Below, one piece after another: positions 1 through 64,000 of a DNA stretch of 64,000 nt (within the stretch, counting starts at the first letter, position 1; the number at the start of each line of letters is the position of its first letter). The notes under the pieces were generated by a model. It searched no databases. It saw only the letters and a list, made by a program, of their open reading frames with translations, and had not been told where the DNA came from. This DNA comes from an uncultured Chloroflexia bacterium (GTDB lineage: Bacteria > Chloroflexota > Limnocylindria > Limnocylindrales > CSP1-4): NCBI GenBank assembly GCA_963813535.1, contig CAWEZH010000003.1, positions 480,001-544,000 on the forward strand, in the 5' to 3' direction. A program made the position numbers and the translations under genes.

Positions 1-139
1 GGCGGCGCGGATAGCGCGCGTCGAGAAACCCTTCGGATCCCGGTCGGTCATGGCCGGGATGCTACACCGCATGGCGTCGACCCTCCGGTTGACGCCTCGG
101 CCGGACGGGAGCACAGTCGAGGCGAACAGAGGACATCGC

Positions 140-430
140 ATGGATCTCATGACCATGATCGTCGTGCTCCTCGTCGGCGCCGCCGTCGTCGGTTGGATCG
201 CCAGCGCACGCGACGGCCGAGCGCTCGAGGCCTTCGGCCTGGGGTTCATCGGCTATCGCTCGTACGGATGGCCACGTGGGGTCCAGGAAGAGGACACGAT
301 CCACTTCGACTTCACTGAGCACCCCGGCGGTGATGCCGCGAGCCCGAGCGGGTCGGATGTCGGCCCCGAGGCCGAGCTGATCGAGCTCGATCGTCCGCCG
401 GAGGACGTCCCCGTCAGCCGCCTGCACTAG
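140..430 (+). CDS. small membrane protein, hypothetical
   Basis: ATG at 140 after AGAGGA; N-terminal hydrophobic helix, GWPRGVQEED motif, acidic tail. Confidence 0.6.
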   Translation: MDLMTMIVVLLVGAAVVGWIASARDGRALEAFGLGFIGYRSYGWPRGVQEEDTIHFDFTEHPGGDAASPSGSDVGPEAELIELDRPPEDVPVSRLH

Positions 431-474
431 CCCTCCGGCTCGCTCGCCAGAGCATCCCGGACACGCGGCGACGG

Positions 475-495
475 TTTGTGCTTCGCTCCTACAAA
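475..495. promoter_or_regulatory. ROK/XylR-type operator upstream of xylA
   Basis: TTTGTGCTTCGCTCCTACAAA (TTTG-N13-CAAA), just upstream of extended -10 TGcTACGCT (-10 hexamer at 505-510); similar box at 8221-8241. Confidence 0.7.
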
Positions 496-550
496 TCGCG
501 GTGCTACGCTGCGGGCGCGGTGGACTGACGGTTCGGAGGAGGGTTCGGCG

Positions 551-1915
551 GTGAGCGACGCGTTCTTCACGGAGGTCACCGAGCCGATCCGGTTCGAGGG
601 TCTCGACTCGACGAACCCGCTCGCCTTCAAGGTCTACGACAAGGACCGGATCGTGCTCGGAAAGCGGATGGAGGAGCACCTCCGACCCGGGGTCTGCTTC
701 TGGCATTCGTTCGCCTGGCCCGGGCTCGACATGTTCGGCATCGGCACCCTGGACCGGCCCTGGCTCGCGGGCACCGGGGATCCGATGGCCGACGCTCGGA
801 CCAAGATGGCCGTTGCCTTCGAGTTCTTCTCGAAGATCGACATCCCCTACTACTGCTTCCACGATCGCGACGTCGCGCCGGAAGGCGACACGTTCGCGGA
901 ATTCCGCGCGAACCTCGACGCGCTCGTCGACGACGCGGCGGGCTACCAGGAGCGGACCGGCGTGCGCCTGCTCTGGGGGACGGCGAACCTGTTCACGCAT
1001 CCGCGGTATCAGGCCGGCGCTGCGACCAACCCCGACCCCGACGTCTTCGCCTACGCGGCCGCCCAGGTGAAGCACATGCTCGAGGTCACCCATCGACTGG
1101 GCGGCCAGAACTACGTCCTGTGGGGCGGCCGCGAAGGGTACGACACCCTGCTCAACACCGACCTCGAACGAGAAGGCGAGCAGCTTGCCCGCTTCCTGCA
1201 CCTCGTGGCCGAGCACAAGCACCGCATCGGTTTCGGCGGGCAGCTGCTGATCGAACCCAAGCCGATGGAGCCGACAAAGCATCAGTACGACTACGACGCC
1301 GCCACGGTCCACGGCTTCCTCGTCCGCCACGGCCTCGAGGGCGAGTACCGCGTCAACATCGAGGCGAACCACGCGACGCTCGCCGGGCACAGCTTCCACC
1401 ACGAGGTCGCCTTTGCGGTCGCCAACGGCAGTCTCGGCAGCATCGACGCCAACCGGGGCGATCCGCAGAACGGCTGGGATACCGACCAGTTCCCGAACTC
1501 GGTCGAGGACCTGGCGCTGCCGCTCTACGAGATCCTGCAGCACGGCGGCATCGACCCCGGCGGGTTCAACTTCGATGCGAAGCTGCGCCGGCAGAGTACG
1601 CACCGAACCGACCTGTTCCATGCCCACATCGGTGGCCTCGACACGCTCGCCCGCGCCCTGCTCGTCGCCGCCGACCTCGTCGAGCGTGGTGAGCTCGCGG
1701 AGCGCAAGGCCGAGCGGTATGCCGGTTGGGACGGACCGCTCGGTCGGGCGATCCTCGATGGCGGGGAGTCGCTGGAATCGCTGGAGTCCAAGGTCGCGGC
1801 GCGGGAGATCGCCCCGAGCCCGGCGTCGGGGCACCAGGAGCTGCTCGAGAACCTGGTCAACCAGTCGGTCTGGTCGGCAGACGCGTCGCGGGTGGCCTCC
1901 GGCACACGGCGCTGA
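551..1915 (+). CDS. xylA: xylose isomerase (class II)
   Basis: [45 protein letters not shown] motifs; GTG start after GGAGGA. Confidence 0.97.
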
Positions 1916-1920
1916 CCGGG

Positions 1921-3411
1921 GTGGGCCACGTCGTCGGCATCGACACGTCGACGACTGCGACCAAGGCTGTCCTCGTCGACGAACGCGGAACGGTCGTCGG
2001 GATCGGGGCCAGCGAGTACGACTTCGAGATCCCGCGTCCCGGCTGGACCGAGCAATCACCGACCCTGTGGTGGGACGCGACCGTCGCCGCGATCCGGGGG
2101 GTGCTCGGTGCGACCGGTGTCTCCGGTGACTCGGTCGCGGCGATCGGGCTGACCGGTCAGATGCATGGACTCGTGCTGCTTGGTGCCGACGACGCCGTGC
2201 TCCGGCCCGCGATCCTATGGAACGACCAACGGACGGCGGCCGCGTGCGATGCCATCCGCGCGGCGGTCGGCCGACAACGGCTCATCGACATCACCGGCAA
2301 CGACGCCCTGACCGGCTTCACCGCACCGAAGCTCGTCTGGGTCCGGGACAACGAACCCGACGTGTGGTCGCGCGTCGCCCACGTGCTCCTCCCCAAGGAC
2401 TACGTACGGCTCCGGCTGACCGGCGACCACGCGCTGGACAAGGCCGACGGCGCCGGCACGATCCTGTTCGATCTCGCGGCGCGTGACTGGTCACGCGAGG
2501 TCGTCATGGCGCTGGGCATCGACCCGGCCTGGCTGCCACCGACCTTCGAGGGTCCGGAGGTCACCGGCTCGGTCTCGGCGGTCGCCGCCGAGGCCACCGG
2601 ATTGCGTGCCGGTACCCCGGTCATCGCCGGCGGAGGCGATCAGGCCGCGAACGCGGTCGGCGTCGGCGCGGTCGAGCCTGGGGTCGTCGCGCTCTCGCTC
2701 GGCACGTCCGGGGTCGTGTTCGCGACCACCGATCGACCGCTCCGCGACCCTGCCGGCCAGGTCCACGCGTTCTGCCACGCCGTGCCTGGGCGATGGCACC
2801 TGATGACGGTGATGCTGTCGGCGGCGGGCAGCCTGCGCTGGTTTCGCGACACGTTCGCGCCGGGCGAGGACTACCCGACGCTGGTCGAGGCTGCAGGCCC
2901 CGTGCCGGCGGGCTCGGACGGGCTGCTGTTCCTGCCGTATCTCAGCGGCGAGCGGAGCCCCCACCCGGATCCCCAGGCACGCGGCGCGTTCGTCGGGCTA
3001 TCGCTGGCACACGATCGCCGGCACCTGACGCGGGCCGTGCTGGAGGGTGTGGCGTTCGGGCTGCGCGACGGCCTCGACCAGATGATCGCGACCGGGATGC
3101 CGGCGCCGGACCAGGTCCGGGCGTCGGGCGGAGGCACGGCTAGCCCCCTCTGGCGGCAGATCCTGGCCGACGTGCTCGGGGCGGAGCTCGCGACGGTGAA
3201 CACGACCGAAGGTGCCGCGTACGGGGCGGCGTCGCTGGCCGCGGTCGGTGCCGGCTGGTATCCCCGCGTGGAGGACGTGGCCGGCGCGTTCGTCCGGGTC
3301 AGCCCGGCGGCATCACCCGGCCCTGACGCCGGCCACTACGCCGAGGTCCACGCCGCGTACCGCGAGCTGTATCCGGCCCTGGTTCCGACGTTCCGTCGGA
3401 CCGCCGGGTAG
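1921..3411 (+). CDS. xylB: xylulokinase
   Basis: FGGY kinase motifs GIDTSTT, GQMHG, LWNDQRT, GGGDQ, PYLSGER; directly follows xylA. Confidence 0.95.
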   Translation: MGHVVGIDTSTTATKAVLVDERGTVVGIGASEYDFEIPRPGWTEQSPTLWWDATVAAIRGVLGATGVSGDSVAAIGLTGQMHGLVLLGADDAVLRPAILWNDQRTAAACDAIRAAVGRQRLIDITGNDALTGFTAPKLVWVRDNEPDVWSRVAHVLLPKDYVRLRLTGDHALDKADGAGTILFDLAARDWSREVVMALGIDPAWLPPTFEGPEVTGSVSAVAAEATGLRAGTPVIAGGGDQAANAVGVGAVEPGVVALSLGTSGVVFATTDRPLRDPAGQVHAFCHAVPGRWHLMTVMLSAAGSLRWFRDTFAPGEDYPTLVEAAGPVPAGSDGLLFLPYLSGERSPHPDPQARGAFVGLSLAHDRRHLTRAVLEGVAFGLRDGLDQMIATGMPAPDQVRASGGGTASPLWRQILADVLGAELATVNTTEGAAYGAASLAAVGAGWYPRVEDVAGAFVRVSPAASPGPDAGHYAEVHAAYRELYPALVPTFRRTAG

Positions 3412-3439
3412 TCGCGGCGGGACGGGCTGGATCCGGACC

Positions 3440-4327
3440 CTACGTGCGCAGCTCGAGCTGCTCCAGCTCCTTCTTGCTGGCCTCCTCAGGCCGCTTGCCG
3501 AGGACGATCATGCCCACGATCTCGTCGGGCGTGACGTCGCCCTTGTCGACCGTGTCGACGATGCGGCCGTGGTACATGATGCTGACCCGGTCGGACAGGT
3601 CGAAGACGTCGTGGATGTCATGGCTGATCAGGAAGATGCCGATCCCCTCGTCCTTCAGCTGCCGGATGAGGGTGCGGACCTGGGCGGTCTCGGCCGGACC
3701 GAGCGCGGCCGTGGGCTCGTCCATGATCAGGATCCTGGCGTTGAAGTGGACCGCCCGCGCGATCGCGACCGCCTGGCGCTGGCCCCCCGACAGGGACTTG
3801 ACGGGGGCTTTGAAGTTCCTGAACCGGGGGTTGAGACGGCCCATGACCGTGCGGGTCGCGGACTCCATCGCGGAGTCGTCGAGTGATCCGAAGCGCGTAG
3901 TCAGCTCGCGGCCAAGGAACAGGTTGGCCGCCGCGTCCACGTTGTCCGCCAACGCGAGCGTCTGGTAGATGGTCTCGATCCCCAGGGCCTTCGCGTCGCG
4001 CGGGTTGTTGATCGCGACTTCCTCGCCGTCGATGAGGGTCTGGCCCGAATCGGCGACCTGGGCGCCGGACAGGACCTTCATGAGGGTCGACTTGCCAGCG
4101 CCATTGCCGCCGACGAGGCCGACGACCTCGCCGGCGTAGAGATCCTCGTTCACCCCGTCCACGGCATGGACGCCGCCGAATGAGACGCGGATGTCCCGCA
4201 TCGCGACGAGCGGCGCTGTCCCGACGGCGGTGGCCACCGGTGGGGCCACGACCCCATCGGTGACTGGATCCGTGACCCCAGGCTGTGGCGGCTGGGGCTC
4301 AGGCGTCCCGGATCCGGCGAGTGTCAT
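3440..4327 (-). CDS. sugar ABC transporter ATP-binding protein (single domain)
   Basis: [25 protein letters not shown]; ATG overlaps the permease stop (TGATG). Confidence 0.93.
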
Positions 4328-5649
4328 CAGGGCCTCCCAGCTCGGCGCCGAAGGACGGTATCGAGACCGACCGCCGTGACGAGCACGATGCCGACGATGA
4401 TGTCCTGGATGGGGGCGGCGACCTTCAGGAGGGCCATGCCCGACTGGAGCGACTGCATGAGGACGGCGCCGAAGACCGCGCCGGGGATGGTGCCGATGCC
4501 GCCCGCGAACGACGTTCCGCCGATGACGACCGCGGCGATGACCGCCAGTTCCGCGCCAACCCCGAGGCCGACGACGGCCGACTCGAGGCGGGCGATCGAG
4601 ATCGCACCGCTGACGGCGGCGAGGACGCCCATGAGGACGAAGGTCATCATGATGATCCGTTTGGTGTTGATGCCACCCAGCTCGGCCGCTTCGGGGTTGC
4701 CGCCGATCGCGTAGACATAGCGACCGAAGCGACGCCGGGTGGCGAGGATCGTCATGACCACCGTCACGCCGATCGCGATGAGCACAGGGTTGGCGATGCC
4801 GGTCGGGATCTGCAGTCCGCCGTCCGGCCAGGCGATGCCATTGGCCTCGGCGAACTGACGGGCCAGGCCCTCGGGCCAGAAGTAGTTGTTGGCGATCCAG
4901 ACCGCGCCGAAGGCGCCGACACAACCGACCAGGCCGATCGTGATCTCGGCCCACATCGGCCGGACCGGGAAGCCGTAGCGGCGTCGACGTCGCCGGCCGC
5001 TGATCAGGGCATAGATCAACGCGGCAACGGCGATCCCGCCGATGATCCACGAGATGGCGGCCCCGACGGATCCTTTGGGTCCGCCGCCCAGGAGCAAGAA
5101 GGTGCCGTCCAGGGGAGCGATCGTCCGACCGCTGGCCAGGGTCCAGGCGAAGCCGCGCCAGACGAGCAGCCCGCCAAGCGTGACGATGAACGATGGGATG
5201 CCGACGTACGCGACCAGGAGCCCCTGCAGGCCGCCGATGGCGATGCCGACGATGATGCCCGCGGTCAGGGCGATGATCCAGGTCAGTGGGTGACCCAGGC
5301 CGAGTCCGAGCGCATTGGGCAGCCACTCGGCCTGCATGATCGCCATGAACATCCCCGTGAACCCGAGCATGGACCCCACGGACAGGTCGATATTGCGGGA
5401 CACGATGATCAGGACCATGCCGGAGGCCATGACCGCGACAGCCGCCGACTGGACCGAGAGGTTCCAGAGGTTGCGAGCCGTGAGGAACGAACCTCCGGAC
5501 AGGATGTTGAACCCGATCCAGATGACGGCCGTTGCCGCGATCATGCCCAGCAACCGTGTGTCGATCTCCATCGACAGGAGCATCGACCGCATCGACCGAG
5601 GGGCTCTGGCTCCGGCGTCCGGTGCGGCGGCGATCGTGGTCTGGCTCAT
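4327..5649 (-). CDS. xylH: xylose-type ABC transporter permease
   Basis: multiple TM segments, [35 protein letters not shown]. Confidence 0.9.
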
Positions 5650-5681
5650 CAACCGGCTCCCTCACTGACCGGGTAAGGCGA

Positions 5682-5716
5682 CGCGCCCTGCTCCGCGTCG
5701 GGCGGAACAGGGCGCG
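5682..5716 (-). terminator. intergenic stem-loop after the binding-protein gene (mRNA stabiliser or partial terminator)
   Basis: CGCGCCCTGcTCCGC-loop-GCGGAaCAGGGCGCG; no U-tract. Confidence 0.55.
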
Positions 5717-5741
5717 AGGACAACGGCGCTGGGGGTGATCC

Positions 5742-6869
5742 CTAGCAGGGCGGGACGGACCCGGCGGGCACGTCCTTGCAGAGTTCCTCCTTGGTGACCC
5801 ATTCGTTGTCGATGGCCTTCTGGAGGTTGGCCTTGGTGATGGGCTCGGGCTGCAGGAAGATCGAGCTCATCATGATCTTCTTCTCGGGGGTCTCGAACTG
5901 GACAGCGCCTGCGACGTCGGCGAGCGCAGTGCCGGCGCAGAGCGCGACGGCGGCGGTGCCGGCCGCGGCGCCAAGCAGGCGAGCGTCCTTGCCGACGCTG
6001 ACGAGCTGGGTGCCGAGCGCGACGCGGTTCAGGGCCGCCTTGTCAGCGTCCTGCCCCGTGACGGGGACCTTGCCATCGAGGCCCTGGCCCTTGAGCGCCG
6101 CGACGACGCCGCCGGCCATGCCGTCGTTGAGCACGATCGCCGCGTCGATCTTGTTGTCCTCGGCGGTGAGGAACTGCTCCATGGTGGTCTGCGCGATAGC
6201 GGCATCCCAGTTGTCGGTGTAGTCCTCGCCGACGATCTTGATGTCGCCGGACGTGACCGACGCGCCGATGACCTTCTCGATGCCCGATCGCAGGAAGTCG
6301 GAGTTCGCGTCAGCGCTGTTGCCCTTGATGATCACGTAGTTGCCCTTGGGCACCACCTTGACGATCTCCTCGGCCATCAGCTGTCCGACGAGCGGGTTGT
6401 CGAAGGTGATGTAGAAGGCCTTCTCATTCTCGATCAGGCGGTCGTACGCGATGACCGGGATGCCTCGATCTACGGCGGCCTGCACGGTCGGCTGGATCGC
6501 CGTGCCGTCCTGGGCCAGGATGATGATCACCTTCGCGCCGTCGGTGATGAGCTGCTCGACGTCCGTCGCCTGCTTCTCGGCGGACGAACCCGCGTCGGTG
6601 CCGACGTACGAGCCGCCCGCACCCTCAACGACCTGCTTGATGTTGGGCTCGTCCCACTTGGCCCAACGCTCTTCCTTGAAGTTGTTCCAGGACACCCCGA
6701 CCTTGCAGTCGGCAGCGGCCGCGCTGCCTGACGCGCTGGCTGCGGGTTCACTGGCAGCCGGTGCGCTCGCTGCGGCGCTTGGTGCCGATGAGACACCGGC
6801 GCCCGTCGAGCATGCAGCGAGGAGTAGGACGGCGCTCAATGAGAGCGCGGCCACCCTTCGAATGGACAT
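5742..6869 (-). CDS. xylF: xylose ABC transporter substrate-binding lipoprotein
   Basis: lipobox LLAAC, Ala/Ser/Pro linker, [33 protein letters not shown]. Confidence 0.88.
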
Positions 6870-6978
6870 CGTTGACTCTCCTCCTGTGCGGTTACGCCTC
6901 GAGCGATCCGATGTCGGACCCAAGGCTACCATCGGTGATGCCCCGCGCCCCCCTCGTTTCCTCCTTTCTACGGCCTCC

Positions 6979-8214
6979 TCATGCGCTTGCCAGGGCGGCC
7001 ATGGTCCGGCGGGGACGCAGCCAGGCCGCAGGGTCGGCGAGCAGTGGTCCGAACGCAAGCTCCGCTGCTCCGAGCAGCGGAGCGTCGTCTCCGAGTGATG
7101 TTGGTACGACCCGGACGAGTCGGCGCGACGCGCGCAAGACGCGTCGATCGAGCTCGGCCTCCAGGGTCGAGCGGACGTACGGGTAGCTGGCGGTCAGCCG
7201 GCCGCCGAGCAGGACGAGGCTCGGGTTCAGGACGTTGATCAAGCCGGCGAGCCCGATGCCGAGCCAGCGTCCGTTGGCGGCGAAGGCGTCGAGCGCCGTG
7301 GCGTCGCCCGCCTCGGCCTCGGCGAGGATCCGGTCGTATGTCTCACGGCCGCCCTCCGGTGAGCGTCCAGCGCTGCGCAGCAGGGCGCTGGTCCCGACCT
7401 CCGTCTCCCAGCAGCCCAGCGATCCACAGCGGCACGGCAGCCCGTCCGGGTTGACCGGCATGTGACCCACCTCGCCACCGTAGCCTGCGGCGCCGACCAG
7501 CGGCTGTCCGTCGACGATCAGTCCGCCGCCCACGCCGATGGAGCCCCAGATCAGCATCACGTCGTCGATGCCCCGGGCCACGCCGCGGCGATGCTCCGCG
7601 AGGACGGCGAGGTCCGCCTCGTTCGCGAAGGCGATCGGCACGTCCATTTGCAGTGCGTCGACCAGCGCATCGCCCAGCGCTTCGTCGCGCCAGCCCAGGT
7701 TCGGGGCGACGGACACCATGCCATCGCTGCGGCGAACGACGCCGACCACGGCGACGCCGATCCCGACAAGACCGTCCTCGGACGGCAACCGGTCACGCAG
7801 CGTCCACGCAAGCTCGGCGAGGGCCGTCGCGATGTCGCCGACGTTCGAGCGCCGGCGGGGGAGATCGATGCGGACCAGGTCGAACACGTCACCGCCCAAG
7901 CCGACCGTGGCGGCGGCGAGCAAATCGACCGCGACCTCCAGCGCCAGGACGACCGCCCCATGGGGATCGGGCCGGACGAGCGGCGATGGCCGGCCCGGTG
8001 TCCCGTCCAGCGCGGCCGGACCCTCGAACGCCAGCCTGCCCGCGACGAGCTCCCCGATGAGCCCGCGGATCGCGCTGCGGGTCAGCCCGGTGCGCGCGAC
8101 GAGGTCCGAGCGCGACAGCGGGCCGCTCTCGTGCAGCTCGCGGATGATCGCGCTCAGGTTCGCCCGACGTACGGTCTCGCTGCGGTGTCCGAGCTCGTCC
8201 CGACCGATGAACAC
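6979..8214 (-). CDS. xylR: ROK-family transcriptional repressor (XylR-like)
   Basis: HTH SRSDLVARTGLTRSAI, GRP motif, GEVGH and CxCGxxGCWE Zn motif; GTG 8214 preferred because the operator lies at 8221-8241 (alternative ATG 8277). Confidence 0.88.
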   Translation of the reverse strand: MFIGRDELGHRSETVRRANLSAIIRELHESGPLSRSDLVARTGLTRSAIRGLIGELVAGRLAFEGPAALDGTPGRPSPLVRPDPHGAVVLALEVAVDLLAAATVGLGGDVFDLVRIDLPRRRSNVGDIATALAELAWTLRDRLPSEDGLVGIGVAVVGVVRRSDGMVSVAPNLGWRDEALGDALVDALQMDVPIAFANEADLAVLAEHRRGVARGIDDVMLIWGSIGVGGGLIVDGQPLVGAAGYGGEVGHMPVNPDGLPCRCGSLGCWETEVGTSALLRSAGRSPEGGRETYDRILAEAEAGDATALDAFAANGRWLGIGLAGLINVLNPSLVLLGGRLTASYPYVRSTLEAELDRRVLRASRRLVRVVPTSLGDDAPLLGAAELAFGPLLADPAAWLRPRRTMAALASA

Positions 8215-8220
8215 TGGGGG

Positions 8221-8241
8221 TTTGTGTTCCTCTTTCTCAAA
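8221..8241. promoter_or_regulatory. ROK/XylR-type operator between divergent xylR and the oxidoreductase
   Basis: TTTGTGTTCCTCTTTCTCAAA with the same GGTTTGTG...CAAAT frame as the xylA box; TTGACA on the minus strand at 8277-8282. Confidence 0.7.
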
Positions 8242-8303
8242 TTGTGCTGTGCGAGACTCGTACAAGGACGCGGCCATGTCAATACGGCTGGTAGGAGGGG
8301 TCG

Positions 8304-9314
8304 ATGTCGAGCGTGCTTCGGTGGGGGATCCTGTCCACGGCGGACATCGCGCTACGGAAGGTGATCCCGGGCGTGCGCACGGCGGCCCGCTGCGAGATCG
8401 TGGCGATCGCCTCACGGGACGGGGTGCTGGCACGTAGCGCGGCGGAGCGCCTGGGCATCCCGACCGCCCACGCCTCGTACGAGGCGCTGCTGGCCGATCC
8501 GAACGTCGACGCGGTCTATATCCCGCTGCCGAACCACCTCCACGCCGAGTGGACGATCGCCGCCCTGCGGGCTGGCAAGCACGTCCTGTGCGAGAAACCG
8601 CTGGCGATGACCGCGGACGACGCCCAGCGGATGGTCGATGTCGCCTACGAGTCGGACCGCCATCTCATGGAGGCGTTCATGTACCGCCACCACCCATCGT
8701 GGGTGGCCGCGCTCGACCTGGTGGCGGCTGGGCGGATCGGCACGCTCACCGCGGTCCAGAGCTGGTTCTCGTACTTCAATGATGACCCCGCCAACATCCG
8801 CAACGTGCGCGATTACGGCGGGGGAGCCCTCTTCGATATCGGGTGCTATTCGGTCAACCTGTCACGGATGGTGTTCGGCGGCGAGCCGTCCCGGGTCGCG
8901 GCGTCGCTCCGACGGGATCCGTCGACGGGCGTGGACGTGCTGACCAGCGCGATCCTCGACTTCGAGGGCGGCATCGCGACGTTCAGCTGCTCGACCCGGA
9001 CCGAGACCGACCAGCGCGTCGACATCTACGGCACGACCGGCCGCATCTCGATCGAGATCCCGTTCAACATCCCGCCGGACCGCCCGACGCGCGTGTTCCT
9101 CACAGCGGGCGGCGATCCACCCGTGGCCCCGGACAGGCAGGTCGTCGAGTTCCCGATCGCCGATCCGTATGGCGTCGAATTCGAACGGTTCGCGACGGCC
9201 GTGCTCGACGGCGGCCCCACGCCGGTCCCGCCGGAGGACGCCGTCGCCAACCTGCGCGTGATCGAGTCGATCTTCGAGGCAGCCGACCGCGGTACGGCGG
9301 CGGCCTCGTCGTAA
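8304..9314 (+). CDS. Gfo/Idh/MocA oxidoreductase (D-xylose 1-dehydrogenase-like)
   Basis: LRWGILSTADIA, PLPNHLH, HVLCEKP, GGGALFDIGCY. Confidence 0.9.
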   Translation: MSSVLRWGILSTADIALRKVIPGVRTAARCEIVAIASRDGVLARSAAERLGIPTAHASYEALLADPNVDAVYIPLPNHLHAEWTIAALRAGKHVLCEKPLAMTADDAQRMVDVAYESDRHLMEAFMYRHHPSWVAALDLVAAGRIGTLTAVQSWFSYFNDDPANIRNVRDYGGGALFDIGCYSVNLSRMVFGGEPSRVAASLRRDPSTGVDVLTSAILDFEGGIATFSCSTRTETDQRVDIYGTTGRISIEIPFNIPPDRPTRVFLTAGGDPPVAPDRQVVEFPIADPYGVEFERFATAVLDGGPTPVPPEDAVANLRVIESIFEAADRGTAAASS

Positions 9315-9461
9315 ACCTAGCCGCTCCCACCTCGAGATGCCACGGCCGCGCCATCGACCCGCTCGGGGATCGGATCGGGTGGAGGCGGATACGATGTCGG
9401 TTCGGCTTCACGACCGGGCCGCAGTAGGGGATCGACGGGACATGTCAGCCGCTCGACAGCC

Positions 9462-11054
9462 ATGACCAGCCGGACGCTCGCCGTCGGCGGGACGAGCTAT
9501 CCGCTGGTCCTGCCGAACATCCGCGACCCGCGGCTGCACGTGGCGGCGGTCATCATCACAGTGCATGTCCTCGGGCAGGTCGGGCTGCACTTCGAGGTCA
9601 GCGTCCCCCAGATCCTCGCGGCCATCGTGACCTGCGCGATCCTCGAAGTCGCCTTGGCGTTCCGCCAGAGCCGCGCGTTCGTCTGGCCGGCCAGCGCGAT
9701 GCTGACGGGCAGCGGCGTCGCTCTCATCCTGCGCGTCGTCGGGACGCCCGCCGATGACCCCTGGAACACCTACGCCTGGTATGTCTTCGCCGCGGTCGCG
9801 GGCCTGTCCCTGCTCACCAAGTACGTCATCCGCTACCGCGGCAACCACGTGTTCAACCCGTCCAACATCGGGCTCGTACTGGCATTCATCATCCTCGGCA
9901 GCACCCGGGTCGAACCGCTGGACTTCTGGTGGGGGCCGTTCGACATCTGGCTGATCCTCGCCTACGCGGTGATCATCGGCGGCGGTGTGCTGATCACACG
10001 GCGACTCGATCTGCTCGCCCTGGCCGCCACGTTCTGGGTGGGCCTTGCAGTCGGTGTCGGTCTTCTCGCCGGGTCTGGTCACTGCATGACCGCCAACTGG
10101 GCCTTCGCGCCGGTCTGTGGCGTCGACTTCTGGCGGGTGATCATCACGTCGCCGGAGGTGCTGATCTTCCTGTTCTTCATGATCACGGATCCGAAGACCG
10201 TGCCGACGGGGCGCGTCGGCCGTGTCGTCTTCGGTCTGCTGGTGGCGTTGGCGAGCACGCTCCTGATGGCGCCGCAAACCGATGAGTTCGGCACGAAGGT
10301 CGGGCTCCTCGCAGGCCTCGTGGTCATCTGTGCCGCACGTCCGATCCTCGACCGACTGCTGCCGGAACCACGCTCGGCGTCCGACGACGTGAGCCGGTTC
10401 GCGACGAGGGTTGCCTTCGGCTCCGACGTCCGTGCCGGCACCATCCGGGGCCTCGGCCGCGTAGCGCTCCTGGTGGGCATGGTCTTCGTCGTCGGAGCCG
10501 GCATCGTCGTCGCCGGCACGCCGGCGCGTGCGCCGGCCGCGCCGGATGTCGCGGCCGTGCTGGACAGGGTCCCGCACCAGGTCGATCCGGCGACGTTCCC
10601 TGTGATCACCGTCGATCCGGACGTCACCGACTGGAACCACGAGATCGCCGGACCGGGCGCCCAGGAGATCGTGCTGACCCTGGCCGAGAACCTCGAGCTC
10701 GAGAACCAGGCGCTCCTCCGGGCGGACCCGGCGATCCTCGCCGCCGTCGATCACGGCGATCGCCTGACCGAGATGCGGGCACGCGTCGAGGAGGCCGTTT
10801 CTACGGGCAAGACGGTCATCGCCCGGTACCGGTTCGACGCGATGGACATGTCCCTGCGTGAGCCATTCGGCGTGCAGAGCGGGCTGAGCCTGGCCCTCGA
10901 ATCGCGCGGGACGATGACCGAGGAAACGTACGACGCGGGCGGCGCCCTCTTGGACCGTCGAGATACACCGTTCACGCGGACGTTCGTGATGCGCCGGGCG
11001 ACGGGCGATCGCTGGCTCAACGTGGCCGTCCTGCCACCGGAGGCCGGCAGCTGA
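9462..11054 (+). CDS. RnfD/NqrB-like (UnbU-like) polytopic membrane protein with C-terminal soluble domain
   Basis: DPRLH, SAMLTG, KYVIRYRGNHVFNPSNIG, FFMITDPKTVP; about 10 TM segments then a hydrophilic domain. Confidence 0.75.
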   Translation: MTSRTLAVGGTSYPLVLPNIRDPRLHVAAVIITVHVLGQVGLHFEVSVPQILAAIVTCAILEVALAFRQSRAFVWPASAMLTGSGVALILRVVGTPADDPWNTYAWYVFAAVAGLSLLTKYVIRYRGNHVFNPSNIGLVLAFIILGSTRVEPLDFWWGPFDIWLILAYAVIIGGGVLITRRLDLLALAATFWVGLAVGVGLLAGSGHCMTANWAFAPVCGVDFWRVIITSPEVLIFLFFMITDPKTVPTGRVGRVVFGLLVALASTLLMAPQTDEFGTKVGLLAGLVVICAARPILDRLLPEPRSASDDVSRFATRVAFGSDVRAGTIRGLGRVALLVGMVFVVGAGIVVAGTPARAPAAPDVAAVLDRVPHQVDPATFPVITVDPDVTDWNHEIAGPGAQEIVLTLAENLELENQALLRADPAILAAVDHGDRLTEMRARVEEAVSTGKTVIARYRFDAMDMSLREPFGVQSGLSLALESRGTMTEETYDAGGALLDRRDTPFTRTFVMRRATGDRWLNVAVLPPEAGS

Positions 11055-11074
11055 TCGGGACCGGGATCCGGTCC

Positions 11075-12739
11075 GTGCCCCGCGTCGGTGTGCTTGCCAT
11101 CGTCGCAGCCATCGTCATCGTCACGGTCGGCGGCCTCATCGTGGCGCGGACGCTCATCACGACCGGTCCCCTGTCCCCGGCTCGACCTGTCGCGCTCGAC
11201 GCTCCGCATTTCGTCGATGAGGCCAGCGGAGCGGGCATCGACCACGCGTATGGCGGCGATTACCCATATGTCGTGGGTGGCGGCGTTGCGACGTTCGACT
11301 GCGACGACGATGGGGCGCCGGACCTGTACCTGGCGGGTGGCGCGGACCCTGCGGGCCTGTACCGGAATCGAAGCGAGATCGGCGGGGCCCTGCGTTTCGA
11401 GCAGGTTGTAGCGCCCCTGACCGACATGTCCGGCGTCTCGGGCGCCTACCCGATCGATATCGATGGTGATCGGCATACGGATCTGGCCGTGCTTCGTCTT
11501 GGCGAGGACGTCATCCTCCGAGGACTCGGCGAGTGCCGCTTCGAGCGCGCCAACGAGGCGTTCGGCATCGATGACCCCGACAACTGGACGGTCGGGTTCA
11601 GCGCGACCTGGGAGCTGCCGTCGGCACCGCTGCCGACCCTGGCCTTCGGTGATTACCTCGTCCTCGACGACAAGGGCGAGTGGACCGGCGCCTGCGCGGA
11701 TGACCGACTCGTGCGACCGGCCGCGTCGGGCGATCGCTACGCGGCGCCGATCGCGCTCCGACCGAGCTGGTGCACGCTCTCGATGCTCTTCAGCGACTGG
11801 GACCGGTCGGGTCGCCGTGACCTGCGCGTTTCGAACGACCGGCACTACTACCGCGACGGCGAGGACCAGCTGTGGCGCATCGAGTCGGGCCAGCCGCCGC
11901 GCTCCTACACGCGCGAGGAGGGCTGGGCCCGACTGCGGATCTGGGGCATGGGCATCGCGAGCCAAGACCTCACCGGCGATCGCTATCCCGAGGTCTATCT
12001 GACCAGCCAGGGGGACAACAAGCTTCAGTCACTCGCGGATGGACCGAACGCGCCACGCTACGAGGACATCGCCTTGCCCCGGGGCGTGACCGCCCACGTC
12101 CCGTACGCGGGTGGGGAGAATCTGGCCTCCACGGCATGGCATCCGGCCTTCGAGGACGTCAACAACGATGGGCTCACCGACCTGTTCGTGAGCAAGGGCA
12201 ACGTCGACCACCAGCTCGATTACGCCATGAAGGACCCGAGCAACCTCCTCATCGGGCAGGCCGATGGCACCTTTGTCGAGGGCGCCGTGACGGCGGGCAT
12301 CGTCGGCTACGGCAGTGCGCGCGGGGCTTCCCTGGTGGACCTCAATCGGGATGGGTTGCTCGATCTCGTCCAGGTCATCCGCCGGGAGAACGTCCAGCTG
12401 TGGCGCAACGTCGGGTCGGGCGACGCGGCCGCAGCCCGGCCGATGGGCCATTGGTTGGCGGTGGACCTCGACCAGGCTGCGCCAAACCATGACGCGATCG
12501 GGGCGTGGATCGAGGTCCGAGCCACCGGTGACGTCCAAGCGGAGCGTGAGGTCACGATCGGTGGCGGGCACGCCAGCGGGCAGCTCGTGCCCATCCATTT
12601 CGGGCTCGGCGCCGCGACGTCGGCCGAGGTGCGCGTGACCTGGCCGGACGGCGAGGTCGGCCCGTGGCTCCAAGTCGCGGCGGACCAGGTCGTGCGGATC
12701 GAGCGCGGCGCGACGACGGCGCAGCCGCTGGCGCCATGA
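11075..12739 (+). CDS. CRTAC1/ASPIC-UnbV family FG-GAP repeat protein, exported or anchored
   Basis: N-terminal TM; repeated DxDxDGxxDL Ca-binding blades; C-terminal NHDAIGA...GGGHASGQ...HFGLG...VTWPDG ASPIC/UnbV signature. Confidence 0.85.
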   Translation: MPRVGVLAIVAAIVIVTVGGLIVARTLITTGPLSPARPVALDAPHFVDEASGAGIDHAYGGDYPYVVGGGVATFDCDDDGAPDLYLAGGADPAGLYRNRSEIGGALRFEQVVAPLTDMSGVSGAYPIDIDGDRHTDLAVLRLGEDVILRGLGECRFERANEAFGIDDPDNWTVGFSATWELPSAPLPTLAFGDYLVLDDKGEWTGACADDRLVRPAASGDRYAAPIALRPSWCTLSMLFSDWDRSGRRDLRVSNDRHYYRDGEDQLWRIESGQPPRSYTREEGWARLRIWGMGIASQDLTGDRYPEVYLTSQGDNKLQSLADGPNAPRYEDIALPRGVTAHVPYAGGENLASTAWHPAFEDVNNDGLTDLFVSKGNVDHQLDYAMKDPSNLLIGQADGTFVEGAVTAGIVGYGSARGASLVDLNRDGLLDLVQVIRRENVQLWRNVGSGDAAAARPMGHWLAVDLDQAAPNHDAIGAWIEVRATGDVQAEREVTIGGGHASGQLVPIHFGLGAATSAEVRVTWPDGEVGPWLQVAADQVVRIERGATTAQPLAP

Positions 12740-12749
12740 GGAGTCGAGG

Positions 12750-14135
12750 ATGTCGATGACGCGCGTCGCTCGTCTCGCCGAGGTGACCCTCCCGGACTTC
12801 GGACGCCCGACGACGACGCCCGACCTGCCCGCGTCGCTCTATGCGGCGCGCCTCGATCGACTGCGGGAATGCATGGACCGGCGCGGGTACGACCGGCTCG
12901 TCGTGTATGCCGACCGCGAGCACAGCGCGAACCTGGCCTGGCTGACCGGCTTCGATCCCCGGTTCGAGGAGGCAGTCCTGGTCCTCGGCTCGACCGGCGA
13001 GCCCGCGATCCTCGTCGGCAACGAGTGCTACGGGATGGCCGGTGCGGCCCCGCTCCCGATGCGACGCCACTACTTCCAGGACCTCAGCCTGCCCAGCCAG
13101 CCGCGCGACCGCTCGCGGCCGCTCGCCGAGATCCTCGGCGATGAGGGCGTCACGACGGGCGCACGTGTCGGCGTCATCGGCTGGAAGCCGTACGCCGACC
13201 GGGCGATGCTCGATATCCCCTCGTTCCTCGCCGACGAGCTTCGCCGGCTGGCAGGTCCGAGCGGCGTCGTCGAGAACGCCGTCGACCTGCTCATCGACCC
13301 GGCCGACGGTCTCCGGGTCATCAACGAGGTCGATCAGCTCGCGGCGATGGAGGCCGCGGCCTGCACGACGTCGAGCGGTGTGCGCAACGTGCTCACCGGC
13401 ATCCGACCGGGGATGCGCGAGCGCGATGCGGTCGCCCTGCTGGGCTGGGACGGCACGCCACTGTCATGTCATCTGATGCTGACCGCAGGACCGCGTGCGG
13501 CACTCGGTCTCCTCAGCCCGGGCGATCGTCCGATCGAGCGCGGCGATCCGTTCACGGTGGCCTTCGGGATCTGGGGCGCGTTGAACTGCCGAGCCGGGTT
13601 CGTCGTCGAGGACGCCGGCGGGCTACCGGCCGAGGCGAGCGACTACGTCGACCGCCTGGTCGGCCCCTACTTCGCGGCGGTCGCCGAGTGGTACTCGGCG
13701 TTGCGGATCGGGCAGACCGGCGGCGCGCTGCACGACATCATCGACCGCCACCTCGGCGATCCGTTCTTCGGCATCTTCCTGAACCCAGGTCACCAGATCG
13801 GCCTTGACGAGTGGGTGAACTCGCCGATCGGGCCGGGGTCGACCATCGAGCTCAGATCGGGCATGGCATTCCAGGTCGACATCATCCCGGCGACCGGGAC
13901 GCCGTACTTCACCTCCAACATCGAGGACGGCATCGGTCTGGCCGACACCTCGCTGCGCGGCGAGCTGGCCGCTGCGTATCCCGACGCGTGGGAGCGGATC
14001 CAGCGCCGGCGATCGTTCATGGCCGATGTGCTCGGCATCGAGCTCCATCCGGACGTCCTGCCGTTCTCGAACATCCCGGCCTTCCTGCCTCCGTACTTGC
14101 TCCGACCCGACCGGGCCATGACGATGGCCGAGTGA
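12750..14135 (+). CDS. creatinase/aminopeptidase P (M24)-fold protein
   Basis: creatinase N-domain (YADREH-ANLAWLTGF), NPGHQIG, NIEDG; several canonical metal ligands missing. Confidence 0.75.
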   Translation: MSMTRVARLAEVTLPDFGRPTTTPDLPASLYAARLDRLRECMDRRGYDRLVVYADREHSANLAWLTGFDPRFEEAVLVLGSTGEPAILVGNECYGMAGAAPLPMRRHYFQDLSLPSQPRDRSRPLAEILGDEGVTTGARVGVIGWKPYADRAMLDIPSFLADELRRLAGPSGVVENAVDLLIDPADGLRVINEVDQLAAMEAAACTTSSGVRNVLTGIRPGMRERDAVALLGWDGTPLSCHLMLTAGPRAALGLLSPGDRPIERGDPFTVAFGIWGALNCRAGFVVEDAGGLPAEASDYVDRLVGPYFAAVAEWYSALRIGQTGGALHDIIDRHLGDPFFGIFLNPGHQIGLDEWVNSPIGPGSTIELRSGMAFQVDIIPATGTPYFTSNIEDGIGLADTSLRGELAAAYPDAWERIQRRRSFMADVLGIELHPDVLPFSNIPAFLPPYLLRPDRAMTMAE

Positions 14136-15031
14136 CGAGCGACGAGGTCCCGTCGACGGCGATCGTCCTCGAGGGCGACGGTGCGACCCTGACAGTGGAT
14201 GCGGAGCATGGCGCGCGACTCGCGTCGCTCCTCGTCGACGGCCACGAACTCCTGGTCACGGAGGGTGACGGGCCGATCTGGTGGGGCTGCTACCCGATGG
14301 CCCCGTTCGCCGGGCGCATCCGCGACGGACGCTTCCCGTTCCGCGACCGGCTGTACGACGTCCCGCTGTCGTTGCCGCCGAACGCCATCCACGGGACCGT
14401 CCTGGACCGGCGGTGGGAGGTCACCGCCCGATCCGCCGAGGGCGTCGAGCTCACGACCGACCTCGGACCGGATTGGCCGTTCCGCGGCCGGGTTGTCCAG
14501 GCGATCGTGCTGGTGCCCGGCGGGATGGAGTTGGTCCTTCGGCTCGAGGCGGACGAACCGATGCCCGTCGTCCTCGGGTGGCATCCCTGGTTCCGGCGCT
14601 CTGTCGGCGGGGCCAGTGCCCAGCTGGCGTTCGAGGCGCATTCGATGTACCTCCGCGGGCCGGACGGCCTGCCGACCGGATCGATCGGGGCGCCCACCCC
14701 GGGCCCGTGGGATGACGCGTTCGCCGACCTGGTGACCCCGCCCCGGCTGACCTGGCCCGGGGTCCTGGAGCTCGACGTCCGCTCGACCGCCCCGTTCTGG
14801 GTCGTCTTCGACGAGCGGGACGACGCCCTCTGCGTGGAGCCACAGACGGCACCACCGGACGCGTTCAACCTCGCGTGGGCGGCCGGCGTGGAGCCGCCGA
14901 TCGCGGCACCCGACCACCCGGCGTCGATCGCGATGGCGTGGCGCTGGTCACGACCCGCCCGGACGACCGAGCGTCGGGCGATCACGCCTTCGAAGCGACG
15001 CCCTTCGGGTCCGGCACGTTCACGCCGGTGA
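14132..15031 (+). CDS. aldose 1-epimerase family protein
   Basis: PFAGRIRDG, NAIHG, GWHPWF, CVEPQT; GTG overlaps upstream TGA. Confidence 0.88.
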   Translation: MTSDEVPSTAIVLEGDGATLTVDAEHGARLASLLVDGHELLVTEGDGPIWWGCYPMAPFAGRIRDGRFPFRDRLYDVPLSLPPNAIHGTVLDRRWEVTARSAEGVELTTDLGPDWPFRGRVVQAIVLVPGGMELVLRLEADEPMPVVLGWHPWFRRSVGGASAQLAFEAHSMYLRGPDGLPTGSIGAPTPGPWDDAFADLVTPPRLTWPGVLELDVRSTAPFWVVFDERDDALCVEPQTAPPDAFNLAWAAGVEPPIAAPDHPASIAMAWRWSRPARTTERRAITPSKRRPSGPARSRR

Positions 15032-16235
15032 CCCGGTTCTTGCCGGCTCGCTTGCTGGTGTACATCGCCCGGTCGGCGCTGATCATCAGCTCGTCGGCGG
15101 TCTGCCCATCGTCCGGGTAGGACACGACGCCGACCGACATCGAGGGACGGATCGCCTCGTCCGGCAACCCGAGATCGAGCTCGTTGACGCCGATGCGGAT
15201 CTTCTCGGCGAGGACGAATGCGCCGGTCGGGTCCGTCTCGGGGAGGAGCACGACGAACTCGTCGCCGCCGTAGCGCGCCGCCGTATCGATGCGCCGGACG
15301 CCATCGCTCACGACCAGACCGACGGCCGCCAGGACCCGGTCGCCATGGAAGTGACCGAGCCGGTCGTTGATGGCCTTGAGCTCATCGAGGTCCATCATCA
15401 GGAGGCAGAACCCACGCCCCGATCGGGCGCTGCGGGCGATCTCCCGCTCCAGTGCCGCGAAGAAGAAGCCGCGGTTGAACAGCGACGTCAGCGGGTCGAT
15501 CGTGGACAGGCGGATGGCCGCGTCGCGCGTGCTGCGCTGCTGGCGGGCGATGACCATCGCGACGTAGGCGAGCAGGATCATGGCCGTGAGGTTGATGCCG
15601 ACCGTGGCGACCGTGAACGGGTCCGCAAGCACCGCCGGCGATGACCCGAGCATGATGGCCAGCAGGTAGCCGATGGCCGCGATCAAGGCGAGACCCAGCG
15701 TGATGCCGGGTGACACGACCAGTGCGGCGCCGCCGACGATCAGCGGATAGACGAAGAAGAACGGGCTCTCTGCCCCGCCGGTGAGCGCCACGAGGATCGT
15801 CGCGACGGTGATGGCCACGGACCCCTCGACGACGTACTTGGCGGGCCCGAGCGCCCCGGACGGGAGCAGGTCGTGGATGACCAGCACGAACACGCCGCCG
15901 AGCGCGAGCAGCATGAAGATCGCGGTCTGGCTCTCCGGCCACAGGCCAGTGACCCCGACGATCGTCGTGACGGCGAGGAGGAATACCCACGACGCGATGC
16001 GCACGACGCGGTCGTACGCGCGCGTGGTCTCGTCATCCTGGGCGCGATCGGCGTCGCCCCGACCGACCACCGCGGCAGCGGCCATCGCGCGCTCCGAGCG
16101 GACGTCCCCCCGGTCGTCGGATGGGGTCCCGGAGCGGACCCGCTCGATGACCGGCGATGCCACCAAACCCGCCATCACCACGAGATTCGCGAGGACGGCG
16201 ATGACGATCAGCGCAAGGATCGGCTCCAGCGACAC
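14982..16235 (-). CDS. membrane-bound diguanylate cyclase
   Basis: multiple TM segments; DPLTSLFNR, RxxD I-site (RRID), RYGGDEF. Confidence 0.92.
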   Translation of the reverse strand: MSLEPILALIVIAVLANLVVMAGLVASPVIERVRSGTPSDDRGDVRSERAMAAAAVVGRGDADRAQDDETTRAYDRVVRIASWVFLLAVTTIVGVTGLWPESQTAIFMLLALGGVFVLVIHDLLPSGALGPAKYVVEGSVAITVATILVALTGGAESPFFFVYPLIVGGAALVVSPGITLGLALIAAIGYLLAIMLGSSPAVLADPFTVATVGINLTAMILLAYVAMVIARQQRSTRDAAIRLSTIDPLTSLFNRGFFFAALEREIARSARSGRGFCLLMMDLDELKAINDRLGHFHGDRVLAAVGLVVSDGVRRIDTAARYGGDEFVVLLPETDPTGAFVLAEKIRIGVNELDLGLPDEAIRPSMSVGVVSYPDDGQTADELMISADRAMYTSKRAGKNRVTGVNVPDPKGVASKA

Positions 16236-16344
16236 GCACTCATATTAGCCCGGGTACTGGCCGAATTGGCCGTTGCGCCCTGGCGCCAACGCAACACAAC
16301 GGTGCGTACAGGCGCCACCGCTTCGGTGCACGCACGCGCCAGCG

Positions 16345-16842
16345 TCAGCGCGTTCCCCACTGGTAGGTCTGCTTGACCATGCGGAGATAGACGAACGTTT
16401 CGGTCTCGCGGACACCCTCGATCGAGCGCAATCGCTCGGTCAGGAATCGCAGGAGGGCTTCGTTGTCCTCGCAGACCGTCTCGATCAGCAGATCGTAGGT
16501 GCCGGCGGTGATGACGACGTAGTCGACCTCGGGCATCTCGGCGACCGCCTCCGCGACCGACACGAGCTGGTCGCTTTCGCAGCGGATGCCGATCATCGCC
16601 ATCTGCTGGAAGCCCAGCTTCAATGGATCGGTCACACCGACGATCTGCAGGATCCCGCGCTCGATCAATCGATTCGTTCGGGCGCGGACCGCAGCCTCGC
16701 TCACACCGAGCTCCGCGGCGATCTGGGTGAACGGTCGACGGCCGTCGGCCTGGAGATGCTCGATGATCCGCTTGTCGAGGTCGGAGACCTCTTCGCTGCG
16801 GGTCGACAGAGCACGCGGTCGCGACCGGGCGACGTCGGTCAT
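16345..16842 (-). CDS. Lrp/AsnC transcriptional regulator
   Basis: DLDKRIIEHLQADGRRPFTQIA HTH; AGTYDL RAM domain. Confidence 0.92.
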   Translation of the reverse strand: MTDVARSRPRALSTRSEEVSDLDKRIIEHLQADGRRPFTQIAAELGVSEAAVRARTNRLIERGILQIVGVTDPLKLGFQQMAMIGIRCESDQLVSVAEAVAEMPEVDYVVITAGTYDLLIETVCEDNEALLRFLTERLRSIEGVRETETFVYLRMVKQTYQWGTR

Positions 16843-16908
16843 GACCACAGGGTACGGCCTGCTGGTCGCGGCGAGGCCGTCAGTTTCGAATCGCTCCCCG
16901 GCTGGCGG

Positions 16909-17505
16909 TCACTTCGCCTTCGGCGAGGGTGCGGCGCTCGGGACGGCAGCCGTGGTCGGCTCGAGGACCACGGGCACGCTCGTGCGGGTCTTGAGGGGTG
17001 ACAGCAATCGGTCGGTCGCGAGCACGAGGTGGCCGAGACCATCGACCTGCGGTGCGCTGAGCTCGCTCGGCTCGGCCCCGGACTTCTTGGGACCCCAGAC
17101 GATGAGGATGTTGCTGCCGGCGATGGCGATCGGCGGCTCGCCCGTCCCGGGCGCTTCGCCATCGGGCCAGGCGAGGGCCTTCGACAGCGCCTTCTCCGAG
17201 CGGTATTCGGTGATCTCGAAGGGCCACCCGAGATACGTCCCGTACACCTTGGTGACGACGTCGGTCCCCTCGGCGCCGAGCGTCGCGGTGTTGGCCGTGA
17301 TCCGCAAGCCCGCCTTGCCAAGACCGGCGAACACCTGCTTGACGGTCGCGGGAGTGGGCAGGTGCGGGTTCGGGGTGGCGCGGGGCGTCGGAGCGATAGC
17401 GGGCGGCGCCGGACTCGCCTGCGCGCCGCCGCATGCAGCCGCGACCGCGGCCGCGACGATGAGCGCGGTGGCGGTGCGTCCCGTCCGCATCTGGGGCTGA
17501 GCCAT
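16909..17505 (-). CDS. hypothetical lipoprotein
   Basis: signal peptide with VAAAC lipobox and Pro-rich linker. Confidence 0.65.
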   Translation of the reverse strand: MAQPQMRTGRTATALIVAAAVAAACGGAQASPAPPAIAPTPRATPNPHLPTPATVKQVFAGLGKAGLRITANTATLGAEGTDVVTKVYGTYLGWPFEITEYRSEKALSKALAWPDGEAPGTGEPPIAIAGSNILIVWGPKKSGAEPSELSAPQVDGLGHLVLATDRLLSPLKTRTSVPVVLEPTTAAVPSAAPSPKAK

Positions 17506-17565
17506 GGCCGTGCGATTTTCGGGAGTAGGAGACCTCGGCGTCGACCCTACTTTGGTACCCGGCAG

Positions 17566-18483
17566 TCAGCCATCCAGCAGGCGCAGGACCGGCGCGAATG
17601 CCTCGATCGACCCTCTCGTGATCGGGTCGATCACGAGCTGCACATGGGCGATCCCCGCTCGGGCGTAGGCGCGGAGGGCATCGGCCATGACCTCCGGGGG
17701 GCCCTCGAGCGGTGGCGGTGGCGACTCCGCGTAGCTGCCCTGCACGCGACCCGTGCCGTCGGGGAACTGGATCAGCACCGCGACGGTCCGCTCGATGTCA
17801 GCCGGATCGCGGCCGACGTCGCGTGCCGCCGCGTCGACGACGTCGCGCAGCCGGGCGACGCCGTCCGGTGTATTGCCGATGTCGGCGAACCAGCTGTTCC
17901 AAGCCTGGACGTGGGGCGCCGCGATACGCAACATGCGCGGGCCGTTCGAGCCGATCATCAGTGGCGGCCCGGTCGGGCGCGGTCCACGCGGCAATAGCTC
18001 GCAGTCGCGCGCCTGGTAGAAGCGGCCATCGAAGTCGATGGCGCCGTCCTGGAGCAGCGTCCGGATGATCGTGAACGCCTCCTCGAACCGGTCGACCCGG
18101 TGGTCGAAGGGGACACCGAAGGCCCGGAACTCCGTCTCGTTCCAGCCGGCCCCGAGGCCGAGGATCAGGCGGCCGCCACTGATCTCGTCGATCGTGCTCG
18201 CCTGTTTCGCGAGGATCGCCGGGTTGTGGAACGCGGTACAGGCGACGAGCGGCCCGAACTCGATCCGGCTGGTGACGGCGGCGATCGCCGACAGCATCGA
18301 CCAGGCCTCCCACGGGCCACGCGGCGGGCGGTCCGGCCAGCGGTAGAGCAGGTGCTCGCCGAGCCAGACCGAGTCGTAGCCGAGGTCCTCGATCGCCCGG
18401 GTCATGTCGAGCAGCTCCGACCAGCGCGTCTCCCGCTCGACCTCGGGCAGCTGGATGCCGACCTTCAGCGGCCTGTGCGCCAT
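17566..18483 (-). CDS. LLM-class flavin/F420-dependent oxidoreductase
   Basis: GYDSVWLGEH, DEISGGRLILGLGAGW, PPLMIG. Confidence 0.9.
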   Translation of the reverse strand: MAHRPLKVGIQLPEVERETRWSELLDMTRAIEDLGYDSVWLGEHLLYRWPDRPPRGPWEAWSMLSAIAAVTSRIEFGPLVACTAFHNPAILAKQASTIDEISGGRLILGLGAGWNETEFRAFGVPFDHRVDRFEEAFTIIRTLLQDGAIDFDGRFYQARDCELLPRGPRPTGPPLMIGSNGPRMLRIAAPHVQAWNSWFADIGNTPDGVARLRDVVDAAARDVGRDPADIERTVAVLIQFPDGTGRVQGSYAESPPPPLEGPPEVMADALRAYARAGIAHVQLVIDPITRGSIEAFAPVLRLLDG

Positions 18484-18489
18484 CCGTGG

Positions 18490-19554
18490 CTAGTGCGCGG
18501 CGGTCGGGATGAGGGCGTCGTGCATCGCCCGCAGGTGGTCGGGCGTGCTGCCACAGCAGGCCCCGACGATCCGTGCACCGGCCGCGCGCATCTGGACGCC
18601 GAAATCCGCCATGGTCGACGGGTCGGCGCGGTAGACGGCCCGCATGTCGACGAGCTCCGGCATGCCGGCGTTCGACTTGGCGACGAGGACTACCTCCGGA
18701 TCCGCAGCGTGCATCCGCTCCATGACCGGCAGCAGCTCGTCCGGTCCGTTGCCGCAGTTGCCACCGACAGCATCGGCACCCCAGGCGACCAGCGCCTCGA
18801 CCGCCTGTTCGGGCGTGACGCCCATCATCGTGTGCCCACGGGTGTCGAAGGTCATCGTCGTGATGAGAGCGATGCCTGGCGAGGCGCGCCGGACTCCTTC
18901 GATGGCGGCTTTGATCTCGTTCAGGTCGGACATCGTCTCGATCCAGATCAGGTCGACGCCGCCGGCCACGAGCGACGCCGCCTGCTCGCGGAAGACGTCG
19001 ACGGCGATGTCGTAGTCCAGCGTGCCGAGTGGCTGCACGATCTCCCCGCTCGGGCCGATGTCGCCCGCGACCAGTGCGGTTCCGCCGGCGGCGTTGACCT
19101 CGGCACGGGCGAGGATCGCGGCCGTCCGGTTCAGCTCGTCGACACGCTCGCTCAGGCTATGGAGGCCGAGGCGCAATCGATTGCCGCCGAACGTATTGGT
19201 CATGATGATCCGCGACCCGGCGGCGAGGTAACCGCGCTGGATCCGGCGGATCACCTCCGGCTGCGTCAGGTTCCAGACCTCGGGCGGATCGCCGAACTGC
19301 AGCCCGTTGGCGAAGAGCATCGTGCCCATCGCGCCGTCGGCCATGATCGGACCCGGCTCCGCGAGCAGGTCGCGGAAGCGCTGGCTGGCCTTGCCGCCAT
19401 CGATCGCGAGGCGCATCGCCCGGTCGGGGAACCGCTCGTGGTCGACCGGTTCCAGCGTCGAGGCGGAGCCGGTGTCGGCCGTAACGGTGGTCCCGTCGCC
19501 GCGTGCGCCCGAGCGGGATCCGCGCGCCCGAAGGCCGCGGCGTGGGCTATCCAT
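18490..19554 (-). CDS. stand-alone homocysteine S-methyltransferase domain protein (split MetH/Bmt type)
   Basis: DGAMGT, TNTFG, IETMSD, GNCG, NAGMP, GACCG Zn ligands; start uncertain (19554 leaderless or 19416). Confidence 0.88.
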   Translation of the reverse strand: MDSPRRGLRARGSRSGARGDGTTVTADTGSASTLEPVDHERFPDRAMRLAIDGGKASQRFRDLLAEPGPIMADGAMGTMLFANGLQFGDPPEVWNLTQPEVIRRIQRGYLAAGSRIIMTNTFGGNRLRLGLHSLSERVDELNRTAAILARAEVNAAGGTALVAGDIGPSGEIVQPLGTLDYDIAVDVFREQAASLVAGGVDLIWIETMSDLNEIKAAIEGVRRASPGIALITTMTFDTRGHTMMGVTPEQAVEALVAWGADAVGGNCGNGPDELLPVMERMHAADPEVVLVAKSNAGMPELVDMRAVYRADPSTMADFGVQMRAAGARIVGACCGSTPDHLRAMHDALIPTAAH

Positions 19555-19610
19555 GGAGGGATGATAGCCCGCGCGACCAGCGGGTCGGCCGGATCGCTCT
19601 GCTGTGCCGG

Positions 19611-19789
19611 TTGACATCGATGCCCTGCCTCCGGCACCCTCCGCGCGATGCATCACGTCGTCGACAGCACCGCCACCCTGTCGCAGCAGCAGCCCGCGAG
19701 GGCCCGCTCGACCTGATGCCACGCGCCCGTGAGGGCGCCAGCCACGGATCTGAGAGGAACGCCCTCGGCACGAACGCCGAGGGCTTTTT
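19611..19789 (+). promoter_or_regulatory. promoter plus structured leader with intrinsic terminator (attenuator/riboswitch candidate) upstream of lysE
   Basis: TTGACA 19611-16 and CACCCT 19635-40; two GNRA hairpins; terminator GCCCTCGGC-ACGAAC-GCCGAGGGC-TTTTT at 19761-19789. Confidence 0.7.
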
Positions 19790-19813
19790 CATGTCCACCA
19801 TGGAGATCACACG

Positions 19814-20434
19814 ATGGAACCGGCACTGTTCGTCCGAGGCGTCGTCCTCGGCTTCACCATCGCGGCCGCGGTCGGCCCGATCAGCCTGCTCTGCATCCGG
19901 CGGACGTTGGCCGAGGGGCGGCTGGTCGGCATCGTGTCCGGCTTGGGCGTCGCCACGGCAGACGCGACCTATGGCGCCGTCGCGGCGTTCGGGCTGACGG
20001 CGGTCACGGACCTGTTGGTCGACTGGCGCCGCGCACTTGGGGTCGTCGGTGGCGCGTTCCTGCTGTGGCTCGCGTGGCGCACCTTCAAGTCGGTCCCGTC
20101 GGAGACGGCCACGGCAGGCAACGGCGAGGGCCGGCGAGGCCTGCCGGGCGCCTACCTGAGCACGCTCGGCCTGACACTGACCAACCCGATGACGATCCTG
20201 TCGTTCGCCGCCCTCTTCGTCGGTCTCGGGGTGACTGGGGGCGATGCAGCGGGCGCGACGCTGCTGACGCTGGGCGTCTTCACCGGCTCGGCGCTGTGGT
20301 GGGTCGTCCTCGTCACAGCGGTCGGAGCGTTCCGATCACGGCTGACGCCCACAGGTTTGCGCCGCGTGAACATCGTGTCGGGGCTCGTCATCGGGGCGTT
20401 CGGCATCGTGGCGATCGCCTCGGCGGTCCTGTGA
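19814..20434 (+). CDS. LysE/RhtB family exporter
   Basis: GFTIAAAVGPISLLCIRR, TLTNPMTI, GSALWW; 6 TM segments. Confidence 0.92.
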   Translation: MEPALFVRGVVLGFTIAAAVGPISLLCIRRTLAEGRLVGIVSGLGVATADATYGAVAAFGLTAVTDLLVDWRRALGVVGGAFLLWLAWRTFKSVPSETATAGNGEGRRGLPGAYLSTLGLTLTNPMTILSFAALFVGLGVTGGDAAGATLLTLGVFTGSALWWVVLVTAVGAFRSRLTPTGLRRVNIVSGLVIGAFGIVAIASAVL

Positions 20435-20507
20435 GCCGCGACCGCCCACCCGTACCGAGCCGCCCATGGTGACCGTCGCGGGTCGTCCGGCATCATAGGG
20501 ACGCACC

Positions 20508-21356
20508 ATGACCAGACTCGAGCGGGCAAGTCTCACGGATCCAGTCAACCTGCGACCGCTGTCGCACGGGACCGGCGCGGTCGCCCAGGTCGGCGCACTG
20601 GCGATCGGACGTGCGAACCTCGAGGCGGGCTGGCGCTGGTCTGAGCACGTGAAGCCCGTGGTCGGCACGGAGTGGTGTGAGGCCCATCACGTCCACATCC
20701 TGATCAGTGGTCGATTCGCGGTGCGACTCGCCGGAGCGACCGAGGTGGAGGAGTTCGGGCCAGGGGACGTATTCGACATCCCGCCAGGACATGACGCCTG
20801 GGTCGTGGGTGACGACGCGGTGGAGATCCTCGACGTGTCGGGGAACGTCTCCCAGTTCGGATCGCCCCAGGCGGCATCTCGCCAGATCGCGACATTGCTG
20901 ATGACGGACATCGTCGACTCCACGCCGACCGCGGCTCGGCTCGGCGATGCCCGCTGGCGGCAGGCCCTGGCCGACCACGACCGTGTCGTCCGGTACCAGA
21001 TCGATCGCTACCGCGGCCGCGAGATCGACACCACGGGCGACGGCTTCTTCGTCGCGTTCGACAGCGCGGCCGCGGCCGTGCATTGCGCCCGGGGGATCCG
21101 GGAGGCCGTTCGCGGACTCGGCCTCGAGGTCCGGATCGGTATCCATACGGGTGAGATCGAGACGACAACGGACGGCGTCCGCGGCATCGCGATCCACGCA
21201 TTGGCGCGGATCATGTCGAGCTCCGCTCCCTCCGAGATCCTGGTGTCCGCCGTCACGAAGACGCTGACGGAAGGCGCCGACCTGACCTTCGAGGAGCGCG
21301 GTCCGCGATCGTTGAAGGGTCTGACGTCGCCGATGGAGCTGTTCGCGGTCGTATAG
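20508..21356 (+). CDS. cupin plus class III nucleotide cyclase fusion
   Basis: N-terminal cupin (GWRWSEH, EAHHVH, PPGHDAWV); cyclase TDIVDST, TGDGF, RIGIHTGE. Confidence 0.88.
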   Translation: MTRLERASLTDPVNLRPLSHGTGAVAQVGALAIGRANLEAGWRWSEHVKPVVGTEWCEAHHVHILISGRFAVRLAGATEVEEFGPGDVFDIPPGHDAWVVGDDAVEILDVSGNVSQFGSPQAASRQIATLLMTDIVDSTPTAARLGDARWRQALADHDRVVRYQIDRYRGREIDTTGDGFFVAFDSAAAAVHCARGIREAVRGLGLEVRIGIHTGEIETTTDGVRGIAIHALARIMSSSAPSEILVSAVTKTLTEGADLTFEERGPRSLKGLTSPMELFAVV

Positions 21357-21383
21357 GGACCGCAACAGTTCGGCCGTCGCAGC

Positions 21384-21770
21384 CTACCGCCCGGTCGCTC
21401 GCTCCCGGGCGAGTTCATGGAGCCGAGCGTCGGAGATGCCGAGGTGATGGGCGATCTCGTGGTAGACCGTGTCGGCGACCGCGGCAGCCAGCCGCTCCGG
21501 CGTACGGTTCGCGCGCACGAGTGGGCCGCGAAAGATCGTGATCTTGCTGGGGAGCGGCGCGGCGTCCGCGGACCAGGCGGTCCGTGGCACGCCCTGGTAG
21601 AGCCCATACAGGCCGCGTGCGCCGGTCGCAGCGAGCTGTTCCGCCGTCGCCTCGTCCTCGACGACGATCGCGACGCTCCCGAGCTGCTCCCGGAACGGCG
21701 CCGGCAGCCGCTCAAGCGCGTCGAAGACCATGTCCTCGATCTCGGTCGGCGTGGGCTCGACTGGCAGCAC
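21384..21770 (-). CDS. Zincin_1 minimal metallopeptidase
   Basis: GLYQGVP, ITIFRGP, HEIAHHLG. Confidence 0.88.
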   Translation of the reverse strand: MLPVEPTPTEIEDMVFDALERLPAPFREQLGSVAIVVEDEATAEQLAATGARGLYGLYQGVPRTAWSADAAPLPSKITIFRGPLVRANRTPERLAAAVADTVYHEIAHHLGISDARLHELARERATGR

Positions 21771-21902
21771 CGGCCAACGATAGGACGAGAGGGATCGGAG
21801 GGTGGTCCAGGTGCGGCAGCTTCATGGATGCACCTGCAGGCCGCAAGCTGGACGTGACATCGCGGACACAGCTGGCGAACCGAGTGCAATAAGCCGGCTG
21901 CC

Positions 21903-22340
21903 TCAGGCGCCGCCGCCCTTGAGCGCCGCGATCTCTGTCCGGGCCGCGACAACGAGTTCATCGTTCGTGTGGGCGTGACCCCACAGTCCCCAGCCGCCTG
22001 GCGTGGCCTCGGTGAGCAGCACCCATGTTTTCCGGGCCACTGCCGGATCGCCCGCTGCTCCGGCCACGAGCGCGGTCAGCTGCTCGACGACGGCGAGCTG
22101 CTTGTCCCGGTCGAGCGCTCCGGCGTTGGTCAGGACCTGGACCCGGATGTGCCCGGACTCGCCGTCGACGTCGGAGATCGCGTCAGCCGGCAGCTCGCGG
22201 ACGAAGGCGGCGGTGTTCTCCCGGAACATCGGGATATCTGGAACGGATTCGATGCGCATGACCGTTGCGGCGGCGGCCGTCGCGAGCGCGTGGACGTCAC
22301 GGAACGTCCCGGCGGGGGCGTGGATGTCGATCATCGGCAC
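21903..22340 (-). CDS. tautomerase/MIF superfamily protein
   Basis: Pro-1 (MPMIDI), two beta-alpha-beta units, C-terminal WVLLTE..GGWG. Confidence 0.8.
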   Translation of the reverse strand: MPMIDIHAPAGTFRDVHALATAAAATVMRIESVPDIPMFRENTAAFVRELPADAISDVDGESGHIRVQVLTNAGALDRDKQLAVVEQLTALVAGAAGDPAVARKTWVLLTEATPGGWGLWGHAHTNDELVVAARTEIAALKGGGA

Positions 22341-22354
22341 GGTGGCTTCCTCCA

Positions 22355-22405
22355 GACTATGCTGATCGTCATAGCCAACGATGGACTATGACGTGCGTCA
22401 TAGTC
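22355..22405. promoter_or_regulatory. two TetR operator palindromes
   Basis: GACTATGACG-TG-CGTCATAGTC (22384-22405) and GACTATGctgatCGTCATAG (22355-22374) between divergent genes. Confidence 0.8.
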
Positions 22406-22429
22406 AAGTACCCGGAGGGACGAACCGCG

Positions 22430-22990
22430 GTGTCCGGCGATCCACGACGGAAGATGATCGAGAGTGCGGTGACACTTCTGGCACTCCGCGGGCTCGAAGG
22501 CACGGCGTTCAGTGACGTGATCGAGCGCTCGGGTGCTCCTCGGGGCTCGATCTATCACCACTTTCCCAACGGCAAAGACCAGCTCGTCGAGGCCGCTGTC
22601 GCGTTGGCCGGCGAGCGAGCGCTGAGCGTCCTAGAGGATCTGCACGGCTCACCGCCCAGGGCAGTCACGGAGGCATTCCTCGACCTGTGGCGGGCCGTAC
22701 TGGTCCGGTCGGATCTCCGCGCCGGCTGCGCGGTGCTGGCTGTCACGGTCGCCACGGACTCGCCCGAACTGCTGGACCGCGCGGCCTCGATCTTCCGAGC
22801 GTGGCGGGGTGGGATCGCCCAGCTCTTCGTCGAGGGAGGGATGCCCGAGGACGCGGCCGCCCGGCTAGCGACGACGCTCGTCGCCGCGACCGAAGGCGCG
22901 GTGGTCGTCAGTCGCGCGGAGCGAAGCCTCGAGCCATTCGAGCTGGTCGCCGCGGAACTCCTCGCCGTGACCCCTGACGCCGGCGTCTAG
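22430..22990 (+). CDS. TetR/AcrR regulator (LmrA/YxaF-like)
   Basis: SGAPRGSIYHHFPNGKDQL HTH; GC motif. Confidence 0.9.
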   Translation: MSGDPRRKMIESAVTLLALRGLEGTAFSDVIERSGAPRGSIYHHFPNGKDQLVEAAVALAGERALSVLEDLHGSPPRAVTEAFLDLWRAVLVRSDLRAGCAVLAVTVATDSPELLDRAASIFRAWRGGIAQLFVEGGMPEDAAARLATTLVAATEGAVVVSRAERSLEPFELVAAELLAVTPDAGV

Positions 22991-23032
22991 CGGGTCTATG
23001 GGTCAGCTCTTCGGACGATCAGGATCCGAGGG

Positions 23033-23110
23033 TGGTCGGGGAGGTGGGATTCGAACCCACGATCTCGTGCTCCCAAAGCACGTGCGATAACCAGGCTTCG
23101 CTACTCCCCG
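23033..23110 (-). tRNA. tRNA-Pro(TGG)
   Basis: reverse complement CGGGGAG...CGTGC-TTTGGGA-GCACG...GTGGG-TTCGAAT-CCCAC-CTCCCCG-ACCA; encoded CCA. Confidence 0.97.
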
Positions 23111-23274
23111 GCGGTCTCGGTCGCCGAACGGCAGATGACGCTGCGCGTGCCCGGCGTCGGCAAGCGTACAGCGCTCGACCGGAACCCTCGTGGTTCGACG
23201 ATGACGGCGCAGTAAACTGCGAGGCCGATGCGCACGCCGCGCGTCACCGGGGGGCGTCATCGGAGGGGATCACG

Positions 23275-24648
23275 ATGAGCACGACGCCGACGCTCGATGG
23301 GCCAGAGATCGTCACGCTGGCCGCTTCCCTCACCGGGCGGGTGTTGCAGCCCAGCGATGCGGGCTACGACGATGCCCGGCGAGTCCACAACGGGCTGATC
23401 GATCGCCGGCCGGCGCTCATCGTGCGCTGCCGGACGGCGGCCGATGTGGCGGCGGCGGTGCGTTTCGCTCGCGGTGGCGCGCACGAGATCTCGGTCCGGG
23501 GCGGCGGTCACAACGTCGGCGGGCTCGCCGTCGCGGACGACGCCGTGATGATCGACCTCGCCGAGATGAAGGGTATCCAGGTCGACCCGGAGGCCCGAAC
23601 GGCACGCGCCGAGGGGGGGCTGACGTGGGCCGAACTCAACGCGGCGACCGCGGAGCACGGGCTGGCGGTCACGGGGGGAGCCATCTCCACGACCGGGATC
23701 GCCGGGCTCACGCTCGGAGGCGGGCTCGGGTGGCTCATGCCGAAGTTCGGCCTGGCAGCGGACAACGTGATCGCGATCGAGCTCGTGACCGCCGACGGCG
23801 AGATCGTCGAGGTCACGGAGGAATCGGACCCGGACCTGTTCTGGGCGTTGCGCGGCGGCGGCGGAAACTTCGGTGTGGCCACCACGTTCACGTATCGGCT
23901 ACATCCGCTCGGTATGGTGACGGGCGGGCTGATCGCGCACCCGATCGACGCGGGCCCAGGGTTGCTGCGCTTCTATCGCGACGCCGTCGCGGACGCTTCG
24001 GACGATCTGGAGATCTTCGCGGGCCTGGTGCACGCACCCGACGGCTCGGGTCTGCAACTTTCGGCGCTCGTGGTCTGCCACACCGGCGACCCGGATCGGG
24101 CCGAGGCAGACCTGGCCCCGTTCAAGGCCTGGGGCTCGCCGCTGATGGTCGAGGTCGGGCCGATGCCGTATCCCGCCATGAACACGATCCTGGACGAGGG
24201 ATATCCACCCGGTTCGCTCAACTACTGGATGTCGAGCTTCACGGGTGGGATCACCGATGCGCTCATCGACGTCGCCGTCGAGCGTTTCGCGTCCACGCCG
24301 TCGCCGATGAATGCGATCCTGTTCGAGCATTTCCACGGCGCGGTGACACGCGTGCCGATGAGCGACACCGCGGTCCCACACCGCCAGGAGGGCTTCAACC
24401 TGCTGATCCCGTCCGTCTGGCTCGACCCGGCGGACACCGAGAAGAACAAGACCTGGACGCGCGAAACGCATGCGGCCTTCAGCGAGCACCTGGTCGAACG
24501 GCGCTGGCTCAATTACCTCACCGACGATCAGGGCGCGGGCGCGGTGCGCGCAGCGTACGGCCCGAACTGGGAGCGGCTCGTCAAGGTGAAGGGCCGCGTG
24601 GATCCCGACAACGTGTTCCATCGCAACCACAACATCCCGCCTGACTGA
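23275..24648 (+). CDS. FAD-binding oxidoreductase (BBE/VAO family)
   Basis: VRGGGHNV, GLTLGGGLG, LRGGGGNFG, C-terminal KxxxDPxNVF BBE domain. Confidence 0.93.
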   Translation: MSTTPTLDGPEIVTLAASLTGRVLQPSDAGYDDARRVHNGLIDRRPALIVRCRTAADVAAAVRFARGGAHEISVRGGGHNVGGLAVADDAVMIDLAEMKGIQVDPEARTARAEGGLTWAELNAATAEHGLAVTGGAISTTGIAGLTLGGGLGWLMPKFGLAADNVIAIELVTADGEIVEVTEESDPDLFWALRGGGGNFGVATTFTYRLHPLGMVTGGLIAHPIDAGPGLLRFYRDAVADASDDLEIFAGLVHAPDGSGLQLSALVVCHTGDPDRAEADLAPFKAWGSPLMVEVGPMPYPAMNTILDEGYPPGSLNYWMSSFTGGITDALIDVAVERFASTPSPMNAILFEHFHGAVTRVPMSDTAVPHRQEGFNLLIPSVWLDPADTEKNKTWTRETHAAFSEHLVERRWLNYLTDDQGAGAVRAAYGPNWERLVKVKGRVDPDNVFHRNHNIPPD

Positions 24649-25203
24649 TCAGACCCGTACCTGGCAGGACGACGGGTAGGCAGTCAACACCCCCCGCAAT
24701 GGCTCGGCCCTGGCTAGGACCTCGTCGATGCCAAGATTGGTATAGGCCGTAGCCGGGCTGACCCGCGGCTATCGCTCTCCCGCACGTCGGCAAGCGCTTG
24801 GCGATTTGGGGTTGCCCATCGCTGCGGGGCACGCTCGCACGCCACGCTCCCTCTACATCTCGTCGGGCAGCCGCTCCGACCGTTCGCTGCGAATCGGCCT
24901 AGATCAGACGGCCGGCTGAGCGCCGGGCCTCTTTGACGGTCTTCCAGGCACGGAAATAGGCGACTTGCATCTCGTCGTACGGTCCGTCAAAACGCCGAAT
25001 GCCACATCGCGTCCAGGTCCGGTCCGATGCGATCCGGAGATCGGTGCCTATGCCATCTCCGACGCGAGGTGAACCGGAGTCGGAACGGCGTGTCGTTCTG
25101 GTCGGCTCAGGACCACGCCAGCGAACCACACGATAATCGACGATCCTACGCACACCAGACCCACGCTCACGGTCATGGACCCTACAACGCTCCCTGGCCT
25201 CAG

Positions 25204-25245
25204 GGCTCCCAAAGCACGTGCGATGACCGGACTTCGCTACTCCCG
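25204..25245 (-). pseudogene. 5'-half fragment of tRNA-Pro(TGG) (att-like direct repeat)
   Basis: GCTCCCAAAGCACGTGCGATgACCgGaCTTCGCTACTCCC matches the 5' half of the tRNA at 23033-23110; no 3' half follows. Confidence 0.8.
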
Positions 25246-25303
25246 CGGTCGCACGGTACGCACGCAGGATCGGGCCGAGACTGAAACGAAGAAGGAGCTC
25301 CCG

Positions 25304-25382
25304 GACCGTTCAATTAGCGTTCAGTGGGGCATGTCCATTCACCGTTCACCCCCCTTAGGGGGAACGGTCGGACTGAACGGTC
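25304..25382. repeat. nested inverted repeats with (A)CCGTTCA iterations
   Basis: outer GACCGTTCA/TGAACGGTC; inner ACCGTTCaCCCCC-CTTA-GGGGGAACGGT. Confidence 0.6.
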
Positions 25383-25401
25383 AACCGCGAAGGGCGAGCT
25401 T

Positions 25402-25797
25402 TCACGGTGTCAGAACCACGATGACCTTGATCTCGCGAACACAGCCCACGTTCTGATCGATCAACCGGAACGTCCACTGCCCTGGTCGGTCGATGGGGAA
25501 GACGACGCCTCGATCGTCTACGCCGTTACCGCGAAACGTGTCGACCACGACGCCGTCCGGCGAAATCTGAGTGATGTCCACGGTCGTCCATCCCGTACCC
25601 GTGAAACCGATGGCGGTCGGTGGGTCGACCCCGGGTGTGGCCAACGTAAGGGTGTATGGCGGCTCGACCGGGACCTTGCCGTCGAACGTATCGGTCGTCA
25701 CGCCGAGCGTGCATTGGTCTGGTTGGAGGAGTCGCTCCGCTTGGGCGCACCCCGCCACTCCAAACCACAACGCCAAGCCGATCGCCAAGCGCAGCAC
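25402..25797 (-). CDS. hypothetical lipoprotein
   Basis: signal with VAGC lipobox; beta-rich small domain. Confidence 0.55.
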   Translation of the reverse strand: MLRLAIGLALWFGVAGCAQAERLLQPDQCTLGVTTDTFDGKVPVEPPYTLTLATPGVDPPTAIGFTGTGWTTVDITQISPDGVVVDTFRGNGVDDRGVVFPIDRPGQWTFRLIDQNVGCVREIKVIVVLTP

Positions 25798-25989
25798 CGC
25801 GTGACCATACCGTTTGCAGCTGCCGTGCGGGACATCTCGCCCGCGCGAGCCTGGCGCTCCGTTGCCGACCCGACTCTCGGGGCAGGAGCGTCTCCCCGCT
25901 GGCTTCCGCGATGGTGCGCGGCTGCACGGCGGTGTTCCAGCGCCGCGCGCAGGGCATCGCGGACGTCATGGGCTACGCTGCCGGGCGCG

Positions 25990-26589
25990 ATGGACCTCCT
26001 CGTGCTCGGTGCGAATGTCGTCTGCTGGGGCGCGATCGTGGTCGTGTGGATCGCTGCCGCCGTCCGCGACGCTCGCACCCCGCGCGACGTGCGAGTCCGC
26101 GGGTCGACCGAGATCGGGCTGGTCGTACTCGCGATGGTCGCGGTCGCGGCCATCCTGCTCGTCGGGCGCTCGATCCTTGCGCCCTTCACGCTGGAGGCAA
26201 CGTGGGCCAGGATGATCGGGGCGGGCGTCCTCGTCGGATCCACGCTATTTGCCATATGGGCGCGTCTCGCGCTCGGAGGGTCGTGGAGCGTCGGTCCGCT
26301 GGCTTCGACCGAACGCGGCGTGCGCACGGACGGCCCGTACGCGATCACGCGCCACCCGATCTACACGGGTCTGCTCGGGATGCTGCTGGGAAGCGCGATC
26401 CTGGGCGGGCTGGGGCAGTGGCTCGTGCTCTTCGCAGGCGGCCTCGTCGTCGCCGCGCTCAGGATCCGGTCCGAGGAACGACTCCTCCTCGCGACGTTTC
26501 CCGACGCCTACGTCGCCTACCGCGAACGGGTGCCGCGGTTGATCCCGGGATGGCGCTCGCCATCTGCCCGGCCCCGAGGACCTCGGTAA
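25990..26589 (+). CDS. isoprenylcysteine carboxyl methyltransferase (ICMT/PEMT) family
   Basis: GPYAITRHPIY, EERLL...Y..Y...VPRLIP; TM helices. Confidence 0.88.
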   Translation: MDLLVLGANVVCWGAIVVVWIAAAVRDARTPRDVRVRGSTEIGLVVLAMVAVAAILLVGRSILAPFTLEATWARMIGAGVLVGSTLFAIWARLALGGSWSVGPLASTERGVRTDGPYAITRHPIYTGLLGMLLGSAILGGLGQWLVLFAGGLVVAALRIRSEERLLLATFPDAYVAYRERVPRLIPGWRSPSARPRGPR

Positions 26590-26702
26590 GGGAGTCCCGC
26601 TGGTTGAAGGCCTCTCGACGCCCCTTCGCTGCCACCGATAGCCACGGCATGGCGTCGACATGCCGCGGCGTGCGGTCAGCGTCTTAGGCGACCATCCTCG
26701 AC

Positions 26703-26723
26703 GGCCCCGACACTGCCGGGGCC
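26703..26723. terminator. hairpin between convergent ICMT and flp genes
   Basis: GGCCCCG-ACACTGC-CGGGGCC. Confidence 0.45.
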
Positions 26724-26749
26724 TAGTTGACGTGAGGCATTTACCCGGT

Positions 26750-26929
26750 CTAGACGGAGCGGCCCACGGTGCTCAGGATCGTGCTGACCTGATTGCCCAG
26801 GAAGATGAGGGCGATGATGGCGATGATGGCGATCAGTGCGAGGATGAGGGCGTATTCGGCGAGACCCTGGCCGTCGTCGTCGCGGCCGAACGACCGGATG
26901 AGCAAGTCGACGTGCGTCTTCGGATCCAT
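26750..26929 (-). CDS. flp: Flp family type IVb pilin
   Basis: G|QGLAEYALILALIAII prepilin motif; 59 aa; GGAGAGG RBS. Confidence 0.92.
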   Translation of the reverse strand: MDPKTHVDLLIRSFGRDDDGQGLAEYALILALIAIIAIIALIFLGNQVSTILSTVGRSV

Positions 26930-27189
26930 GGTCCTCTCCCCTGTGCTTGCTGGGGTCACCATCACGGTAGGCGCCGCGCGGCGAGAGCATCCCTACGTAG
27001 GTCATGTGCGGCGCCGCACCGCCCGCGGGTCCGCGTGACTCGTCGCAACGGTAGTTGCCGCTAGGGAGCTGGTGGAATAGGGCCAATGCCCTAGCAGGGC
27101 GACGCCGTCGTCCACATCGGACGCCTCGAAGACGTCGAGAACGAGGGGTCGCCGCCAGGGGAGCGGGTCCACCAGGCCGCGCGACCAAT

Positions 27190-27227
27190 GAGACGGTCAC
27201 CGCGCAGGGAGACGGTCACCGCGCAGG
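27190..27227. repeat. perfect 19-bp tandem duplication
   Basis: GAGACGGTCACCGCGCAGG x2. Confidence 0.85.
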
Positions 27228-27297
27228 GCGACCCACGGTGGAGGTGTTGGCCCGATCCCGACAACTCGCCTGTCGCTACGCTGCCTCCGGATCTGCG

Positions 27298-27636
27298 ATG
27301 GGCATGCAACCAACTACCAGTCGGGACCGGCACCCAGTGGAGCCACCACGGCGTAGCGTCTGGCTCGAACGGGGCGCAGAAAGAATCCCTCCTGGGGCCA
27401 TCTTCACCGTGTTCAACAGCGTCCGTGCCATCTGCGTCCCGTCCTCGGATCCCGTCTTTCAGCGCGTGGTCCACGGCGTCCTGATGTCGAAGTCGATCAC
27501 GTCGACGCGGGAGCTCGAGGACGAACTGCGAGAGCTGTATCCCGCGGTCCGGGTCCGACGCCGGGAGCTGAGCGGAGAGAACGGCGTCACGTGGTACGTG
27601 TACCGCGAAGCTGACTTCCCGAGTAGCCAGCCCTAG
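27298..27636 (+). CDS. small hypothetical protein
   Basis: globular-looking C-terminus LRELYPAVRVRRRELSGE...WYVYRE; start uncertain. Confidence 0.6.
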   Translation: MGMQPTTSRDRHPVEPPRRSVWLERGAERIPPGAIFTVFNSVRAICVPSSDPVFQRVVHGVLMSKSITSTRELEDELRELYPAVRVRRRELSGENGVTWYVYREADFPSSQP

Positions 27637-27713
27637 GCGAGGCACGCGGTCGCATAGCTCGTGCACGCACCCCGGCGATTCGGAGCCGCGAGGAGATCCA
27701 CCACCAGCCGGCC

Positions 27714-27773
27714 GAGCCATTCGGCCCCCATCACGGGGTCGAATGGCCGTCAGATGGGTCGTCTTGGCCCATC
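27714..27773. promoter_or_regulatory. putative DevR/DosR-type boxes
   Basis: GAGCCATTCGGCCC, GGGTCGAATGGCCG, GATGGGTCGTCTTGGCCCATC at 20-22 bp spacing. Confidence 0.45.
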
Positions 27774-27843
27774 CGCCGAGCACACCTCCTCGCCCATCCT
27801 GAACTGACTCAGAACATTCGAATAGGTCAGTGAGGTTGGGATC

Positions 27844-28536
27844 ATGAACGGTCGTTTGAAGATCATCGGGGTCATGCTGGCGGTCATCGGGCTCGCCTTC
27901 ATCGCCGGTGGCGGGTTCGCGTTCTACAAGACGAACCAGGGGACCCATGCGCTTCAGGCGTTCAGCGCCGCGCAGAACGTCACCCTCAGCTACAACGACG
28001 ACGGCCAGCTGGTCGACCGTGGCGAGACCGCTGGGGCGCTCGCGATCATGTCGCTCCTGACCAACGACTGGGGCTACGCGGTCAACGCGTCCGAGCTCGA
28101 CCCGAATGACCCACTGGTCAACACGGCAAGCGAGTACATGTACCAGATGGCCACGATCGCCTACCACACCCTTAGCGGCACGACGACGGTCGTCCTGGAC
28201 GAGGCCGTCACGGCCGACGACGGGACTGTCTACGCGGCAGGCACCTATGAGTTCGCGACCGACGGTCGCTACTGGACCGGCTTCGACCGGACCAATCCGA
28301 TCGAAGGTGCGGCGCGTGACCAGGTCTGGACCGGCACCGCCCATGCGCTCATCGCCGAGCTCGGCGTCGGCAGCGTGACCGCCTCCGCGCTCCAGATCGG
28401 CCTCGGCATGGCCGCCCTTCTCGCCGGCTTCGGTCTGACGATCCTGCTCACTGGCCTCGGCCTGGTGTGGGCGACGCGCCCGGAGACGGAGCGAGCGAAG
28501 GCTCCGGCCCTGCGGCCGGTGGCCGCCCTGGGATAG
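27844..28536 (+). CDS. membrane protein with N- and C-terminal TM helices and an extracellular loop
   Basis: two hydrophobic ends, clear high-GC codon bias, GAGG RBS. Confidence 0.8.
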   Translation: MNGRLKIIGVMLAVIGLAFIAGGGFAFYKTNQGTHALQAFSAAQNVTLSYNDDGQLVDRGETAGALAIMSLLTNDWGYAVNASELDPNDPLVNTASEYMYQMATIAYHTLSGTTTVVLDEAVTADDGTVYAAGTYEFATDGRYWTGFDRTNPIEGAARDQVWTGTAHALIAELGVGSVTASALQIGLGMAALLAGFGLTILLTGLGLVWATRPETERAKAPALRPVAALG

Positions 28537-28655
28537 CCGGCCGTGATCGGGTCGCCGACCCGGTCCCCCGAACAGCCACGGCGTGGGCCTTCCAGGCCCA
28601 CGCCGTTCGGCGCGTCCGGCAGGACGACCTGGGCGGTGCTCTATCCTCGCCACGG

Positions 28656-29819
28656 ATGCTCGACCCGGATCCGCCTGTGACACGCAGCCTTGACGAGGTC
28701 CAGGCTGCCCTCGATGCCGCCGTTCGGGGCATCGCCGGACTGACCTCCGTTGATGACGCGTTGCAGGTCATCGTCGATCGCGTCCGTCCGCTCGTTGGAG
28801 CGCAGTACGCCGCCGTGGGGATCGTCGACGCCGACGGCCGCATCGAGCGATTCATCACGAGCGGGATGGACGATCACATCCGACGGCAGATCGGCGCCCT
28901 GCCGGAGGGACATGGCCTCCTCGGCTTGATCATCCGCGAGAACCGCTCCTTCCGGATCCCCGATCTGAACGTCGACCCCCGCCGCTCCGGTTTCCCGCCG
29001 AACCATCCACCCATGACGAGCTTCCTGGGTGTGCCGATCACGATCAAAGGCATCTCGCTCGGCCGGCTATACCTCACCAACCGGATCGGGGCTGACGAGT
29101 TCAGCGAGGAAGATCGGTCGCTCGTCGAGACCTTCGCCCTCCACGCCGGGATCGCGATGGAGAATGCGCGACTGCACGAGCAGCTGCAGCGACTCGCGGT
29201 CGTCGATGAACGGGAACGGATCTCGAAGGACCTGCACGACGGGATCATCCAGAACCTGTATGCGGTGGGACTCTCGCTCGAGGACGTCCCCGAGCTCATG
29301 ACCGAAGACTCCGCCGAGGCCGCGGCTCGAGTCGAGCGGGCGATCGACGCGATCCATCTCTCGATCAAGGACATCCGCAACTTCATCTTCGGCCTGCGCC
29401 CTGAGTTGCTGGAGGGTGCATCGCTGGTCGTCGGGCTAGCGGCGTTGGTCGATGAATACCGACATAACATGATCGTGGACCTGGAGCTACACCTCCCCGA
29501 CGCGGTGACTGAACCGCCGGTCGAGGTGACCGGTCACCTCCTGGCGATCGTGGCCGAATCGCTCAGCAACATCGCGCGTCACTCGCAGGCGACTCGCGCG
29601 ACCGTGACACTCACGACGAGCGCGGACCGGAATGGGTTGGAGCTGGTCATCGAGGACAACGGGGTCGGGTTCGATCCGGCCAGCGTGGTCAAGCTCGGGC
29701 ATCAGGGTCTGGCCAATACGCGCGAACGGACCGCGCAGATCGGCGGGACCCTGACCATCGTCAGCCGTCCCGGGGCCGGCACGAGGGTGTTCATCCTCGC
29801 CCCGGTCGAGCCGACGTGA
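28656..29819 (+). CDS. GAF sensor histidine kinase, DosS/DosT-like
   Basis: GAF with GFPPNHPPMTSFLGVP; HisKA_3 ERERISKDLHD; DNGVGF. Confidence 0.9.
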   Translation: MLDPDPPVTRSLDEVQAALDAAVRGIAGLTSVDDALQVIVDRVRPLVGAQYAAVGIVDADGRIERFITSGMDDHIRRQIGALPEGHGLLGLIIRENRSFRIPDLNVDPRRSGFPPNHPPMTSFLGVPITIKGISLGRLYLTNRIGADEFSEEDRSLVETFALHAGIAMENARLHEQLQRLAVVDERERISKDLHDGIIQNLYAVGLSLEDVPELMTEDSAEAAARVERAIDAIHLSIKDIRNFIFGLRPELLEGASLVVGLAALVDEYRHNMIVDLELHLPDAVTEPPVEVTGHLLAIVAESLSNIARHSQATRATVTLTTSADRNGLELVIEDNGVGFDPASVVKLGHQGLANTRERTAQIGGTLTIVSRPGAGTRVFILAPVEPT

Positions 29820-29828
29820 GGCGAGCAC

Positions 29829-30524
29829 GTGTCTGAGGGTGCGTCTCCGCCGCCGACGCGACCGTTGACGCTGCTCCTCGTCGACGACCACGAGGTCGTG
29901 CGCCAGGGTCTCGCCGCCCTGCTGGGGCGTCGGCCGGAGTTCCAGATCGTCGGCGAGGCAAGCACGGTCGCCGAAGCGATCGACGGCGCGCGACGCTTCC
30001 GCCCGGACCTCGTCGTCATGGATGTTCGGCTGCCGGACGGCTCGGGGATCGAGGCCTGTCGGGACATTCGAGCCGAGCTGCCCGAGACACGGGTCGTCAT
30101 GCTGACGAGCTACCCCGATGAGGACGCCGTCCTCGCGGCGATCATCGCGGGGGCGAGTGGGTACCTCCTGAAGCAAGTTCGCGCCCGCGATCTCGTGGCG
30201 GCCCTCATCGCCGTCGGGCGCGGCGAATCGCTGCTCGATCCGGCCGTGACGGGGCGCGTGCTCGAGCGCATCCGGCGGATCGCGACATCCGATCGACCCG
30301 ACGAACTCGCCGCGTTGACGTCGCAGGAGCAGAAGATCCTCCTCCTGGTCGCCGAGGGCAAGACGAACAAGGAGATCGCGGCCGATGTCTTCCTGTCCGA
30401 CAAGACGGTCAAGAACTACGTCAGCTCGATCCTGGCCAAACTGAATCTCGAGCGACGCGCTCAGGCCGCCGCCTACATGGCGCACCTGCGTGACGCGAGC
30501 CGGGACATCGACAGCGGCACGTAG
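29829..30524 (+). CDS. NarL-family response regulator, DevR/DosR-like
   Basis: DDHEVVR, DVRLPDGSG, MLTSY, TNKEIA..FLSDKTVKNYVS. Confidence 0.92.
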   Translation: MSEGASPPPTRPLTLLLVDDHEVVRQGLAALLGRRPEFQIVGEASTVAEAIDGARRFRPDLVVMDVRLPDGSGIEACRDIRAELPETRVVMLTSYPDEDAVLAAIIAGASGYLLKQVRARDLVAALIAVGRGESLLDPAVTGRVLERIRRIATSDRPDELAALTSQEQKILLLVAEGKTNKEIAADVFLSDKTVKNYVSSILAKLNLERRAQAAAYMAHLRDASRDIDSGT

Positions 30525-30617
30525 CACGGGCCGACCGGCCCGTCACAAACGGCCGTTCGACCCTGCCCGAGTGGCGTGAGGGCGGGCATCCTCTATCCAG
30601 GATGGAGGAGGCGCTCA

Positions 30618-30826
30618 TGACCGAACGACGACAACGAGCCCACGGCGACGCGGATGATGCCGAGGCCGAACACGTCGAGCGTTCGCCGGCGGAAGGCACA
30701 CCATCCTTCGACCTCCGGACGATCCAAGAGATCATCGATCGAGACCGAGTCCTTGTTCAGGGACGCTGTCGCCCGACTGCGCTTCGAGCGAGCGTACGTG
30801 GCGCTGCCGCCAAAAGGAGCGCGTGA
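30618..30826 (+). CDS. possible small protein
   Basis: strong GGAGGAGG RBS; stop overlaps next ATG; no recognisable domain. Confidence 0.35.
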
Positions 30827-31269
30827 TGCAATACGCAAGGACGCCGGTGCGCCGGCTCATCAACATGCTCGAGTGGACACGGATCCGCCTCGGGATCGCG
30901 CCAAGTCAGCGCTTCCTATTGACCGTGACTGGCCGGCGATCCGGTCGACCCCACACGACGCCCGTCGCTGTCGTCCAGCACGGGTCGGAGCGCTGGCTGG
31001 TCGCTCCGTATGGCGAGGTGAGCTGGGTCCGAAACGCTCGGGCGGCGGGTCGAGTCTGGCTTGAACGGGGTCGGCGACGGGAGGAGTGCGAGGTCGCCGA
31101 GGTCAGTCCCACCGAGGCCGGCCCGGTACTCCACGAGTACGTCGCGATGGAGCCGATCACGCGGCCGTTCTTCGCCGCCCCGGTCAACGCTCCCGTCGAT
31201 GCCTTCGCCGCCGACGCGGCGATGCATCCGGTCTTCTCACTGCTGTCGCCGAATACGCCGAAGGGCTGA
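30826..31269 (+). CDS. deazaflavin (F420)-dependent nitroreductase family (Ddn-like)
   Basis: LLTVTGRRSGRPHTTPV, WVRNARA, HPVF. Confidence 0.88.
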   Translation: MQYARTPVRRLINMLEWTRIRLGIAPSQRFLLTVTGRRSGRPHTTPVAVVQHGSERWLVAPYGEVSWVRNARAAGRVWLERGRRREECEVAEVSPTEAGPVLHEYVAMEPITRPFFAAPVNAPVDAFAADAAMHPVFSLLSPNTPKG

Positions 31270-31320
31270 CTCCGACAAGCCGTGGCATGGCCATCCTCGC
31301 GGCGACATCGATCCGGACGG

Positions 31321-31923
31321 TCAGAGCCACCCGCGCTCGCGGGCGAGCCGCGCAGCGGCGGTGCGGTTGCTCACGCCAAGCTTTCCGATCGCCTCGGAAA
31401 GGTAGTTCCGTACGGTGCCGTCCGACAGGTGGAGACGCGCCGCGATCTCCGCGTTGGCGAGCCCCTCGCCAGCGAGGCGCAGGACCTCGCGTTCACGGTC
31501 AGTGAGCGGATCCGCCTCGGTCCAGGCATCTGCCGCCAGCTGTGGGTCGATCGCCCGACGGCCGCTATGGACCGTGCGGATGGCCTCGGCGAGCGTGGCA
31601 GACGGGGCGTCCTTGAGGAGGTAGCCCGCGGCGCCAGCGTCGAGCGCCCGTCGCAGGTAGCCGCTGCGAGCAAATGTGGTCAGGATCACGACACGCGTCG
31701 ACAGGCCCTGTCGACGTATCTCTGCGGCGACGTCGAGGCCGCTCAGCCCTGGCATCTCGATGTCGGTCAAGAGCACGTCCGGGGTGAGCGAGACGACGAG
31801 CCGGAGCGCCTCATCGCCATCGAGCGCCGTCCCGACGACTTCCAGGTCGTCCTCGAGTCCGAGCAGGACGCCGAGCGCGCCGAGCATCATGCGCTGATCC
31901 TCGGCCAGGACGACGCGGATCAC
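31321..31923 (-). CDS. DesR-like response regulator
   Basis: AEDQ, TDIEMPG, LTTF, GTVRNYLS. Confidence 0.92.
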   Translation of the reverse strand: MIRVVLAEDQRMMLGALGVLLGLEDDLEVVGTALDGDEALRLVVSLTPDVLLTDIEMPGLSGLDVAAEIRRQGLSTRVVILTTFARSGYLRRALDAGAAGYLLKDAPSATLAEAIRTVHSGRRAIDPQLAADAWTEADPLTDREREVLRLAGEGLANAEIAARLHLSDGTVRNYLSEAIGKLGVSNRTAAARLARERGWL

Positions 31924-33053
31924 AGACGTCCGCTCGATTCGGAGGGTCGCGCAGCCGTGTTGTTCGTCGTACCTTCGGCCGGCACGGCGACGCGGACACG
32001 CATGCCCGACCTTCCTTCGCGCGCCACCGTGCCGCCGAGGGCCGTGATCCGCTCGCGCATCCCCGTCAGGCCCGCCCCGTCCGGGCCGCCTCCGCCTCGT
32101 CCGTCGTCGATGACCTCGAGGACGACCCCGCCGGAGCTATCCGTACCGAGCCGGATGATCGCGTGACTGGCATCGGCGTGGCGCACCACATTCGTCACGG
32201 ATTCCCGGAGCGCGAATGCCAAGGCCGATTCGTGTGCGATCGGGAGCGCGGGCAGGGCGACCTCGACCGTCGCCTCGACACCGGCCGCCGCAAGCGCCCG
32301 CCGGGCCCCGTCGAGCTCGCCGCGAAGGCCGTGCGCGCGGTAGCCGGCCACCGCCGCGCGCACCTCGGTGAGGGCGTCCCGGCCGATCCGTTCGACGTCG
32401 CGCATCTCGTCGCCGGCCCGCGACGGATCGCGCTCCGCCAGGCGCGCCGCCAGCTCGGATTTCACGATGATCACCGACAGCGTGTGTCCCAGCAGATCGT
32501 GGAGATCGCGTGCGATCCGCTCCCGTTCCCCGAGAGCGGCAAGCCGTTCGATCTCCTCGTCGGCGCGGCGCAGGCGACGCTCCGCCCGCTGACGCTCGGC
32601 ATCGAACAGGTTGGCTGCACCCGTGACGATCGTGAAGACGAGCGCAGGTGCCAGGCCCAGCAACCGCAACGGCAATGGGACGGGCGAGACGACCATCAGG
32701 GCAACGAGGAGGCCCACCAGCGCACCGATGACCTGGACCGCACGCCTCGCCGGCTCGAGATATGCGGCGGCGCCGGCTGCGTAGATGACGAAGACGCTCG
32801 CGCCGCCATTGATCAGCGAGCCGACCACACCGAGCGCGGCCGTCGCAGCCACGATCAACAACAACTGCCGATCATCGGCGGCGCGGTAGCCGGCGACATA
32901 GAGCGGCAGGAACGCGGCGATCAGCAGGGCGACCACGGCCCAGTCGAGCAGACCGGCGGTCGGATCCAGTGCAGGCTGGAAGAAGAGCGCCACCAGGTAG
33001 ACGAGCCAGAGGTAGCGCATCCACCTCGTGCCGTCGGGCGGGCGGTCGCTCAC
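31920..33053 (-). CDS. DesK-like membrane histidine kinase
   Basis: about 5 TM segments; ERERIARDLHDLLGHTLSVI, RESVTNVVRH, DDGRG. Confidence 0.9.
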   Translation of the reverse strand: MSDRPPDGTRWMRYLWLVYLVALFFQPALDPTAGLLDWAVVALLIAAFLPLYVAGYRAADDRQLLLIVAATAALGVVGSLINGGASVFVIYAAGAAAYLEPARRAVQVIGALVGLLVALMVVSPVPLPLRLLGLAPALVFTIVTGAANLFDAERQRAERRLRRADEEIERLAALGERERIARDLHDLLGHTLSVIIVKSELAARLAERDPSRAGDEMRDVERIGRDALTEVRAAVAGYRAHGLRGELDGARRALAAAGVEATVEVALPALPIAHESALAFALRESVTNVVRHADASHAIIRLGTDSSGGVVLEVIDDGRGGGGPDGAGLTGMRERITALGGTVAREGRSGMRVRVAVPAEGTTNNTAARPSESSGRL

Positions 33054-33060
33054 CGCGCTC

Positions 33061-33627
33061 TCATCCGCGGGTTCGCTCCGCATCCAGGCGCCACCGCGCG
33101 GACCAGTGGAGCGCAGGAGACGTGGCCGTCCGCTGACGCGCAGCTCTCGCGAGGATGTAGAGGCCGATGGCGACGACCGGGAGCAGGAAGTCCCAAAGGA
33201 GGATCGGACCGGCATTGTTCGACGACAGGTTCCCCATGCGAATGATGTCCACCACGTGCGTGACGCCGGCACCCCACGCGAAGGCGGATTTGGCCGCGAT
33301 CGCCGGGAGCCAGAAGTCGTACCGCCAGAAGCACGCGAATCCGAGCATCCCGATCGCAAGGTTGGCGAACCCGACCTCCGTCTGGAACGGGTTGCCCTGC
33401 GGCCACCCGATCGTCGCCGCGACATCGTCGGCGAAGACGGTGTGCAACAGCACGTTGGACATGCCGATCGCCCCGGACACGCCGAGCACGTACATCAAGA
33501 CGATCTCGGCCCGACCTGAACGATCACGGCGCCCGGCGTGTCGGACATTGATCGCTGCCGGCACGCTGATGGCGAAGACCCAGACGTAGACCTGCCAGCC
33601 GGGGATGGACGTCAGCGTGTCGATCAT
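33061..33627 (-). CDS. membrane protein (DUF6790-like)
   Basis: IGWPQGNPFQTEVGFANL, NNAGPIL. Confidence 0.75.
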   Translation of the reverse strand: MIDTLTSIPGWQVYVWVFAISVPAAINVRHAGRRDRSGRAEIVLMYVLGVSGAIGMSNVLLHTVFADDVAATIGWPQGNPFQTEVGFANLAIGMLGFACFWRYDFWLPAIAAKSAFAWGAGVTHVVDIIRMGNLSSNNAGPILLWDFLLPVVAIGLYILARAARQRTATSPALHWSARWRLDAERTRG

Positions 33628-33654
33628 GATCGGACCTCAGTGGCCATCGACGGC

Positions 33655-34200
33655 CTACGCTCGATCGTACGCCGCACGAAGCCAGCCGATCACCTGATCG
33701 TCGAGCTCATCGGCCGACGAGAGGCGGACTCGATGCGTGCACATGCCGCCCGCCGCCTGCAGCCGGGCTCCTGGCTCCTCGCCCTTGAGATTCAGTCCGA
33801 TCTCGAGCTGGCCACCGGGACCCGGGCCGACGGTTCCGAATTGCTTCGAGCGCCGCAGGCTGACGTAGGCCTTCTTGGGAGCCAGGTCGATGTCGCCACC
33901 GAAGCCCCGGACGAGCGTGATGACGCGGTCATGCAGCGGGCGGATACTCGACTTCGCACCCGAGTACATCGCGTCGACGAGCCCGGCTTCACTCGCCGTT
34001 GGACCGTTTCGCGCTCGCAGTGCGACCAGGTTGGCGTTGCCATGGCTGAAGCCATGCACGTCCTTGAGCCACGCCACGATCTCGCTGTGCCGCTCCATGC
34101 CGGTCGCCTGGACCAGAGCGACCCACGCGTCCATGGAGCGGCCGGTGGCCTGCTCGATGTTCCGCATCTGGCTCTGGAGCGCGTCATCAAGCGTCGCCAT
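33655..34200 (-). CDS. DUF4287 + DUF5655 domain protein
   Basis: NIEQATGRS..W, WLKDVHGFSHGNA; PKKAYVSLRRSKQF, THRVRL. Confidence 0.85.
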   Translation of the reverse strand: MATLDDALQSQMRNIEQATGRSMDAWVALVQATGMERHSEIVAWLKDVHGFSHGNANLVALRARNGPTASEAGLVDAMYSGAKSSIRPLHDRVITLVRGFGGDIDLAPKKAYVSLRRSKQFGTVGPGPGGQLEIGLNLKGEEPGARLQAAGGMCTHRVRLSSADELDDQVIGWLRAAYDRA

Positions 34201-34465
34201 CGATCCGTTCCTCCTGCGCTCTCAGTGCGCCCCACACGAAGCGCACCGCTCCCTGTGTTCCGCGGCCTATCCCGGGATCTCGACCGGGCACGAGCCGACT
34301 GGTCAGTCTGGCGACGCTCCAGCGTCCGCGTCCTTCGAGATCCCGGGCTGGCGGCACTCCCTTGCGCCGAAGCTGCATCAGCAGGGTCCGCTCACGCAAC
34401 CCGTCTCGGACCCGGTCCTCGGCCGCCATCACGGCGTAGTCGGCCCTGTAGTCCACCATACCCAT
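34187..34465 (-). CDS. possible small hypothetical protein at head of the DesKR-like operon
   Basis: ATG at 34465 after a purine-rich stretch; no recognisable domain. Confidence 0.3.
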   Translation of the reverse strand: MGMVDYRADYAVMAAEDRVRDGLRERTLLMQLRRKGVPPARDLEGRGRWSVARLTSRLVPGRDPGIGRGTQGAVRFVWGALRAQEERIDGDA

Positions 34466-34596
34466 GTACCTGATCCGCTCCATACCTGATCCGATCGCGC
34501 TATCCGTGTCCGTGGCGGTGGGTCCATCCCGGTCGTCGTGGCCAGGCCCATCTGTGAACACGGACCGATCGTCCTGCGCGCTACCCGTCGGCGGTA

Positions 34597-34632
34597 GTGA
34601 GCGGTCTCACCCGTTCGCGATGACGATCGTCA
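34597..34632. promoter_or_regulatory. tandem palindromes, putative DesR-type sites
   Basis: GTGAG-CGGT-CTCAC and TGAC-GATC-GTCA, 23 bp apart. Confidence 0.5.
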
Positions 34633-34709
34633 GATCGCGCCTGGGATCCCCAAGTACCTCGCTTCACGAGCTCGTCGCAGCCCGGTCGGTGCCCGCGTAG
34701 CATGGCGCG

Positions 34710-34723
34710 TGCAACCGTTTGCA
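34710..34723 (+). promoter_or_regulatory. LacI/GalR-type operator upstream of P450
   Basis: TGCAACCGTTTGCA matches TGNAANCGNTTNCA; just downstream of -10 TAGCAT (34698-34703). Confidence 0.6.
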
Positions 34724-34737
34724 TAGCGAGGTGAGGC

Positions 34738-35940
34738 ATGGCAGGAGTCGACCAGCTCGCACCCACCGACCCGTCGGTCGTCTGGGATCCGCTCATCCCG
34801 CTCGATGACCCGTATCCGATCTACCGGCGCCTGCGCGATGAGGCGCCCGTGTACCACCACGCCGGTCGGGATCTCTGGGTCCTCTCCCGTTGGGATGATG
34901 TCCAGGCCGCCGCGAAGGACTGGGAGACGTTCTCGAGCAGCGCGGGCGGGACCGGCAACGATGTCGACGACACCTACCAGCTCTTCCTGCCGGCCGGTGA
35001 CCTGCCGGCGGCCGACCCGCCCGTTCACACCAGGCTCCGCGGCGCGCTACGGCTCGCGTTCAGCCCGTCGGCGCTGAGGGTCCGTTTCGAGCCCGCGGTC
35101 CGGGCCAAGGTGACCGAGCTCATCGACGGGTTCGCCGATCAGGGCAGGGCCGACTTCGCGCGGGACCTCGCGCGGCCACTCCCCGGGACCACGATGTTCA
35201 CCTGGTTCGGCTTCCCGGAGTCGGACCATCCGCAGCTCATCGGATGGTTCGGCGACATGCTGGAGCGAACGCCCGGCGAGGCAGCGCTGCCACCGGTCGC
35301 CGTCGCCGCCCGCGACCGGATGCGGGCATACATCGAAGACACCGCGAAGGAGCGGCGGGTGTCGCCCGGCGACGACCTCATGACCCACCTGGTCCGAGCG
35401 GAGGCGGCAGGCGAGCTCAGCAGCGACGAGTTGCTGGGCAGCTCGCTCCTCCTCTTCGTCGCGGGCATCACCACGACGTCGGGCCTCATCTCGAACTCGC
35501 TGCTGCATCTGGCCGGATACCCGCAGGCTCGCGAGACGATGCGGCAGGACCCCGCGACCATCCCTGCCGCGATCGAAGAGCTGCTGCGTTACGAGGCGCC
35601 CATCCAGGCGCTGGTCCGGGCCACGACACGACCGGTGGAGCGGCACGGGACGACGATCCCGGAAGGCGTACGCGTCGTCCTGCTGTGGGCGTCGGCCAAC
35701 CGCGATGAGCGGCATTGGCCGGATCCCGACACTCTCGACATCGGCCGAGCGCCGGTCCGCCACGTCTCGTTCGGCGATGGGATCCACCACTGCCTCGGGG
35801 CGCCGCTGGCCAGGCTCGAGGCGAAGATCGTCCTCGAGGAGTTGCTGCCGCGGATCCCGTCATGGAGCGTCAGCGGGCCGATCCGCAGGCTGCCGACACC
35901 CACCGATCGCGGCCTGGAGAGCCTGCCGGTCGAGTTCTAG
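34738..35940 (+). CDS. cytochrome P450
   Basis: DPPVHTRLR, AGITTT I-helix, EELLR, FGDGIHHCLG. Confidence 0.96.
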   Translation: MAGVDQLAPTDPSVVWDPLIPLDDPYPIYRRLRDEAPVYHHAGRDLWVLSRWDDVQAAAKDWETFSSSAGGTGNDVDDTYQLFLPAGDLPAADPPVHTRLRGALRLAFSPSALRVRFEPAVRAKVTELIDGFADQGRADFARDLARPLPGTTMFTWFGFPESDHPQLIGWFGDMLERTPGEAALPPVAVAARDRMRAYIEDTAKERRVSPGDDLMTHLVRAEAAGELSSDELLGSSLLLFVAGITTTSGLISNSLLHLAGYPQARETMRQDPATIPAAIEELLRYEAPIQALVRATTRPVERHGTTIPEGVRVVLLWASANRDERHWPDPDTLDIGRAPVRHVSFGDGIHHCLGAPLARLEAKIVLEELLPRIPSWSVSGPIRRLPTPTDRGLESLPVEF

Positions 35941-36040
35941 GGGACACGTGACGGACAGCGTCACGCATCGCCACCTCGGCGCGTCGTAGGTCAAGACGCC
36001 GGGCGGTCACTGGCAGGCTGATCGATCGCCCGGCGTCCCC

Positions 36041-37471
36041 ATGTCCGCCATCCAGGGCGGGTCCGGCCCGCGGCAGCCTCGGGTAGACTCGGCCGGACCC
36101 GACACAGTCAGGGGGATCTCGCCCGTCGTGCACGCAACCCGGATCCGGACAGCCCCGTCGTCCGGACCCATCGACCGCCGCCGGCTCTTCGCCGCCGGTC
36201 TGTCGGCCATCGTTCCCGGTCTCGGTCAGGCGTTCAATGGGCGGCGCAGGCTCACAGCCCTCTTCCTGATCCCATCCCTGCTGATCGGCGGGGTCGCACT
36301 GCTCATCTGGGCGACACAGACCCCGACCCGGATCGCCGCGTGGGCGATCGCACCGGCGGTGCTCGGCGGGTTGCTGACGCTCAATGCGCTGATCCTGGCC
36401 TGGCGGCTTCTGGCCGTCGGCCAGGCCTACCTCGATACGCGACGGCATGGCCCGACCGGACGCCTCGGAATCATCGGCGTCGCTGTCATCGCCCTGCTCG
36501 TCGTGGTCCCGCACATCGCCGTCTTCCGGTACGGGACGGCGTTCGGCGATGCCTTCGCGCGCGTCTTCCAGACCCCGAGCCTCGCGGCCGACGGCGAGAC
36601 CCCGCCTGCCGGTCCCGGTGCGGACGAGCGGGTCAACGTCCTGGTGCTGGGCGTCGATGCGGCGCCCGGACGGTCTGCCGTCCTCACCGACACGATGATG
36701 GTCGTGTCGTTCGATCCGGTCGGGAAGACGGCATCGATGGTGTCGCTCCCACGCGACCTCGTGAACGTCCCGCTGGGCGGCGGCGACGACTTCGGCCCGA
36801 AGCTCAACTCGCTGATGTCCTACGCCGACCGCCACCCGAAGGACTTCCCGAAGGGCGGTCTGCGGACACTGCAGAGCGCCATCGGTGAGCTGCTCGGCAT
36901 CCCGATCCACTACCACGCGACGATGGAGTTCGAAGGCTTCATCGACATGGTCGACGCGGTCGGCGGCGTGGACATCACCGTGGCCAAGGCGATCGACGAT
37001 CCGGGCTATGACGGCTTTGGCGCCGATGGACGCGGCTGGTCGATCACGAAGGGCCGCCACCACCTCGACGGCGTCGACGCGCTGGCCTATGCACGCAGCC
37101 GCAAGTCGGCCGGGGAGAGCGACTTCACACGGGCGGGGCGCCAGCAGCAGATCATCGTCGCGCTGAAGGATGCCGCGACGGACGGCGGGAGCATCTTCTG
37201 GGAGCTGCCGGGTCTCATCGGCGCGGTCGGGGACTCGATCCGCACCGACCTGCCGATCGAGCGGCTGCCCCAGCTGGCCGTGTCGATCGACGAGATGCGC
37301 GATGGCGGCATCACCCGAGCCATCATCCGCCACCCGCTGGTCCGCTCGGTCGACACCCGCTACGGGTCGTCACTGATGCCCGACCTGCCGGCCATCCGCG
37401 CCGTCGCGGCCAAGCTCTTCCCGACGCCGGGCACCGAACCGGAGCCCTGGCCGACGCCAGAGCCGTCGTAG
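36041..37471 (+). CDS. LCP (LytR-CpsA-Psr) family glycopolymer ligase
   Basis: N-terminal TM segments; LGVD, TDTMMV, SLPRD, ALAYARSR, SDFTRAGRQQ. Confidence 0.92.
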   Translation: MSAIQGGSGPRQPRVDSAGPDTVRGISPVVHATRIRTAPSSGPIDRRRLFAAGLSAIVPGLGQAFNGRRRLTALFLIPSLLIGGVALLIWATQTPTRIAAWAIAPAVLGGLLTLNALILAWRLLAVGQAYLDTRRHGPTGRLGIIGVAVIALLVVVPHIAVFRYGTAFGDAFARVFQTPSLAADGETPPAGPGADERVNVLVLGVDAAPGRSAVLTDTMMVVSFDPVGKTASMVSLPRDLVNVPLGGGDDFGPKLNSLMSYADRHPKDFPKGGLRTLQSAIGELLGIPIHYHATMEFEGFIDMVDAVGGVDITVAKAIDDPGYDGFGADGRGWSITKGRHHLDGVDALAYARSRKSAGESDFTRAGRQQQIIVALKDAATDGGSIFWELPGLIGAVGDSIRTDLPIERLPQLAVSIDEMRDGGITRAIIRHPLVRSVDTRYGSSLMPDLPAIRAVAAKLFPTPGTEPEPWPTPEPS

Positions 37472-37493
37472 GCCCGTCGGTCGCTGCGGTGAG

Positions 37494-38063
37494 CTAGAGA
37501 CCGGTCTCCCAGCGACCGGGCGGCGGCCGCCACGCCGCGAATGCATCGAGCAGGGCGCCGAGCGAGTCCGCCCGGGTGACCAACCGGCGATGGGCCGGTG
37601 CCACGAACCCCTCGGCGACGGCCATGTCCAGCCAGGCGAGCAGCAGCGTCCAGTAGTCGCCGACCTCGAGCAGCCCGATCGGCTTCGCATGCAGCTCCAG
37701 CTGTGCCCACGAAACGACCTCGGCGAGCTCCTCCAGCGTGCCGAGCCCGCCCGGCAGCGCGATGAAGGCATCGGCCAGGTCGGCCATCAGGGCCTTGCGC
37801 TCGTGCAATGAATCGACGACATGGAGCTCGGTCAGGCCAGGGTGGGCGAGCTCGCGGTCGACCAGCCCCTGCGGGATGACCCCGATCACCTCGCCGCCGG
37901 CATCGAGCGCGGCATCGGCGACGGCGCCCATCAACCCGACCCGGCCACCGCCGTACACCACGCCGATGCCGCGCTGGGCAAGCCCCGCGCCGACCTCCCG
38001 CGCCGCCTCGAGGTAGCGCGGCTCGTTGCCCGGGCTGGCGCCGCAGAACACGCAGATGCGCAC
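37494..38063 (-). CDS. LOG family nucleotide 5'-monophosphate nucleosidase (TIGR00730)
   Basis: [24 protein letters not shown]. Confidence 0.93.
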
Positions 38064-38066
38064 GCC

Positions 38067-38678
38067 TCAGAATCCGCGCTCGGCGAGATGCGGCGCCATC
38101 TCGCGGGCCGCCCGGGCGCGGTGCGAGATCCGGTTCTTCTCCACGGCGGTCCACTGCCCGAACGTGCGGCCACCCGGCGGCTCTCCCTCCGGCTCGAAGA
38201 TCGGGTCGTACCCGAAGCCGCCGGAACCGCGTGGCGACGTGGCGATCCGTCCTTCGCAGACGCCACGGGCGAAGACCAGCGGCTCGTTCGGCATCGCCAG
38301 CGCCAGGACGCAGACGTAGCGCGCCCGCCGCTCGTTCGTCGGGCGCTCAGCCAGCGCCCCCAGCAGCTTCGTGTTGTTGTCGTCGTCGGTCGCCTGCTCC
38401 CCGGCGTACCGGCGCGTCCGGACGCCCGGGCCACCACCCAGGGCCTCGACCTCGATCCCGGAGTCGTCCGCCAGCGTCGGCAGACCGGTCGCCTCGAGAC
38501 CGAACCGAGCCTTGATCGCGGCATTCGCCTCGAACGTCTCGCCGTCCTCGACCGGCTCGCCCGCCACGCCGGCTTCGTCCAGCGTGAGCAGTTCGCCATC
38601 CCGCAGCTGCAGCAGCTCGCGCAACTCGCGCAGCTTGTGTTCGCTCCGGGTGGCCACCAACAGTCGAGGTGGGGTCAC
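38067..38678 (-). CDS. rdgB: non-canonical purine NTP pyrophosphatase
   Basis: [27 protein letters not shown]; GTG overlaps the restored rph stop. Confidence 0.92.
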
Positions 38679-39410
38679 CGTCGGACCGTGGCGAGCACCT
38701 CGGCCTGCGCGGCGAACAGCGTCGCCAGGCCCTCGTCGGCGAGATCGAGCATCGACGACATCGCCGCGCCGATCGAACGGCCGGCCCTCGGCCGTGCCCT
38801 GCAGTTCGACGTAGGTGCTGGCATCGGTCCCGACGACGTTCATGTCGACCTCGGCGCGAGAGTCCTCGCTGTAGTCGAGGTCGAGGTACGTCACGCCATC
38901 GACGATGCCGACCGACACGGCGGCGACCTTGGACACCAGCAGCCGCTCCATGCCGTAGGTGATGAGCGCCATCCCCAGCGCGACGTAGCCACCGGTGATC
39001 GACGCGGTCCGCGTGCCGCCATCGGCCTGGAGCACGTCGCAGTCGACGGTGATCGTTCGCTCGCCGAGGCGCGTCAGGTCGACGACCCCGCGCAGCGAGC
39101 GGCCGATGAGGCGCTGGATCTCGTGGGTGCGGCCACCGATCCGGCCCTTCGCCGATTCGCGATCCGATCGCTCGGCGGTGGCCCGCGGCAGCATCGAGTA
39201 CTCGGCCGTGACCCAGCCGGTCCCCTTGCCGCGGAGGTGCGGCGGCACGCGGTCCGCGATGGTCGCCGCGCACAGGACCTGGGTGTCACCGAACCGGACG
39301 AGGCACGAGCCCTCGGCCCACTTCTGGACGCCCAGCTCGAACCTGATCGGCCGGAGGTCGCGGGGACCTCGGCCGTCGGCGCGCGTGGTCGGTGGATTGC
39401 CGATGGTCAT
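38675..39410 (-). CDS. rph: ribonuclease PH (frameshift near 38768)
   Basis: [40 protein letters not shown]; C-terminal helix MLDLADEG...* in another frame. Confidence 0.9.
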
Positions 39411-40579
39411 GTCGTCACCCTCTCCTCCGCCTTGGCGGTATCCCACAGTTCGTCGAGCGCCTCGAAATCGAGGTCGCGCAGGGCGACGCCGCGCTCGGCT
39501 GCCAGCGATTCGACCCGCCCGAATCGTCGCCGGAATTTGGCGTTCGCGGCGCGCAGCGCCGACTCGGCCTCGATGCCGCGCTTGCGGGCGACATTGACGA
39601 GCACGAACAACAGGTCCCCGAGCTCCTCGGCCCAGGCCCCCGGATCGGCGTCGTCGGCTTCGGCCTCGCGCAGCTCCTCGGTCTCCTCGACGACCTTGTC
39701 GAGCACACCGTCGATCGACGGCCAGTCGTACCCGATGTTCGCAGCCCGTTCCTGCATCTCCTGGCTGGCGGCGAGCGCCGGGAGCGATCCCGAGATCCCG
39801 TCCAGCGCGCCCTTGGCCGCGGCTCCGTCCGCCTCACCCTCGCGTTCGGCCGCCTTGATCCGCTCCCACTGGCGGTTCACGTCCGACGCGGTGCGAGCTT
39901 CTGCGTCACCGAAGACGTGGGGGTGCCGCCGGACGATCTTGGTCGCGATCGCGGCCTGCACGTCGGTCAGGTCGAAGACGCCGGCCTCGGCCGCCAGCTG
40001 GGCGTGCAGGACGATCTGCAGCCACAGGTCGCCGAGCTCGCCGGCCAGCTCCGGCGTGGCGCCCGCCTCGAGCGCGTCGTAGACCTCGTACGCCTCCTCG
40101 AGCAGGTGGCTGCGCAGGGTCTGGTGCGTCTGCTCGCGATCCCACGGGCAGCCGTCGGGTGCGCGGAGGCGGTCGCTGATGGCCGGCATCGCCCACGGCC
40201 CGAACACCGCGGCCTGGGGCTCGAGCGGTGCGAGGTAGAAGGGCGCCACCAGGTCGTCGTCGGTCAGTGCCGCCACCGTCGTCGGCGGTGCCGTACCGAA
40301 GCGTCCGACGGGGTGCTCCCCCGGATAGGCCCGGGCGAGGACGTCCAGGGCGCGCCGGCCGCGCGGCCCGTGGCGGCCCGGCAGCGGCGTGACCACGTCA
40401 CTCGCCGCGCCCGCGACCGGCGGACCCCCGGCGTGCAGCATCGCGATCGGGACGACCAATGCAGGTCGAGACGGCTCGAGCGGTGTGCCGACGAGCCGTT
40501 CGCTGGCGATGACCTGCAGGCCGGCGGCCGGATCGAGGCCGAACCGGAGTCGCGCCTCGGTGACGAGGGCGTCCAGCAC
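39407..40579 (-). CDS. mazG: nucleoside triphosphate pyrophosphohydrolase MazG with degenerate N-terminal (YabN-like) region
   Basis: [23 protein letters not shown] twice, RRHPHVF. Confidence 0.92.
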
Positions 40580-40585
40580 CTCTGC

Positions 40586-42328
40586 CTAACCGGCCGTCCC
40601 GGAGGTGATCAACTCGTCGCGCTCGATCGTCACGGCATCCTTCTTGGGCTGGTACCAGTCCGAGAACAGCCGCGAGCGGATCTCCTCGAGCTGGCGCCCC
40701 TCGGCGGTCCGCTCCTCCTCGGCGGTGACGAGGAACAGGTACTGGCCGTCATCCTCGACCGCCACGACGTCCGAGGTCTTGCCGATCGGGGCCGCGAAGA
40801 TCGCGGTGGTCTTGGGCGTCTCGAGCTGGCCGTTGGCGATCCAGCCGAGATCGCCACCACGGGACGCCTCCTGGCCCTCGGACACGTCGCGTGCGATCTC
40901 GGCGAAGTCGGCACTGCCGGCGTCCACGCGTCGCTTGATGTCGGCCAGGTCGGGCGCATGGCTGATGACCTGGACGATGTGGTAGCCGAACTCCGTCTTG
41001 ATGGGCGCCAGCAGCTGGCCATCGGTCGGCTTGGCGTCGAGGATCGGCTTCGAGAAGCTCGGGACGTAGCTGCTGTCGGCGCTGACGTACGCCTCGAGGA
41101 CGCCGCCACTCCCCTGCGGGCCACGGGCGCTCTCCTCGTCGCTGACCTCGCGGGCCAGTGCGTCGAACCCGTCGACGTCGTTCTTGAGCCGGACATAGGC
41201 AGCATCGGCGTCCAGCTTGGCCTGGCCCCACGACGGATCGTCCGGCGGGATCTCACCGTTGCTCGCCGCCTGGGCATCGTCCTTCGGCGAGAACAGGATG
41301 TGGCGGACCTTGACCGCGTCGTCCGGAAGCTCGACCGTCTCCTGGCTCAGGTAGATCTGCGCCGCCTCGCGCTGGGGAGCGGGCTTGCTCGCGTCCGCCA
41401 CGAGCTTGTCCTCGAGCTTCGTCCGGACGACGTCCCCGCGGACGACGTTGCGGTACTTCGCGAGGTCGATGCCGTCGTTGACGAGCGTCTCCTGGTAGGC
41501 ATCGTCGACGGCCTCCGGCGCGATCTCGGTCACCCGGCCGATCCGGAAGATGCCGTCGTCGCCCTGGACGACGTCGGTCGGCGCGTTCGCGGCCGCACCG
41601 AACACGGCCGTCATGAACGCCTCGTCGAGCTGGGTGCCCTCCTTGGCCAGCCAGCCAAGATCGCCCGCCTGCGGCGCGGTGGCGCTGTCGGTGGACACGG
41701 TCCGGGCCACGTCCTCCCACTTCTTGCCGCCCTTGATGTCGGCGAGGGCCTTGTCGATCGTGGCGCGAGCGGCGGCCGTCTGCTCCGCGGTCGGCTCGGC
41801 CGCTCCCGTGTCGAGCGTCGGCTTGACCTCGATCTGCCAGACATGACGCGATTCCTTGGTCGTGGCCTCCTCGAGGAGCTTGGCGTCGATGTCCTCGTCG
41901 CTGACGCTCACGCCTTCCTCGCCGGCCAGGCCGGCCTGGATCCGGTTGTCGATGATGCGCTCGAGCGAGCTCGGCACCAGATCCTGGCGCTGCTGATCGA
42001 TGAACTGGGTCTGCAGCTCGGCCTGGCTCGGGGTCAGCTGCCCGGCGGCGACCTGCGTGCTGATGCGGCGCCCGGCGATCTCGAGGCGCCAGCCCTCGAT
42101 CTCGGATCGCTCGCGGAGCTCGTCCTTGGTGATCGACTGGCCGTTGACGCTCCCGACCGGTGCCAGGTGGTCGTTGTAGTAACTGAGGATGACGGCGACG
42201 CCCAGGATGGCGACCGCCGCCACGACGGCAAGGCCGAAACCCAGGTTGAGGTAGAAGTTGCGGCGGTCGCGGCTGTCCCATGACGGTCTATGGACACGCT
42301 TCACGATCGGCCTGGCTCGAAAAGTCAT
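40586..42328 (-). CDS. SurA/PrsA-like parvulin peptidyl-prolyl isomerase, membrane-anchored
   Basis: N-terminal TM, SurA_N-like region, multiple rotamase domains (GDLGW, VRHIL, TEFGYHI). Confidence 0.9.
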   Translation of the reverse strand: MTFRARPIVKRVHRPSWDSRDRRNFYLNLGFGLAVVAAVAILGVAVILSYYNDHLAPVGSVNGQSITKDELRERSEIEGWRLEIAGRRISTQVAAGQLTPSQAELQTQFIDQQRQDLVPSSLERIIDNRIQAGLAGEEGVSVSDEDIDAKLLEEATTKESRHVWQIEVKPTLDTGAAEPTAEQTAAARATIDKALADIKGGKKWEDVARTVSTDSATAPQAGDLGWLAKEGTQLDEAFMTAVFGAAANAPTDVVQGDDGIFRIGRVTEIAPEAVDDAYQETLVNDGIDLAKYRNVVRGDVVRTKLEDKLVADASKPAPQREAAQIYLSQETVELPDDAVKVRHILFSPKDDAQAASNGEIPPDDPSWGQAKLDADAAYVRLKNDVDGFDALAREVSDEESARGPQGSGGVLEAYVSADSSYVPSFSKPILDAKPTDGQLLAPIKTEFGYHIVQVISHAPDLADIKRRVDAGSADFAEIARDVSEGQEASRGGDLGWIANGQLETPKTTAIFAAPIGKTSDVVAVEDDGQYLFLVTAEEERTAEGRQLEEIRSRLFSDWYQPKKDAVTIERDELITSGTAG

Positions 42329-42457
42329 TCGGTGTTGGTTCCTGATGGCAAGGTGGCATGGCCGACGATGGCCGACGAGGGCCGGACGTTCGTTGGGCGG
42401 CCGGTATCGTATCGTAATGTCCGGGTCGGCCCGTTCCCGGGCAGTCAGCCCAGGAGG

Positions 42458-43513
42458 ATGTCCATCAACGGATCCACGCATCTCCGTGGCCGGCGCGTGC
42501 TGGTCACCGGCGGCTCCGGGACGATCGGGGCACGTCTGGTGGACCACCTGATCGAGTCGGGTCCGGCCGTCGTGCGGGTCTTCGGGCGCGACGAGACGAA
42601 GCAGTTCTACCAGCGCCATCGGCATCGGGGCAGGGACGTCCGGTTCCTGATCGGCGACATCCGCGATCGCGATCGCCTCGTGCGTGCCTGCGAAGGGATC
42701 GACGTCGTCTTCCATTGCGCGGCGCTCAAGCACGTCGAGTCCGGCGAGTACAACCCGTTCGAGGCCACGCTCACCAACGTCACCGGGACGCAGAACGTGA
42801 TCGACGCCTGCCTGGCGAGCGGGGTCGACACGATGATCCTCACCTCGTCCGACAAGGCGGCCAATCCGACCTCGGTGATGGGCGCGAGCAAGCTCCTCGC
42901 CGAGAAGCTCGTGAGCGCCGCGACCAACTACCGCGGCTCCCATCCGACGACGTTCGCCAGCGTTCGCTTCGGCAACGTGCTCGGGTCGCGGGGATCGGCC
43001 ATCGAGCTGTTCGCCCGGCAGATCGCGGCCGGCGGTCCGGTGACCGTGACCGACCCCGAGATGACGCGCTTCATCATGAGCGTGGACCGCGCCGTCGAGC
43101 TCGCGATCAAGGCGGCCGAGATCGCCCGGGGCGGTGAGGTGTTCGTGTTCAAGATGCCGGTCGCCCGGCTCGCCGACCTCATCTCGGCCACGATCGACGT
43201 GGTCGCGCCGACGCATGGCCTCGAGCCGGCGGCGATCCGACGTGAACCCATCGAGCCGCGCGCCGGCGAGAAGGCGTACGAGGAACTGATGACCGAGGAC
43301 GAGGCGACCCGCGCCGTCGATCTCGGCGACATGTTCGCGGTCCTGCCGTCCATCGAGATCGCGCCCGAGGTCCGCTCGGCGTATGCCGACCTGCCGTCGG
43401 CACCGGGCGGCGCCTATCGCTCCGATGGCGTCGAGCCGCTCGACCTGGACGGCGTCCGTCGCCTCGTCGCGGAGTCCTTCGAGTCGGAGCGGCGCGCCGA
43501 GATCCCGGCATGA
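42458..43513 (+). CDS. UDP-GlcNAc 4,6-dehydratase (PseB/CapD-like)
   Basis: TGGSGTIG, HCAALKHV, SSDKA, MGASK, VRFGNVLGSRGS. Confidence 0.9.
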   Translation: MSINGSTHLRGRRVLVTGGSGTIGARLVDHLIESGPAVVRVFGRDETKQFYQRHRHRGRDVRFLIGDIRDRDRLVRACEGIDVVFHCAALKHVESGEYNPFEATLTNVTGTQNVIDACLASGVDTMILTSSDKAANPTSVMGASKLLAEKLVSAATNYRGSHPTTFASVRFGNVLGSRGSAIELFARQIAAGGPVTVTDPEMTRFIMSVDRAVELAIKAAEIARGGEVFVFKMPVARLADLISATIDVVAPTHGLEPAAIRREPIEPRAGEKAYEELMTEDEATRAVDLGDMFAVLPSIEIAPEVRSAYADLPSAPGGAYRSDGVEPLDLDGVRRLVAESFESERRAEIPA

Positions 43514-44463
43514 GGGTCCTCGTGACCGGGGCGGCCGGCTTCATCGGCCGTTGGGTGGTCGGTGAGCTCCTCGATGCCGGTCACGACGTCCTGCCGATCG
43601 ACAACCTGGTGGCCGGCGACGAGCGATCGCTCGAGGAGTTCGCGGGGCATCCGGGCCTGCGGCCGTTCGAGCGCGGCGATGTCCGGGACGCCGCGGCGTG
43701 CCGGCGCTGGCTGAGGGACGTCGACGCCGTCGCGCATCTCGCCGCATCGATCTCGGTCCAGGAGTCGATCGACGACCCGGCCACGACATTCGAGAACGAC
43801 GTCGTCGGGACGTTCAACGTGCTCGAGGCCGCGCGCCTGACCGGCGCTCGGGTGCTGTTCATGAGCACGTGCATGGTCTATGACCGGGCAGATCGCACCG
43901 GCATCGCCGAGGATCATCCGACGAAACCGGCGTCGCCGTACGCCGCGGCGAAGCTGGCCGGCGAGGCACTGACGCTGTCCTACCACCACGCGTACGAGCT
44001 GCCGACGACCGTGGTCCGACCGTTCAACACCTATGGCCCGTTCCAGCGGTCCGTCGGCGAGGGCGGGGTCGTGGCGATCTTCACCCGGCGGTCCATCCTC
44101 GGCGAGGAGCTGCGCATCTTCGGCGACGGGACGCAGACCCGCGACCTGCTCTACGTCGAGGACTGCGCACGGTTCGTGGTCGCGGCACTGACCTCAGACC
44201 GGGTGACCGGCCGGATCCTCAATGCGGGCACCGGCACGGACGTGAGCGTCAACGAGCTGGCGGCCCTGGTCGAGCCGGACCCGGGCCGGATCGTGCATGT
44301 CCCGCACATCCATCCCCAGAGCGAGATCGCCGTGCTGCGCTGCGACCCGACCCTGGCCGGCGAGCTGCTCGACTGGCGGCCGACCGTGGCACTGCCCGAG
44401 GGGCTCGCCCGGGTCCGTGCCTGGATGGAGGAGCGCCTGGGGGCCGGGGTCCCGGTCCACTGA
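43510..44463 (+). CDS. NAD-dependent nucleotide-sugar epimerase/dehydratase
   Basis: TGAAGFIG, YAAAK, RPFNTYGP. Confidence 0.92.
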   Translation: MRVLVTGAAGFIGRWVVGELLDAGHDVLPIDNLVAGDERSLEEFAGHPGLRPFERGDVRDAAACRRWLRDVDAVAHLAASISVQESIDDPATTFENDVVGTFNVLEAARLTGARVLFMSTCMVYDRADRTGIAEDHPTKPASPYAAAKLAGEALTLSYHHAYELPTTVVRPFNTYGPFQRSVGEGGVVAIFTRRSILGEELRIFGDGTQTRDLLYVEDCARFVVAALTSDRVTGRILNAGTGTDVSVNELAALVEPDPGRIVHVPHIHPQSEIAVLRCDPTLAGELLDWRPTVALPEGLARVRAWMEERLGAGVPVH

Positions 44464-45666
44464 TGGGCACCGGCGCGGCCACGCGGCTGGCGATCGATGG
44501 CGGCACGCCCGTCCGAGCGACGTTCCTGCCGTATGCCCACCAGGTCATCTCGGACGAGGACGTCGCGGCGGTCGGGGAGGCGCTGCGCTCGGACTGGCTC
44601 ACGACCGGTCCGCGTGTCCCGGCGTTCGAAGGCGCGCTTGCCGAGGCCACCGGCGTGCGGCACGCGGTCGCGTTCAGCTCGGGGACGGCGGCGCTGCACG
44701 GCGCGGTCGTGGCCGCAGGCCTGGGGCCGGGCGATGAGGCGATCACGACCCCCATGAGCTTCGTGGCGACGGCCAATGCCGTGCTGTACGCCGGGGCGAC
44801 GCCCCGCTTCGCCGACGTCACCGCGGACGATCTGCTCATCTCGCCCGACGCGGTCGGTGCGTCGCTGACGCCCGCGACTCGCGCGATCGTGGCTGTCGAC
44901 TACGCGGGTCATCCCGCCGACTACGACGCGCTCCGACGGGTCGCCGACGCTGCCCCGGCCGGGCCGGTCGTGCTCATCGCCGACGCGGCGCATTCACTGG
45001 GCGCCACGCGCGGTGGCCGGGTGGTGGGCACGCTCGCGGATCTGACCGTGCTCAGCCTGCATCCGGCCAAGATCCTGACGACCGGCGAGGGCGGTGCCGT
45101 CCTGACCGACGACGATGCGCGGGCGGATGCCTTGCGACGCTTCCGCAACCACGGCATCGCGACCGAGCTCGCCGACCGGCGCGACTGGACATACGCGATG
45201 GTCGAGCTCGGCTACAACTACCGGCTCACGGACGTGGCCGCTGCCCTCGGGTCATCGCAGATCCGTCGCCTCGGCGAGTTCCTCGAGCGCCGTCGCGCGC
45301 TCGCCGCGCGCTACCTGGAGCGCCTCGCCGGTCACCCGGCCGTCGAGTCACCGGCGGTCGCCGACGACACCGATCCCGCGTGGCACTTCCTGTTCGCCCG
45401 GCTGCGGCTCGACCGCCTCACCGCCGACCGGGGCGCCGTCTATCGAGCCCTGCGGGCCGAGAACATCGGCGTGAACGTCCACTACATCCCGATCCACACG
45501 CACCCCTACTACCGCGAGCGGTTCCCGGGAGTCTCGATGCCGGTCGCGGAGGCGCAGTACGAGCGCCTGCTGACGCTGCCGCTCCACGCGGGCATGCGCG
45601 ACGCCGACGTCGACGATGTGGTGACCGCGCTCGACAAGGTCGCCGAGGCGTACCTGCATCCGCTGA
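44463..45666 (+). CDS. DegT/PseC-like nucleotide-sugar aminotransferase (probable frameshift just before stop)
   Basis: SSGTAALH, DAAHSLG, SLHPAKILTTGEGG, GYNYRL, VNVHYIP. Confidence 0.88.
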
Positions 45667-45680
45667 CGAAGGAGTCCGTC

Positions 45681-46379
45681 TTGGATCTGATCCGCAAACC
45701 GGTCCGCCGCCTCCGACGAGCGCTTCGCCCGAAGGCCAGTCCGGCTCCGGCCCCCGCCAAGGCGCCGCCGCTACGCACACCGCCGACCGTCCTGCCCAAG
45801 GACGAGCTGCACTCGTTCTGGCGTGACCCGGACGAGCCGAATCGACCGGAGGAATACCTCGCCCACGCCGGACGCAGCCGCTTCCTGGTCGAGTTCGTCA
45901 AGCCGTATCTCGGCCCCGAGCCGACGATCCTCGAGATCGGCTGCAACGTCGGGCGGAACCTCGCCCACCTGTACGACGCGGGCTACCGGCGCCTGACCGG
46001 GATCGAGATCAACGGCGAGGCGCTGGCGCTCCTGCGTACGACGTATCCCGAGATGGCTGCGGCGGCAACGCTCATCAACGCTCCCGTCGAGGAGGCGATC
46101 CGGGAGATCCCCGATGCGTCGTTGGACCTCGTGTACACGATGGCGGTCCTGGAGCACATCCATCCCGACAGCGAGTGGATCTTCGACGAGATCGTTCGCA
46201 TCACCCGCGGGACCGTGGTGACCGTCGAGGACGAGCACGGCGTCTCGCGTCATCACACCCCGCGCGACTATCGGGTCGTCTTCGAGTCCCGCGGCCTCAA
46301 GCACGTGGCGCAACAGAGCATCGACGCCGACGGCGGGTTCGGGACGGCGTTCGAAGCACGCGTCTTCGAGGTGGCATGA
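45681..46379 (+). CDS. class I SAM-dependent methyltransferase
   Basis: TTG after AAGGAG; LEIGCNVG, GIEIN, TMAVLEHI. Confidence 0.8.
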   Translation: MDLIRKPVRRLRRALRPKASPAPAPAKAPPLRTPPTVLPKDELHSFWRDPDEPNRPEEYLAHAGRSRFLVEFVKPYLGPEPTILEIGCNVGRNLAHLYDAGYRRLTGIEINGEALALLRTTYPEMAAAATLINAPVEEAIREIPDASLDLVYTMAVLEHIHPDSEWIFDEIVRITRGTVVTVEDEHGVSRHHTPRDYRVVFESRGLKHVAQQSIDADGGFGTAFEARVFEVA

Positions 46380-47173
46380 CCGAGGGCGGATCCGGGCGGT
46401 CGGGCGAGCCGGTGATTGTCGCCGTGGTCCAGGCGCGGATGCGCTCGACCCGCCTGCCGGGCAAGGTGCTCACGGACATCGAGGGCGAACCGCTGCTGGC
46501 GTGGACCGTGGCCGGCGTGCAGGCGATCCGTGGCCTCTCGGCGGTCGTCGTCGCGACGACCACGGATGCCAGCGATGATGCCGTCGTGATCGAGGCGGAG
46601 CGGCTCGGAGTGGCGGTGCACCGCGGCTCGACCGACGACGTCCTGTCGCGCTGCTTCGATGCGCTCGCGCCGTTCGCGCCGGAGGTGGTCGTCCGGCAGA
46701 CCGCCGACAACCCGTTCCCGGATCCCGGTGTCGCCGAGGGACAGGTGCGGGCGCTCCTCGAGCGCGACCTCGACTACGTCGGCATCGAGGGCTGGCCGCT
46801 GGGCATCGCCGCCGAGGCGTGCCGTTTCTCAGCCCTGGCGACCGCTCATCGGGAGGCGACGGAGGCAGCCGATCGCGAGCACGTGCTGCCGTTCCTGTAT
46901 CGGCACCCCGACCGGTTCCCCGTCGGCCAGGTCCCGCGAGCCGGCTCAGCGCGACCCGCGGCCGCGCGAGCGCGCTATACCGTCGATACCGATGCGGACC
47001 TGGCCTTCGCACGGGCCGTCGCGGCACGGTTGGGCCACGGGCCACCGGTCGACCTCGGCGAACTGGAGACGATCATCGAGGACGACCCCGAGCTCCTCGA
47101 GATCAACGCTGGCGTGGCCCAGAGACCGTGGCACGAGGCGCAACCCACGGAGGAGAGCCGATGGACGTCGTGA
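46376..47173 (+). CDS. SpsF-like nonulosonate cytidylyltransferase
   Basis: QARMRSTRLPGKVL, ADNP, REHV, TVDT. Confidence 0.88.
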   Translation: MTEGGSGRSGEPVIVAVVQARMRSTRLPGKVLTDIEGEPLLAWTVAGVQAIRGLSAVVVATTTDASDDAVVIEAERLGVAVHRGSTDDVLSRCFDALAPFAPEVVVRQTADNPFPDPGVAEGQVRALLERDLDYVGIEGWPLGIAAEACRFSALATAHREATEAADREHVLPFLYRHPDRFPVGQVPRAGSARPAAARARYTVDTDADLAFARAVAARLGHGPPVDLGELETIIEDDPELLEINAGVAQRPWHEAQPTEESRWTS

Positions 47174-48207
47174 GGATCGGCGAACGACCGGTCGGGGCCG
47201 GCGCGCCCGTCTACATCATCGCGGAAGCTGGCTCGAACCACGACCGCGACCTCGACCAGGCGAAGCGACTCATCGACGTCGCTGCCGCTGCCGGCGCCGA
47301 CGCGGTCAAGTTCCAGACGTTCCGATCCGACCTGATCGTGGCCGAGACGCCGACACGTGCCGAGTACCTCGACGCGATCCTGCCACCGGGCCAGACCATG
47401 TCCGATCTCTTCCGTCAGCTCGAGCTACCGCGCGACTGGCACGCGACGCTCGCCGACCATGCCGCCCGGCAGGGTCTGGACTTCCTGTCCACCCCGTTCG
47501 ATCACGAGGCTGTCGACCTGCTCGACGAGCTCGGGGTCAAGGCGTTCAAGGTGGCGACGTATGAGCTCTGGCACCTGCCGCTCATCCGCGACATCGCGTC
47601 GCGTGGCAAGCCGATCATCTGCTCGACCGGGATGGCCGACATGGCGGACGTGCAGGCGGCGGTCGACGTCGTGCGCGAGACCGGCAACGAGCAGCTGATC
47701 CTGCTGCACTGCGTCGTGAACTACCCGCCGCCGTTCGCCGACCTGAACCTGCGGGCGATCGAGACGATGCGCCAGGCGTTCGGGGTCCCGGTCGGCTGGA
47801 GCGACCATACGCCCGGCTGGCTGGCGCCCGTGGTCGCCACGACGCTCGGGGCGGCGGTGATCGAGAAGCACTTCACGACGGACCGCGGCCGGCCGGGTCC
47901 CGACCACCGGTTCGCACTCGAGCCCGACGAGCTGGCGGAGATGGTGCGCGCGATCCGCGACACCGAGGCGGCGCTCGGCACGGGTGTGAAGCGCCGCGCC
48001 CCGGCGGAGGATGACCTCTACGTCACGGCCCGCCGGTCGCTCTTCGCGGCCCGGCCGATCGAGGCAGGCACCGTGCTCAGCCCCGACGACATCGCCGTGC
48101 TGCGACCGGGCACCGGGCTCGAGGTCGCCGACCTCGACAAGGTGCTCGGCCGAACGGCACGCCGCCACATCGACCGCCACGAGCCGCTCGCCTGGGACAT
48201 GTTCTGA
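47161..48207 (+). CDS. nonulosonic acid synthase (NeuB/PseI/SpsE family)
   Basis: IAEAGSNH, AVKFQ, STPFD, LLHC, GWSDHT, IEKHFT, C-terminal SAF domain. Confidence 0.95.
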   Translation: MDVVRIGERPVGAGAPVYIIAEAGSNHDRDLDQAKRLIDVAAAAGADAVKFQTFRSDLIVAETPTRAEYLDAILPPGQTMSDLFRQLELPRDWHATLADHAARQGLDFLSTPFDHEAVDLLDELGVKAFKVATYELWHLPLIRDIASRGKPIICSTGMADMADVQAAVDVVRETGNEQLILLHCVVNYPPPFADLNLRAIETMRQAFGVPVGWSDHTPGWLAPVVATTLGAAVIEKHFTTDRGRPGPDHRFALEPDELAEMVRAIRDTEAALGTGVKRRAPAEDDLYVTARRSLFAARPIEAGTVLSPDDIAVLRPGTGLEVADLDKVLGRTARRHIDRHEPLAWDMF

Positions 48208-48210
48208 TCG

Positions 48211-49180
48211 ATGCCGCATGTCGTGCGGATGCGGACGAGTGCCGGCCCCGGCGAGGGACGCGGCCATCTGGCCCGGGCCCTGTCAGTGGCGGAGGCGGTC
48301 TGGCCTGACACCGTCGCGGTGGAGCTCTCGATCGCGCGCGGCGCGCCGACGGCCAGCGAGCGCGACCGGGCCGAGGCCGCGGGTGCTCGGGTGGTCGGCG
48401 CCGGCGCAGCCATCCCCGAGGGCGCGGTCGTCGTCGTCGATGGGCCCGATCCTGATCGCCTCGCGACCGGGATCACGCCCGATCGCCTCGTCGTCTTCGA
48501 CGACAGCGAGCGGTTCGCCGGGGACGCTGCGATGGTCGTCCAGCCGTCGGCCCCGGCATGGGCTGGTCGGGCGCGCGCCGGGAGGGTCCTCGCCGGCTAC
48601 CGCTGGGCGCCGATCGGCGTGGCGTGGCGACGCGTCGTCGGGCTTGCCGAGACGTCTCGGGTCGGCGACCCGCACCTGCTCGTCTGTTTCGGCGGCAGCG
48701 ACCCGCACGACGTGACCGGGCGGCTGGGCGGTCGGCTCGCCGACGACCCGCGCTGGGCGACCACGGTCGTCGTCGGCCCGGACTATGGCGGGGACCTGAT
48801 CGACGATCGCTGGGTGCGTGAGCCGCGCGACCTGCCCGAACGCGTGGCGGCAGCCGACGTCGTGGTCATCGGCGCAGGGACGATGAAATTCGAAGTCGCC
48901 GCGCTCGGGCGGCCGGCCGTGCTCCTCGCCGCGGCCGACGACCAGCTACCGGTGGGCCCGCCGTTCGCGGCGACGGGGGCTGCGCGCTGGCTCGGCGATG
49001 GTCGGACCATCGACCCGGCAACGCGTCATCGAGTCGGTCGCAGCGTTGATGGACGACCCGATGACACGAGCGGCGATGTCTGCCGCGGCTCGCCGGGAGG
49101 TGGATGGGTCCGGCGCCGATCGTCTCGCGGCCGCGATCGCAGGGCTCGCCACGGACGACGGTCAGACCGCGGCCTCGTAG
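48211..49180 (+). CDS. PseG/SpsG-like UDP-sugar hydrolase (frameshift near 49024)
   Basis: GRGHLAR, FGGSD, GAGTMKFE, DDQ; terminal VDGSGADR in shifted frame. Confidence 0.8.
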
Positions 49181-49645
49181 ACGAGGCAGGGCATGCCCCG
49201 CACCTCGGTCATGCCGATCCGTCTGAACCCGGCACCGGTGAACAGCGCGATCGAGGTCAGCATTGTCCGGCCGGATCCGGGCGAGGAACGCGACCGGAGC
49301 GAGCCCCTCGTCGTGCCGCGCTTCGTCGAGCGCGAGTCGCAACAACGTCCGTCCAACGCCTCGACCGCGCGCCGCTGACGCCACCGCGATACCGATCTCG
49401 ACGCGGCCGTCACGGTGACGATCCAGACGGATCTGGCCCACGGGCACGTCGCCGTCCAGTCCGACCAGCAAGCGCCCGGAGGTCGACGCCAGGCGGTCGG
49501 CCAGCCACCGACGGTGGTCGTCTGCCGCGATCGGCTCGGGCTGGAAGCCGGCCGCGCGGGTGACGGGATCGTTGGCCCACTCGAGCAGCAGGGGCCCGTC
49601 GGCCGCGGTGGCCGGTCTGAGGGTGAGCGACGACGACTCCGTCAT
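49162..49645 (-). CDS. GNAT acetyltransferase, PseH-like (frameshift near 49259)
   Basis: LRPA, WANDPVTR, HRRW, ARGRGVG, N..SIALF..AGF. Confidence 0.82.
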
Positions 49646-50725
49646 CCCGGTTTGCGGGCGATGACGCTGACGAACGTCGCGAGCAGGTCGTCGATCGTCA
49701 CGCTCGGGTAGATGCGCCGGACCTCCGCCAGCGCGCGCGGTCGTCGCCTCCTGCGTCTGCTTGCGCTCGAACCAGGGCATGACCGCGACGAGCTCGAGAC
49801 CCGCGGCGTGGACGATGCCCCGGAGATCCGCGAGCGACATGCGGTTCAGGCTCTCCTCGTAGAACCGCATCGCCTGGTCGATCTCGGTCGGCCGAAGCTC
49901 CTCCAGGTAGCGGCGGAAGTCGTCGGCATCGAGGCGGGCGTGACCCCACGGGATCGCCAGCGTGCACATCGAGTGCCCGCCATTGACGCTGAAGAACGGG
50001 TTGTAGTCGTGATACGCCACGCCGCCAGGTCGGAGCAGGCGAGCCATCGCGGCGAAGGCGCCATGCGGATCCTGGACGTGCTCGAGGACCTCGAACGAGA
50101 GGATCGCGTCGAAGCTGTCGGCTGGCTGGCTGGACTGGGTGATGTCGTCCTCGATGAACTCGACGGCGCCCGGGGGAGCGTCGCCGGCGAGGCGCGCACG
50201 CTCGCGCAACGTGGCCAGCGTCCCCTGCTGGGCGTCGATGTCCGCGGCGAGGGTCGCCGCGTCGACCTCGCCGGGTCGCTGGATCACGTAGAAGCGAGCA
50301 AGGTCAGACGCGACCACCTGGGTGTCGGGACGTTTGGCGAGCTGGAACGCCATCGCTCCGTCGTAGCAGCCGACCTCGAGGATCCGCCCGCGGAGCGGCG
50401 AGCCCGTCGTCGTCTCGACGAGGAGCGCCGCCTCGCGCACGGACTTGGCTGCCTTCCGGGCCCGCCCGGCGAGCGTCGCGTCGGTCGGTGGCTGGACGTT
50501 CGCGACCGGGTCGACCATGACCCGCCAGCCGGACTTCAGGCGGTCGCGCAGCGTCGGGTCGAGCGGATGGCGGACACCGTGCTTGTCGACGAACTCGGTG
50601 CCCGGCGCGATCGCCTCTCTGGGTGTCGCGGGTTTCGGGACCGTGAGCTCCGCCTCGACGAGGGCTCGGAGTCGTCGCTGCCGCAGACCGGCGCGGATGA
50701 CCGCCTTGACGGGTCGCTTCCACAT
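49642..50725 (-). CDS. class I SAM-dependent methyltransferase (frameshift near 49735)
   Basis: LEVGCYDG, SFEVLEHV, LRPGG, GGHS. Confidence 0.8.
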
Positions 50726-52756
50726 CAGGCGCGACTCGAGACGGGGCCGGCTGCACCGATCGCTGCCGGGTCGGCGACGACAGCCGCGATCTCCCTCGCG
50801 ATCCGTCGTCCGGCGTTTCCCGGGAGGAAGTGGTCGTCGAGGAAGGCGCGGCGAGCGTCAGGCGCGGCGGGGAGAGGATCGTGGAGGGCGGCGCGCAGCT
50901 CGTCCACGCCGTGGATCGGTCGGGCGACACCGGCCGCGACATAGCCGAGCAGGTCGCGGTGGCCCTCGACGATCGCGATCAGGTTCGGCGTCCCGGCCAT
51001 GACGGCATCGGTGAGGACCGTCGAGTTGAGCCCGAGATGCGCGTCGGCCGCCCGCAGGAGCCGGAAGAGGTCGATGTCCTTGACCAGCGTGATGGCCGGC
51101 GCTTCGTACCCACCGGCCCTGGCCAGCCCGTCCAGGAGCTGGCGGTACGGGCCTTCATCGCGCTCGCCCGGGTGCTGCTTGAAGACGACGTGGACCCCGG
51201 GCAGCGGGCCTCCGAGACACGTCTCGATCATGTGGACGAGATGCGACCGGCGGACGAACGGCAGATGCAACGTGGAGACGACGAGGACGACGGCGCCGTC
51301 GGCGATGCCGAGCTCCTGTCGCGTGGCCGAGCGCTCCGCCGCCGCCATCCGCTGCGGCCGGGACGGCCGTATCCAGGTCGAGGCGGGGCGAACCAGCGGC
51401 AGTGACCTCGCCCGGCTCGTAGGCGAGGTCCTCCAGGACGCGTCGCTCGTAGTCGCCGAACACGAAGGTCCTGGTCGGCAGGATCAGCCGGGGATCGCGG
51501 TGGTCGGGATAGCCGGCATGGGTCGGGTAGAGCACCCCGTGCTGCAGGGCGAAGGTCGGCACGCCCGCACGCTCGGCGGCGAGCAGCCACGGCGTCCGGT
51601 GCCCTTCCTGGGTCATCAGGAACGCCGATGGTCGGACCTCGTCGGTCAGGCGCTCGACCCGCGCCAGTTGCACGACGTCCGGCTCGATGATCTTCTGGAG
51701 CGTGGCGCGCAGCGAAGCCAGGAACGGCAGCGTCAGGTCGAGCCCGTCGATCTCGAACGGGACATGGCCGACCGCCTCGATCCCGGCAAGCGCCGCCCCG
51801 GCAGCCGCCCGAGCGCGGTCACGGTCCTCCGGCCGAGCCCAGCGGGATTGGAGGTAGAACGCCGGGAGGAGCCGGTCGTCGAGCTCGGTGGTCGCCCAGT
51901 CCTCGTCGCGCTGCCGGCTCATGCCCAATCCGATCACGACCGGTTCCAGACCGGCGTCGGCGAGGGCCGGGATGACCGAGCCGAGATTGGGGTCGCGTCG
52001 CTCGGCGGAGGCCGACCCGCCGACCCGCTGGTAGCTGCTCGGGAGCGTCAGCACGACGACCCGCGGCTTCGGTTCCGCCAGCAACCGGGCCAGCCGCTCA
52101 TCGAGCAGCGCCGTGCGTCGGGCGGTCTCTGCGGAGCGGCGGTCCTGTTCCGTTCGACCCGGCCGCTCGGGTGGCGGCGTCTGCGCGCGGAAGGGTCGAA
52201 CGATGCGCCGAGCGATCGCGCGGGGAAGCGATCGACTCGCCTGCGCCGTTCGGGGCGACGCGGCCGCTGCCGCCGCCGGTCGCGCGGCCGTCTCACTCTC
52301 CGGCCCCTCTTCCGTCGGCGCCTCGCGAACGTCCAGCGCCCGGTCGAGCGCCCCGACCACGTCCAGCAGCGCGACCTCATCGGCCGGAGCGGTGATGGCC
52401 GCCGGCCCGAAGTCGGCATCGATCGCCGTCAGGGCGTGCCGCCACAACAGTCGCTCGTGGACCCAATGCCACATGTCCTCGCGAGCACGGAACCAGTAGG
52501 TAACGCCGTCGACCAACACGTGGTCGGCCACGCCACTGGCCTGCCCCCATCGGTCGAGTGTCGCGAGTGCCGCGGCGTAGAGATCCTCGCGCTCGACGGC
52601 CGCCGCAAAATACGGCCGGACCGACACCACGTCGGACCGTTCGCCGGCCGCCGGCGTCCATGCGGTTTCGAGGACGATCGAGACTTCACCGGGGCGGGCC
52701 GGTGGAGCGTCGGTCGCCAGTGGGACGAAGTGCAAGCGCGAGGGACGAGGGTTCAC
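50725..52756 (-). CDS. GT-B capsule/nonulosonate transferase-like protein (frameshift near 51352)
   Basis: LQHG, FG, GSPRLD, FKQHPGE, NSTVLTDA motifs typical of sialyl/Kdo/CDP-glycerol transferase-like GT-B folds. Confidence 0.65.
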
Positions 52757-52860
52757 GGCGTGTCCGGCGGGCGCTGCATGGGAGCCTGTATCGTAGCCGA
52801 CCTCTCCATCCGTCCCGGGGCGATCCCGGGAAGCGCGTCGCGACGCCGGAGGTCCCACCG

Positions 52861-54225
52861 CTGACTGACTCGCTCGCCGGCCGGATCCGCGCCCGAATCC
52901 GTTCGATCCCGGGACTGCACGGGCTGTATCGGCGGCTTCGGGGATCGGCGCCCCGCCGCACGCCAGCGGAGCGTACCGGGCCCCCGCCGCCGCTAGCGGC
53001 GCCGCCACCCAAGGTCGAGGACCGGGTGACCGAGCTCCGTCGGGTGACGCTGGTCGAGTCGCCACGGGACGAGTACCGGCTCAACCTCGTCGTGCCGACG
53101 GTCGAGGGAGCGGGCACCTTCGGCGGGATCCGCACCGCCCTCGACCTGTTCGCGGCGATCGCCCAGGGCTCGGACGAGCGCCGGGTCATCTCGGTCGGCC
53201 GTGCCGGACCCGACGCCGCGGCGTCGATCCCCGACTATGCGCCAGTCGCAGCTGGGGACGATCCTGCCGAGGTACGACACCAATACGTCCCGCTCACGCG
53301 ACCGTTCGATAGGCTCGCGGTCCGTCGGAACGACGTGTTCGTCGCGACGTACTGGACCACGGCCGAGCTGGTCACCCGCATCCGGCGCTGGCAGGGCTCC
53401 GCGTACGGTCGTGCACCGGAACGGTTCGGCTACGTCATCCAGGACTTCGAGCCCGGCTTCTACCCGTTCTCCGCGCAATGGCTGCTCGCCCGCGCGACGT
53501 ACTCGGGCACCGACGAGACCGTCGCGATGTTCAACACCTCGCTCCTGCGCGACCACTTCCACGGCGTCGGGCTCGCATTCGAGCGCGAGTTCGTGTTCGA
53601 GCCGCGGCTCCTCCCCGAGCTCCGGGCCGCGATGGCGCGGCCACCGGTCCCGCGCGAGCGGACCATCCTCGTCTACGGCCGTCCTGGCACGCCACGCAAC
53701 GCGTTCCCGGCCATCGTCGACGGACTGCGGGCCTGGCGCGCCGGCGACCCCGATGCCGACCGATGGCAGGTCGTCAGCGTCGGTCGCGACCACCCCGCGA
53801 TCGACCTCGGGGGCGGGACGACGATGCGATCGATCGGCAAGCTCGACCTCGATGCCTACGCGGCGCTCCTCCGCGAGTCCGCGATCGGCATCTCTCTGAT
53901 GGTCTCGCCCCATCCGAGCTATCCGCCGCTCGAGATGGCGCACCTCGGGATGCTCGTGCTGACCAACCGGTTCGCGGCCAAGGACCTCGCGATGTGGCAT
54001 TCGAACATCACGGCTGTCGACGACATCTCGGCCGAGGGCCTGGCAACGGCGTTGACCGACCTGTGCCGGCGCTTCGAGGCCGATCCCGACGCGGGCTCAC
54101 GCGGTCGCCCCGGCGTGGATGACTTCATCTCCGAGACGCCGCCGTTCGGGTTCGCGGCCGACGTGGCGTCCGAGCTCAGGCGGGGCGTCCCGGAGGCGGT
54201 GACGGCGTCGACGAGCTCTCGCTGA
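52861..54225 (+). CDS. WsaF-like glycosyltransferase (rhamnosyltransferase-type)
   Basis: FGGIRTA, VATYWTTA, IQDFEPGFY, YGRP..PRN, SPHPSYPPLEMA; start uncertain. Confidence 0.8.
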   Translation: MTDSLAGRIRARIRSIPGLHGLYRRLRGSAPRRTPAERTGPPPPLAAPPPKVEDRVTELRRVTLVESPRDEYRLNLVVPTVEGAGTFGGIRTALDLFAAIAQGSDERRVISVGRAGPDAAASIPDYAPVAAGDDPAEVRHQYVPLTRPFDRLAVRRNDVFVATYWTTAELVTRIRRWQGSAYGRAPERFGYVIQDFEPGFYPFSAQWLLARATYSGTDETVAMFNTSLLRDHFHGVGLAFEREFVFEPRLLPELRAAMARPPVPRERTILVYGRPGTPRNAFPAIVDGLRAWRAGDPDADRWQVVSVGRDHPAIDLGGGTTMRSIGKLDLDAYAALLRESAIGISLMVSPHPSYPPLEMAHLGMLVLTNRFAAKDLAMWHSNITAVDDISAEGLATALTDLCRRFEADPDAGSRGRPGVDDFISETPPFGFAADVASELRRGVPEAVTASTSSR

Positions 54226-56503
54226 CCCAGGCCGGCCGGGCGTCGAGCAGCGGCCGCATCGCCGCGAGGATCTCCTCCGCGCGTCGCTCGAAGGTATGTC
54301 GCGCGAGCACGGCCGCCCGGCCGCGCTCGGCGATCTCACGCCGCAGCTCGGGCGCGTCCAGGTAGCGGTCGACGGCGGAGCGGAGGTCGTCAGCGTCGCG
54401 ATAGATGGCCACGCCGCCGTCGAACTCCTCGTCCATGCCCTGGACGTCGTCCGATAGCACGAACGCACCGGACGCGAGCGCGTCGTAGATGCGGTTCGAG
54501 ATGAAGCCAGCGCCACGCATGTCCTCCCAGGTGTCGTTGAGCACGATCGACGCGGAGGCGTAGTGACCGCGCAACTCGGCGTTCGGGATGTGCGACCCGC
54601 GAAGGTAGCGCGAGTCCAGGCCATGCTCCTCCCACGCCCGACCGTAGATGGCGAGGTCGCGCTCCGTGGGCACGAGCCACTCGACGATGTGGCGATCGGG
54701 CCGGTAGTTCGCGACGAACAGCAGCTCGTGATGGGGACCGGTGGGATCGGGATAGAACCGCTCGGTGTCGGTCGCTTGATGCAGCGGCTCGACGGGGATC
54801 CGGGCCTGTCCGGCCATGCGGTCGGCGAACCGGTCGGACGCGACGAAGGCGTGGTCGTACGTGTCGTACATCTCGCCGGAGGCGAGGTCCGGGTGGCTGA
54901 TCTGCCAGAGGACGTTGACCTGCGCCGGTCTGTTGTGGGCCTGCTGGTTCCCGAACAGGTGGAGGGTGGCATCGTCCATCGCAGCGGCGGTCGACGCCCA
55001 GTCGACGATCAACCGCACGCGTGTCGGCAGACCGGCACGTTCCAGGTACCGCTGGAGGGCCCGGGCGAAGTGGAAGTCGCCCCAGAGATAGGCGTTCCGC
55101 CACTTCGACGGGCCGATCCGGATGCCGATCCGGCGAGCGGCCAGCCAATCGCGCAGCAGTCCTTGGAGCAGCTCGCCACCGCCGTCGCCGGCGAGGTCGC
55201 CGACCGCGATGCGCTTCGACGTGGCGTCGGCGACCCGGTCGCGGTCGGCTTCGGTCGCGGCGACGACGATGTCGAAGTCGTCGAGGTGCCGCGGGCTCGT
55301 CGTGGTGACCCAGGCCACCCGGATCTGGCCGCTGGGCGCCTCGCGGATATCGGCCTCGGGATCGTTCGTGACGACGACATCGGCGTGGACGGCGCCCTTG
55401 CCCGACCATGGGCCGTCCGGTCGCGCATCGACGACGAGCCAGTCGGTCGTGTCGGCCAGGGATGGGAGCCGCGTCTCGCCGAGCCGCGCGACACGTAGCC
55501 GCGGGAGCGACCAGTCGTGTGCGCCGGTCACGGCATCGCCCAGCACCTGTCGCGCGAGTCGAGGTCCCCAGCGATCGATGAAGCGGGCTCGTTCACCGGC
55601 GGTCTCCCAGGCTCCACGCAGGTCCTTCGGCGGTTTCGCGACCGGCGTATCAAGCGGTTCGTCGTACCAGCACCAGGCGAGGACGCGCCGGTCCGACGTG
55701 ACGGGCCGTCCGGTCGCCCGCAGACCGCTTCCGAGATCGACGTCGGCGAAGGGGATCGCGCCCGTGTAGGCGCCGGCACGGTCGTAGCCGGCCGGGACGC
55801 CGCCCGCCTCGATGAGGTCGGACCGACGCACCAGGATGCATGCGAGCGACACCGCGGGCACGTCGCGATACGGCTCCGACGGGTCCCAGCGGTAGCGTCG
55901 GCCCACGCCGAGGTGGCGCGGCGTGATGACCCCGTTCGAGCGTTCCAGGTCGATGCCGGCCGACAGCACCGTCAGGTCGGCCGTCTGCTGGCGGGCACGG
56001 ACGAGACCTGCGCCGCCCGGCCGGATCAGGAGCGGCGCGGCTGCGACGGACCCGGCCATGACGCGCTCGACGAGATGGCCGAGCCAGTCGCCGAGGACGG
56101 GTTCGATCGCGCCGTCGACGATGCAGATGAACTCGCCGTCGGCCGCCTCGACCGCCGCCTGGATGGCGGGCTGCCGATCCCGGTCGACCGGTGGCGCGAC
56201 CGACCGAACGGCGACCGAGGTCGCCGCTGCCAGCTCGGCCGGGGCCGGCTCCGGGTCGGCGATGACGATCACTTCGATCGGCCGGTACGTCGTCCGGTCC
56301 AGCGCCGCCAGCCGTCGCGCGAGCACCTCGGGGCGGGGTTCCACCAGCACGATCGACACGAGCGGACCCGAGCGGACGTCGGACTCCGGTACTCGTCTGC
56401 GGACCCTGCGCCGGAACAGCCGCACATCCCAGGGCATCGCACGCAGGCGTTGCCTGATCAGGCGGGCGCGCGTGAGACGCAGGGCACGACGGATGCGATT
56501 CAT
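54176..56503 (-). CDS. multidomain glycosyltransferase (GT2-like plus CgeB-like GT)
   Basis: PLVSIV GT2 start; WGDFHFA, WQISHP, LNDTWEDM..GFISNRIYD, HTFERRA. Confidence 0.82.
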   Translation of the reverse strand: MNRIRRALRLTRARLIRQRLRAMPWDVRLFRRRVRRRVPESDVRSGPLVSIVLVEPRPEVLARRLAALDRTTYRPIEVIVIADPEPAPAELAAATSVAVRSVAPPVDRDRQPAIQAAVEAADGEFICIVDGAIEPVLGDWLGHLVERVMAGSVAAAPLLIRPGGAGLVRARQQTADLTVLSAGIDLERSNGVITPRHLGVGRRYRWDPSEPYRDVPAVSLACILVRRSDLIEAGGVPAGYDRAGAYTGAIPFADVDLGSGLRATGRPVTSDRRVLAWCWYDEPLDTPVAKPPKDLRGAWETAGERARFIDRWGPRLARQVLGDAVTGAHDWSLPRLRVARLGETRLPSLADTTDWLVVDARPDGPWSGKGAVHADVVVTNDPEADIREAPSGQIRVAWVTTTSPRHLDDFDIVVAATEADRDRVADATSKRIAVGDLAGDGGGELLQGLLRDWLAARRIGIRIGPSKWRNAYLWGDFHFARALQRYLERAGLPTRVRLIVDWASTAAAMDDATLHLFGNQQAHNRPAQVNVLWQISHPDLASGEMYDTYDHAFVASDRFADRMAGQARIPVEPLHQATDTERFYPDPTGPHHELLFVANYRPDRHIVEWLVPTERDLAIYGRAWEEHGLDSRYLRGSHIPNAELRGHYASASIVLNDTWEDMRGAGFISNRIYDALASGAFVLSDDVQGMDEEFDGGVAIYRDADDLRSAVDRYLDAPELRREIAERGRAAVLARHTFERRAEEILAAMRPLLDARPAWVSESSSTPSPPPGRPA

Positions 56504-56666
56504 GGGCTCCGGAGCGTCGGTCGTGGTATCGGCCCGACGGGGTCGGTGTGACGGGACGATGGGATCGGCGCGATGGTGGGCATCCGGCCCGCGCTAGCCG
56601 GCATCGGCGCAAGGATAGCGGGCCGCGCGAGCCCCTTCCCTCGCCTGTGCTAGCGTCTCTCCGCGG

Positions 56667-58103
56667 ATGCCCCGTATCGCGTACCTGACCTATTCGAGCG
56701 CTGAGTTCGACGGCCGCACCCGCCGCATGGCACGGACCGCGCTGGCGGCCGGTTACGAGGTCGTGGTCTATGCCCGCTGGCAACCGGGCGTCCCCTTCGA
56801 GGAGGACGGCCTCGGCTACCGCGTGATCCGCGTCCCGGCCGTGCCCGACCTCGCGATCCCGTGGCGGCGGAGGCGCGGCCGGCGCCGACTCCGCGACATC
56901 ATGACGGGCGCGTACGCGGGGTCGACCGTCGCACGGCGGGACGACGACGAGGACTCATCCGAGGAGGCCGACGAGCCGACCGAGACGCGCGATCAGGAGG
57001 TCGCGATGCCCTCGCTGGCACGCCGGCTCGCGCGCCTGGTCTGGCGACCGACCCGGCGGTTGATCCGCCGGATCAGCATGGCCCGCTTCACGTACCCGAT
57101 GATGCTGTTCCCGCTCCGGCCACTCGGCTGGGCGATCCCGCTCGACGAGACGGCCGAGCCGGCCGACATCTGGCACGGCATGTGGGCAGGATCCCTGCCC
57201 GCGCTCGACCGGCTGCGGGCGAAGCATGGCGGGCGCACGGTCTACGACAGCCGCGACGTCTACATGCGGTCGCGCGGCTTCGAGCGGATGGGCGCCTTCA
57301 AGGCCCCGTTCGCGTGGCTCGAACGACGCTGGGCGCGGCGCGCGGATGCCGTCCTGACGGTGAACGATGCCTATGCCGCCCTGCTCGCCGAGCAATTTCG
57401 GATCGAGCGTCCGCCCGTCGTCAGGAACACCCCGGACCGGTACACGCCGCCATCTCCGCGGCCCGACCTCATCCGCGAGGCACTCGGCCTCAGCGCGGAG
57501 ACCCGCGTCGTCCTCTACCAGGGTGGGTTGCTGAGCGATCGCGGCATCGAGCAGGGCATGGAGGCGATCCTCGACGTCCCCGACGCCGTGCTCGCGATCA
57601 TGGGCTTCGGATCGGCACAAGCGGAGATCGAGGCATTGGCCGACTCACCTCGCTTCCGCGACCAGGTGCGGATGCTCGAACCCGTCACGCCGGACGCACT
57701 GCTCGATTGGACCGCGTCGGCGGATGTGATGTTGATGGCCATCCAGCCGACGAGCGTCAACCATACGTTCACGACTCCGCAGAAGCTGTGGGAGGCGATC
57801 GCCGCCGGCGTCCCGGTGGTGGCCACCGACCTGCCGGGCATGGCGGAGATCGTCCGCGACACGGGCTGCGGCGTGCTGGTCGACGCGACCGATCCCGCCG
57901 ACATCGCCCGCGCGATCCGGCAGATCGTGGATGCGCCTGCCGAGGCACGGGGTGCCATGCGCGAACGGACGTGGCGCGCGGGGCAGGACCGCTACAACTG
58001 GGAGCGCGAGACCGACACGCTGCTCGCTCTCTACCGCGAGCTCCTCGGTCAGCCCGCTGCAAGCGTTCCCGCACCGGCGAGCCGATCGACGAGCGCGACC
58101 TAG
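56667..58103 (+). CDS. GT4 glycosyltransferase (paralog 1)
   Basis: DGRTRR, YDSRD, YQGGL..RGIE, PQKLWEAIAAGVPVV. Confidence 0.9.
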   Translation: MPRIAYLTYSSAEFDGRTRRMARTALAAGYEVVVYARWQPGVPFEEDGLGYRVIRVPAVPDLAIPWRRRRGRRRLRDIMTGAYAGSTVARRDDDEDSSEEADEPTETRDQEVAMPSLARRLARLVWRPTRRLIRRISMARFTYPMMLFPLRPLGWAIPLDETAEPADIWHGMWAGSLPALDRLRAKHGGRTVYDSRDVYMRSRGFERMGAFKAPFAWLERRWARRADAVLTVNDAYAALLAEQFRIERPPVVRNTPDRYTPPSPRPDLIREALGLSAETRVVLYQGGLLSDRGIEQGMEAILDVPDAVLAIMGFGSAQAEIEALADSPRFRDQVRMLEPVTPDALLDWTASADVMLMAIQPTSVNHTFTTPQKLWEAIAAGVPVVATDLPGMAEIVRDTGCGVLVDATDPADIARAIRQIVDAPAEARGAMRERTWRAGQDRYNWERETDTLLALYRELLGQPAASVPAPASRSTSAT

Positions 58104-58182
58104 GCGCCCGCTCGTCGCGAGGCCGTCGTTGATGTGACGGCCCGCCGCATACGGCCGGTTCGGGGTGATACGGTCCGCCGTC

Positions 58183-59586
58183 ATGACCCGGATCGCGTAC
58201 CTCACGTATTCGACCGCCGAGTACGACGGCCGTACGCAACGGATGGCCCGGACGGCCCTCGCGGAGGGATACGAGGTGGTCGTCTACGCTCGCTGGCAGC
58301 CCGGCCTCCCGTTCGAGGAACAGGCATCCGGTTACACCATCAAGCGCGTGCCGGCGCTCCTCGAGCTGGCGATCCCGGGTCGACGAAGCCGCGGTCGCCG
58401 AAGGGTCGCCGCTGCGCGACGCCGGCACGCGGCAGAGGTCGTCGCCCGAACGGCCGAAATGGAGGCCGCGGCGGCGGGCGATCCGTCGGAGACAGCGCCC
58501 GACATGGCGGCGGGTGGCGGTGACGGTCTCGGATGGGTCCCCGACCAGATCCGAGGTACGACCGTCGCGCGCCCGCTCCGGGCATTCCGCCGGATCGTCA
58601 TCAACCCGTTCCTGCTCTTCCCGCTTCGTCCGTGCGGATGGGCCGTCGCCCTCGATGAGGTGGCGGAACACGCGGATATCTGGCATGGGATGTGGGCCGG
58701 CTCGCTGCCGGCGCTCGTTCGCCAGCAGTCCAGGCTTGGCGGTCGAACGGTCTATGACAGCCGCGACGTCTACATGCACTCGCGCGGCTTCGAGCGGATG
58801 GGCCCGTTCAAGGCCCCATTCGCCTGGCTCGAACGCCGCTGGGCACGGCGCGTGGACTCGGTCCTCACCGTGAACGACGCCTATGCCGACCTTCTGGCAC
58901 GGCGCTTCGACATCGATCGACCACCGGTCGTGCGCAACACGCCATGGCGCTACCAGCGGCCGAGTCCACCTCCGGACCTCATCCGGCAGGCATTGGGTCT
59001 CTCACCCGAGACGCGGGTCGTGCTGTACCAGGGCGGCCTCCTGAGCGACCGGGGCATCGAGCAGGGCGTCGAGGCGATCGGCGCCGTGCCCGGGACCGTG
59101 CTCGCGATCATGGGCTTCGGGTCCTCGGAGCCGGCATTGCGCGCGCTGGCCGCGTCTGTCGCCCACGGCGACCGGGTGCGGTTCCTGCCGCCGGTGCCGC
59201 CGGACCGGCTGCTCGACTGGACCGCCTCGGCCGATGCGATGCTGATGGCCATCCAACCCACGAGCATCAACCACCGCTTCACGACCCCCCAGAAGCTGTG
59301 GGAAGCGATCGCGGCCGGCGTGCCGGTCGTCGCCAGCGACCTGCCAGGCATGGCCGAGGTCGTGCGCGAGACCGACAGCGGCGCCCTCGTGGACCCGACC
59401 GATCCCGCCGACATCGCCCGCGGCATCCGGGAGATCGTCGAGGCGCCCACCGACGAGCGCGATCGGATGCGGGAACGGACGTGGCGCGCGGGGCAGGATC
59501 GGTACAACTGGGAGCAGGAGAGCCGGACGCTGCTGGGCCTGTATCGCGATCTGCTCGCCCGAGACGAGCGCCCCCCTCACCGCTAA
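58183..59586 (+). CDS. GT4 glycosyltransferase (paralog 2)
   Basis: same motifs and long identical stretches with 56667-58103. Confidence 0.9.
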   Translation: MTRIAYLTYSTAEYDGRTQRMARTALAEGYEVVVYARWQPGLPFEEQASGYTIKRVPALLELAIPGRRSRGRRRVAAARRRHAAEVVARTAEMEAAAAGDPSETAPDMAAGGGDGLGWVPDQIRGTTVARPLRAFRRIVINPFLLFPLRPCGWAVALDEVAEHADIWHGMWAGSLPALVRQQSRLGGRTVYDSRDVYMHSRGFERMGPFKAPFAWLERRWARRVDSVLTVNDAYADLLARRFDIDRPPVVRNTPWRYQRPSPPPDLIRQALGLSPETRVVLYQGGLLSDRGIEQGVEAIGAVPGTVLAIMGFGSSEPALRALAASVAHGDRVRFLPPVPPDRLLDWTASADAMLMAIQPTSINHRFTTPQKLWEAIAAGVPVVASDLPGMAEVVRETDSGALVDPTDPADIARGIREIVEAPTDERDRMRERTWRAGQDRYNWEQESRTLLGLYRDLLARDERPPHR

Positions 59587-60785
59587 GGCGTGTCGCCCGC
59601 CAGTCGATCGATGAGACCGACGTAGGCTTTCGACGCATGCTCCCAGGCGAGCGTCGCCACGATCGACGACGCAGACCGGGCGGCTGCCTCGCGACGTGAC
59701 GGGTCGTCGACGAGGGCGAGGATGGCGTCGGCCATGGCGTCCGCGTCGCCCGACGGATACATCGCGACCGCGTCGCCGGGGAAGTCGCGCTCGACGGTCG
59801 GGAGTCGCGTGGCGACGACGGGTTTGCCCATCGCGACGTACTCGTAGACCTTGCCCGACACGGTGAGCGCGGTGAACCGGTCAAGGCGGGTCGGCGCGAG
59901 TCCGATATCGGCCGCGGCGACGACCGCCGGGACGTCTTCGATCGGGATGCGACCGTGGAACACGACCCGGTCACCGATCCCGAGCTCATCGGCGAGCGCT
60001 CGCAGCGTCGCTTCGGAGTCGCCCCGACCGTAGCAGTCGAGGACCACGTCGAGATCCGGGCGTCGCTCGCGCATCCGGGCGATCGCGCGCAGCGCGACGT
60101 CCAGCTCGTAGGTCGGCGTCAGGGCGCCGGTGTACACGAGACGAAGCCGCCCGTCCTCGCAGAAGGTGCGGTTCGGGTAGGCCAAGGCGTCGAACCGGGC
60201 GAGGGATGGGCTGTTGACCACGACATGGATGTCGTCCGCGTCGTGGCCCAGGGCCACCAGGCGATCGCGCATCGCATCGGTCACGGTGATCGTCAGCGTC
60301 GAGAACGCGATCGACAGCCGCTCCTGCAGCCTGAGCAGCCCGTGGACGAACGGGTTCCGCACGCTCGGGAAGCGCATCCGGAAGAACTCCGGCATCGCCT
60401 CGTGGAGATCGAGGACGACCGGAACCCCGACGAGGCGGAGGGGCAGCGTCGCGAAGACGAGGAAGTCGGGCGGCGAGTGGACCTGCGCGACGGCGAATCG
60501 CTCGGACCGATGCAGCCGAGCCGCCGTCCACATCGATCGCGCGACGAACGTGAGGTACTCGAACAGGTACACGCCGATGCCGGCGCCCTGGTGGCGCTGC
60601 ACATCGAGGTGCCGGATGCGGACCCCTGCCAGCTCGGAATCGACTGGATCGTCCGGACGTCGGAGCCCGATGACCCGGACCGGCCGGCCCGTGGCGACGA
60701 GCGTCTCGGCCTGGCGGCGGACCCGGGGATCCTCCTCGTAGTAGGCGTGGACGATCATGAGGACCGGCCGTCCCCGCACGGTCAC
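59583..60785 (-). CDS. GT4 glycosyltransferase
   Basis: DPRVRR, HSPPD, DLHE, KVYEYVAMGKPVV. Confidence 0.9.
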   Translation of the reverse strand: MTVRGRPVLMIVHAYYEEDPRVRRQAETLVATGRPVRVIGLRRPDDPVDSELAGVRIRHLDVQRHQGAGIGVYLFEYLTFVARSMWTAARLHRSERFAVAQVHSPPDFLVFATLPLRLVGVPVVLDLHEAMPEFFRMRFPSVRNPFVHGLLRLQERLSIAFSTLTITVTDAMRDRLVALGHDADDIHVVVNSPSLARFDALAYPNRTFCEDGRLRLVYTGALTPTYELDVALRAIARMRERRPDLDVVLDCYGRGDSEATLRALADELGIGDRVVFHGRIPIEDVPAVVAAADIGLAPTRLDRFTALTVSGKVYEYVAMGKPVVATRLPTVERDFPGDAVAMYPSGDADAMADAILALVDDPSRREAAARSASSIVATLAWEHASKAYVGLIDRLAGDTP

Positions 60786-62086
60786 GCCCCCGTCGACCAG
60801 CCTGCCCCGAGTCGAAGGACCTGCCGCTCCCGCGTCGCTCGGTCGCGTGAGCTGTCAACGGTGTCGACGACCAACGCCGCCCGCTCGTACACGCTCGGCC
60901 AGTCGATCGCGGCATGCGGCGTGACGACGACGATCACGTCGGCCCACCCGAGCAGCTCGTCGAGGCCGGTCTCGGGCCGGACGGTCCCGGCCGCATCGGT
61001 GAACGAATCCACGTGCGGATCGTGGAACCGCACGTCTGCACCGCGTTCGGCGATGCCGGCGATCACCTCGGACGCGGGGGAGTTGCGGGCATCGCGGACA
61101 TTCGGCTTGAACGCGACGCCAAGGACCCCGACCTTGGCGCCTTTCAGGGCCTTGCCGCGATCGTTGAGCGCCTCGGCCACGAGGTCGACGACGTGGCGAG
61201 GCATCGCGAAGTTGATGTCGCCGGCCAGCTCGATGAAGCGGTCGATGAAGTCGAATTCACGCGCCCGCCAGGCGAGGTAATACGGATCCACCGGGATGCA
61301 ATGTCCGCCGACACCCGGGCCCGGCGTGAACTTCATGAACCCGAAGGGCTTGGTCGCCGCGGCGTTGATGACCTCCCAGACATCGAGGCCCATCCGCTCA
61401 CACAGCAACGCGAGCTGGTTGACGAACGCGATGTTGACGTTGCGGAACACGTTCTCGAGCAGCTTCGCGAGCTCGGCCGCGTCCGGTGAGCTGAGCTCGA
61501 TTACGTTGTCGTTGATGTTGCGGAGCAGGGCCGCGGCACGCTTCGTGGCCTGCGGCGTCGTGGCGCCCACGAGGCGCGGCACGGTCTTGCTGGCGCTGGC
61601 GGGATCGCCCGGGTTGACCCGTTCCGGGGCGAAGGCCAGATCGAAGTCGACGCCGGCGCGCAGGCCGCTGCGCTCGACGACCTCGCGGAAGGGGCCGGTG
61701 GTCGTGCCCGGGAAGGTCGTCGACTGGAGCACCACGAGCTGTCCCTTGCGCACGCCGCCGCAGATCGTCTCGGCGGCGGACAAGACCGGTTTGAGGTCGG
61801 GATCCTTGGTCGAGGTGATGGGCGTCGGTACGCACACGAAGATCGCATCGGCGTCGCCGAGGTGCGCCTCCTCCGGTGAGACCACGGTCAGTCCGTCCCC
61901 GAGGGCCGCGGCCAGCCGTTCGTTGGTCACATCGTCGATCGGCGAGGAACCGGCATTGAGTTCCGCGACCCGGCCGCTGTAGGCGTCGATGCCCTCGACC
62001 GTCAGACCCGCCTCGGCGAAGGAGATGGCCAGTGGCAGGCCGACGTAGCCCAGCCCGATGACGGCGACCCGTCGGTCCTCGCTCAC
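60782..62086 (-). CDS. UDP-N-acetylhexosamine 6-dehydrogenase (WecC/TviB family)
   Basis: GLGYVGLP, CVPTP, PERVNPG, KLLEN, GPGVGGHCIPVDP. Confidence 0.93.
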   Translation of the reverse strand: MSEDRRVAVIGLGYVGLPLAISFAEAGLTVEGIDAYSGRVAELNAGSSPIDDVTNERLAAALGDGLTVVSPEEAHLGDADAIFVCVPTPITSTKDPDLKPVLSAAETICGGVRKGQLVVLQSTTFPGTTTGPFREVVERSGLRAGVDFDLAFAPERVNPGDPASASKTVPRLVGATTPQATKRAAALLRNINDNVIELSSPDAAELAKLLENVFRNVNIAFVNQLALLCERMGLDVWEVINAAATKPFGFMKFTPGPGVGGHCIPVDPYYLAWRAREFDFIDRFIELAGDINFAMPRHVVDLVAEALNDRGKALKGAKVGVLGVAFKPNVRDARNSPASEVIAGIAERGADVRFHDPHVDSFTDAAGTVRPETGLDELLGWADVIVVVTPHAAIDWPSVYERAALVVDTVDSSRDRATRERQVLRLGAGWSTGA

Positions 62087-62267
62087 GATCCCTCCGATCC
62101 CTCCTGCGGATGACCGCCCGCGTGGCGCGGAACGGGGCTGGAGGTCCGCCGGAGAGGATACCGGGAGTGGCCCGGCGGTGGGGTCGAACGGGTCGTCGGA
62201 AGCCCACGACGGACGCCCTCCCACGCTCTCCCGGCCACTCGCGGAGGCCGTGCTACCCTTCGCCGCG

Positions 62268-63152
62268 ATGTCCACCACCAGTGAGGTGCCGGCTGAGTTC
62301 CGCCACGCGGCGGCCCAGCCGGGGCCGCTACGGCTATTCCTCGATGCGCTCGAGGACATCCTCTCCCGGCGCCGCCTCGTCGGCTACCTGGTGCGGGCGG
62401 ACATCCGCAAGAAGGGCGCCGACACGTTCCTCGGCAACCTCTGGTGGGTCCTCGACCCGCTCCTCCAGATGCTGGTGTACGTCGTCTTCGTGTCGATCAT
62501 CTTCCAGCGCCCCACGGCGGATTACCCGCTGTTCGTGCTCGCGGCGATCCTTCCCTGGAAGTGGTTCACCAGCAGCATCAACGACGCGACCGTGTCGGTG
62601 ACCAGCTCGGGGTCGCTCATCCGCCAGATCCAGTTCCCGAAGATCGTCCTGCCGATGGCATCGACCGGCGCAGCGGTCGTCGGTTTCGCCTTCAGCCTGA
62701 TCCCGCTCGTGGCGATCATGGCGCTCTACCCGCACAGGATCACTGCGTACCTCTTGCTGATCCCGGTCGTCGCCGTCGTGCAGTTCCTCTTCACGCTCGG
62801 GGCGTCGTTCATCGTCGCCGCGGTCAACGTCTTCTTCCGGGACCTGGGCAACGTCCTGCGCCATTTCCTGCGGCTGTGGTTCTACCTGTCTCCGGGCCTG
62901 TACAGCCTGCAGATGCTCGAGGAGAGCGGCTTCTTCGCCCAGAACCCGCTCCTCCTGCGCATCCTCCAGCTCAATCCGTTCGCGACGCTGTTCGAGGCCT
63001 TCCGCGCGGTCATCTACGGCGATGAGGTGACTGGTCCGCATCTGCCTGACTTCGCGGCGCTTGGCGCGCTCGGCGTCGCCAGCCTGGTCCTGATCATGCT
63101 CGGCAGCATCATCTTCAAGCGCCTCGAACCGATGTACGCGAAGGTCCTTTGA
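62268..63152 (+). CDS. wzm: polysaccharide ABC exporter permease (Wzm/TagG)
   Basis: LGNLWWVLDP, FFRD, FYLSPGLY, LNPF; 6 TM segments. Confidence 0.9.
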   Translation: MSTTSEVPAEFRHAAAQPGPLRLFLDALEDILSRRRLVGYLVRADIRKKGADTFLGNLWWVLDPLLQMLVYVVFVSIIFQRPTADYPLFVLAAILPWKWFTSSINDATVSVTSSGSLIRQIQFPKIVLPMASTGAAVVGFAFSLIPLVAIMALYPHRITAYLLLIPVVAVVQFLFTLGASFIVAAVNVFFRDLGNVLRHFLRLWFYLSPGLYSLQMLEESGFFAQNPLLLRILQLNPFATLFEAFRAVIYGDEVTGPHLPDFAALGALGVASLVLIMLGSIIFKRLEPMYAKVL

Positions 63153-63964
63153 GCGCGGCCGTCCAGCCGCCGCCCATGCGGGCGTCCGGCGCCCATGCGA
63201 TCGAGGCCGTCGACCTTGGCGTGCAGTACAGCCTCCGCTTCACGAAGAAGACGACGCTGCGCGAGTCGTTCGTGCAGATGTTCTCGCGCGAGCCGCTCGA
63301 GCCCTTCTGGGCATTGCGCAACGTGTCGTTCACCCTCGTCCGCGGTGAGTCACTCGGGGTGATCGGGCCGAACGGCGCGGGCAAGAGCACGCTGCTGCAG
63401 GTCCTGGCGGGGATCATCCAGCCGTCCGAAGGCTCTGTGGACGTGCGTGGGCATGTGTCCAGCCTGCTGACCCTGGGCGCCGGCTTCGACTCCGAGCTCA
63501 GCGGGCGCGAGAACATCCTCCTCGCCGGCGCGTTCCTCGGGCTGCCCGACTCCGTGGTCCGCGACCTGATGCCGGCGATCGTCGAATACGCCGACCTCGG
63601 GCGGTTCATCGACGCCCCGATCAAGACCTATTCGTCTGGCATGCGCGCGCGTTTGGGCTTCTCGATCGCGACGTCGGTCGATCCGGACATCCTGCTGCTC
63701 GACGAGGTGCTGGCGACGGGCGACGCCGAGTTCCGGGACAAGTCGAAGGCCCGTGTCATCGAGCTCGTCAAGGCGGCCAAGGGGATCGTGCTCGTGACCC
63801 ACGACATGGCGTGGGTGACCGAGTACTGCAATCGGGCGCTCCTCCTCGAGCAGGGCCGCGTCATCCATGAAGGCGACCCGGCCGAGACGGTTCGCATCCA
63901 CGTCGAGCGATCCGCGCAGCGCAAGGCCGAGCGAGCCGCGCAGATCGGATCGGCCGCGATCTGA
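63149..63964 (+). CDS. wzt: polysaccharide ABC exporter ATPase (Wzt/TagH), no C-terminal CBD
   Basis: GPNGAGKST, YSSGMRARL, LDEV, VTHD. Confidence 0.92.
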   Translation: MSAAVQPPPMRASGAHAIEAVDLGVQYSLRFTKKTTLRESFVQMFSREPLEPFWALRNVSFTLVRGESLGVIGPNGAGKSTLLQVLAGIIQPSEGSVDVRGHVSSLLTLGAGFDSELSGRENILLAGAFLGLPDSVVRDLMPAIVEYADLGRFIDAPIKTYSSGMRARLGFSIATSVDPDILLLDEVLATGDAEFRDKSKARVIELVKAAKGIVLVTHDMAWVTEYCNRALLLEQGRVIHEGDPAETVRIHVERSAQRKAERAAQIGSAAI

Positions 63965-64000
63965 TGACGCGGGGACCCGCCGGGTCCGGGTCCTGATGCC

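Follow-up and report, generated by a model that had tools for sequence, protein, structure and literature searches.

A conserved leader upstream of a LysE-family exporter gene in Limnocylindria, a candidate ribosome-mediated transcription attenuator

Limnocylindria are abundant Chloroflexota of soil and freshwater that lack well-studied cultured members, and to our knowledge the regulation of their genes is almost unexplored. In the 64-kb stretch of DNA analysed here (hereafter the window), bp 19611–19813 on the plus strand form a leader ahead of a LysE-type exporter gene, for which an earlier note had proposed "a metabolite-sensing RNA or leader-peptide switch". The question raised by this locus is which of these two kinds of control, if either, would act on the exporter, and what signal would be read.

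The locus, its promoter and its distribution

The exporter gene (bp 19814–20434, plus strand, 206 aa) was assigned to the LysE family by Pfam (E 1.1e-21), and its ribosome-binding site, GGAG (bp 19802–19805), lay 3′ of the terminator described below and was unpaired in the predicted folds. None of the NCBIfam subfamilies of LysE/RhtB (LysE, ArgO, RhtB, RhtC and LeuE) scored above its cut-off, the best matches being TIGR00949 (56.8 bits, cut-off 184) and TIGR00948 (40.9 bits, cut-off 214), and the protein could be placed in the Pfam LysE superfamily only. Its orthologues were 62–92% identical. The divergent gene is a homocysteine S-methyltransferase, as had been stated previously (Pfam E 4.5e-67), nearest to betaine-homocysteine methyltransferase (336.3 bits vs. 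a cut-off of 338). However, the link to the Met cycle drawn from it proved weak: this gene was the divergent neighbour in only 29 of the 55 leader loci, all from close relatives, and a cyclase was a neighbour in 7 of the 55. A Met-cycle ligand was dropped, since the methyltransferase is not conserved with the leader.

The promoter elements were located as previously reported, with TTGACA (bp 19611–19616) followed by an 18-nt spacer, CACCCT (bp 19635–19640), 7 nt and an ATG at bp 19648, and together they make up a putative plus-strand promoter at bp 19611–19640. A scan of the leader for E. coli-type promoters gave no site, because the −10-like CACCCT is far from that consensus and agrees with TATAAT at A2 and T6 only; the promoter call rests therefore on the conservation of TTGACA-N17/18-CA(C/N)CCT and of its spacing to the start codon. 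Among the leaders, 34–40 nt separated the start of TTGACA from the start codon, in a fixed-distance arrangement with CA(C)CCT, the start codon was 6–9 nt past the conserved −10-like hexamer, and conservation ended upstream of TTGACA. No purine-rich Shine-Dalgarno sequence was found upstream of the start codon of the short open reading frame (sORF) in the leaders compared. Since the position of the promoter would put the transcript start at or beside the A of the sORF ATG, we infer that the mRNA is leaderless, its 5′ end coinciding with the start codon.

Searching Rfam with the whole window at the gathering threshold revealed only a tRNA at bp 23036–23110, and a permissive search (E up to 10) of bp 19450–19900 returned nothing better than E 1.8 and 16 bits, far under the gathering scores of the families, which include the SAM, lysine, TPP, guanidine and T-box riboswitches and the amino-acid leaders; the earlier note had likewise been unable to place the leader by eye in any of these riboswitch classes. 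The leader is conserved: 54 distinct leaders were collected, all situated directly upstream of LysE orthologues and confined to one family of Limnocylindria (uncultured soil Chloroflexota). Of 36 other genomes from the genus, 17 contained leader DNA (L002–L018; L018 retains the terminator part only), model R1 matched the plus strand directly upstream of lysE at 44 of 80 LysE loci, and a family-wide search added five further leaders. No match to model R1 was obtained among 106 genomes from the four other families of the class. Two matches at the level of the phylum (L133 and L134) turned out to be terminators at gene ends, twelve of the weak matches inspected within the family (L112–L115, L117, L119, L120, L125–L128 and L131) were not upstream of lysE, and another (L123) was identical to L070; none of these contributed a new leader. 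Our literature search retrieved no work joining "LysE family" with riboswitch, and the available parts of the literature on LysE and leader-peptide attenuation, on glutamine-codon attenuation and on Limnocylindria leaders describe no such element. The element represents a new RNA family whose type of mechanism is already known, and the alignment of 54 leaders together with its covariance model could seed such a family.

The leader-peptide ORF and the RNA structures

The 22-aa sORF noted before at bp 19648–19716 (plus strand) comprises 22 codons and a TGA, encodes MHHVVDSTATLSQQQPARARST and would be translated from the leaderless start. It was intact in 54 of 55 leaders, the exception being L014, in which a broken sORF goes together with a truncated lysE, suggesting joint decay. 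Across the leaders the sORF measured 17–24 codons. Start and conserved stop were a multiple of three nucleotides apart in 46 of 49 leaders, with five different lengths (60, 63, 66, 69 and 72 nt), and each of the three exceptions had an earlier in-frame TGA. Start codons were ATG (45), GTG (3) and TTG (1), and the stop codons at the conserved column were TGA (46) and TAG (2). In the variable codons, the GC contents at positions 1, 2 and 3 were 0.70, 0.65 and 0.85, compared with 0.67, 0.56 and 0.89 in lysE, and the diversities were 0.41, 0.42 and 0.24, respectively; residues were unconserved in these codons, as is expected for a leader peptide. These data argue for a short translated ORF that is conserved as an ORF, one of the features by which an attenuator is recognized.

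The C-terminal half of the peptide was conserved (QQxPxRAxS[ST]) and the N-terminal half variable, although the last four residues again differed among leaders (RST, CST, TST, SSI, SPA, GRA). Outside helices, only the ATG, the first CAG and the TGA were made up of bases conserved at 90% or more. The window leader carries three Gln codons, CAG CAG CAG (bp 19684–19692, plus strand), which are candidates for the regulatory codons. In the predicted terminator-state fold the first CAG remains unpaired, and the CAG CAG block is partly paired within the extended hairpin H1. At least one Gln codon was located 6–12 codons ahead of the stop in all 54 peptides, invariably just 5′ of H1, and 117 of the 119 Gln codons (CAG 113, CAA 6) fell in this interval. 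Only 1–3 Gln codons per leader occur at the predicted stall site, fewer than in textbook attenuators. The spacer between the stop codon and the hairpin H2 was 6 nt in nearly all leaders with a varying sequence, and L047 and L055, which have an earlier stop and a deletion, still keep 6–8 nt. Cys made up 0.9% of leader-peptide residues and formed no runs.

Both hairpins were found where the earlier note had placed them, GCCC-GCGA-GGGC at bp 19692–19703 and GCGCCC-GTGA-GGGCGC at bp 19723–19738, and the window leader folded better than its shuffled versions (z −3.25; 1 of 200 shuffles equally good). The first belongs to an extended H1 within the sORF (bp 19688–19708, plus strand), in which AGC (bp 19688–19690) pairs with GCU (bp 19706–19708) and GCCC (bp 19692–19695) with GGGC (bp 19700–19703) around the loop GCGA. 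Among the leaders, 87% of H1 cells were paired and four of the eight pairs had two-sided changes, for example AGCGG/CCGCU in the main form vs. CGAGG/CCUCG, and AGCCGU/ACGGCU in L111. The second, H2 (bp 19723–19738, plus strand; GCGCCC-GUGA-GGGCGC), was also 87% paired with compensatory changes (GCGCUG/CAGCGC in L107); its loop is unconserved, and it is predicted to be present in both alternative states and to cap the antiterminator. In the MFE structure of the window leader, the region of the start codon pairs with that of the stop codon to form a predicted anti-antiterminator, P1 (bp 19650–19719, plus strand), through GCAUCA/UGAUGC (bp 19650–19655 and 19714–19719) and GUCG/CGAC (bp 19657–19660 and 19709–19712), enclosing H1 and a small hairpin (bp 19662–19667/19678–19683). 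Of 49 leaders, 18 had a P1 duplex better than shuffles (z < −2); with the single exception of L101 these 18 belonged to the main group, and P1 was absent from the intermediate group. The hairpin loops vary, and the only conserved nucleotides found in loops or junctions were those of the start, Gln and stop codons.

The terminator was likewise confirmed, as a 9-bp stem at bp 19761–19784 followed by TTTTT, and a terminator scan gave 1 site vs. 0.1 expected. The whole element (bp 19754–19790, plus strand) consists of the stem bp 19761–19769/19776–19784, the loop ACGAAC and U5, with a predicted energy of −22.1 kcal/mol, and the stem can be lengthened by base pairs between the GAGAGG purine tract and the U tract. 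In the aligned leaders, 95.5% of the terminator was paired and 7 of 11 pairs had changed on both sides (two of them with G-C/A-U ratios of 27:20 and 42:7); for the terminator state as a whole, 90.8% of cells were paired and 12 of 25 pairs had double changes, a level reached by none of 500 shuffles. The U tracts were short or interrupted in many leaders. An intrinsic terminator thus appears to lie between the sORF and lysE, as in an attenuator, and with 54 conserved leaders and compensatory changes in the terminator the earlier claim of a regulatory leader holds. In the window leader the terminator state is the predicted ground state (−67.2 kcal/mol), compared with −53.4 kcal/mol when the antiterminator is enforced; formation of the antiterminator would therefore need a ribosome or kinetic effects.

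The predicted antiterminator (bp 19697–19767, plus strand) has about 19 bp with bulges, encloses H2 and has a domain energy of −38.2 kcal/mol. Its A strand (bp 19697–19719) contains the loop and 3′ arm of H1, CGAGGGCCC, followed by CUCGA, CUG and GC, and its B strand (bp 19741–19767) contains GC, CGG, UC, GAG, GG and GCCCUCG. The two strands were more complementary than dinucleotide shuffles (median z −2.1; z < −2 in 25 of 49 leaders), some alternative pairing being expected from composition alone since the GCCC/GGGC cores are common to all hairpins. In 7 of 10 leaders of the intermediate group the complementarity was no better than that of shuffles (z −0.6 to +0.5), and in the distant group 8–11 contiguous bp of antiterminator were formed from a different sequence. 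The last two bases of the H1 loop were GA or CA in all 39 leaders with the terminator 5′ arm CCCUC(G/A)G, and CC or GC in all 10 with an arm from which the U has been lost; both bases belong to a loop when the RNA is in the terminator state. In the columns of the MAFFT alignment, however, the antiterminator core never changed on both sides, the linker helix was only 63% paired, and the covariation score was higher with the partners slid by +1 (0.098) than in the predicted register (0.075). A C·A mismatch in the core was present in 20 of 49 leaders, and the change causing it was compensated in the terminator but not in the antiterminator.

The effect of a ribosome was modelled on 49 leaders with an assumed footprint of A site −15 to +12. 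An initial scan, which counted any partner of the terminator 5′ core, gave a mean pairing of 0.65–0.85 at every position; it was uninformative because GC-rich partners abound, and was replaced by partner-specific scans. Pairing of the terminator 5′ core with the loop and 3′ arm of H1 was predicted (P > 0.5) in 36 of 49 leaders with the A site at −11 and in 35 of 49 at −10, compared with 6 of 49 without a ribosome and none for A sites from −7 to 0, counts which overstate independence because the leaders are related. The modelled antiterminator thus appears when the A site is at the first Gln codon or the codon before it. A local hairpin between the GAGAGG linker and the terminator 5′ arm was discarded as a regulated element, as it was predicted in about half of the leaders whatever the ribosome position. 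The antiterminator of the earlier note, GAGGGCG (bp 19731–19737) from H2 with CGCCCTC (bp 19760–19766), is complementary and real in the window, where it equals the H1-based duplex (−15.6 vs. −15.3 kcal/mol), but it is unconserved: the H1-based pairing was the stronger in 34 of 49 leaders and the H2-based in 14, and with a ribosome at the stop codon the latter was predicted in only 5 of 49.

Proposed mechanism and competing explanations

The comparison of leaders shows a conserved sORF, H1, H2 and terminator, and the complementarity of the two antiterminator strands. On this sequence evidence and the ribosome modelling, we regard it as somewhat probable that the LysE-family exporter is controlled through this leader by ribosome-mediated transcription attenuation, in the manner of the trp and his leaders. 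Transcription would begin at or beside the AUG of the 22-codon leaderless sORF. With no ribosome, P1, joining the 5′ end and the stop region, and the extended H1 would occupy the strand between H1 and H2, so that the terminator would form and transcription would end ahead of lysE. A ribosome that is not delayed would reach the last codons or the UGA, where its footprint would cover bp 19697–19722, and the terminator is proposed to form again for that reason. A leading ribosome stalled early in the sORF, optimally with its A site at the conserved Gln codons, about 10–11 codons before the stop, would cover the 5′ arm of H1 and block P1, leaving the H1 loop, its 3′ arm and the following strand free; together with the GAGAGG linker and the 5′ arm of the terminator, the freed strand could then build an antiterminator enclosing H2, and RNA polymerase would read into lysE. 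If so, textbook ribosome-coupled attenuation would operate on a leaderless message in Limnocylindria and would serve an exporter instead of a biosynthetic operon. Induction of an exporter by starvation would be an odd logic, and it counts against this reading.

As to the signal, our favoured guess is that tRNA-Gln is poorly charged. In the genome no GlnRS was matched above the cut-off and GatB was present (542 bits), suggesting that Gln-tRNA(Gln) is probably made via GatCAB. That the leader is the first glutamine-codon attenuator, in which stalling at the invariant CAG codons reports the supply of Gln-tRNA(Gln) and switches on a LysE-family pump, is a doubtful extension. It would represent a new type of nitrogen sensor, with stalling reporting amide nitrogen or the activity of GatCAB and glutamine synthetase, and the pump could be an efflux valve controlled by nitrogen status or a defence against glutamine-antimetabolite toxins from soil neighbours.

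Of the two halves of the original proposal, the leader-peptide switch is supported by the preserved frame, the GC3 of 0.85 and the conserved codons, and the metabolite-sensing RNA is unsupported, with hairpin loops that vary. A riboswitch, in which H1, H2 and the joining strands would be the aptamer, a ligand would tip the RNA towards terminator or antiterminator and the sORF would be incidental, is unlikely in our judgement, although riboswitch control of exporters is common, the lack of a match to any known family would allow a new class, both hairpins and the sequences that join them are conserved, the structures exclude one another and the fold is favourable. Against it stand a frame that survives indels and a gene-like GC3. 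Bases that are conserved without being paired fall in the start, Gln and stop codons and not in junctions or loops; the loop of H2 is freely variable, that of H1 changes along with the terminator arm, sequence in the 5′ third of the RNA is variable, and P1 and the antiterminator pairing account for the joining strands. Control by an RNA-binding protein, of which TRAP-, PyrR- and BglG-dependent attenuators are examples, would treat translation of the sORF as irrelevant and let the protein decide between terminator and antiterminator on the two hairpins, whose stems are similar (GCCC/GGGC) and at a fixed spacing. We consider it very unlikely, since the leader loci have differing neighbours and no candidate regulator gene was conserved beside them, the hairpin loops are unconserved, and the sORF frame and codon signals would be left without explanation.

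A different use of the same sORF would have the ribosome held at its end, by arrest of the nascent peptide (TnaC/SpeFL-like, possibly ligand-dependent) or by slow release at UGA, as the ON state, with the 5′ arm of H2 melted and its 3′ arm paired with the terminator 5′ arm. The conserved C-terminal half of the peptide, the UGA stop in 46 of 49 leaders, the maintained spacing to H2, also in L047 and L055, and the strength of the H2-based duplex in the window and in 14 leaders would all suit it, and being ON when an amino acid is plentiful would fit an exporter. Yet it is improbable, for the H2-based pairing was rarely predicted with the ribosome at the stop, the H2 loop that supplies 2–3 of its pairs is unconserved, in several of the leaders its energy drops to about −5 kcal/mol, H2 does not compensate for the G/A change of the terminator arm, and the last four residues vary; moreover, the conserved P and R codons form the H1 stem, so that peptide conservation may be secondary to the RNA. 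Most improbable appears the absence of any switch, lysE being kept at a low basal level by a partial terminator that acts constitutively or by stabilising hairpins at the 5′ end, with inconsequential translation of the sORF. In its favour, the terminator state is the more stable by about 14 kcal/mol and the column covariation of the antiterminator is indecisive, but conservation extends over about 150 nt, with three pairings that exclude one another and strands more complementary than shuffles, the H1 loop and the terminator arm vary together, and the broken sORF of L014 accompanies a truncated lysE. For motif hunters the attenuator reading carries a caution, namely that a conserved structured leader with a terminator and no Rfam match is not necessarily a riboswitch.

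Comparison with known systems

The proposed attenuator resembles trpL, hisL, leuL, thrL and pheL in its short leader ORF, the predicted alternative helices 1:2, 2:3 and 3:4, an intrinsic terminator ahead of the first gene, a stop codon at which a terminating ribosome would mask segment 2, and candidate regulatory codons where a stalled ribosome would unmask it. Unlike these, the LysE leader matches no Rfam family in sequence or structure, is apparently leaderless, would control an exporter rather than a biosynthetic operon, has only 1–3 candidate codons, all Gln, carries the extra hairpin H2 within the predicted antiterminator and occurs in Chloroflexota. In TnaC and SpeFL, a ligand-bound stall at or near the stop blocks Rho. 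The LysE leader resembles them in that its upstream ORF is short, is conserved in the C-terminal part, ends in UGA and would control downstream transcription, but it has an intrinsic terminator and variable last residues, and termination is predicted to be favoured when the ribosome has reached the stop.

In the available part of their description, the mycobacterial leaderless sORFs carry a polycysteine tract and control Cys metabolism, stalled ribosomes blocking structures that sequester the ribosome-binding site and thereby acting on translation (bioRxiv 10.1101/834739, Canestrari et al.). As far as this account extends, the LysE leader would share with them a leaderless sensory first cistron at which stalling remodels the downstream mRNA and turns on the following genes; in contrast, its terminator hairpin is followed by a U tract, the ribosome-binding site of lysE is situated past the terminator, Cys runs are lacking (Cys 0.9%) and the gene is an exporter, and it falls outside that group. 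Efflux genes under ribosome-mediated transcriptional attenuation are described, in the portions of the reports at hand, for bmrB-bmrCD of B. subtilis (PMC4191407) and for mef/mel (PMC4335068). The two respond to ribosome-targeting antibiotics, have Shine-Dalgarno-led leader ORFs and control ABC or MFS pumps, whereas the conserved codon here is Gln and the pump is of the LysE family, and homology to them was not detectable. They nevertheless have in common with the proposed attenuator a leader peptide and a terminator/antiterminator before an exporter, the pump being induced when translation of the leader is slowed.

Locus and distribution of the lysE leader

The features that the earlier note had read from this locus were all recovered in place on the + strand, namely TTGACA (19611-19616), an 18-nt spacer and CACCCT (19635-19640), 7 nt more to the ATG of a 22-codon small ORF (sORF; ATG at 19648, TGA at 19714-19716), two hairpins, H1 (19692-19703) and H2 (19723-19738), a GC-rich 9-bp stem followed by TTTTT (19761-19784), and the lysE ATG at 19814. 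A terminator scan returned this stem as its single site (0.1 expected in shuffles), and the leader fold beat dinucleotide shuffles with z -3.25; scanning the leader with an E. coli-type promoter consensus revealed no promoter. In an Rfam search, which the note had called for, the leader matched no known family, whether gathering thresholds were applied or the filters were relaxed and E values up to 10 admitted. The sole Rfam match in the 64-kb window was a tRNA gene (23036-23110, - strand).

The downstream product belongs to the LysE superfamily (Pfam E 1e-21) and fell below every NCBIfam subfamily cut-off; the gene after lysE (20508-21356, +) encodes a C-terminal adenylate/guanylate cyclase domain (Pfam E 5.6e-11). 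The divergent gene is, as had been noted, a homocysteine S-methyltransferase, nearest to betaine-homocysteine methyltransferase. Its longest ORF (18490-19722, -) spans the whole lysE leader, back to a GTG at 19722; the version starting at 19554 carries the Pfam domain only from residue 71, and alignments with relatives begin at the Met at 19416, which is probably the true start. The lysE promoter would then be preceded by about 195 nt of intergenic DNA (19417-19610) not accounted for.

Of the 36 other genomes in the genus, 17 contained relatives of the 271-nt leader query (L002-L018); none turned up in 24 genomes of a neighbouring family (about 1.1-Mb genomes), and a further match, L019, was a 24-nt chance match. 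Scanning the LysE orthologue alignment A2 against species-representative genomes yielded 80 loci, labelled uncultured Chloroflexia, Candidatus Limnocylindrales and Limnocylindria MAGs, plus remoter LysE homologues of other phyla. A covariance model built on 17 leaders (R1) matched the + strand directly upstream of lysE in 44 of these, the positive loci comprising every one whose LysE resembles the query most (about 57% identity and upwards), and it matched none of the LysE loci of Anaerolineae, Bacillota, archaea and other distant groups. A family-wide search gave five extra leaders (L107-L111). At class level, with E 1e-5 or better, matches were confined to the window's own family (6/44 genomes; 0/106 in four other families), and two phylum-level R1 matches were ordinary gene-end terminators. 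Conservation in relatives, on which the note had made its claim depend, is present upstream of lysE in one family of Limnocylindria. The window's genome has one copy. Since the 55 leader loci have the methyltransferase as divergent neighbour in 29 cases and the cyclase downstream in 7, the leader travels with lysE and not with its neighbours; it is a real conserved cis-regulatory leader. Dropping 10 first-set duplicates, together with L073 (doubtful) and L014 (broken sORF), left 49 distinct leaders, to which L107-L111 were added for a total of 54.

Several other arrangements were noticed in the relatives. In L018 (1441-1785, -), a LysE orthologue has the terminator hairpin and a GAGGAAC linker but no sORF, H1 or H2; TTGACA immediately precedes the linker, with another gene ending (...SGWDYYRVPDPER*) right beside it, as though the sensor part had been lost in a natural deletion. 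R1 also cross-matched a different conserved leader at about position 1500-1640 of loci L115, L117, L119, L120 and L125, with the layout ATTACCGGCTCCCGGCGGGAGAACGGAGGAAC..GGAGGGAC..GCGCC-loop-GGCGCC..GGGACCCTCGCCGG-loop-terminator, upstream of a gene starting ATGACGATGAC; it had no Rfam match at gathering in L117 and L120 and may be another unclassified leader of the same bacterial family. L120 also carries a c-di-GMP-I-GGC riboswitch aptamer (851-928, +; RF03167, 64 bits vs a gathering score of 59).

The small ORF

In all leaders but one, the start codon lies 34-40 nt from the start of TTGACA; it follows the -10-like hexamer by 6-9 nt, with no purine-rich stretch before it. Because of this promoter position, and because leader conservation stops 5' of TTGACA, the transcript should begin at about the start codon, from which we infer a leaderless sORF mRNA. 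In alignment A4, the start column holds ATG in 45, GTG in 3 and TTG in 1, and the stop column TGA in 46 and TAG in 2; these codons and the first CAG are the bases outside helices conserved to at least 90%. The start-to-stop distance is 60, 63, 66, 69 or 72 nt in 46/49 leaders, the exceptions (L016, L047 and L055) each having an earlier in-frame TGA. GC1,2,3 of the variable N-terminal codons is 0.70, 0.65 and 0.85, for comparison with 0.67, 0.56 and 0.89 in lysE. The N-terminal amino acids are not kept, codon positions 1 and 2 being more diverse (0.41 and 0.42) than position 3 (0.24), a pattern that looks like a translated ORF whose product does not matter. All 54 peptides have 1-3 Gln codons located 6-12 codons before the stop, a zone that holds 117 of 119 Gln codons; six of the Gln codons are CAA, a synonymous change. 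The sole frame-broken sORF, with 2 extra bases past the ATG, occurs in L014 (1035-1639, -), where lysE is truncated by a stop to 146 aa, so that leader and gene seem to be decaying together. Judged by this comparative evidence, the sORF is a real reading frame under selection.

Terminator and predicted antiterminator structures

RNAalifold recovered H1, H2 and the terminator. Over the 49 leaders, this terminator-state structure is 90.8% paired, dropping to 37-52% when partners are slid, and 12 of its 25 pairs have changes on both sides, a count reached by 0/500 shuffles. Covarying pairs number 7 in the terminator (such as G-C/A-U at 27:20) and 4 in the extended H1 (such as AGCGG/CCGCU vs CGAGG/CCUCG), which is formed by AGCGGCCC with GGG-C-CCGCU; the extended H1 of L111 is AGCCGU/ACGGCU and H2 of L107 is GCGCUG/CAGCGC. 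In the main sequence group, GCAUCA and GUCG at the message 5' end pair with CGAC and UGAUGC in the stop region, a duplex that beats shuffles at z < -2 in 18/49 leaders.

Within the leader, CGAGGGC (H1 loop plus 3' arm) is complementary to GCCCUCG (terminator 5' arm), and the next strand (CC, CUCGA, CUG, GC) to the pre-terminator linker (GC, CGG, UC, GAG, GG), predicting a bulged antiterminator helix of about 19 bp enclosing H2 (domain -38.2 kcal/mol in the window). We mimicked the ribosome by barring from pairing all bases between 15 nt upstream and 12 nt downstream of the A-site codon's first base; only RNA synthesised as far as the terminator loop was folded. Pairing of the terminator 5' core with the loop and 3' arm of H1 was counted where P > 0.5. 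It was predicted in 6/49 leaders with no ribosome. In 36/49 it was predicted with the A site 11 codons before the stop, one codon ahead of the Gln block, and in 35/49 with the A site on the next codon (10 before the stop), where the Gln block opens; with the A site 7 to 0 codons before the stop, it was predicted in none. In the window leader, P exceeded 0.6 with the A site anywhere from codon 2 to codon 12.

Alignment-free comparison of the two antiterminator strands with dinucleotide shuffles gave a median z of -2.1, with 25/49 leaders below -2 and 41/49 below -1. The distant group (L090, L062, L070, L101) forms 8-11 contiguous antiterminator pairs from different sequence, such as CCGAGGGUGAG with CUCGCCCUCGG. 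The last two H1 loop bases, which pair in the antiterminator only, are GA or CA in 39/39 leaders with terminator arm CCCUC(G/A)G and CC or GC in 10/10 whose arm lost the U, this joint change being probably a single evolutionary event. Column-wise covariation of the antiterminator on the MAFFT alignment was not decisive, z was near 0 in seven intermediate-group leaders, and for the G/A substitution in the terminator arm a compensating change exists in the terminator but none in the antiterminator. The antiterminator of the earlier note, the H2 3' arm with the terminator 5' arm, holds up in strength in the window (-15.6 vs -15.3 kcal/mol for the H1-based pairing) but is weaker in 34/49 leaders, and with a ribosome at the stop it is predicted in 5/49. 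On balance, we regard the particular H1-based helix as the probable antiterminator.

Proposed mechanism, signal and known systems

For the full-length leader of the window, the terminator state is favoured (-67.2 kcal/mol, vs -53.4 with the antiterminator enforced); therefore, readthrough needs a ribosome or kinetics. The segments would make up a classical attenuator set: 1) the sORF 5' part plus the H1 5' arm, 2) the strand from the H1 3' arm to the stop region, 3) the linker plus the terminator 5' arm, and 4) the terminator 3' arm. Absent or unhindered translation would lead to termination, and a ribosome delayed within codons 2-13 to readthrough. The stop codon lies 6 nt before H2 in nearly all leaders, a spacing that this model explains, as a ribosome at the stop would cover about 19699-19728 and with it segment 2. 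The earlier note had left the choice between a leader peptide and a riboswitch; the kept frame and gene-like GC3 speak for the former, and we consider a riboswitch quite improbable. Ribosome-mediated attenuation is the reading we favour, with reasonable though limited confidence.

As for what might delay the ribosome, only one sense codon, Gln, is both conserved across all lineages and free of pairing when the terminator forms; it sits at the 3' limit of the permissive stretch. No GlnRS match exceeded the cut-off in the window's genome (93% completeness); two weak GlnRS-model matches on contig 2 (19982-20287 and 1408325-1409134, both -) are presumably GluRS-like genes, and GatB (411485-412918, +) scored 542 bits. 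Since GatB is present and no GlnRS passed the cut-off, Gln-tRNA is probably made by transamidation, the indirect pathway. This route and the conserved, unpaired Gln codon lead us to propose, tentatively, Gln-tRNA charging as the signal, although induction by starvation would be unexpected for an exporter. As alternatives to Gln-tRNA charging, translation may be slowed in general, or the His codons at positions 2-3 may supply the signal.

The lysE leader is a new RNA family with a mechanism of known kind; no description of the element was found among titles and abstract openings in the literature. Its proposed working principle is that of the trp, his, leu, thr and phe leaders, none of which it matches in Rfam. 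A leaderless sensory sORF, putative here, is shared with the mycobacterial poly-Cys attenuators, which are reported to unmask a ribosome-binding site and use Cys tracts (10.1101/834739). Leader-peptide control of an efflux gene is likewise reported for bmrCD (PMC4191407) and mef/mel (PMC4335068), which respond to ribosome-targeting antibiotics.
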